A DNA stretch of 63,188 nt, filler included, from Octopus bimaculoides (taxonomy: Eukaryota): the NCBI RefSeq assembly GCF_001194135.2. It is 5 parts of 5 records of this genome, joined end to end, with 100 filler letters (N's around TTAATTAATTAA, not from the genome) between each part and the next. Parts side by side here need not be neighbours in the genome. Positions count along the whole stretch, not along the records: positions 57,891 to 63,188 come from NC_069010.1; 4 more parts are not named here. One strand, given 5' to 3'. Each line of letters begins with the position of its first letter. Position 1 is the stretch's first letter. Below the pieces are notes generated by a model. That model was not told where the DNA came from, ran no database searches, and was given only the letters and a program-made list of their open reading frames with translations. This document shows, piece by piece, positions 1 through 63,188 of the stretch. The translations under genes and the position numbers were made by a program.

Positions 1-375
1 GTAAGTAGCTTGCTTACCAACCATATGGTTCTGGGTTCAGTCCCACTGCGTGGCACATTGGGCAAGTGTCTTCTACTATAGCCTCGGGCCGACCAAAGCC
101 TTGTGAGTGGATTTGGTAGACGGAAACTGAAAGAAGCTCGTCGTATATATGTATATATATCTATATATATATATGTATGTGTGTTTGTCCCCCCACCATC
201 GCTTGACAACCGATGATGGTGTGTTTACGTCCCCGTTACTTAGCGGTTTGGCAAAAAGAGACCGATAGAATAAGTACTAGGCTTACAAAAAATAAGTCCT
301 GGGGTCGATTTCCTCGACTAAAGGCGGTGCTCCAGCACAGCCGCAGTCAAATGACTGAAACAAGTAAAAGAGTAA
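1..375 (+). mobile_element. Abundant octopus-type tRNA-related SINE, bipartite around a TA microsatellite
   Basis: ggttcagtcccactgcgtggcac..gggcaagtgtcttctactatagcctcgg..ggatttggtagacggaaactgaaagaagc; further copies at ~13231-13351 (+), 23226-23560 (-), 38310-38640 (+), 39415-39620 (-), 41463-41600 (-), 53225-53775 (-), 57358-57445 (-). Confidence 0.85.
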
Positions 376-530
376 CAGAGTGTGTGTGTGTATTTTTAAG
401 TTTATCAAGATTGTGTTTATCTGCATCACTGTCTACCCATCTATATATTGCATACCATACTGATTGTAATGTCCACTCAAACATATATGAGGAAAAAAAA
501 AATGATTAGCAAGAAGGTTTATCATATTAC

Positions 531-651
531 CTTGTTCTGTAAGGTCCGTGCCACATGGAGGATAAGAGAGGCAGACATGCCATGGCCCTCAGTCAGACGA
601 ACAGTATCCAAACCTCTCATCAGGATCAGACGTAGCTTGGTGAAGTTATCA
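531..651 (-). CDS. RANBP2: RanBP2/Nup358 exon (last in window; gene continues beyond position 1): L-DNFTKLRLILMRGLDTVRLTEGHGMSASLILHVARTLQNK
   Basis: ttgctag|TGAT acceptor, AAG|gtaata donor; 121 bp, phase 2 to 0; resembles the recalled human RanBP2 segment KLRLL..INTLRAQEKHGLQPALLVHWAECLQK. Confidence 0.93.
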
Positions 652-1289
652 CTAGCAACAAAAAGGAAAACAAATTAGACTATATAACAGTGAGAGAGGG
701 TGAGAGAGCAGTTAGAGAGTGTGGGTGATATATATATATATATATATATATATAATAATATAGATTTAATCAAAAGATTAAATGTGGTACTTAAAATGTT
801 TGAGGCACCAGAATTTGGTAGGGTAAAAACCAAAAACAAAATCAAAAGATTTGGTGAATAAAATTTGAAGAAAAGCAACAAAAATTCAATAGGTACGTTT
901 CATACAAGCTCCATTTATTCATGTAGTGGGAACACCACATAGAATGTACAATGAAAATGAACTCCTCAGCTGCATCATGGGATTTCATTTTAGAAAGTCA
1001 TTTTGAAGACATGTGCAAAAAACACGAGTAAGAGAAGAAAACATACCATCTCGACTATGCTGCTGTTCAACAGACTATATATATTTCATCAAACTACTTG
1101 CATAAATATATATCCTATTGATTAGAAAGTAGTCTGACAAATCTCTCTTACTTCAGATGAAGACAAATTCTACAATCAAAGACATTTAAGATAGTAGAAT
1201 CATTGGGTATGCACGTCGCCGTGGATTTTAGATTATTTTAGATGTCCTTGATTGTAGAGTTCATGTATTCATCTGAAGATAATAGCTTT

Positions 1290-1690
1290 GGCTTCCGTGC
1301 TAGTGGCCCGTAAATAGCACCATTTGAGTGTAATCGTTACCAGCGTCGCCTTTTAGCACTTGCGCTGGCGACACGTTAGAAAATCATTCGAGGGAGGTCA
1401 TTACCAGTGCCTCTGGACTGGCTCCCGTGCAGGTGGCACGTAAAAAACACCTTTTTGAGCATGGCCGTTGCCAGTACCACGTGACTGGCCCTCGCGCCGG
1501 TGGCACGTAAAAGCACCCACTACACTCTCGGAGTGATTGGCATTAGGAAGGTTATCCAGCTGTAGAAACTCTGCCAGATCAGATTGGAGCCTGGTGCAGC
1601 CTTCCGGCTTGCCAGTCCTCAGTCAAATCGTCCAACCCATGCTAGCATGGAAAGCGGACATTAAACGATGATGATGATGATGATGATGAT
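1290..1690 (+). mobile_element. Dispersed repeat ending in (GAT)n, RTE-LINE-tail-like
   Basis: ggcacgtaaaagcacc..ggaagggcatccagctgtagaaac..aaacgatgatgat; copies at ~17694-17985 (-), 58100-58382 (+), decayed at 8700-8860 and 9640-9800. Confidence 0.75.
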
Positions 1691-1781
1691 TATGTACTAA
1701 TGTTAGAAATGGCTGTAATGATTTGACACCTGACCATCAATTGTTACTTTTTATATATATACACACACACACACATACACA

Positions 1782-2321
1782 CAGGGTCTCCATAAAGTCA
1801 TGGTGCAATTTAAAATGTTTGTATCTTCGTAACTATACATGATAGAATTAATCTGTAAAATGGATAATAAAAAAGAATGATCTAAATTTTTTTTAGTCAC
1901 CTTGTTAATTTTCAACATGTCCACCATCGTTACTAATACAAAGAGAAATACGATTCTGGAGTTCTTGGAAAAGGAAAACATTTTCCGGTTGATCTTCAGC
2001 AACGCCTTCAATCACATCAGTTATCCTTGCTTTCAAGTCTCCCAAAGATTGATGCTTAGTTGAATAATTAATACTTTCCACAAGCATCCATAAAAAGAAA
2101 TCCAATGGAGTCAAATCTGGTGAATGTGGAGGCCAAAATAATGGACCACCTCTTCCTATCCATGTTTGGGAAACTCGCATTTAGAAACAGCTTAACTTGC
2201 AGAGCAAAGTGCCAAGGCGTACCATCTTGTTGAAAAACTGTATTCTCTATCAGTTCTAATTGTTTGAGCTTGGGAATGAAGTAATTTTGTAGCATTGCAC
2301 CATGATTTTATAGACACCCTG
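1782..2321 (-). mobile_element. Internally deleted Tc1/mariner element (540 bp) with both TIRs
   Basis: ~28-bp imperfect TIRs cagggtctccataaagtcatggtgcaat / attgcaccatgattttatagacaccctg, TA on the right; frameshifted transposase remnant VFQQDGTPWH...WIGRGG..WPPHSPDLTPLDFFLW. Confidence 0.9.
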
Positions 2322-2407
2322 TATACGCGGTGTAGAGTCCAGAAGCACAAAAATTCACAAAACAAACGAGCACCCATGTAGGGTTATTTTCTTTCTTTTA
2401 TACTCAC

Positions 2408-2574
2408 AGTTCAAGCTTCTCTCTAAATTTACACGCCAGCTGCCACCATTCAGCTTGCTCTGGGGTACAGAACTGCCGACATAAAACCTTTGGTAACAGC
2501 TGAGGTCGGGATGGTTCCTGTCGCACCTGCTGCAGTAGCCGACCAGCAGAATATACAACAGCTATGAGGAACAC
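2408..2574 (-). CDS. RANBP2: RanBP2/Nup358 exon: VFLIAVVYSAGRLLQQVRQEPSRPQLLPKVLCRQFCTPEQAEWWQLACKFREKLE
   Basis: caattag|GTG acceptor, CT|gtgagt donor; 167 bp, phase 0 to 2; matches VFLLGVVYTS...CKQLCTERQKSWW of human RanBP2 (recalled). Confidence 0.93.
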
Positions 2575-2613
2575 CTAATTGAAAACAAAATATACTGTAG
2601 ACAAAACAGCAGA

Positions 2614-2654
<41 letters not shown>

Positions 2655-2807
2655 GCAGCTACAAAGAACACCTAAATGAAAACTGTACCTATGAGGAACA
2701 TCTAAATCAGTGGTTCTCAAGTATTTTTGGCAAATGGACCCCTGATGTAGGGACACAGAAGAACTTGTCCAAAGACATATGCAGACACACCGCTGAAAAA
2801 TTCTTAC

Positions 2808-2905
2808 CTCAGTATCAAGCTGACAAAGTGATTCGACACCCAGGTTTAATCCACTGGACAAGGAGCTACTGGAGTAGGGTAGATTGTCAAACAGGGAAAA
2901 GTTAT
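2808..2905 (-). CDS. RANBP2: RanBP2/Nup358 exon: YNFSLFDNLPYSSSSLSSGLNLGVESLCQLDTE
   Basis: tatttcag|AT acceptor, GAG|gtaaga donor; 98 bp, phase 1 to 0; matches LFHHLP...ESICILDLE. Confidence 0.92.
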
Positions 2906-3779
2906 CTGAAATAATATACAACATATTAACATCATTGTGGTTCCATAAGTGTGGTGATAAAAACTGTGACTTTATCCGTGCCCCCCCCCCCACTTCATAT
3001 GGGAAAAATATGTAGTTTCTTCTTAAGACTTGACTAGTTTTTTTATTAAGTTTTTTTTAATAAAAATTAGTGATAAAAGAAAATATAAAATTTAAATCAT
3101 CTCTTTCTTCATTGGAGTGTAGCCATGCTGGGGCACCGCCTTGAAAGGTTAGGCTGAACTAATCAACCCCAGTGCTTTTTTTTTTCTTTTTCAAGCCAGA
3201 TGCTTAATGTACAAGTATCTCCAGCTGAACTGCTAAGTCACAGGGATGTAAACAANNNNNNNNNNNNNNNNNNNNNNNNNNNNNNNNNNNNNNNNNNNNN
3301 NNNNNNNNNNNNNNNNNNNNNNNNNNNNNNNNNNNNNNNNNNNNNNNNNNNNNNNNNNNNNNNNNNNNNNNNNNNNNNNNNNNNNNNNNNNNNNNNNNNN
3401 NNNNNNNNNNNNNNNNNNNNNNNNNNNNNNNNNNNNNNNNNNNNNNNNNNNNNNNNNNNNNNNNNNNNNNNNNNNNNNNNNNNNNNNNNNNNNNNNNNNN
3501 NNNNNNNNNNNNNNNNNNNNNNNNNNNNNNNNNNNNNNNNNNNNNNNNNNNNNNNNNNNNNNNNNNNNNNNNNNNNNNNNNNNNNNNNNNNNNNNNNNNN
3601 NNNNNNNNNNNNNNNNNNNNNNNNNNNNNNNNNNNNNNNNNNNNNNNNNNNNNNNNNNNNNNNNNNNNNAAGGAGGAGAGAGAGGGAGGGAGAAAAAGGA
3701 GAAAGGAGAGATGGTAATTCATCATCATCATCATCAACCACATTCGTATGCAGATTGAAGGAAGATGGATGCTACTTAC

Positions 3780-3872
3780 AGTTAGGCTGAGCTTCATCCT
3801 TGGTTGCATTGTAATAATGGAGACACAACCAGATGATGCTATTGAGATCAGTTGAGTTAAGAAGGACCGAGA
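3780..3872 (-). CDS. RANBP2: RanBP2/Nup358 exon: VSVLLNSTDLNSIIWLCLHYYNATKDEAQPN
   Basis: atttcag|TC acceptor, T|gtaagt donor; 93 bp, phase 1 to 1; matches SLQHLTWLGLQW. Confidence 0.9.
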
Positions 3873-4269
3873 CTGAAATATTAAAAGAACGAAAATAAGA
3901 CACACTGGTGAATGGCAAACAACAAGAACAAAATATTCAGCAATAAGGCCCAGTCTGCAGCAATTTGTTGGGCTAATTAGGAGCAGGCTTGGCCGTGTGG
4001 TAAGAAGTTTGCTTCACAATCATAGGTTTTGAGTTCAGTCTCATTGTGTAGCACTTGGGGTTCAGTCCATATGCATGCGCGTTTGTATGTGTGTGCATGT
4101 GTTTGTATGTTACAGTGTGTGGCTTAATGGTTAGGGTGTTGGACTCACGATCCTAAGATTGTGGTTTCAATCCCTGGACCGGGCAATTCATTGTGTTCTT
4201 GAGCAAAACACTTCATTTCACATTGCTCCAGTCTACTCCAACTGTAGAAATGGGTTTAGTCTGGAGAGG

Positions 4270-4664
4270 TGGAGGCGCAATGGCCCAGTGGTTAGGGCAG
4301 CGGGCTCGCGGTCATAGGATCGTGGTTTCGATTCCCAGACCGGGCGTTGTGAGTGTTTATTGAGCGAAAACACCTAAAGCTCCACGAGGCTCCGGCAGGG
4401 GATGGTGGCAAACCCTGCTGTACTCTTCCACCACAACTTTCTCTCACTCTTACTTTCTGTTTCTGTTTTGCCTGTAATTCAAAGGGTCAGCCTTGTCACA
4501 CACTGTGTCTCACGCTGAATATCCCCAAGAACTACATTAAGGGTACACGTGTCTGTGGAGCGCTCAGCCACTTGCACGTTAATTTCACTAGCAGGCTGTT
4601 CCGTTGATCGGATCAACTGGAACCCTCGACGTCGTAAGCAACGGAGTGCCAACAAACACAACAC
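4270..4664 (+). mobile_element. tRNA-derived SINE (~395 bp), full length with 12-bp TSD, following another SINE
   Basis: Head GGCCCAGTGGTTAGGGCAGCGG..GGTTTCGATTCCC; TSD agtctggagagg at 4258-4269 and 4665-4676. Confidence 0.85.
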
Positions 4665-5101
4665 AGTCTGGAGAGGGATGGGCTCCATCAGGCTTTCTTG
4701 CCATAGATATGTAGCATGCAGCATCCTAATGACCCCCCCCCCAAGGGGTTAAGGGATATGTCTTGTGTTCGTGCATGTCTGAGTTTGTACACATGTATTT
4801 GTGCATGTGTAGCTGAGGTTTGTCATCGCTTGGTAATTGCAAACAAGTCACTCGCATCATACAAGCAGCATCCTTTGTTTCCAACATTCCACAAAAACGT
4901 GCCTGATTGTGGGGAAATATTACTTTACTTGGAAACAGGTGAAGGGTTGGTGACAGGAAGAGTACCTGGCTGTAGAAAACCTACCTCAAATTCTATCAGA
5001 CATATGCAAGTATGGAGAATGAGACATCATGGTGACACACTGACACACGGAGACAGAAAGTGGAAATATGAAGAGATGTTCAATGCAGCATTCAAACTCA
5101 C

Positions 5102-5326
5102 CTTGATCGTACTCTGCAAGATCTGACTTTGTAGGAATAGTTGAAGTGACATTGTTGAAAGCGTTTTCGGACAGCAGGAAGGACTTGCCTCTTCCCCTGC
5201 GCATGTCACGGAATGTGAACACCAAGTCATACAACTGCTCCTTGCATTGGGGCGTGCAGCAGCGCACTGTGAGGTCGTAGATCCAGTTGGAAGAATGCTT
5301 CTTAACAACATCACACAGTACATGGC
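5102..5326 (-). CDS. RANBP2: RanBP2/Nup358 exon: GHVLCDVVKKHSSNWIYDLTVRCCTPQCKEQLYDLVFTFRDMRRGRGKSFLLSENAFNNVTSTIPTKSDLAEYDQ
   Basis: ttttcag|GC acceptor, G|gtgagt donor; 225 bp, phase 1 to 1; matches GHMLL...LYDALF...SFLG...DLTRYD. Confidence 0.93.
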
Positions 5327-6070
5327 CTGAAAAGAAAGTGAAAGAGAAAGCTGTAGTAATTCTGGTTATCAAAGTGATTGTTGAATATAGAAGACTGGAA
5401 AGGATTGGTCGTAAACAGGCTTTACTTTTCGAAGAACGAGAGTATGGTATCTGTTGTTGGTTGTTTCAGTCGTGAACTTTTTTGATCAGGAGTCAGTCAT
5501 GTTTAAATATCATTCCCCTGGTGTCAAGCATGTTGGAAGACCACTGAGATTGGGGCACCCTTTAGCTTTGGTTTAAGCATGTCTAAAATCTGCACCAAAC
5601 CCAAGCTATGCCTGTTCCGATAATTGGTGGTGACTTAGTCAGTGGCTCAGCAACTGATAGCAAGGTGAACTGTTAAAGATCCCACAATCCCAAAGTGTGT
5701 ATGCATACAACTAGGGACCACATGTGAACTTGTATTCATACTGAAACTCCAAACATACTCGTGGGTTGGAGTCAGCTAAAGCACAAACTGAGACTTCACA
5801 AGGTTGACCTTCAGAGTCTTAACCTTTCAGGTTGCAAAACCTCCACCAGTCAGTCACAAGACCCTACACACCCAATACCAAACCCATGAAAACTTATCAA
5901 AGGAGCCTCTATGTGATTGCTTGATCTGCTAATAAAAGCACCCAGATCTCCATAAAATCATAATTCACTATATTTGAAGATGATACACTGAATCAGTAAT
6001 TCTCAACCTTTTTAGCATCAGGGCCACATCCAAAACCTGGATTTTTTTTTAGGGGACTGCACCAAGTCAG

Positions 6071-6277
6071 TTAACCTTTTAGGGTTTAAACCAGCCATAT
6101 CCAGCTCAATTATTCCAACTGTTTTATGTTGAAACTGGTATGATTCAGCCCTTTACACTTACATAAGTAAACGAACACACCACTGAAAATTTCAAAAGAT
6201 AATGCATGATTAATTCAAAGCAATATGAAGAAATAGGTATTACATTCAACAGAGTAATCTGAATGTTAAAGGGTTAA
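6071..6277. mobile_element. piggyBac-like MITE (TTAA ends)
   Basis: ttaa-ccttttagggttt ... aatgttaaaggg-ttaa; related partial copies at ~8505-8700 and 9440-9600. Confidence 0.5.
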
Positions 6278-6627
6278 AGAAAAATCCATATTTAAAGATG
6301 GAAGACCGCCAGGACCCACTTGAAGGATACTTAATGGCTGCAGGAGAGCCCCATCCACCCCGCCACAATTAAGAACCACTGCTCTGGACCTTGTGAACTT
6401 TGGGTTCCAAGCACATGGGGAAAACATGATGATAGTCACAGCTGGAATGCATCTGATGACAGGCCAGCTCAATCGGGGCTGACCCAGTACTAAATTAATC
6501 GACTACAAGTGGCAAGATCAATACAGGAACTACAAGACTCCCAATAACAAAACCACCGACACCACCACCATCACCAACCATGCAAACAACAATACCAACT
6601 CTATTACAGAATGAAATGTTAACTCAC

Positions 6628-6799
6628 CAACTTGTGATAACCGGTAACAGCCCATCTTATGCAGGTACTTCACAAACAGCCTGTTTGTCAAGTCCCCCTG
6701 CAGGTACAAGTCAGAGTGTTTATCGATAGGACGGTAGCTTACGCTGGCCAGGTAACACAGAGTTGCAGCACCTTCAATTTCTTTCCAAGTTGATTGACC
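6628..6799 (-). CDS. RANBP2: RanBP2/Nup358 exon: GQSTWKEIEGAATLCYLASVSYRPIDKHSDLYLQGDLTNRLFVKYLHKMGCYRLSQV
   Basis: tactcag|GGT acceptor, G|gtgagt donor; 172 bp, phase 0 to 1; matches W..LSELAALCYL...ACDRLSQSGH. Confidence 0.93.
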
Positions 6800-8300
6800 C
6801 TGAGTAAACAAAGAAATAGATATGTGAATAAATATTTATATTATCTATATTTTTTTTTTAATTAACCGAAACAAAGGCAATGCAATTCACTAGAAATATA
6901 GTAACAAAAAGAATAAATCCTAATTGATATTTATAGAAGTTGTGTTTATATTAAAATCATAGACGTGTATGTGACTGGCATCTAACACAAAGTTGTGGAA
7001 GCCACTTGCATTTTGGGCAAAATTTTGTTTTACACAAGGCATATAATCCCTCATAACTTCATTTTTTGGAACTTTCAGAAAAATTTTGTGAATTTGTGTT
7101 CTACACACAGAGAACCATATGACTATGTAAAACAAATTTTAAAAAAATTTAATTTCTTGAATTTTTTTTAAAAATCAGTTTAAAACACAAACAGTCCGAA
7201 TTTTTAGCTTAAATCCCAGTAATAGACCATTAAACATGTTTATGGAGATAAAGATATTGAAAAACAACAATATGTCAGAGTGACAAACAAATGAAGACAG
7301 TATAAGGTGGTTGTGAGAGATACTAAAAACAACAGTTAAATTACTCTAAACCACATTCCTCAAATTTTAATTGTTTTGCATAGTTGTATGATTTCTTGTG
7401 TAGAACACAAATTTACAAGAATTCTCTGAAAATTTCAAAAAATAAAAATATGTTATGAGGAGTTACATTCAGTGCATAAAGTAGAATTCTGCTGCATTTT
7501 GTATAAACACAAAACCACCAGAAGTCCAATTTGTGTTGTGAAGTGACAGCTTGCATGCTTCAATGATCCAGAGAGCTATGCCAGCAGAGTGCAAGCTCTT
7601 AATAGGGTCACTTATGAGGGACTAGTCAAAGGATAGAGGCCAGACTAATATGGACCGGGTCTACACAGGTGTAAAAATGGGTTTGTGTAAGGATAATACT
7701 CTTGCCTTGAAAAAACAAAGTCACTGAAAAATTGATAACTGAAAAGCTGTAAGATCAGAGAGAAAGGTCTTCCCTCAGGGAAACATATGAAGTAGTGCAG
7801 CAAAATCCGAAAGAAAGCTCCAAGGAAAAAAGCAGGGATCCAACTGGAAAGAAGCAGAAATGATTGCCCAGCCTCAGGGACAGTAGAGATAAGCTATTGA
7901 TAGCATATGTTCTATTGCAGTGCTTCTCAAGCAGGCCCTCTGAGGGGTTCATATAAGGTTTTGTTAAAATTTATGTGCAAGAAACTGGTTATACATCTCC
8001 AATACACAAAATATTTTCAATGTTTTTTTTTTATAGTTTCTAATATTTAATTATAAAAAAATATTATACGCGTTTTTAGACATCAAATGGCTATGAGGGT
8101 TCAACCAAGTAAAACAGGAACCAAAGGGGGTCCATAGGGAGGGGAAATGGTTGAGGACCACTGCTCTATAGGGAACAGAGAGCTTAAGTAATAAACACTG
8201 ACCGACACACACACAGAGGAATTCCTACACAACCTGTCAGTCACCCAGAGAGATGGACACTAAGAAACGAGTGTATGTTACAAGCAAGCACATCGATTAC

Positions 8301-8430
8301 CTTAAGGGATCTCTTAAATAACAAACAGCCACAGAAAAAGAAGAAATATCCTTGCATTTCTGACAAAAATGCTGTCCATTGTGGTTGGTGGAATTGTAAA
8401 CTGGCAACATTCAACAGCAGTTGGTCAAAC
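8301..8430 (-). CDS. RANBP2: RanBP2/Nup358 exon: AFDQLLLNVASLQFHQPQWTAFLSEMQGYFFFFCGCLLFKRSLK
   Basis: tatttcag|G acceptor, AAG|gtaatc donor; 130 bp, phase 2 to 0; matches FDSALQ...FLEMKGHFYMHAGSLLLK. Confidence 0.92.
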
Positions 8431-10019
8431 CTGAAATAAAAACAAAAAACTATTACTTAACAATCCAGTTTTGCCATCCACCCCCGAGAAGTCTACAGTT
8501 ATTTATCAACCCTTTAGCATTTAAACTGGCCAGATCTGGCCCAAATGTTCTCCCTCTTTTATGCTCAAACCAGCCAGATCTGACCTCTTACACCTACCCA
8601 ACAAAGTCATTATAAAACAGTCCAGTCATCAAAATTTTAAAGCTGTGAGATAATGCATGACAAATTCAAAACAATGTGAATAAATAAGCATTACATCATT
8701 TAACGTCCGTTTTCCATGCTGGCATGGGTTGGATGGTTTGTCTGAAAACTGGTAAGCTGCATCAGGTTTCAATCTGATTTGGCATGGACTATACAGCTGG
8801 ATGCTCTTCCCAACACCAACCACTCCAAGAGTGTAGTGGGTGCTTCTTATGAACTACCAGCACATAATACTACATAAATGCGAAAGGGTTACTCTTTTAC
8901 TTGTTTCAGTCATTTGACGGCGGCCATGCTGGAGCACCGCCTTTAAAATATTTATTTTGCATAAACACAATCAACCACCAAAAGGTCCAGAAAAGGGTTG
9001 ATTATTTTAGAAATTTCAGCCTCCAGATTCGTGATCATCACCATTTAACGTCCACTTTCTCATGCTTGCATGGTCACACAGAATTTGTCGAAGTACATTG
9101 GAGACAACATGCTTCAGGAACAACTTCTGGATTGTTAAGAAGCTTGCTCCTGAGCTCTAGGACAACCAAAATACTCATGAGTGGATTTAGTAGATAGAAA
9201 TTGCGCACGAGCATGTGCATGTTTGCACCCTTGTCGTGACGTTACGTGATGGTTGCCAATGAGAACCACTGTCATTCAAGGTATGCTGATTGTTTCCAGT
9301 CTTGCATGAAAAAAATATTACCTTGCTTGGAAACAGGTATGGGTTGGTAACAGGAAGAGCATCCAACCATATAAAAATCTCCCCCCCCCCCCCCGCCAAA
9401 ATTCCATGTGACCCATACAAGCATGGAAATGTAGACATTTACCCTTTAGCATTTAAACTAGTTATATCCAGCCCAGATATTCTGTTCTACGCTCAAACCA
9501 GCCAGATCCAGCCTATCACACATACCCTTCAATGGCATTTTAAAAAATATACAATCACATCAGCAAAATTTTGAAGCTTTGAGATAATGCATGATTAATT
9601 AGAAACAATCTAACCTCACCTGCATGAGTAAAAAGCACTCATGCCCACTCTGTGGGGTGGTTGGTGTTAGGAAGGGCATCCAGCTGTAAAAACCACGCCA
9701 AAACAAACACAGAAGCAGGGCACAGACTCCTGCCAAACTGTCCGACCCATGCCAGCACGGAAGGAGGATGTCAAACGATGAGGATGATGAATGAAAAAGC
9801 ATTATATTTGATGGAGTAATCATCATCATCGTTTCACGTCCATTGTAATCTGAATGCGGAAAGAGTTAAATAATGATGAAGTATAAAGGATTCCTTAAAA
9901 CTCCTTTGGGAACAGCTGTTGTAAGCTACTGAAAGCCAATGTTTTGGCAATTTTTGATAGTTCTCACCATTTTTCTGAATCCTAGGAAGAGGAATAGAAA
10001 GGAGAGAAAGTGTACTTAC

Positions 10020-10153
10020 GCATGTAGAGCCTCTGTGATATCCGAAACATCTTTTGCTGGCAACCACAGCAGCAGCTGTTTGCAGTGGGCAAATACCTTA
10101 TGTGTGTAGACATTGATGTCAGTTGGGTGGTGTTCCATGTGGCTGCAGACATA
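10020..10153 (-). CDS. RANBP2: RanBP2/Nup358 exon, 5' end lost in N gap: ..YVCSHMEHHPTDINVYTHKVFAHCKQLLLWLPAKDVSDITEALHA
   Basis: GC|gtaagt donor at 10018-10019; frame open to gap edge, in phase 0 with the upstream exon; matches LAYANLMLLTLSTRDVQESRELL. Confidence 0.88.
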
Positions 10154-10552
10154 NNNNNNNNNNNNNNNNNNNNNNNNNNNNNNNNNNNNNNNNNNNNNNN
10201 NNNNNNNNNNNNNNNNNNNNNNNNNNNNNNNNNNNNNNNNNNNNNNNNNNNNNNNNNNNNNNNNNNNNNNNNNNNNNNNNNNNNNNNNNNNNNNNNNNNN
10301 NNNNNNNNNNNNNNNNNNNNNNNNNNNNNNNNNNNNNNNNNNNNNNNNNNNNNNNNNNNNNNNNNNNNNNNNNNNNNNNNNNNNNNNNNNNNNNNNNNNN
10401 NNNNNNNNNNNNNNNNNNNNNNNNNNNNNNNNNNNNNNNNNNNNNNNNNNNNNNNNNNNNNNNNNNNNNNNNNNNNNNNNNNNNNNNNNNNNNNNNNNNN
10501 NNNNNNNNNNNNNNNNNNNNNNNNNNNNNNNNNNNNNNNNNNNNNNNNNNNN

Positions 10553-10761
10553 TTACAGGCACAACAGAAACAGGAAGAAAGAGTGAGAGAAAGTTGTGGT
10601 GGAAGAGTACAGCAGGGTTCGCCACCATCCCCTGCCGGAGCCTCGTGCAGCTTTAGGTGTTTTCGCTCAATAAACACTCACAACGCCCGAACTGGGAATC
10701 GAGACCGCGATCCTATGACCGCGAGTCCGCTGCCCTAACCACTGGGCCATTGCGCCTCCAC
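10553..10761 (-). mobile_element. Same SINE family as 4270-4664, cut by gap
   Basis: Reverse-complement identity to the 4270-4480 segment. Confidence 0.85.
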
Positions 10762-10822
10762 TATCCCAATAAAAAAATTAAAAAAAGACAAAAATATACA
10801 AACAAGAAAATATTTGACTTAC

Positions 10823-10984
10823 TGAGTAAAACTCAACAAGGTAGTCATACCACTCAACATTGAAGTCAAAGATGTAGAGAGAGTCCACAGATACAGCATG
10901 GGCAATTGCAGTGTCAATCCGCTTGCTGTCCACATACAACTTGAGTAGTTTAATACGGATGTGTACGTTCCCGGGTTTCTTAAC
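10823..10984 (-). CDS. RANBP2: RanBP2/Nup358 exon: VKKPGNVHIRIKLLKLYVDSKRIDTAIAHAVSVDSLYIFDFNVEWYDYLVEFYS
   Basis: gtcacag|GTT acceptor, TCA|gtaagt donor; 162 bp, phase 0 to 0; matches RPDDVHVNIRLVEVY...AVAH...SLEW. Confidence 0.93.
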
Positions 10985-11232
10985 CTGTGACAAATATTAA
11001 CAGATTAAACATTACCAAGTTCTTGGCAATACTAATGCATATGTCTCGCTCTGTCTTGTCTTTCTCACACACACATACTATAGATATGCATACATACGCA
11101 TCCATATATACACATACCTCTGCATAAGCATGTGCACACACAACGGTGCATTGCCAAAGGTCTTGGTCACCTGTCATCACCTCCATGAGACAGTGACAGG
11201 TGACTAAATGAGATTATCTGTGAAATACTTAC

Positions 11233-11301
11233 AAGTTCACTCTTGAAGAAGTTCTCCATCTCAGTTGGGTTGCCATCACTTTCAGAATCAATGAGCTTTT
11301 C
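11233..11301 (-). CDS. RANBP2: RanBP2/Nup358 exon: EKLIDSESDGNPTEMENFFKSEL
   Basis: gtttttcag|GAA acceptor, CTT|gtaagt donor; 69 bp, phase 0 to 0; matches EQLLDCEG...LIQSEL. Confidence 0.9.
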
Positions 11302-12059
11302 CTGAAAAACACAAACAAGTCAGAAAGATGCAGTATGAATGAATACCCACTGCAGAGTATGCAAAAAAAAAAAAAGTGAAATATACACAGCGAACAAATG
11401 ATTTAAACTACAGTGTGTATATCATTTATATAACCTGGATACTCAAATTATATATACATGTATACATGCTGAGACCCCCTTCGGTCATGACTGACCATGG
11501 GATTGCACCCAGAAAGTTACCCTCCCAGGCACAAGTCTGGGCAAGGTTGTTTATGGCAGACCAGCAGTTGCCCATGCATACCAGCCACCTCTCTCCATGC
11601 CACCAGTGCTTTCCAAGGGCTGATACAGCTTGGCACCAGTGACATTGCAATTCATTTCTACAGCTGAGTGAAGTGGAGCAACGTGAAATAAAGTGTCTTG
11701 CTCAGGAACACAACACACAGCCCGGTCTGGGATTCAAACTTCTAACCTCACAATCGTAAGCTTGACACTCTAACCACTGAGCCATGCATCTTCATGTATA
11801 CATATATCATCCTTTAATGTCGGTTTTTCCATGTTGGCATGGATCGGACAAAATAACAGATAATATTTGGAGAATCCAGACAAATATCACTTGATTTTTT
11901 TTTGTAGAACCAATGCCATCATGGAAAATGGACGTGATGATGGTGAGTGTGTGTGTGTATATAATTCGAGTGTCCTTGATATATATCATATATAAATGGT
12001 ATACAAAATATGCAGATTAAATCATTTGCTCCTTAGACATATTTCACCATTGTTTCATA

Positions 12060-12960
12060 CACACGCAGACACAGAGACAGGCAGACAGACACACAAAGAC
12101 AGACACACAGAGACAGGCAGACACAGAGACAGGCAGACACAGAGACAGGCAGACACAGAGACAGGCAGACACAGAGACAGGCAGACACANNNNNNNNNNN
12201 NNNNNNNNNNNNNNNNNNNNNNNNNNNNNNNNNNNNNNNNNNNNNNNNNNNNNNNNNNNNNNNNNNNNNNNNNNNNNNNNNNNNNNNNNNNNNNNNNNNN
12301 NNNNNNNNNNNNNNNNNNNNNNNNNNNNNNNNNNNNNNNNNNNNNNNNNNNNNNNNNNNNNNNNNNNNNNNNNNNNNNNNNNNNNNNNNNNNNNNNNNNN
12401 NNNNNNNNNNNNNNNNNNNNNNNNNNNNNNNNNNNNNNNNNNNNNNNNNNNNNNNNNNNNNNNNNNNNNNNNNNNNNNNNNNNNNNNNNNNNNNNNNNNN
12501 NNNNNNNNNNNNNNNNNNNNNNNNNNNNNNNNNNNNNNNNNNNNNNNNNNNNNNNNNNNNNNNNNNNNNNNNNNNNNNNNNNNNNNNNNNNNNNNNNNNN
12601 NNNNNNNNNNNNNNNNNNNNNNNNNNNNNNNNNNNNNNNGCAGACACAGAGATAGGCAGACACAGAGATAGGCAGACACAGAGATAGGCAGACACAGAGA
12701 TAGGCAGACACAGAGATAGGCAGACACAGAGATAGGCAGACAGACAGACGTAGACACAGAGACAGGCAGACAGACACACGCAGACACAGAGACACACAGA
12801 CACACGCAGACACAGAGACAGGCAGACACAGACAGAGAGACACACGCAGACACAAAGACAGACAGACAAACACATGCAGACACAGAGACAGACAGACAGA
12901 CAAACACATGCAGACACACACAGACACACAGGCAGACCCACACACACATGCAGACAGACA
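12060..12960. repeat. 16-bp minisatellite (CAGACACAGAGAYAGG)n decaying into CA/GA repeats; gap 12190-12639
   Basis: Direct reading; gaCagg variant left of gap, gaTagg right. Confidence 0.95.
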
Positions 12961-13351
12961 CATATATGCTTGCTCTAGATTACCTCACTGACAATAAATT
13001 TTACAGAAAGATTCTAACCTGTGGGGGAAATCAGACAAAGGTAACAAAACCAAATTTGTGAGAGAGAGGGAGGAAGAGGGATAAAACGAGTGTGCACGTG
13101 TGTGTGTATCCACAGCCAGGTGTATTTATGTGTATTTATGTACAGTAAAAAGTAAATAAAAAAAAGGACTGCTCGTTATGTATGTGTCCAGTAAATTGGC
13201 ACTTCTACAAATAAAGACCAATAAAATAAGGAGTGGCTGTGTGGTTCAGTCCCACTGCGTGGCACCTTGGGCAAGTGTCTTCTACTATAGCCTCGGACCG
13301 ACCAAAGCCTTGCGAGTGGATTTGGTAGATGGAAACTGAAAGAAGCCTGTC

Positions 13352-13387
<36 letters not shown>

Positions 13388-13834
13388 NNNNNNNNNNNNN
13401 NNNNNNNNNNNNNNNNNNNNNNNNNNNNNNNNNNNNNNNNNNNNNNNNNNNNNNNNNNNNNNNNNNNNNNNNNNNNNNNNNNNNNNNNNNNNNNNNNNNN
13501 NNNNNNNNNNNNNNNNNNNNNNNNNNNNNNNNNNNNNNNNNNNNNNNNNNNNNNNNNNNNNNNNNNNNNNNNNNNNNNNNNNNNNNNNNNNNNNNNNNNN
13601 NNNNNNNNNNNNNNNNNNNNNNNNNNNNNNNNNNNNNNNNNNNNNNNNNNNNNNNNNNNNNNNNNNNNNNNNNNNNNNNNNNNNNNNNNNNNNNNNNNNN
13701 NNNNNNNNNNNNNNNNNNNNNNNNNNNNNNNNNNNNNNNNNNNNNNNNNNNNNNNNNNNNNNNNNNNNNNNNNNNNNNNNNNNNNNNNNNNNNNNNNNNN
13801 NNNNNNNNNNNNNNNNNNNNNNNNNNNNNNNNNN

Positions 13835-14080
13835 ACCCTGGGAGGATCATGGTGAGGGTCGAGTTCTCAAGTACCTCCTCCATAGGTTCCTATCAGAAGC
13901 AAAAATCATGACATTCTCTGGTTGGATTCTCGAGTGTGACCAACTGAGACAATGGATGTTATCCAACCATCACATTATTACTCTACCCCAAGCTCTCCTG
14001 CCAGTTGGCTTGGCTTGAAGAATCTGTCTTGGGGAAACTTTCCTGCTGCTTCATAACCAAAAGTCTGTGGGTACTGCAGC
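13835..14080 (-). mobile_element. RTE-type LINE 3' fragment in RanBP2 intron
   Basis: PRQILQAKPTGRRAWGR...WLDNI...QPENV..ASDRNLWR. Confidence 0.65.
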
Positions 14081-14759
14081 TGCTGCCTCTCGATCATCAT
14101 CACCATCATCATCATTTAGCATCCATTTTCCATGCAGGCATGTCTTAGATGGTTTAACTGGCACAGGTAAACCAGAGAGCTTGGTTTCTACAGCTGGATA
14201 CTCTTCCTAACACCAACCACTCCAAGAGTGCACTGGATGCCTTTTACATATCACTGGCCACAAAAAATGCCAAAAGGTCTCGACCACTTGTCATTGCCTA
14301 CATCAGACTCAACGTCTGAAGACCATGCTTCAATGCAGAGAAATATCCAAGTCAAAGTCCATTTTGTCTTTCATCCTTCCAAGGTCAGTCAGTCCAAATA
14401 AGTACGGAAGTTCACGTAGCTAACCACATCTCCGTAGAAGGTGCAGTACTCCAGCATGGCCTCAGTCCAATGACAGACAACAATAAAAGAATACACACAC
14501 ATGTAGATACAGTTACACACAAATAACTCTACACCAATTAACAAGCAGGTAGGTCAACACAAATACATCTAAGACTGTACAACCAAGCCAGGATTGAAAC
14601 CGTGGTCTTTTGATTAGCTGCTATGCTACCCAGGTAGCTAACACAGCACCCTACCCCACATCCACTCTTTGCCTTTTTTCCCCCCCTTAACATATGACTA
14701 TTTTACAAAAGAACATTTTCATATGCTTAAAGTTACATAAATATATATTCCTTTCTATT

Positions 14760-15095
14760 GTGTGTTGGCACTCCGTTGCTTACGACGTCGAGGGTTCCAG
14801 TTGATCCGATTAACGGAACAGCCTGCTCGCGAAATTAACGTGCAAGTAGCTGAGCACTCCACAGACATGTGTACCCTTAACGTAGTTCTCGGGGAGATTC
14901 AGCGTGACACAGAGTGTGACAAGGCTGACCCTTTGAATTACAGGCACAACAGAAACAGGAAGTAAGAGAAAGTTGTGGTAAAAGAGTACAGAAGGGTTCG
15001 CCACCATCCCCTACCGGAACCTCGTGGAGCTTTAGGTGTTTTCGCTCAATAAACACTCACAACGCCCAGTCTGGGAATTGAAACCGCGATCCTTT
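14760..15095 (-). mobile_element. Same SINE family as 4270-4664, head in gap
   Basis: Reverse-complement identity to the 4320-4655 segment. Confidence 0.85.
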
Positions 15096-16155
15096 NNNNN
15101 NNNNNNNNNNNNNNNNNNNNNNNNNNNNNNNNNNNNNNNNNNNNNNNNNNNNNNNNNNNNNNNNNNNNNNNNNNNNNNNNNNNNNNNNNNNNNNNNNNNN
15201 NNNNNNNNNNNNNNNNNNNNNNNNNNNNNNNNNNNNNNNNNNNNNNNNNNNNNNNNNNNNNNNNNNNNNNNNNNNNNNNNNNNNNNNNNNNNNNNNNNNN
15301 NNNNNNNNNNNNNNNNNNNNNNNNNNNNNNNNNNNNNNNNNNNNNNNNNNNNNNNNNNNNNNNNNNNNNNNNNNNNNNNNNNNNNNNNNNNNNNNNNNNN
15401 NNNNNNNNNNNNNNNNNNNNNNNNNNNNNNNNNNNNNNNNNNNNNNNNNNNNNNNNNNNNNNNNNNNNNNNNNNNNNNNNNNNNNNNNNNNNNNNNNNNN
15501 NNNNNNNNNNNNNNNNNNNNNNNNNNNNNNNNNNNNNNNNNNNNNNNNNNNNNNNNNNNNNNNNNNNNNNNNNNNNNNNNNNNNNNNNNNNNNNNNNNNN
15601 NNNNNNNNNNNNNNNNNNNNNNNNNNNNNNNNNNNNNNNNNNNNNNNNNNNNNNNNNNNNNNNNNNNNNNNNNNNNNNNNNNNNNNNNNNNNNNNNNNNN
15701 NNNNNNNNNNNNNNNNNNNNNNNNNNNNNNNNNNNNNNNNNNNNNNNNNNNNNNNNNNNNCATCTTATTTGTGTCTCACAATACACATTTCAACACTTCT
15801 AAAACAAACAGTTTGTTTAATATAACATATACATGTATGTATATTGATTTCAAATTTTTGGCACAAAGCCAGCAATTTCAGTGGAGGGGGGGGGGTGTAA
15901 GTCAGTTATATCGATATCAACACAGAAAGGATGAAAGGTAAAGTCAACCTCAGTGGAATTTGAACTCAGAAGGATGAACTATGGTTAAGTATTTTGCCAG
16001 ACGTGCTAACAATTCTGGCTTAAAGTTACGCAATATATATATTGATTTCAACTGGCACAATGCCAGCAATTTCGGTAGAGGTGGAGGAAATAAGTCAGTT
16101 ACATTGACTCCAGTACTTATTTTACGTAATATATATTAACAACAAACACACCAAC

Positions 16156-16215
16156 CTTCAAATGAAATACCACTTCACTGCCTTGGACAACACTTTCAGC
16201 TTTTTCAATCCAATA
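16156..16215 (-). CDS. RANBP2: RanBP2/Nup358 exon: YWIEKAESVVQGSEVVFHLK
   Basis: ttttcaaag|TAT acceptor, AAG|gttggt donor; 60 bp, phase 0 to 0; matches YWLERAAKLFPGSPAIYKLK. Confidence 0.92.
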
Positions 16216-18334
16216 CTTTGAAAATAAAAGAAATAAAGTTTATATTTATATGTAGAAGGTTACGCTCCATAACTAAAGCAAACAAAAAATTACAAATTTA
16301 CATTACATGTGTGACTGAGTAGGTGTTCACATATAATATAAACTTTGTGTGTGTGTGTGTGTATATATACACACACAGTAATCCCTCAACTATCGCAGGT
16401 GTTACGTTCTAGAATCCCACAAGATAGGTGAAAATCCGCAAAGTAGAAACAGTACTGTATATTTTCTCTATTATTTTTATAATTTGTATATATTTATTTT
16501 ACTATAAATGCAAAACAACACCACAGAGGAATCGATGTAAGCTTAAATAAGCCACGATATGGCATGGGATTACTGTGTATATATATATTCACACACATAA
16601 ATATATATATATATATGTATATGTGTGTGTATATGTAAATGCATGTGTGTACGATAGATATAGGTGTGTGTATATATGAATATAGGTATGTGTGTGTGTG
16701 TATAGATAGATATAGGTGTGTGTATATATAAATGGATAGGCATACGTGTGTGTGTATATGGATATAGGTGTGTGTATTGTATCTGTCCCCATCACCATTT
16801 GACAACCAATGTTGGTTTGTTTCCATCCCTATAATTTAGCAGTCTGGCAAAAGAGATCAATAGAATAAGTACCAAACATAACAATAAAAGAAAAACAAAT
16901 ACTGGGGGGGGGGTCAATATTCAATTTGCTTGGCTAAACCCTTCGAGGTGTTGCCACAGCATGGCTGTAGTCCAATGATTACAACCAGCAACCGGTAAAA
17001 AATAACATACTTTTTTCCAGGAAATAAGTTTTTTTTTTTTTTTGTTTCAACGAATTCTCTCTCTAAAAAATTTGTTTCATTTAACCCCTTTAAGGATAAA
17101 CATTAGTTTAATCAAACGTAATGTTCGTTTATTCACGTTTTTTAATTAATCATGCATTATGGTGTAGCNNNNNNNNNNNNNNNNNNNNNNNNNNNNNNNN
17201 NNNNNNNNNNNNNNNNNNNNNNNNNNNNNNNNNNNNNNNNNNNNNNNNNNNNNNNNNNNNNNNNNNNNNNNNNNNNNNNNNNNNNNNNNNNNNNNNNNNN
17301 NNNNNNNNNNNNNNNNNNNNNNNNNNNNNNNNNNNNNNNNNNNNNNNNNNNNNNNNNNNNNNNNNNNNNNNNNNNNNNNNNNNNNNNNNNNNNNNNNNNN
17401 NNNNNNNNNNNNNNNNNNNNNNNNNNNNNNNNNNNNNNNNNNNNNNNNNNNNNNNNNNNNNNNNNNNNNNNNNNNNNNNNNNNNNNNNNNNNNNNNNNNN
17501 NNNNNNNNNNNNNNNNNNNNNNNNNNNNNNNNNNNNNNNNNNNNNNNNNNNNNNNNNNNNNNNNNNNNNNNNNNNNNNNNNNNNNNNNNNNNNNNNNNNN
17601 NNNNNNNNNNNNNNNNNNNNNNNNNNNNNNNNNNNNNNNNNNNNNNNNNNNNNNNNNNNNNNNNNNNNNNNNNNNNNNNNNNNNNNNNNNNNNNCAATCT
17701 GATTTGGCAGAGTTTCTACAGCTGGATGCCCTTCCTAACGCCAACCACTCTGAGAGTGTAGTGGATGCTTTTACGTGCCACCCGCACGAAGGCCAGTCAG
17801 GCGGTACTGGCAACGGCCACGCTCAAAATGGTGTATTTTATGTGCCACCCGCACAAGAGCCAGTCCAGGGGCACTGGCAACGATCTCGCTCGAAAATCCT
17901 TACAGATGTCACGGGCACAAGTGCCAGAAAGGCGACGCTGGGCACAGGTGCCATCACGACTTCGCTTTCCCCAATAAGTCTTCGCAAGCTGAGTTTCGTG
18001 TCCAATGAAGGATATACATATATATATATGTGTGTGTGTTTGTGTTTACTTTTGGTATGATATTGTAGCATTGATGTAAGAGTGTATTTAGCCAGTTTGA
18101 ATATAAAACACAGAATATTTTGGCTGTATATGGTCAGTTGAAATGCTAAAGAGTTATGGTCTTGTTAAAATTAGGGTGGTGGGGGATGTCGTCTACAAAA
18201 TTATGGGCTCTGTGAGTTTTTTTGGGGGAGAGAATCATATATAATGGGATCCATGACAAAAGTATGGGAACCATTGGGTTTAATCTATTGGAAGATAATT
18301 CCTTTCCCCTCTCCTGCCCTCAGAATGTACTTAC

Positions 18335-18381
18335 CTTGACTGTATCCTTATCAACCTTAATCCGCAGCAGAAGTTCACAGA
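18335..18381 (-). CDS. RANBP2: RanBP2/Nup358 exon: VCELLLRIKVDKDTVK
   Basis: ttttccag|TC acceptor, AAG|gtaagt donor; 47 bp, phase 1 to 0; matches IAELLCKNDVTDGRAK. Confidence 0.9.
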
Positions 18382-18763
18382 CTGGAAAAGAAAAAAAAGA
18401 AAAATACAGTTAATTCCATTCAGCTATCGAACAACACAGACCTTATTGAACCTGTCACACACAAACAGACTTCACTCTCTCTCCACACACAATACAGACA
18501 TACAGGAAGGAAGGAAGACAAACCTGTAAATATAGGCATAAAGGGGAGAAGAACAAAACAGAAAAGAGCTGGAGGGAGAGAGAATTGCACAGAACAAGAT
18601 TAACAAACAGCAGTTTTACAGATACTCAGCTTTGCTCCATTATAAGTTCGCTGGTGCAGTATGAGCACACCAGCCTCCTATAGGTACACAAATGTACACT
18701 AACACATACTAATACCAATCCAAGATACACCCACATATACGAGAGAAATATAGATGTACACAC

Positions 18764-18807
18764 CTTTAAGTACAACATCCTTCTGGTTTTCATTTAACTG
18801 CAAACAC
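18764..18807 (-). CDS. RANBP2: RanBP2/Nup358 exon (most 5' found; TPR region): (R)CLQLNENQKDVVLK
   Basis: atattccag|G acceptor, G|gtgtgt donor; 44 bp, phase 2 to 1; matches RSVELNPTQKDLVLK. Confidence 0.9.
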
Positions 18808-19038
18808 CTGGAATATAATAATAACAATAATAATGAAAACAATCCTTTGTACTGTAGGCACAAAGCCTAAAATCTTGGGGGAGAGGGCCCATTACAGAAC
18901 TGGTATTTAATTTATTGACCCAAAAGGATGAAAGGCAAAATAAACCTCAGTAGAATTTGAACTCAGAACATAGTGATGGGTGAAATACTGCTAAATATTT
19001 TGTCCAGTGTGCTAACGATTCTGCCAGCTTGACACCCT

Positions 19039-19813
19039 AATAATAATAATGATAATAATAATAACAACAATAATAATAATAATAATAATAACAATAATAA
19101 TAACAATAATAATAACAATAACAATAACAATAACAATAACAATAACAACNNNNNNNNNNNNNNNNNNNNNNNNNNNNNNNNNNNNNNNNNNNNNNNNNNN
19201 NNNNNNNNNNNNNNNNNNNNNNNNNNNNNNNNNNNNNNNNNNNNNNNNNNNNNNNNNNNNNNNNNNNNNNNNNNNNNNNNNNNNNNNNNNNNNNNNNNNN
19301 NNNNNNNNNNNNNNNNNNNNNNNNNNNNNNNNNNNNNNNNNNNNNNNNNNNNNNNNNNNNNNNNNNNNNNNNNNNNNNNNNNNNNNNNNNNNNNNNNNNN
19401 NNNNNNNNNNNNNNNNNNNNNNNNNNNNNNNNNNNNNNNNNNNNNNNNNNNNNNNNNNNNNNNNNNNNNNNNNNNNNNNNNNNNNNNNNNNNNNNNNNNN
19501 NNNNNNNNNNNNNNNNNNNNNNNNNNNNNNNNNNNNNNNNNNNNNNNNNNNNNNNNNNNNNNNNNNNNNNNNNNNNNNNNNNNNNNNNNNNNNNNNNNNN
19601 NNNNNNNNNNNNNNNNNNNNNNNNNNNNNNNNNNNNNNNNNNNNNNNNNNNNNNNNNNNNNNNNNNNNNNNNNNNNNNNNNNNNNNNNNNNNNNNNNNNN
19701 NNNNNNNNNNNNNNNNNNNNNNNNNNNNNNNNNNNNNNNNNNNNNNNNTAACGATTCTGCCAGCTTGACACCCTAATAATAATAATGATAATAATAATAA
19801 TAATAATAATAAC

Positions 19814-19882
<69 letters not shown>

Positions 19883-20003
19883 TAATAATAATAATAATAA
19901 TAATAGTAATAATGATGATAATAATAATAATAATGATAATAATAATAATAATAATAATGATAATAATAATAATAATAATGATAATAATAATAACAACAAT
20001 AAT
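19039..20003. repeat. (AAT/AAC)n trinucleotide array spanning a gap
   Basis: Direct reading. Confidence 0.95.
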
Positions 20004-20170
20004 AATCCTTTCTACTATAAGCACAAGACCTGAAATTTGGGGGAGGGGACTAGTTAATTTCATTGACCCATGTTTCACTGGTGCTTAATTTATCAACACC
20101 AAAAGAATGGATGAACAGCAAGGTTGACCATGGCAGAATTTGAATTCAGAACATGATGACAGATGAAATA

Positions 20171-20446
20171 TGCCATATGCCCACGGGCATATGGCGTAGT
20201 GGTTAAGAGTGCAGGCTATGAACCCCAAGATTCCAAGTTCGATTCGAGGCAGTGACCTGAATAATAATAATAAAAACACCAAAAAGTACTTTAGGAATGA
20301 GAACCCAGGTTCGAAATTTCCCCAAGACACCTGATGAAGGCTGGAGGGTATATCAGCTGAAACATTTGTTAACAACAAACAAGATGAGGACAAATATCCG
20401 TCAATTGTAAATAATGTACATAATTCCTCATCTCTTAAATATAGAG
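20171..20446 (+). mobile_element. tRNA-headed SINE with hammerhead-like tail, full length, 11-bp TSD
   Basis: A box TGGCGTAGTGG, B box GTTCGATTC, (AAT)n linker, ACAC-CTGATGA-aGGCTG..CAGCt-GAAAC tail; TSD cagatgaaata at 20160-20170 and 20447-20457. Confidence 0.8.
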
Positions 20447-20922
20447 CAGATGAAATACTGCCAAGCATTTTGCCTGGCATGCCAATGATTCTACCAGCTC
20501 ACAATAATAATAATCCTTTCTACTATGGGCACAAGACCTGAAATTTGGTGTGAGGGGTTAGTCAATTACATTGACCCCAGTGCATAACTGGTATTCATTT
20601 CATCAACCCTGAAAGGATGAAAAGCAAAGTTGACCTTGATGGAATTTGAACTCAGAACATTGCTAAGCATTTTGCCCAGCGTGCTAACAATTCTGCCAGC
20701 TCACAAGTTTCAAATTTTGGCACAGGGCCAGCAAGTTCTGGAGAAGGGGTAAGTTGATTACATCAACCCCCAGTCCTCAAACTGGTACTTATTTTATTAA
20801 CCCCAAAAAGTATGAAAGCCAAAGCTGACCTCGGCAGAATAATAATGGTTTCAAATTTTTGGCACAAAGCCAGTAATTTTAGGGGTAGCTGTAATTACAT
20901 CAATTTTCTATGGCTTGATGCC

Positions 20923-21022
20923 NNNNNNNNNNNNNNNNNNNNNNNNNNNNNNNNNNNNNNNNNNNNTTAATTAATTAANNNNNNNNNNNNNNNNNNNNNN
21001 NNNNNNNNNNNNNNNNNNNNNN
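20923..21022. other. Artificial scaffold-join spacer (N44-TTAATTAATTAA-N44)
   Basis: Identical 100-bp construct also at 45704-45803, 51538-51637 and 57791-57890; linker has stops in all six frames. Confidence 0.95.
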
Positions 21023-21420
21023 TGTTTCAATACCAGCAGATGACAACGTTTCTCTAAAAGAAATGGAAAAACTTTCAAAATACAAAGACCTGGAAATAGA
21101 GATAACTCGAATGTGGAATCTAAAAACAGAAACAATTCCTATCATAGTAGGTGCCTTAGGTATAATAAAAAAATATTCAGACAAATACATAACAAAAACA
21201 CCAGGACTTACAAATATATATAACATACAGAAAATTGCACTACTGGGTACTGCACACATTCTACGCAAAACACTTTCAATACAGTAAACATAAGAGCACC
21301 ACAGCAAACCACAGCACATACCCAAGGCGCACAGAGCTGCGCGCTCGGTAGTGAAGTGAAAGCACGTTATAAAAATAAAACTACTGATTAATAATAATAA
21401 TAGTAATAATAATAATAATA
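21023..21420 (+). mobile_element. R4/Dong-like LINE 3' end (restriction-like endonuclease tail) with (TAA)n
   Basis: EKLSKYKDLEIEITRMWNLKTETIPIIVGALG...ALLGTAHILRKTL; open frame, starts at scaffold edge. Confidence 0.88.
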
Positions 21421-21429
21421 ATTGGGCAT

Positions 21430-21900
21430 AGCTTGAGCGACGTGATTTGAAAGCACAAGACCAGGATCTCGCTACATCTATAAAACTTCTGACTCCCAGA
21501 AATACAGACTCTGTGGAAAGAGTGTGGAAAATGTGACCCATTTGGTAAGTGAATGTGGGAGCCTTGCACAAAAAGAATACAAGCGCCACCACGATAAAGT
21601 GTGTGTGTGTATCTTCTTTGTCTCTTACGCCGTAAATACCAATATGAAGTAACAGAGAACTGGTATGAGAAAAGTACCAAGTAAAGTTATGCAGGAGGAT
21701 GGAAAAGTAATGATACTCTGGGACTATGATTTTCAGACAGACCGTGTAATGAAACACTGTCGGCCGGATATTGAATAAGAGAGACAAATACTGTCAGATC
21801 ATTGATGTTGCCATGCCAAACGACATGATTGTTGTGAGTAAAGAGGTTGAAAAAATCACCAAGTAACCTGAATTGAAAGTGCAAGACTTTATGGAATGCG
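21430..21900 (+). mobile_element. Decayed R4/Dong-like LINE fragment (zinc knuckle to REL)
   Basis: YRLCGKSVENVTHLVSECGSLAQKEYKRHHDKV...LWDYDFQTDRVMKHCRPDI. Confidence 0.8.
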
Positions 21901-21939
21901 AGAGGGTAATGTAAAAGTGATGCCAATGGAAATCCCATG

Positions 21940-23140
21940 CAAAATTTAAAGTAGAGTACTTGCGCAGACTGAGACTGATCCTTAAGTCGAAATTAAACGG
22001 ACGGAATAAGATTGAAGCTATCAACACCTGGGTGGTTTCACTCCTTAGATAAAGAGCAGGGGTAATTGCATGGACAGTAGACAGAAAGACAAGGAAGTTG
22101 CTGACTATATATGGGATACTACACCCAAAAAGTGACACAGACAGACTGTATGTACCAAGAAAAAGAGGAGGAAGAGGACTGATTGGTTACGAACACAGCA
22201 CTAGTGCAGAAGGAAACAACATAGCATGGTATGTAAAAAATGCCACAGAATCACTATTATTGGAAGTAAGAAGGTCAACTTGTGTAGGATGGAAGATTAC
22301 AAAGATAAAGCACTGTACAAGCATTTGAGAATGAATGAAACTGAAAATAGTTGGGTAAAGAAAAGAATGCATGGACAATTTCATAGGAATGGTGAAGATA
22401 AGATAGACAGAGAAAAAAGATGGCTGTGGATGACTAAAAGTGATTTAAAACCAGAAACAGAGGCTCTAATCTGTGCTGCCCAAGAGTAAGCACTAAGAAC
22501 CAATTACATCAAATACAGAATAGACAACACATCAGAAAGTGATAAGTGCAGAATTTGTAGAGAAAATTGTGAAACTGTATGGCATATTATCAATCAATGT
22601 ACGCCACTAGCCCAGAAAAAATATGAGACATCATGACAATATAACAAGAATTGTCAATTGGACACTTTGCAACAAGTATGGACTTGACAGACCAGAAAAG
22701 TGGCACGAACATAAACCCTAAGGCATCATTGAAAATCATAATGCAAAGATCCTATTGGCTTTTATGATTCAGTGCGACCATGAGATAAAGAATAGGAAGC
22801 TAGACATAGTGTTAATTGAGAAAGAAAGTAAACAATGCTGGATCATAGCTATATAGCTATATATCATAGCTATATATCATAGCTATATATCCAGCTGACA
22901 ACATGGTATGGGATTAGGAAGAAAAGTCAATAGGTATTATAGGTTAGCTTGGGAGGTTAAACAGTTGTGGTCGATGAAAAATGCGGTAGTAGTATCAATA
23001 ATTGTCGGAGCCCTGGGAACAGTGAGTAAAAATCTTGGAAGAAATAGGGGCTGCAATAAGGGTGGAGCACTTGCAGAAGACAGCACTGCTTGGAACCGCT
23101 AGAATACTCCGGATGGCACTCGAAAAATAAGGAGTGTTAC
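21940..23140 (+). mobile_element. Decayed R4/Dong-like LINE 3' 1.2 kb
   Basis: KSKLNGRNKIEAINTW...LHPKSDTDRLYVPRKRGGRGL...MHGQF...ETEALICAAQE...CRIC...VSIIVGALG, with stops and frameshifts. Confidence 0.88.
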
Positions 23141-23367
23141 CTTAGTTCACTGGTAGTGAACAACTGGCACCATAGTACATCTCCAGCGATAGAAGCTGTG
23201 CAAAGACAATAATTAAATATTAATATTCTTTTACTTGTTTCAGTTATTTGACTGCGGCCATGCTGGATCACCGTCTTTAGTCGAGCAAATCGACCCCAGG
23301 ACTTATTCTTTGTAAGCCTAGTACTTCTTCTATCGGTTGTCAAGCGATGTTGGGGGGACAAACACAG

Positions 23368-23400
<33 letters not shown>

Positions 23401-23799
23401 TAGAGACGACGGTCTTTTTTCAGTTTCCCTCTACCAAATCCACTCACAATGGTTTGGTCCGCCCGAGGCTATGGCAGAAGACACTTGACCAAGGTACCAC
23501 GCAGTGGGACTGAACCCATAACCATGTGGTTGGTAAGCAAGCTACTTACCACACAGCCGCCAGTAAGTTCGAAAAGGAATGGTTAACTTTTTACATAAAT
23601 TCCAGTACTTAATTAGTTTTTCATTTTATTGATACGGAAAGATAAACAGCAAAGTTGATTTCCGTGGATTTGAAACTCAGAAAGCAAAGACCAAGAGTAA
23701 TATCGTAAAACATTTTGTCCGGCGCTCTAACGATTATGCCAATCCAACCCTAGCTAAAAAAAATCTCCGAGAATGGATTATGCAAATAATAGAAGCACG

Positions 23800-24115
23800 A
23801 AATTCAGTGCTAATCCCTTAGATATTTTTGTCAAGCGCCATCGGGAAAAGGAAGGTATTCTAATTGAAATCTCACTCCAAACAGTTAATAATGGCCCTCT
23901 AAGACATGAAAACTTAATCCAAATATAAATATATGAGAATGAAGACAACCTGAATGCAGGCACTAAAAAAGCAGAAGTAGTCCCTATAATAACCGATAAT
24001 TTAGGAATTATAGAACGAAAAACAATGTAAACAAATGTATAATTACAACTCCAGGACTCACAAATATACGCTATATACGGAAAATGGTACACAAAGCACC
24101 GCTCCTTCGTTTATG
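23800..24115 (+). mobile_element. Very decayed R4/Dong-like 3' fragment
   Basis: PLDIFVKRHREKEGILIEI...EVVPIITDNLGII...ccaggactcacaaatata parallels the 21023 copy. Confidence 0.55.
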
Positions 24116-24120
24116 TAGAA

Positions 24121-24685
24121 CAGTTGTTCCCAACCTTTTTGTGATCGCGTATCACTTAGAGGTTTCGTACAGTCACCGTATACCACCTGGTTCCAGAAAA
24201 ACTCAATTCGATCAGAAATCAATTTAATCACAAGTCGAAATAACAAATGAACTAACAATAAAAACACAACTCAATTCCATGCGAAGACTGAATCTATTTC
24301 TTTTCTACCAGTTGGTCACTGCGGGGCATAACCTTGCTCACAGCGCGTCGGAAATCATGGCCGGGCGCAGCAAGACAGTTCCGGCTCTTCGACTTGATGG
24401 CCAGTAAGGCTAACAACCTCTGCTCACACTCCCAGCTTCGAGATGAACTTTGTGACAGTGCAGTTGGGCCCTTGAAACGACAGGCTTAAGTGGTTGAGGG
24501 CTCCAAAAATTTCCGACAGGTAAGCCAGCCTTGAGATAAACTCCTCGTCCTCCACATCTTTTTGAAAATCGTGTTCCTTCTCCGTGAAGAAAACAAGATG
24601 TTCATCCCTCAGTTCAAAGAGATGCCTCGTCGCATTACACCAGGAGAGCTAGCGAACCTCTGTGTGGTAGAGGAGACAGATGTGG
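24121..24685 (-). mobile_element. hAT (Buster/Charlie-type) transposon fragment
   Basis: LLYHTEVR*LS...LFELRDE...FISRLAYLSEIFGALNHLSLSFQG; terminal cagttgttcccaaccttttt at 24121. Confidence 0.85.
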
Positions 24686-51651: not shown

Positions 51652-52973
51652 CAGGGGTTGGACAAAATAATGAAAACACCTCAAAATTTCAGACAAATTT
51701 ATTGTAATATGGGGTAGGACCGCCTTTGACAGTAATTTGAGTTTGAATTCTACGAGGTGTCGACTCGTACAAAGTTTGAATTATTTCCAAAGGAATTTTT
51801 GTCCATTCTCCCGTTAAACAGTCTCCAGTTCTTTTAGTGATTATGGTGGAGGATGTTGACTTCTTACTTGTTTTTCTAAAATGCACCATAAATGTTCAAT
51901 AATATTGAGATCTGGGGGACTGTGGTGGCCAGATAAGAGGTTCAACTTCACTAGAATGTTCCTTGTGCCATTNNNNNNNNNNATTGAGATCTGGGGGACT
52001 GTGGTGGCCAGATAAGAGGTTCAACTTCACTAGAATGTTCCTTGTGCCATTCAGTAACAACTTTAGCTATGTGAATTGGTGCATTGTCATCCTGAAAGAT
52101 TGCATTTCCCTGCGGAAACAGTTCCGCAACCATAGAATGAATTTGATCAGATAAAATGCTTAAATAGTCTTGACTATTAATTCTGCTGTGAAGGGAAACC
52201 ATTGGGCCGTCGGATTTCCAAGATATAGCCCCCCATATCATCAAAGATCCTCTCTAGGTCAAATGCTTCTTTTGGTTATCTCCACACGTATACTCGGCCG
52301 GTGGTTAGAAATAAGGTAATGGATGACTCGTCCGAGAAAATAACATTCTTCCACTGCTCTAGGGACCAATTCTGTAGGATTATACTCCACGCTAAACGCT
52401 TTTCAACGTTTGTTTATGAAAGTAGTTCTTTTCTGATTGCAGCCCGCCCAAATCCGGATTTGTGCAGCTCCCGGCGAACAGTTTTTGTGCAAACTGGGTT
52501 CTCGAGGTTGTCATTAAGTTCCGCAATAATTTTGAGAACTGTACTTTTGTGATCCTTTCTAGCAATTCGCATAAGAGTCCGACGTCTCTATCTGAAAGTT
52601 TTGGTTTTCTTCCGGAGTTTTCTTTTCGATGGAGAGGTTTATCCTTCTTTCTCAAAGGCTGTCAATACTTTCGAGACAGTACTTCTTGATACACCAAACA
52701 TTTCGGCCGTTTTCGTTACCCTAGCGCCTGTCATACGAGCACCAATAATTTGACCTCTTTGAAAGTCTAATAGATCTGTTATTTTAATACATTTTAATTA
52801 CGTTTTTCTGATGATATCTGAAAAAAAACCCAGCAATTTTAGCAAAACATATTAAGCAACACTAATAATAAATCAAAAAACATAAAAATAAACAAGCTTT
52901 TGATGGTTTTGTAGATATTTCAAAATTATTATGCTATGATGCTAAGTGTTTCCCTTAGTTTGTCCAACTCCTG
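51652..52973 (-). mobile_element. Near full-length decayed Tc1-type transposon
   Basis: TIRs caggggttggacaaa..aacac / gtgtt..tttgtccaactcctg with TA on both sides; broken transposase: VIFSDES, MMIWGAIS, IFQDDNAPIH, WPPQSP. Confidence 0.93.
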
Positions 52974-55168
52974 TATATATATATGAATTAGAAGCACTCG
53001 AGGTATATAAACAAAAAACATAATCGATCAAACCTAGAAAATATGTGTCTTGTTAGTTCGTGGGTCGGCTGCGTTTTAGGCGTAAGAGAATATATTCTCA
53101 ACGCGTCTGGTGTTAAAACCACCTGAAAGTAAGTCATACTCAAGCCTTTCTCCACATACAAATATTAATTCATACATGTATAATCATCCCTGAATTAATA
53201 CTGAACACAAAATATCGTTTATCCATTACATTTACTTGTTTCAATCATTGGAGTGTGGCCATGCTGGGGCACTGTCTTAAGGGGTTTTAATCGAACGGAT
53301 AAACCTCAGTACTTATATTTTTAAACCTGGTACTTATTCTATCAGTCTCATTCAGCGAGCTGCGAACTTCCGGGGACGTAAAAGAAGTACCATTTATTAA
53401 GCGGTAGGCGTGAACAAATACAAACACAATGACATACATACATCGACTCCAGTACTTATCATTTAAACCCTGGTATTTATTCTATCGGTGTCTCTTGCCG
53501 AACCGCTAGGTTAAGGCGTCCTAAACACCCTAGCACCGGTTGTCAAGGGGTGGTGAGAGACAAACACAGGCACAAATATACACACACACTCTCTCTCATA
53601 CACACACAAACATACACATATACGATGAGCTTCTTTCAGTTTTGTTCTACCAAATCCACTTACAAGGCTTTAATCGGCCCGAGGCTATAGTAGAAGACAC
53701 TTTTCAAAGGTACTACGCATGCGTATTGAAGCCGGATTAATGTGGTTGGAAAGCAAGTTTCTTGCCACGCCTGCACATGAGTACGTATAAATATATTAAT
53801 ATATGGGTGTGTGTGTATTCACTGTATCCTTACAAACAGCCTTTTTATTGTAGAAAACGACTAACAAGTGTTATACCTACCTACCTACCTACATTCCTAC
53901 CTACCTACCTACCTACCTACCTACATTCCTACCTACCTACCTACCTACATACATACATACATACATACATACATGCATGTATTCATGCACACATGCATAA
54001 ATACACACACACACGCATCATACATATGTGTGTGTCTGAATGTATATATCGTTATTAGGACAGAGAAAAACAGAAATTTAAAGAGAATACAAGGTGGAGG
54101 AAAGTGGAGGAAAAGGAAAAGAAGAAACAGGAAGACAGAGAAAGTAAGAAGTGGGGAACCAATTAAAAATATAGATGTGGAAATGGGTGAAAGCAATGAT
54201 AACAGGGAATTCCAAATAGGGAAGGTGGAGTGATAAGTAGGAGGAGCAGATTTTGAAGGGTATTATGACAAGGTTAGAAGTCGGACAGAAGATAACCCAC
54301 AAATGGGGTGGGACAAGGAGAAGGCTGAGTGTGGTAGGATACAAAAGAGGAAGGATGATAAAGAGGCGGGTGGAGACGGGTAGGTGATGTGGATAAGGTA
54401 TTTTAAGAAGAGAAAGCGATGAAGAGCTGGGGGAGAGAGTATGCAGGTCAAAGAGATGTGGGAAGGAGTAGCGTGACCAGGAGTGGGTGGATGGGTAATC
54501 AATGTCAACGTTTAAGTATATACTTATAGACGTGTCGGAAATTTTTTAACGAATGTTACAGAGGTGGCTTTGTGAATTATATTGGCTAATTTATGAGGAA
54601 TGTATTTAAACTGTTTTTAACACTGTGTTCTACTATCACTACTATTAATTGATCTGAATTATATACACATACATACATATAATTTCGTTTATTTTCTACT
54701 GGTCAATGGAAAATGCCCCTAGAAAGATTAACTATCGTGGAACTACATTGTAAATAGTTGACGATAAAACAATAAAGATTACGTGGTACTGCACCTTGCA
54801 TCATAGCCAAACATTATTAGGTTACCATCGTGTTGGTAAGACTCTTAATCAAAATATAAAGAACCGCACTCAGACAACTCTGATCAAAAGGTTAAAGTAG
54901 TGGTTAAACATTTTGATTAACAGCATAATTCTCCTGAATTAAAAACCATGGCTCAATAGCAACAATATATTGAATCAAGCCTACGCAATTCTATACCAGT
55001 TTCTATTTGAATGCATTCATAATTTTATTAGAAAAACTGAAATATTTCCTTTGTTTGCAAGTGTTTTGTATTTTGTACATACAGGAATTTGTACGCATTT
55101 ATTGTACATTCCTGCTTGATTTCTATCAACAATTGTGGCGGATTTATTTACTCTGACTACATAGATAC

Positions 55169-55196
55169 ACTAGCAGGACCCGTGAATATTTAACGG
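55169..55196 (-). mobile_element. Helitron-type 3' terminus (hairpin then CTAG|T)
   Basis: Minus strand ccgttaaatattcacgg-gtcctg-CTAG-t; upstream extent undetermined. Confidence 0.5.
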
Positions 55197-56320
55197 AATT
55201 AATGGTAAACCAATTGGGTTATTTCTGAAAACTTTATCCAAAAAAACCTGAGGTTGTGTTGTATCTGTATGGAAAAACAGTCGTTCATCTGTTACTCATT
55301 GAAAAGTGAAAGACATTGGAATGCGATGATTACTTAATGCACTTTATATATATACATACTTTATGCACAACTTTATAGACTTAATACACAACACTCATAA
55401 AATAAATATTCGCTCTCATTTTTCTATTTTTCCTATAAAGAAACACAAAAATATATCCCGTATACATGATACAACCTTTAGTTAAATTGCATATGTCTGC
55501 CACATAAATACGCTTGGATATTAAGTGATAGGTGAAATAAAAAAAAAACTTAGTTCAATATGAAAGAAATACATATTTCACTATCCAATCACCACCAACA
55601 AACTATCCCCACCATCACCACTACTACCACAACCATCATTATCACTCTCCCCTCTCTCTACTTCTTCTCTCTCTCTCTTCCCTCTCTCTACATCTTCCCA
55701 CTCTACTCCGCTCTCTGCCTTTCTTTAACCTTACCATTAGAACATTAACTCTCTGCTAAAATTGTATTTTTAACTCTCCTCCTCTACCTTCAACTAACTT
55801 TTTAAACCACGTAATATTATGTTCCCTCTATCTCACGTCATGGACACTTCTCACTCCTTCTTTTTCTTTCTCCCTCTTTCCGTCTCACTCTTCACCTTAT
55901 CCTTTTTTTTACATTCGCTCACGTCATGGACGTTTCTTCCTTCCTCCCTCCCTCCCTCCCTCGTTTTCTACACACACACACGCACATATATATGTGTATG
56001 TGTGTTGCAATGTCCTGTACCCAGATATGCACCTATATATACAGGTAGACGTAGGTATGCACGTACCTGTACGTATATATGCATATACTCATTTATTATT
56101 TGTTATACNNNNNNNNNNNNNNNNNNNNNNNNNNNNNNNNNNNNNNNNNNNNNNNNNNNNNNNNNNNNNNNNNNNNNNNNTCTTTCTCCCTCTTTCCGTC
56201 TCACTCTTCACCTTATCCTTTTTTTTACATTCGCTCACGTCATGGACGTTTCTTCCTTCCTCCCTCCCTCCCTCCCTCGTTTTCTACACACACACACGCA
56301 CATATATATGTGTATGTGTG

Positions 56321-57300
56321 TTGCAATGTCCTGTACCCAGATATGCACCTATATATACAGGTAGACGTAGGTATGCACGTACCTGTACGTATATATGCAT
56401 ATACTCATTTATTATTTGTTATACACGATCGAACGTCCGCGTCATTCCCTGTGAGTAATTTTTTAACTTTATATTTTCTGACGCGACTCTATCTATCTCT
56501 ATCTCTATAACTTTTTTCGCCCTCTCGTTCTTCCTTCTATTACTACTACGTATCTCTCTCTTTACCCCTCTCGTTCTTCCTTCTGTTACTACTACGTATC
56601 TCTCTCTTTACCCCTCTCGTTCTTCCTTCTATTACTACTACGTATCTCTCTCTTTACCCCTCTCGTTCTTCCTTCTGTTACTACTATATCTCTCCCTTTC
56701 CCCCTCTCATTCTTCCTTCTGTTACTACTATATTTCATCTTCCTCTCTTTCTCTCGTTGCTCACCGATTTTCTACTTCCTCCCCTTGTTTCTTCCTTTAC
56801 CACTCTCTCTCTTCCTTACCCCTCGCTGGTCACATGTGTCCACTTACTAATTCTTTTCTTCCTTGGCTATCGCCGAGCAAACACGCGAACTTACTTCGTC
56901 CCGCTTGCAGTTCGTTGCTTCACAGCGTTCCATATACACATAATCTTTCCCGTCTGGCGTATAGCCTTTTCCGTTTGTTTTCCTGTCTTGTCCGCCACTA
57001 CATTCCTCAATGGTACAAGTTTAATTTGTGTATACAAATTTAATTTGTGGTCCGTTGGAAGAGCCATTTTAACGATGCGTCTTGCCCTACGCTTCGAAAC
57101 GCCTGTGTTAGAATGGGGGTAGCTGATGAAGGAAGATGTTCTCTATGTGGCCTGTGTGTGTTCTGTACTCTGGTTATTATTATATTTTTGTCTACGTTTT
57201 GTTTGCAATGTCCTGTACCCAGATATGCACCTATATATACAGGTAAACGTAGGTATGCACATACCTGTACGCATATATGCATATACTCATTTATTATTTG

Positions 57301-57305
<5 letters not shown>
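56321..57305. repeat. ~1-kb segment bounded by ~103-bp direct repeats, containing a 46-bp minisatellite
   Basis: Repeats at 56321-56423 and 57203-57305; 46-bp unit about 4.7 times at 56521-56735. Confidence 0.55.
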
Positions 57306-57358
<53 letters not shown>

Positions 57359-57747
57359 CGGACTTCTTTCAGTTTCCGTCTACCAAATCCACTCACAAGG
57401 CTTTAGTCGGACTGAAGCTATAGTAGAAGACACTTGCCCAAGGTTGATATTTCCTATTCCTTTATGTATGTATGTATGTATGTATGTATGTATGTATGTA
57501 TGTATGTATGTATGTATGTATATACGTGCGTACCTACGTGCGTATGTACGTAGTGAAATTCTAGTTTCGCTCGGCAAATCTTGAAGTCCCAGCCAATCTG
57601 ATCATCACAATAAATTAGTCTACTCTTAGTATAGAGTCAGCCAAACGAAAGCACTATGTTTTTAGTCTTGCTTTGAAATTATAGCTTTATATCAACACAT
57701 ACGCCCCTACACCCACACTCGCACACAAATATGTATGTATACATACA

Positions 57748-57783
<36 letters not shown>

Positions 57784-57890
57784 TATATATNNNNNNNNNN
57801 NNNNNNNNNNNNNNNNNNNNNNNNNNNNNNNNNNTTAATTAATTAANNNNNNNNNNNNNNNNNNNNNNNNNNNNNNNNNNNNNNNNNNNN

Positions 57891-57961
<71 letters not shown>

Positions 57962-58922
57962 ATTACAGAGTACAGTGTCTGCAAGTTGATGAGTACCTCA
58001 TATTCCCCTCCATTTTCTTATTGCTATCCTTGGTACATTTAGGTATATTTGAAAAAGGAAAAGAATGATTTCAATGGTAGTTCTAATCAATTTAATTTTC
58101 TGCCAGTGCTGCCGAACTGGCTCCTGTGCAGGTGGCACGTAAAATACAACATTTGAGCGTGGCTGTTGCCAGTACCGCCTGACTGGCCTTTGTGCCGGTG
58201 GCACGTAAAAGCACCTACTACACTCTCGGAGTGGTTGGCGTTAGGAAGAGCATCCAGCTGTAGAAACTCTGCCAAATCAGATTGGAGCCTGGTGCAGCCA
58301 TCTGGTTTCACCAGTCCTCAGTCAAATCATCCAACCCATGCTAGCTTGGAAAGCGGACGTTAAACGACGATGATGATGATGAATAATATAATATAATTTT
58401 ATAGTTTGACTTACTAGATTTACAAGCCAAATTGTAAAATTATATATTATTGTTAGAAAATTAAATTGATTAGAACTACCAGTGAAGTCATTCTTTTCCT
58501 TTTCCTAATATGTGCGTGTGTACATATGTATGTATGTATGTATATGTGGTGTGATATGTATGTACTACTCAGCTGGCAAAAACGTGATGTACCCTGCATT
58601 TCAAACTGCCAGCCTTGCTTTTTCCTGTGCCATGCTAAATCTCCCTGAGAACTACAGTGTACACGTGTCTGTGGAGTGCTCAGCCACTTGCGTGTTAATC
58701 TCACAAGCAGGTAGTACCATTGATCAGATCAACTGGCACCTTCGTTCTCATTACTGATAGGCTGCCAGTCTCTCACTCTTTCTATATATATATATATACA
58801 TAGATATATACATAATTAGAAATATAATATTTCTAATTTTGCTGATCAGTGAATGAACTTCACTATGATTTACATAAGTTTGTGAAGGAGAAACAGGCTT
58901 CTCTATCCAGCTGGTAAGCTAC

Positions 58923-58965
58923 TTCAGGCTGATGACGGGCAAAGACTCAGAAACATGTCCCTGAA
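58923..58965 (+). ncRNA. Minimal type I hammerhead ribozyme, copy 1 (weakened stem II); predicted cleavage after C58959
   Basis: ttcagg-CTGATGA-cggg-caaaga-ctca-GAAA-CATG-TC-cctgaa; stem I 6 bp perfect; stem II has a C/A mismatch and a G.U pair. Confidence 0.8.
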
Positions 58966-59269
58966 TGCTGGCTAGGCTGGGTGGGGGAGCTTGTCTCCCC
59001 TTCACAAACTTAAGGACACAGTAATTGTGTCAAGGCCGACAGGAAGCGGTCCAGCTTCCTAGGGCTAAACGGCAGTAGTGTATTCCCTTCTTGGGATTGT
59101 CACATTAAGTTGATAATATACTACAACGTTATCGCACCACTACTGCTTAAATCTCTCTGAGTGATTTAGAAATATAATATTTCTAATTTTGCTAATCAGT
59201 GAATAAACTTCACTGATTATATAAGTTTGCGAGAGCTAGACAAACTTCTTCAGCCAGCTGGTAAGCTAC

Positions 59270-59312
59270 TTCAGGCTGATGATGAGCAAAGACTCAGAAA
59301 CATGTCCCTGAA
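59270..59312 (+). ncRNA. Minimal type I hammerhead ribozyme, copy 2 (intact); predicted cleavage after C59306
   Basis: ttcagg-CTGATGA-tgag-caaaga-ctca-GAAA-CATG-TC-cctgaa; all conserved core nucleotides, stem I 6 bp, stem II 4 bp, palindromic CATG in helix III. Confidence 0.88.
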
Positions 59313-59610
59313 TGCTGGCTAGGCTGGGTGGGGGAGCTTGTCTCCCCTTCACAAACTTAAGGACACAGTAATTGTGTCAAGGCCGACAGGAAGCGGTCCA
59401 GCTTCCTAGGGCTAAACAGCAGTAGTGTATTCCCTTATTGGGATTGTCACATTAAGTTGACAATATACTACAACTTTATATATACATATTTATGGGTCAA
59501 TACATATATTAGCCTATAAATGAATCTATGTATAAGTACATAAATATATATAGTTATAATAACAACCACATCAACAAATAAGGAAAATGGTAAATACTGC
59601 TAATACTTAC

Positions 59611-59758
59611 AGTTAATGTTGACAAATTGTTCTGTCAACGAGAGAACGGTTGGGGAAGCACTGCTTAGAAAGAGTCCCAGAAAGCATGATCCAAGGTAGA
59701 TACCTATGTGGTTACCACTTAGTATAATCGTTAGTGTTATAGAGACACACACACCAAC
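59611..59758 (-). CDS. MFSD4A: MFSD4-like MFS transporter exon (last found): VGVCVSITLTIILSGNHIGIYLGSCFLGLFLSSASPTVLSLTEQFVNIN
   Basis: cttcttcag|GTT acceptor, T|gtaagt donor; 148 bp, phase 0 to 1; LGLFLSS..PT.LS..E pattern of MFSD4A-like proteins. Confidence 0.8.
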
Positions 59759-60424
59759 CTGAAGAAGAGATGATGAAAAGGAGATGAAGTAGAAACAAGC
59801 AACAGAAGATGAAATGGAGACGAAACGCAGACAAGCAACTGGAGGTGAAGTGGAGACAAGCAACAGGTGATGAAGTAGAGAAAGTCAACAGGAGGCCCTG
59901 GTGTAGCTAGGTGGTGGGTGGGGGGGTGCTAGGAGCGTCCTGCCCCCCCNNNNNNNNNNNNNNNNNNNNNNNNNNNNNNNNNNNNNNNNNNNNNNNNNNN
60001 NNNNNNNNNNNNNNNNNNNNNNNNNNNNNNNNNNNNNNNNNNNNNNNNNNNNNNNNNNNNNNNNNNNNNNNNNNNNNNNNNNNNNNNNNNNNNNNNNNNN
60101 NNNNNNNNNNNNNNNNNNNNNNNNNNNNNNNNNNNNNNNNNNNNNNNNNNNNNNNNNNNNNNNNNNNNNNNNNNNNNNNNNNNNNNNNNNNNNNNNNNNN
60201 NNNNNNNNNNNNNNNNNNNNNNNNNNNNNNNNNNNNNNNNNNNNNNNNNNNNNNNNNNNNNNNNNNNNNNNNNNNNNNNNNNNNNNNNNNNNNNNNNNNN
60301 NNNNNNNNNNNNNNNNNNNNNNNNNNNNNNNNNNNNNNNNNNNNNNNNNNNNNNNNNNNNNNNNNNNNNNNNNNNNNNNNNNNNNNNNNNNNNNNNNNNN
60401 NNNTGATGATGATGATAGTGATGA

Positions 60425-60458
<34 letters not shown>

Positions 60459-60664
60459 GGTGGTGGTGGTGGTTGTGGTGGTGATGACAAGGAGGAGGAG
60501 GAGGGTATCCAGCCATAAAAAGCCAAGCCAAATCAGACGACAGAACTCAATAGAAAATCTGCCTCAACAAACTCCGTCCGACCTATGCAAACATGGAAAA
60601 CGGAGCGTTGAATGATGGTGATTGATTGGAAAAATGACAAAAGAATGACGTGGAATATACTTAC

Positions 60665-60745
60665 AATGTTAACAAGCAACATGAAAGCAGCGGTGAACCT
60701 CGACGCCAACACAATGGCAATGAGACGGCCAAGAGCAAAAGTACC
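60665..60745 (-). CDS. MFSD4A: MFSD4-like MFS transporter exon: GTFALGRLIAIVLASRFTAAFMLLVNI
   Basis: tattttcag|GGT acceptor, ATT|gtaagt donor; 81 bp, phase 0 to 0; FWG...LGRL motif of MFS TM8. Confidence 0.8.
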
Positions 60746-60932
60746 CTGAAAATACAAGACATGAGTGTAATTAAGAAAAATGAAAACACCATATATGGGT
60801 ATGTGTATATTTATACAGCCTACAGCCACGTGTGTGTATACAGTCATGGCCAAAAGTTTGAAATGTAGGTCTGAAAATTAGAAATTCCAAAATGCCCAAA
60901 ATTATATTTAATTTGCAATTTATTATTATTTA

Positions 60933-61132
60933 CAGTTCTATATTTAAGAGATGAGGAATTATTTACATTATTTACATTTGATGGCTATTTGTCCTCATCT
61001 TGTTTGTTGTTAACACGTTTCGGCTGTTATACCCTCCAGCCTTTATCAAGGGCATGTGGTGTAGCGGTTAAGAGTGCAGGCTACTAACCCCAAGATTCTG
61101 AGTTCGTCCCAGGCAGTGACCTGAATAATAAT
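60933..61132. mobile_element. Same SINE family: inverted tail (60933-61050, -) fused to tRNA-like head (61051-61132, +)
   Basis: cagttctatatttaagagatgagg...ccctccagcc followed by ggcatgtggtgtagcggttaagagtgcaggctactaacccc. Confidence 0.8.
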
Positions 61133-61278
61133 GGTTGTGTGGTATTATGGTTTTGGGAGTTACAATAATGCTTGCCTAGAGATTGCAGTGACATGAAACT
61201 TGTAGTGTTGGTAGTGAAGTGGTGTTGATCTACCGTTAAGGTGGTAGCAGAGTATTAGTCCTGGACAGAGATACTCAC

Positions 61279-61371
61279 CCAAAAACAAGCATTGAGTACG
61301 GCCCCTTCTGACTGCTTTAGTCCTGTCACAGATTTCACAGAATACGAATATACATAGCCTCCGTAAGATGA
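61279..61371 (-). CDS. MFSD4A: MFSD4-like MFS transporter exon: SSYGGYVYSYSVKSVTGLKQSEGAVLNACFW
   Basis: tttttttcag|TCA acceptor, TGG|gtgagt donor; 93 bp, phase 0 to 0; YG.F/YVYSYAV...L...FW pattern typical of the MFSD4 family. Confidence 0.8.
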
Positions 61372-61761
61372 CTGAAAAAAAAATGGAGAAAAAGTTACAG
61401 TAAATGGGTGTATATATAATGAATAAGGTGTACATAGGATTGAAATCAGTATATATTGTTGAGTTAGAGATCTCGGTGTTTGTGAACATGTGGTTGAATC
61501 GGTGTGTTGGTTGAACTGTCGATGCATATGCCCAAGTGTGTGCATCTAGAATCTCAGATCGAGAATTTCTGGAATGTCTTACAGATCTTTATTGTGCCAC
61601 TAATAGATTGGATCTGGAGAATCCGCATCAGTTTCTTTTGCTTTTTGTTTCCCATGAAACCGAGTTTTTATAAGTTTTTGTGCAAACTTGTTAGGTACAT
61701 AACCTGATGCACCTATATTGATATATATGTATGTGTACATATATATGCGAGAAAAACTTAC

Positions 61762-61880
61762 CTGTAAGCCATCAAATAAAAACATGGCCCCAGCAGCAAG
61801 AAGTGTCAGAATAATGGTTTGATTTGATCCACAAGTGAAACACCTCGAAGTAAATGATTTGCCTTCATCTTTTGGAATTT
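61762..61880 (-). CDS. MFSD4A: MFSD4-like MFS transporter exon: IPKDEGKSFTSRCFTCGSNQTIILTLLAAGAMFLFDGLQ
   Basis: tttcttttag|AA acceptor, CAG|gtaagt donor; 119 bp; TM segment ending FLFDGLQ; phase-compatible with next exon. Orthology to MFSD4A vs MFSD4B-like is by recalled similarity only. Confidence 0.75.
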
Positions 61881-62904
61881 CTAAAAGAAAAATTATAAAT
61901 ATAAAAATCATAAGTATAAAAAAATTTATATAAATATCAAAACATGTGTGTGTGTGTTAGCAAGGGCATCCAGCCATAGAAACCATGCCAAATCAGACTG
62001 GAGTCTGATGTAGCCCCACCCCACCAGATGGAGTAATTTTTTTGCTGAATTATCTATCACTTTATATATACATATACATATACATACATATATGTCTGTG
62101 TTTAGCTCTTCAAAACGCCATTTTTCTCCGTGTTTTTCTCCTTGTTTCCGTATTCATTTTGTTGAAGAGCGTAGCTCGAAACGTCAAAGACTTTCCGTAT
62201 TCCCGAGCGTTATACTAATACATCCTTTTGTTATTTACACCACCTGTCCTCGTCTGTTGTTGTTTTTTCATACATTCTCCCATATATATATATATATATA
62301 TANNNNNNNNNNNNNNNNNNNNNNNNNNNNNNNNNNNNNNNNNNNNNNNNNNNNNNNNNNNNNNNNNNNNNNNNNNNNNNNNNNNNNNNNNNNNNNNNNN
62401 NNNNNNNNNNNNNNNNNNNNNNNNNNNNNNNNNNNNNNNNNNNNNNNNNNNNNNNNNNNNNNNNNNNNNNNNNNNNNNNNNNNNNNNNNNNNNNNNNGGG
62501 GGGGGGGGTTTCACAAAGCAGCTTTATCACAATCAACACCCCATTCTCTTTCTAGGTCGCACAAACTAAGTACTTCTGACCCAAAGTGGGCACAGGTGGC
62601 GCCGGCGGCATAGGCGGCAGCAATGGTGGTAGTGGTGGTATAGTGGTGGTATGGCAGCAGTGGTGGTATGGTGGCAGTGGTGGTATGGTGGTAGCGGCAG
62701 CGGAGTGTGATGGTTGTAACCAGCGAAACTGGTTCAGTTTCTAGACCAATCCAATTTGGAGAGAGAGAAAATGAGCAAAAATAAGAGAGAGAAAGAGAGA
62801 GAGAGAAGGAGAGAGAGAAAGAACTAGTGTTAAATTATCCATGGTGTCTGTTTCTGGAGCCAGGCTCCATATATGCTTATTATATATATCAAATGTGGAT
62901 GTAT

Positions 62905-63083
62905 ATATATATAATTTATATAAGGGCATTCACTGTATAGTAATGCCTCAGGCTTAGAGGGACTAAATAAGTCAAAAACTACCAAAAAATAAGCTTATTT
63001 TTTGGTAGTTTTTGACTTATTTAGTCCCTCTGAGCGTGAAGCATTACTATATAGTTAATGCCCTTATATAAAATTATATATAT
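62905..63083. repeat. ~180-bp palindrome with a perfect 76-bp core (62956-63031) centred on AAGCTT
   Basis: Base-by-base symmetry about 62993/62994, no spacer; outer arms carry mismatches. Confidence 0.92.
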
Positions 63084-63188
63084 TTATGGAAAAAAATGAT
63101 GAGTTTTTTTTTTCCTTATGAGGTTTTTTCACGCTGACTACTTGATAAATTCTTATAAAGATTTTATCCTATATTATATTATGTATAT

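What the first reader, a model, noticed from the sequence alone, without database searches (positions are those of the whole stretch)
58816..59474. Candidate non-LTR retrozyme: tandem ~350-bp units, each with a minimal hammerhead ribozyme, releasing a 347-nt monomer
Seen: 1.9 tandem copies, each with ttcagg-CTGATGA-[stem II]-GAAA-CATG-TC-cctgaa; copy 2 has a complete core and perfect stems I and II. Predicted cuts after 58959 and 59306 would excise 347 nt; no ORF of 60+ codons in the array. Established: metazoan non-LTR retrozymes (cnidarians, bivalves, amphibians) are 170-400-nt tandem repeats with one minimal type I hammerhead per unit that yield abundant circRNAs; helix III with a palindromic tetranucleotide works through dimerisation; they are thought to borrow Penelope RT. 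Inference: this is a cephalopod member of that viroid-like class. I am not aware of one described in octopus but cannot check the literature. Alternative: a Penelope pLTR tandem without internal sequence.
Basis: partly seen in the sequence, partly recalled or inferred. Interest (0 to 1): 0.92.

Follow-up and report, generated by a model that had tools for sequence, protein, structure and literature searches.

The report
Tandem repeat carrying hammerhead ribozymes
A 347-base non-coding unit, present in 1.9 head-to-tail copies, has a self-cleaving hammerhead ribozyme motif in each copy; it looks like a small "retrozyme" retroelement of the kind known from mussels, corals and salamanders, so it is a new example and not a new kind of thing.

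Summary
TRF finds one 347-bp tandem repeat of 1.9 copies at 58816-59479. Each copy has a type I hammerhead motif at the stated coordinates, and cuts after 58959 and 59306 would release exactly 347 nt. Chance does not explain the motif: a strict descriptor gave 0 hits in 3000 shuffles and in 40 Mb of simulated sequence. Rfam's Hammerhead_HH9 model aligns end to end with both copies (31.0 and 25.3 bits, below the gathering score of 52).

The ribozyme is not fully "minimal". Helices I and II and loop 2 are canonical for metazoan type I. Only helix III is minimal: one A-U pair plus CAUG, giving the palindrome ACAUGU, as in newt and axolotl ribozymes that cleave as dimers.

The monomer is strongly self-paired (z = -6.4), has 42% GC and has no ORF. 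The array sits in a TA-rich microsatellite with an 11-12-nt flanking repeat, and the un-duplicated 30-33 nt matches the size of the Penelope "tail".

It meets the published in-silico criteria for a non-LTR retrozyme, now regarded as a Penelope pLTR derivative. Cleavage, circular RNA, copy number and host species could not be tested. I rate it a new member of a known kind, of modest interest.

The parts
58804..58814 (.). Left flanking repeat ATATATACATA, directly abutting the array. It is either a candidate target-site duplication or part of the 12-nt TA-rich minisatellite 58783-58814.
   Evidence: Sequence; TRF 12-nt period at 58783-58814; longest shared flank word of 12 nt, reached in 3 of 5000 shuffles.
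58816..59162 (+). Unit copy 1, one full 347-nt period.
   Evidence: TRF; alignment.
59163..59479 (+). Unit copy 2. It lacks the last 30-33 nt of the period.
   Evidence: TRF; alignment.
58816..58836 (+). AT-rich perfect palindrome TTAGAAATAT-A-ATATTTCTAA at the 5' edge of the unit, repeated at 59166-59186.
   Evidence: Sequence; inverted repeats I9 and I23.
58914..58982 (+). Hammerhead 1, type I. Core CUGAUGA 58929-58935; helix II 58936-58949, with a C.A closing mismatch and one G.U pair; GAAA 58950-58953; helix III palindrome ACAUGU 58953-58958; C17 at 58959, with the predicted cut after it.
   Evidence: Rfam HH9 at 25.3 bits, E = 7.4e-5, model positions 1-77; sequence.
59261..59329 (+). Hammerhead 2, type I, with a complete core. 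Helix I 6 bp (59270-59275 with 59307-59312); helix II 4 bp (59283-59296); helix III ACAUGU 59300-59305; C17 at 59306, with the predicted cut after it.
   Evidence: Rfam HH9 at 31.0 bits, E = 1.1e-6; own descriptor.
58960..59306 (+). Predicted 347-nt monomer released by the two cuts. It would be the precursor of the circular RNA.
   Evidence: MFE -125.5 kcal/mol against -87.8 +/- 5.9 for shuffles, z = -6.4; circular fold -121.4 kcal/mol.
58875..58911 (+). 5' arm of the long hairpin that holds hammerhead 1 at its tip. Its copy 2 counterpart is 59222-59258. This arm is the hypervariable part of the unit.
   Evidence: Inverted repeat I2, 37 nt and 81% complementary; hairpin 58870-59015 folds at -72.2 kcal/mol, z = -7.3; 17 of the 25 differences between copies lie here.
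58976..59012 (+). 3' arm of the long hairpin. Its copy 2 counterpart is 59323-59359, and the arm is identical in the two copies.
59133..59165 (+). Segment of about 30-33 nt present once only, between the two 317-nt repeated blocks. It is the size of the Penelope 'tail'.
   Evidence: Alignment; tail defined in PMC8557442 and PMC11167929.
59478..59488 (.). Right flanking repeat ATATATACATA, directly abutting the end of the array.
   Evidence: Sequence.

Best explanation
This is a dimeric (1.9-copy) insertion of a small non-coding retroelement of the metazoan non-LTR retrozyme class, that is, a non-autonomous derivative of Penelope-like-element terminal repeats.

Shown from the sequence:
- Each 347-nt unit encodes, on the + strand, a type I hammerhead with a canonical helix I, helix II and loop 2, and a one-base-pair helix III inside the palindrome ACAUGU.
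- The ribozyme sits at the tip of a hairpin of about 146 nt. That hairpin is markedly more stable in the + RNA than in the - RNA.
- The unit has no ORF.
- The array lies in a TA-rich microsatellite, between 11-nt direct repeats.

Inferred by analogy with the coral, mussel and axolotl elements:
- A read-through + strand transcript lets the two hammerheads pair through ACAUGU into a double hammerhead.
- A host RtcB-type tRNA ligase circularises this RNA.
- The circle, or a multimeric transcript, is copied by the reverse transcriptase and GIY-YIG endonuclease of an autonomous Penelope-like element. This yields cDNA longer than one unit that inserts at (TA)n-type targets.

This copy may or may not still be active.
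For: - Tandem repeat: period 347, 1.9 copies.
- Both hammerheads are at the same position within the unit, and the core is complete in both.
- Rfam HH9 aligns over its full length at 31.0 and 25.3 bits, E = 1e-6 and 7e-5.
- The motif is far beyond chance: 0 strict hits in 3000 shuffles and in 40 Mb of simulated sequence.
- A 1-bp helix III is unfavourable (+4.7 to +6.3 kcal/mol), whereas the palindrome duplex gives -6.0 kcal/mol. The axolotl HHR_Amex1 has the same architecture; it cleaves poorly as a monomer and well as a dimer (PMC7229834).
- The monomer fold has z = -6.4. The hairpin around the ribozyme has z = -7.3 and -4.0.
- The + strand hairpin is 18 kcal/mol more stable than the - strand hairpin in copy 1, with 8 G.U pairs against 3. 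This fits selection on the ribozyme-sense RNA.
- No ORF. GC is 42% and there are no Pol III A or B boxes.
- TA-microsatellite insertion site with an 11-12-nt flanking repeat. Penelope-like elements favour microsatellite and (TA)n targets (PMC8557442).
- The un-duplicated 30-33 nt matches the 30-40-bp Penelope 'tail' that lies between the two reverse-transcription start sites (PMC11167929).
- The locus meets the operational definition of an 'active' retrozyme: a TRF repeat plus two consecutive units whose hammerheads fold below -5 kcal/mol. The values here are -7.5 and -9.7.
Against: - There is only one locus and only 1.9 copies. No second family member could be retrieved, so there is no covariation evidence and no copy number.
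- Both Rfam scores are well under the gathering score of 52.
- The 10.1-11.1 pair is U-A in copy 2 and a C.A mismatch in copy 1, instead of the nearly universal G-C. From my own knowledge of hammerhead mutagenesis, this would be expected to lower activity.
- In the predicted MFE folds, AUG of the core pairs with CAU of helix III, which is an inactive conformer.
- No expression or cleavage data exist here.
- The flanking repeat lies in low-complexity DNA that already carries two copies of the 12-mer on the left. It may therefore not be a true target-site duplication.
- An assembly gap 470 nt downstream (59950-60403) could hide coding sequence.
Confidence: 0.72

Rival explanations
1. This is an internally deleted Penelope-like element, or a solo partial tandem of its pseudo-LTRs. 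The two 317-nt blocks would be pLTRs and the 30-33 nt between them would be all that remains of the element. It would not belong to an independently amplifying retrozyme family.
For: - There are only two repeat blocks, separated by a tail-sized segment (tail in PMC11167929).
- The insertion site is a TA microsatellite (PMC8557442).
- Hammerheads are universal in the pLTRs of canonical Penelope-like elements (PMC4209133).
- Retrozyme consensus sequences in Xenopus are sister to pLTRs (bioRxiv 10.64898/2026.07.22.740005).
- An assembly gap lies 470 nt downstream.
Against: - The hammerhead has the canonical helix I, helix II and loop 2 architecture. PMC7229834 assigns that architecture to retrozymes, whereas Penelope pLTRs carry min-HHRs with a long helix II, a short helix I and no helix III.
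- No RT or endonuclease ORF or remnant was seen anywhere in the 4.6 kb of readable sequence.
- The unit length of 347 nt is typical of retrozymes: 350-390 nt in mussel and 330-350 nt in axolotl.
Confidence: 0.2
2. This is a dead relic. It would be a genuine retrozyme-type insertion whose ribozymes no longer cleave, so no circular RNA is made from this locus today.
For: - Copy 1 has a C.A mismatch closing helix II and one G.U pair.
- Neither copy has G10.1-C11.1.
- The copies differ at 8% of positions.
- The 5' hairpin arm of copy 2 has lost pairing: -57.8 against -72.2 kcal/mol.
Against: - The catalytic core, helix I and the helix III palindrome are intact and identical in both copies.
- Outside the 47-column variable stretch the copies are about 97% identical, so the insertion is not old.
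Confidence: 0.35
3. This is a chance hammerhead-like string inside an ordinary local tandem duplication or satellite, with no ribozyme function.
For: - The relaxed hammerhead descriptor does occur by chance, at about 500 per Gb of double-stranded sequence.
- Rfam scores are below the gathering score.
Against: - The strict motif was never seen in 3000 shuffles or in 40 Mb of simulation.
- The HH9 covariance-model alignment covers the full model, including the outer helix and loop 2.
- The motif sits at the apex of a 146-nt hairpin with z = -7.3.
- It coincides with a retrozyme-sized repeat, a palindromic helix III and a Penelope-type target site.
Confidence: 0.03
4. This is a host-gene regulatory ribozyme, like the intronic HH9 hammerheads of amniotes, acting on the pre-mRNA of the neighbouring gene.
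For: - The best Rfam match is the HH9 family.
- Exons of a spliced gene lie 1.2-2.4 kb away.
Against: - The gene is on the - strand and the ribozymes are on the + strand, so they are not part of that transcript.
- Two copies in a transposon-like tandem unit with flanking repeats argue for a mobile element.
Confidence: 0.02

Closest known systems
Amphibian satellite 2 / axolotl non-LTR retrozymes (Rtz_331 with HHR_Amex1; PMC7229834)
   Same: Tandem unit of about 330-350 bp with one type I hammerhead per unit. Helix III is a single base pair capped by a palindromic tetraloop. Helices I and II are canonical. Cleavage is expected to depend on dimer formation. The monomer is highly self-paired.
   Different: The axolotl family has about 60,000 motifs in long arrays and keeps all the loop 1-loop 2 tertiary nucleotides and G10.1-C11.1. 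Here there are only 1.9 copies, the 10.1-11.1 pair is U-A or C.A, and loop 2 is CAAAGA. PMC7229834 describes dimer-dependent helix III as typical of vertebrates and not of invertebrates, so if the host is a mollusc this is an amphibian-style ribozyme in an invertebrate.
Mussel (Mytilus galloprovincialis) non-LTR retrozymes (PMC7229834)
   Same: The repeat size of 350-390 bp is close to 347. Both have a type I hammerhead, no ORF and a self-paired monomer, and both co-exist with Penelope-like elements.
   Different: The mussel ribozymes cleave as monomers (kobs about 0.1 per min) and lack most tertiary-contact nucleotides. They number about 5000 copies, and abundant circular RNA has been demonstrated. 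None of this is known for the present locus, and no sequence similarity could be tested.
Rfam Hammerhead_HH9 (RF02275), clan CL00010
   Same: The alignment covers the full model: outer helix, internal loop ending in AC, 6-bp helix I, CUGAUGA, 4-bp helix II with a CAAA-A type 6-nt loop, GAAAC...GUC.
   Different: Scores are 31.0 and 25.3 bits against a gathering score of 52. HH9 has a helix III of 3 bp plus a 5-nt loop, which is reduced here to 1 bp plus 4 nt. HH9 members are single-copy intronic motifs and not tandem repeat units.
Min-HHRs in pseudo-LTRs of Penelope-like elements (PMC4209133)
   Same: Type I topology, a palindromic helix III region, a proposed dimeric mode of action, location in direct repeats, a partial-tandem genomic arrangement, a microsatellite target and a tail of 30-40 bp.
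   Different: [quoted passage not shown] They flank an RT/GIY-YIG ORF of about 3 kb. Here helices I and II have the canonical sizes and no ORF lies between the repeats.

Membership tests
Hammerhead ribozyme, type I (Rfam clan CL00010) | Conserved catalytic core: C3-U4-G5-A6-N7-G8-A9, G12-A13-A14, A15.1/U16.1, and H17 at the cleavage site | tested here: met
   CUGAUGA ... GAAA ... U-C is present in both copies, with C17 at 58959 and 59306.
Hammerhead ribozyme, type I (Rfam clan CL00010) | Three helices around the core, with helix I open (type I topology) | tested here: met
   Helix I is 6 bp and extends through an internal loop into an outer helix. Helix II is 4 bp in copy 2 and 3 bp plus a C.A mismatch in copy 1. 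Helix III is 1 bp plus CAUG.
Hammerhead ribozyme, type I (Rfam clan CL00010) | G10.1-C11.1 base pair at the base of helix II | tested here: not met
   The pair is U-A in copy 2 and C.A in copy 1. The alternative register, with a bulged U and a G-C pair, would need an extra A before G12.
Hammerhead ribozyme, type I (Rfam clan CL00010) | Score at or above the curated gathering threshold of an Rfam hammerhead model | tested here: not met
   The best model is RF02275, at 31.0 and 25.3 bits against a gathering score of 52. Scans of longer slices gave no hit. The E-values of 1e-6 and 7e-5 are nonetheless significant for the sequence searched.
Hammerhead ribozyme, type I (Rfam clan CL00010) | Site-specific self-cleavage | not testable with these tools
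   This needs in vitro transcription of monomer and dimer constructs.
Metazoan non-LTR retrozyme (PMC7229834; bioRxiv 10.64898/2026.07.22.740005) | Short head-to-tail tandem repeat of about 150-450 bp | tested here: met
   TRF period 347, 1.9 copies.
Metazoan non-LTR retrozyme (PMC7229834; bioRxiv 10.64898/2026.07.22.740005) | At least two consecutive units, each with a complete type I hammerhead folding below -5 kcal/mol | tested here: met
   There are two motifs 347 nt apart. The 44-nt motifs fold at -7.5 and -9.7 kcal/mol. Criterion quoted. Caveat: helix II of copy 1 has a C.A mismatch.
Metazoan non-LTR retrozyme (PMC7229834; bioRxiv 10.64898/2026.07.22.740005) | Non-coding, with low GC (<45-50%) and no LTR, PBS or PPT | tested here: met
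   ORFs are at most 31 aa. GC is 42%. PBS and PPT were not specifically searched for.
Metazoan non-LTR retrozyme (PMC7229834; bioRxiv 10.64898/2026.07.22.740005) | Monomer RNA predicted to be stable and highly self-paired | tested here: met
   MFE -125.5 kcal/mol, z = -6.4; none of 100 shuffles folded as well.
Metazoan non-LTR retrozyme (PMC7229834; bioRxiv 10.64898/2026.07.22.740005) | Multi-copy dispersed family in the genome, co-occurring with Penelope-like elements | not testable with these tools
   No animal genome is reachable. The six-frame protein trick and five DNA pattern scans found nothing. Penelope elements are reported as abundant in octopus genomes (PMC8967140), but the host species of this piece was not verified.
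Metazoan non-LTR retrozyme (PMC7229834; bioRxiv 10.64898/2026.07.22.740005) | Expressed as linear and circular RNA of unit length | not testable with these tools
   No transcriptome access.
Autonomous Penelope-like element (pLTR-ORF-pLTR) | RT plus GIY-YIG ORF between the direct repeats | tested here: not met
   Only 30-33 nt separate the repeated blocks. No ORF of 60 aa or more lies in the array. Nothing RT-like was seen among the ORFs of the piece by inspection; these were not scanned against Pfam.
Autonomous Penelope-like element (pLTR-ORF-pLTR) | Insertion bias for microsatellites such as (TA)n, and an optional 30-40-bp tail at one end | tested here: inconclusive
   The array is embedded in a TA-rich 12-nt minisatellite. 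The un-duplicated segment of 30-33 nt is tail-sized. Both are consistent with mobilisation by Penelope machinery, but they are single observations.

The most novel reading that the evidence does not exclude
This would be an active cephalopod retrozyme whose RNA diversifies at the RNA level. The 5' arm of the long hairpin that clamps the hammerhead is hypervariable between two adjacent copies: 17 of the 25 differences fall in 47 columns. The partner arm is invariant, and pairing is partly kept through G.U pairs that exist only in the + RNA. This could record editing, RNA-to-RNA copying or template switching within a heterogeneous circular-RNA population, later fixed in DNA by Penelope reverse transcription. 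De la Pena and colleagues raised this possibility for the mussel and plant retrozymes. The dimer-dependent, amphibian-type helix III would then also be a first for an invertebrate retrozyme.
Probability: 0.07. Interest if true: 0.7.

Novelty: new member of a known kind. Interest (0 to 1): 0.3.

Why it matters
It would also give a compact, experimentally tractable 347-nt example in which an amphibian-style, dimer-only helix III occurs outside vertebrates. Its site features (a TA microsatellite, a tail-sized leftover and an 11-nt flanking repeat) add a small piece of circumstantial support to the current view that animal retrozymes are mobilised by Penelope-like elements. By itself, one dimeric copy with slightly off-consensus ribozymes is an annotation-level finding. 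Repeats of this class are already reported from molluscs to arthropods.

Tried and rejected
1. Rfam scans of the whole piece and of a 441-nt slice at E <= 10 gave no hammerhead. This was a filter artefact. The 81-nt slices gave full-length HH9 alignments.
2. To find more family copies, I searched a six-frame concatenated translation of the unit against 5.8 billion predicted proteins, hoping that spurious ORFs had been called on animal contigs. There were no hits.
3. Exact-pattern DNA scans with a family-specific and a helix II-degenerate hammerhead pattern found nothing. I ran two scans in metagenome contigs, two in viral contigs and one in prokaryotic genome contigs. These collections hold essentially no animal DNA, so the result says nothing about copy number.
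4. To fetch an orthologous (possibly empty) site, I assembled 97 aa from three neighbouring exons and searched for them. The only hit was a 50%-identical 76-aa ORF on a 555-nt ENA contig, so this was a dead end. Pfam gave nothing for the exons.
5. I tested whether the downstream region 59560-59949 is a diverged partial unit. Only 16-17-nt matches appeared, scoring 29 against a shuffle maximum of 28, which is marginal.
6. I looked for an ADAR hyper-editing signature in the variable arm and rejected it as a clean explanation. The A/G differences run in both directions, and four of the differences are transversions.
7. I looked for Pol III A and B boxes, as in SINE-like hammerhead repeats, and found none. 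There is a TTTT run in each unit.
8. ARAGORN found no tRNA gene in the piece.
9. Literature searches combining hammerhead, retrozyme or ribozyme with octopus or cephalopod found no description of such an element in cephalopods in the held library. The paper by Lunse, Weinberg and Breaker (2017) was not available.
Full report
**Observation.** The readable piece is 57891-63188 and contains two assembly gaps. TRF reports a single long-period tandem repeat at 58816-59479, with period 347, 1.9 copies, 92% matches and score 1165. Pairwise alignment puts copy 1 at 58816-59162 and copy 2 at 59163-59479. Copy 2 stops 30-33 nt short of a full period, so the locus can be written as 317 nt, then about 30 nt, then 317 nt.

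C17 falls at 58959 and 59306, so the cut-to-cut product 58960-59306 is exactly 347 nt. No ORF in the array exceeds 31 aa, and no stop-free frame inside the array exceeds 52 aa.

**Is the motif more than chance?** I wrote a hammerhead descriptor requiring the core boxes, helix II, A15.1...U16.1-H17 and helix I. It finds copy 2 with a 6-bp helix I and a 4-bp helix II. Copy 1 fails only because helix II closes with a C.A mismatch.

In 3000 dinucleotide-preserving shuffles of the 4649 readable bases, the relaxed descriptor hit 0.001 times per shuffle and the strict one never hit. In 40 Mb of first-order Markov sequence there were 10 relaxed hits and 0 strict hits. A relaxed hammerhead alone would therefore be unremarkable on a genome scale, at about 500 per Gb. 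The strict motif, at the same position in two adjacent retrozyme-sized units, is not a chance event.

**Rfam.** Scans of the whole piece and of a 441-nt slice reported no hammerhead even at E <= 10. This was a filter loss. On 81-nt slices, Hammerhead_HH9 (RF02275) aligns over its whole length (positions 1-77). Copy 2 (59261-59329) scores 31.0 bits with E = 1.1e-6, and copy 1 (58914-58982) scores 25.3 bits with E = 7.4e-5. Both are below the gathering score of 52, so this is significant similarity and not curated membership.

**Anatomy of the ribozyme.** The HH9 alignment corrects one point of the finding. Apart from helix III, this is the canonical metazoan type I design and not the "min-HHR" of Penelope elements. 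The features are:
- an outer helix (AGCUA/UGGCU in the Rfam alignment, or AGC/GCU with a 5' UAC loop in the MFE fold);
- an internal loop;
- a 6-bp helix I;
- CUGAUGA;
- a 4-bp helix II capped by the 6-nt loop CAAAGA (HH9 consensus CAAAAA);
- GAAAC...GUC.

This matches Cervera and de la Pena's description of canonical metazoan hammerheads: helix I of 6 bp, helix II of 4 bp, and helix III of 1-2 bp with a small palindromic loop. Their Penelope min-HHRs instead have a long helix II, a short helix I and no helix III (PMC4209133).

Helix III here is one A-U pair around CAUG, so A15.1 to U16.1 reads ACAUGU, a 6-nt palindrome. Forming the 1-bp helix III costs +4.7 to +6.3 kcal/mol in the monomer, while two copies can form a -6.0 kcal/mol intermolecular helix. 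The axolotl HHR_Amex1 has the same arrangement. It cleaves only 6% in an hour as a monomer but cleaves efficiently as a dimer (PMC7229834).

There are two departures from consensus. Position 10.1-11.1 is U-A in copy 2 and C.A in copy 1, not G-C. Copy 1 also has a G.U pair in helix II. From general knowledge of the hammerhead, I expect these changes to reduce activity but not necessarily to abolish it.

**Anatomy of the unit.** The predicted 347-nt monomer folds at -125.5 kcal/mol, against -87.8 +/- 5.9 for shuffles (z = -6.4). As a circle it folds at -121.4 kcal/mol.

The hammerhead sits at the apex of a long hairpin. The 37-nt arms are 58875-58911 and 58976-59012, 81% complementary. The 146-nt hairpin folds at -72.2 kcal/mol (z = -7.3) in copy 1 and at -57.8 kcal/mol (z = -4.0) in copy 2. 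In copy 1 the + strand hairpin is 18 kcal/mol more stable than its reverse complement, with 8 G.U pairs against 3. That is what selection on the ribozyme-sense RNA would produce. With only two copies, this is suggestive and nothing more.

The unit has 42% GC and no Pol III A or B box. Its 5' edge is a perfect AT-rich palindrome (58816-58836).

**An unexplained feature.** Of the 25 differences between the copies, 17 lie in 47 columns, which form exactly the 5' arm of the long hairpin. The 3' arm is identical in the two copies (P about 3e-9 against a uniform spread). Elsewhere the copies are about 97% identical. The changes are not a clean ADAR signature, because the A/G differences go in both directions and four differences are transversions. 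Template switching within a heterogeneous RNA population, gene conversion, or a cruciform mutational hot spot all remain possible.

**Insertion site.**
- The array is embedded in TA-rich low-complexity DNA. A 12-nt minisatellite lies on its left (58783-58814).
- The 11-mer ATATATACATA abuts both ends of the array, at 58804-58814 and 59478-59488. The longest shared flank word is 12 nt, which was reached in 3 of 5000 shuffles.
- This is either a target-site duplication or an insertion between minisatellite units.
- Penelope-like elements show insertion bias for microsatellites, including (TA)n. They often carry a 30-40-bp "tail" at one end (PMC8557442), now explained by two adjacent internal reverse-transcription start sites (PMC11167929).
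- The 30-33 nt that this array does not duplicate (59133-59165) is that size.

These are circumstantial links to Penelope machinery.

**Interpretation.** The locus satisfies all the sequence-level criteria for metazoan non-LTR retrozymes. It is a short tandem repeat in which two consecutive units each carry a complete type I hammerhead folding below -5 kcal/mol (-7.5 and -9.7). It is non-coding, has low GC and has a highly self-paired monomer (criteria in PMC7229834, and bioRxiv 10.64898/2026.07.22.740005).

The mechanism I consider most likely is the published one, inferred here and not shown:
1. A + strand read-through transcript is made.
2. The two ribozymes pair into a double hammerhead and cut after 58959 and 59306.
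3. A host RtcB-type tRNA ligase circularises the 347-nt product.
4. A Penelope RT/endonuclease reverse-transcribes it and inserts it.

A 2026 preprint argues that animal retrozymes are themselves pLTR derivatives, so the two readings largely merge. The canonical helix I and II architecture and the absence of any RT remnant in the piece favour the retrozyme label. The locus may equally be an inactive relic.

**What could not be done.** No animal genome or transcriptome is reachable with these tools. A six-frame protein query, five DNA pattern scans and an attempt to fetch the orthologous locus through neighbouring exons all failed. As a result, copy number, covariation, linkage to Penelope ORFs, expression and the host species remain untested. 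Penelope elements are reported as abundant in octopus genomes (PMC8967140).

**Novelty.** Searches of the held literature found no description of hammerheads or retrozymes in cephalopods. However, type I hammerheads in short tandem repeats are stated to occur "from molluscs to arthropods", and mussel retrozymes of 350-390 bp are well characterised. This is a new member of a known kind. Its one mildly unusual trait is an amphibian-style, dimer-dependent helix III in what is presumably an invertebrate. I put interest at about 0.3.

Noticed in passing
window 58045-58511: Inverted repeats of 57 nt (58045-58101 and 58455-58511, 93% complementary) bracket a SINE-like insert at 58101 to about 58380. 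The insert ends in (GAT)n and contains an internal 44-nt direct repeat (58101-58144 and 58167-58210). It looks like a SINE nested in a foldback or MITE-like element.
   Followed up: partly
window 58240-58299, 61956-62015, about 60505-60620: The same SINE tail sequence (GCATCCAGC...GCCAAATCAGA.TGGAG) recurs. The copies at 58240-58299 and 61956-62015 are 83% identical, and a further fragment follows the first gap. A tRNA-like stretch at about 61054-61125 is not called by ARAGORN.
   Followed up: partly
window 62915-63072: A 158-nt foldback made of two abutting 79-nt arms, 94% complementary. It gives sub-threshold hits to plant miRNA precursor models (MIR5070 and others) on both strands. It is most likely a MITE-like palindrome and not a microRNA gene.
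   Followed up: partly
window 60677-61875, minus strand: Three phase-compatible exons with canonical AG/GT splice sites lie at 61875-61767, 61364-61272 and 60757-60677. They encode about 97 aa of a hydrophobic protein. Pfam gives no hit, and the only database relative is a 50%-identical 76-aa ENA ORF. The ribozyme array lies further along the gene's direction of transcription, on the opposite strand, so it may be intronic and antisense.
   Followed up: partly
window 59760-59949: A 25-nt-period minisatellite (59760-59894) has units that resemble the 5' arm of the hammerhead hairpin. The 17-mer 59845-59861 is 94% complementary to 58989-59005. It is followed by a G-rich stretch resembling 58970-58990, which runs into the assembly gap. 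The local alignment score is only marginally above shuffles.
   Followed up: partly
window 58865-58906 versus 59215-59253: Of the 25 differences between the two repeat units, 17 cluster in the 5' arm of the long hairpin, while the partner arm is identical in both copies (P about 3e-9). The cause is unexplained.
   Followed up: partly
window 59950-60403 and 62303-62497: Two runs of N (assembly gaps) lie inside the piece. The first is only about 470 nt downstream of the array and could hide relevant sequence.
   Followed up: no
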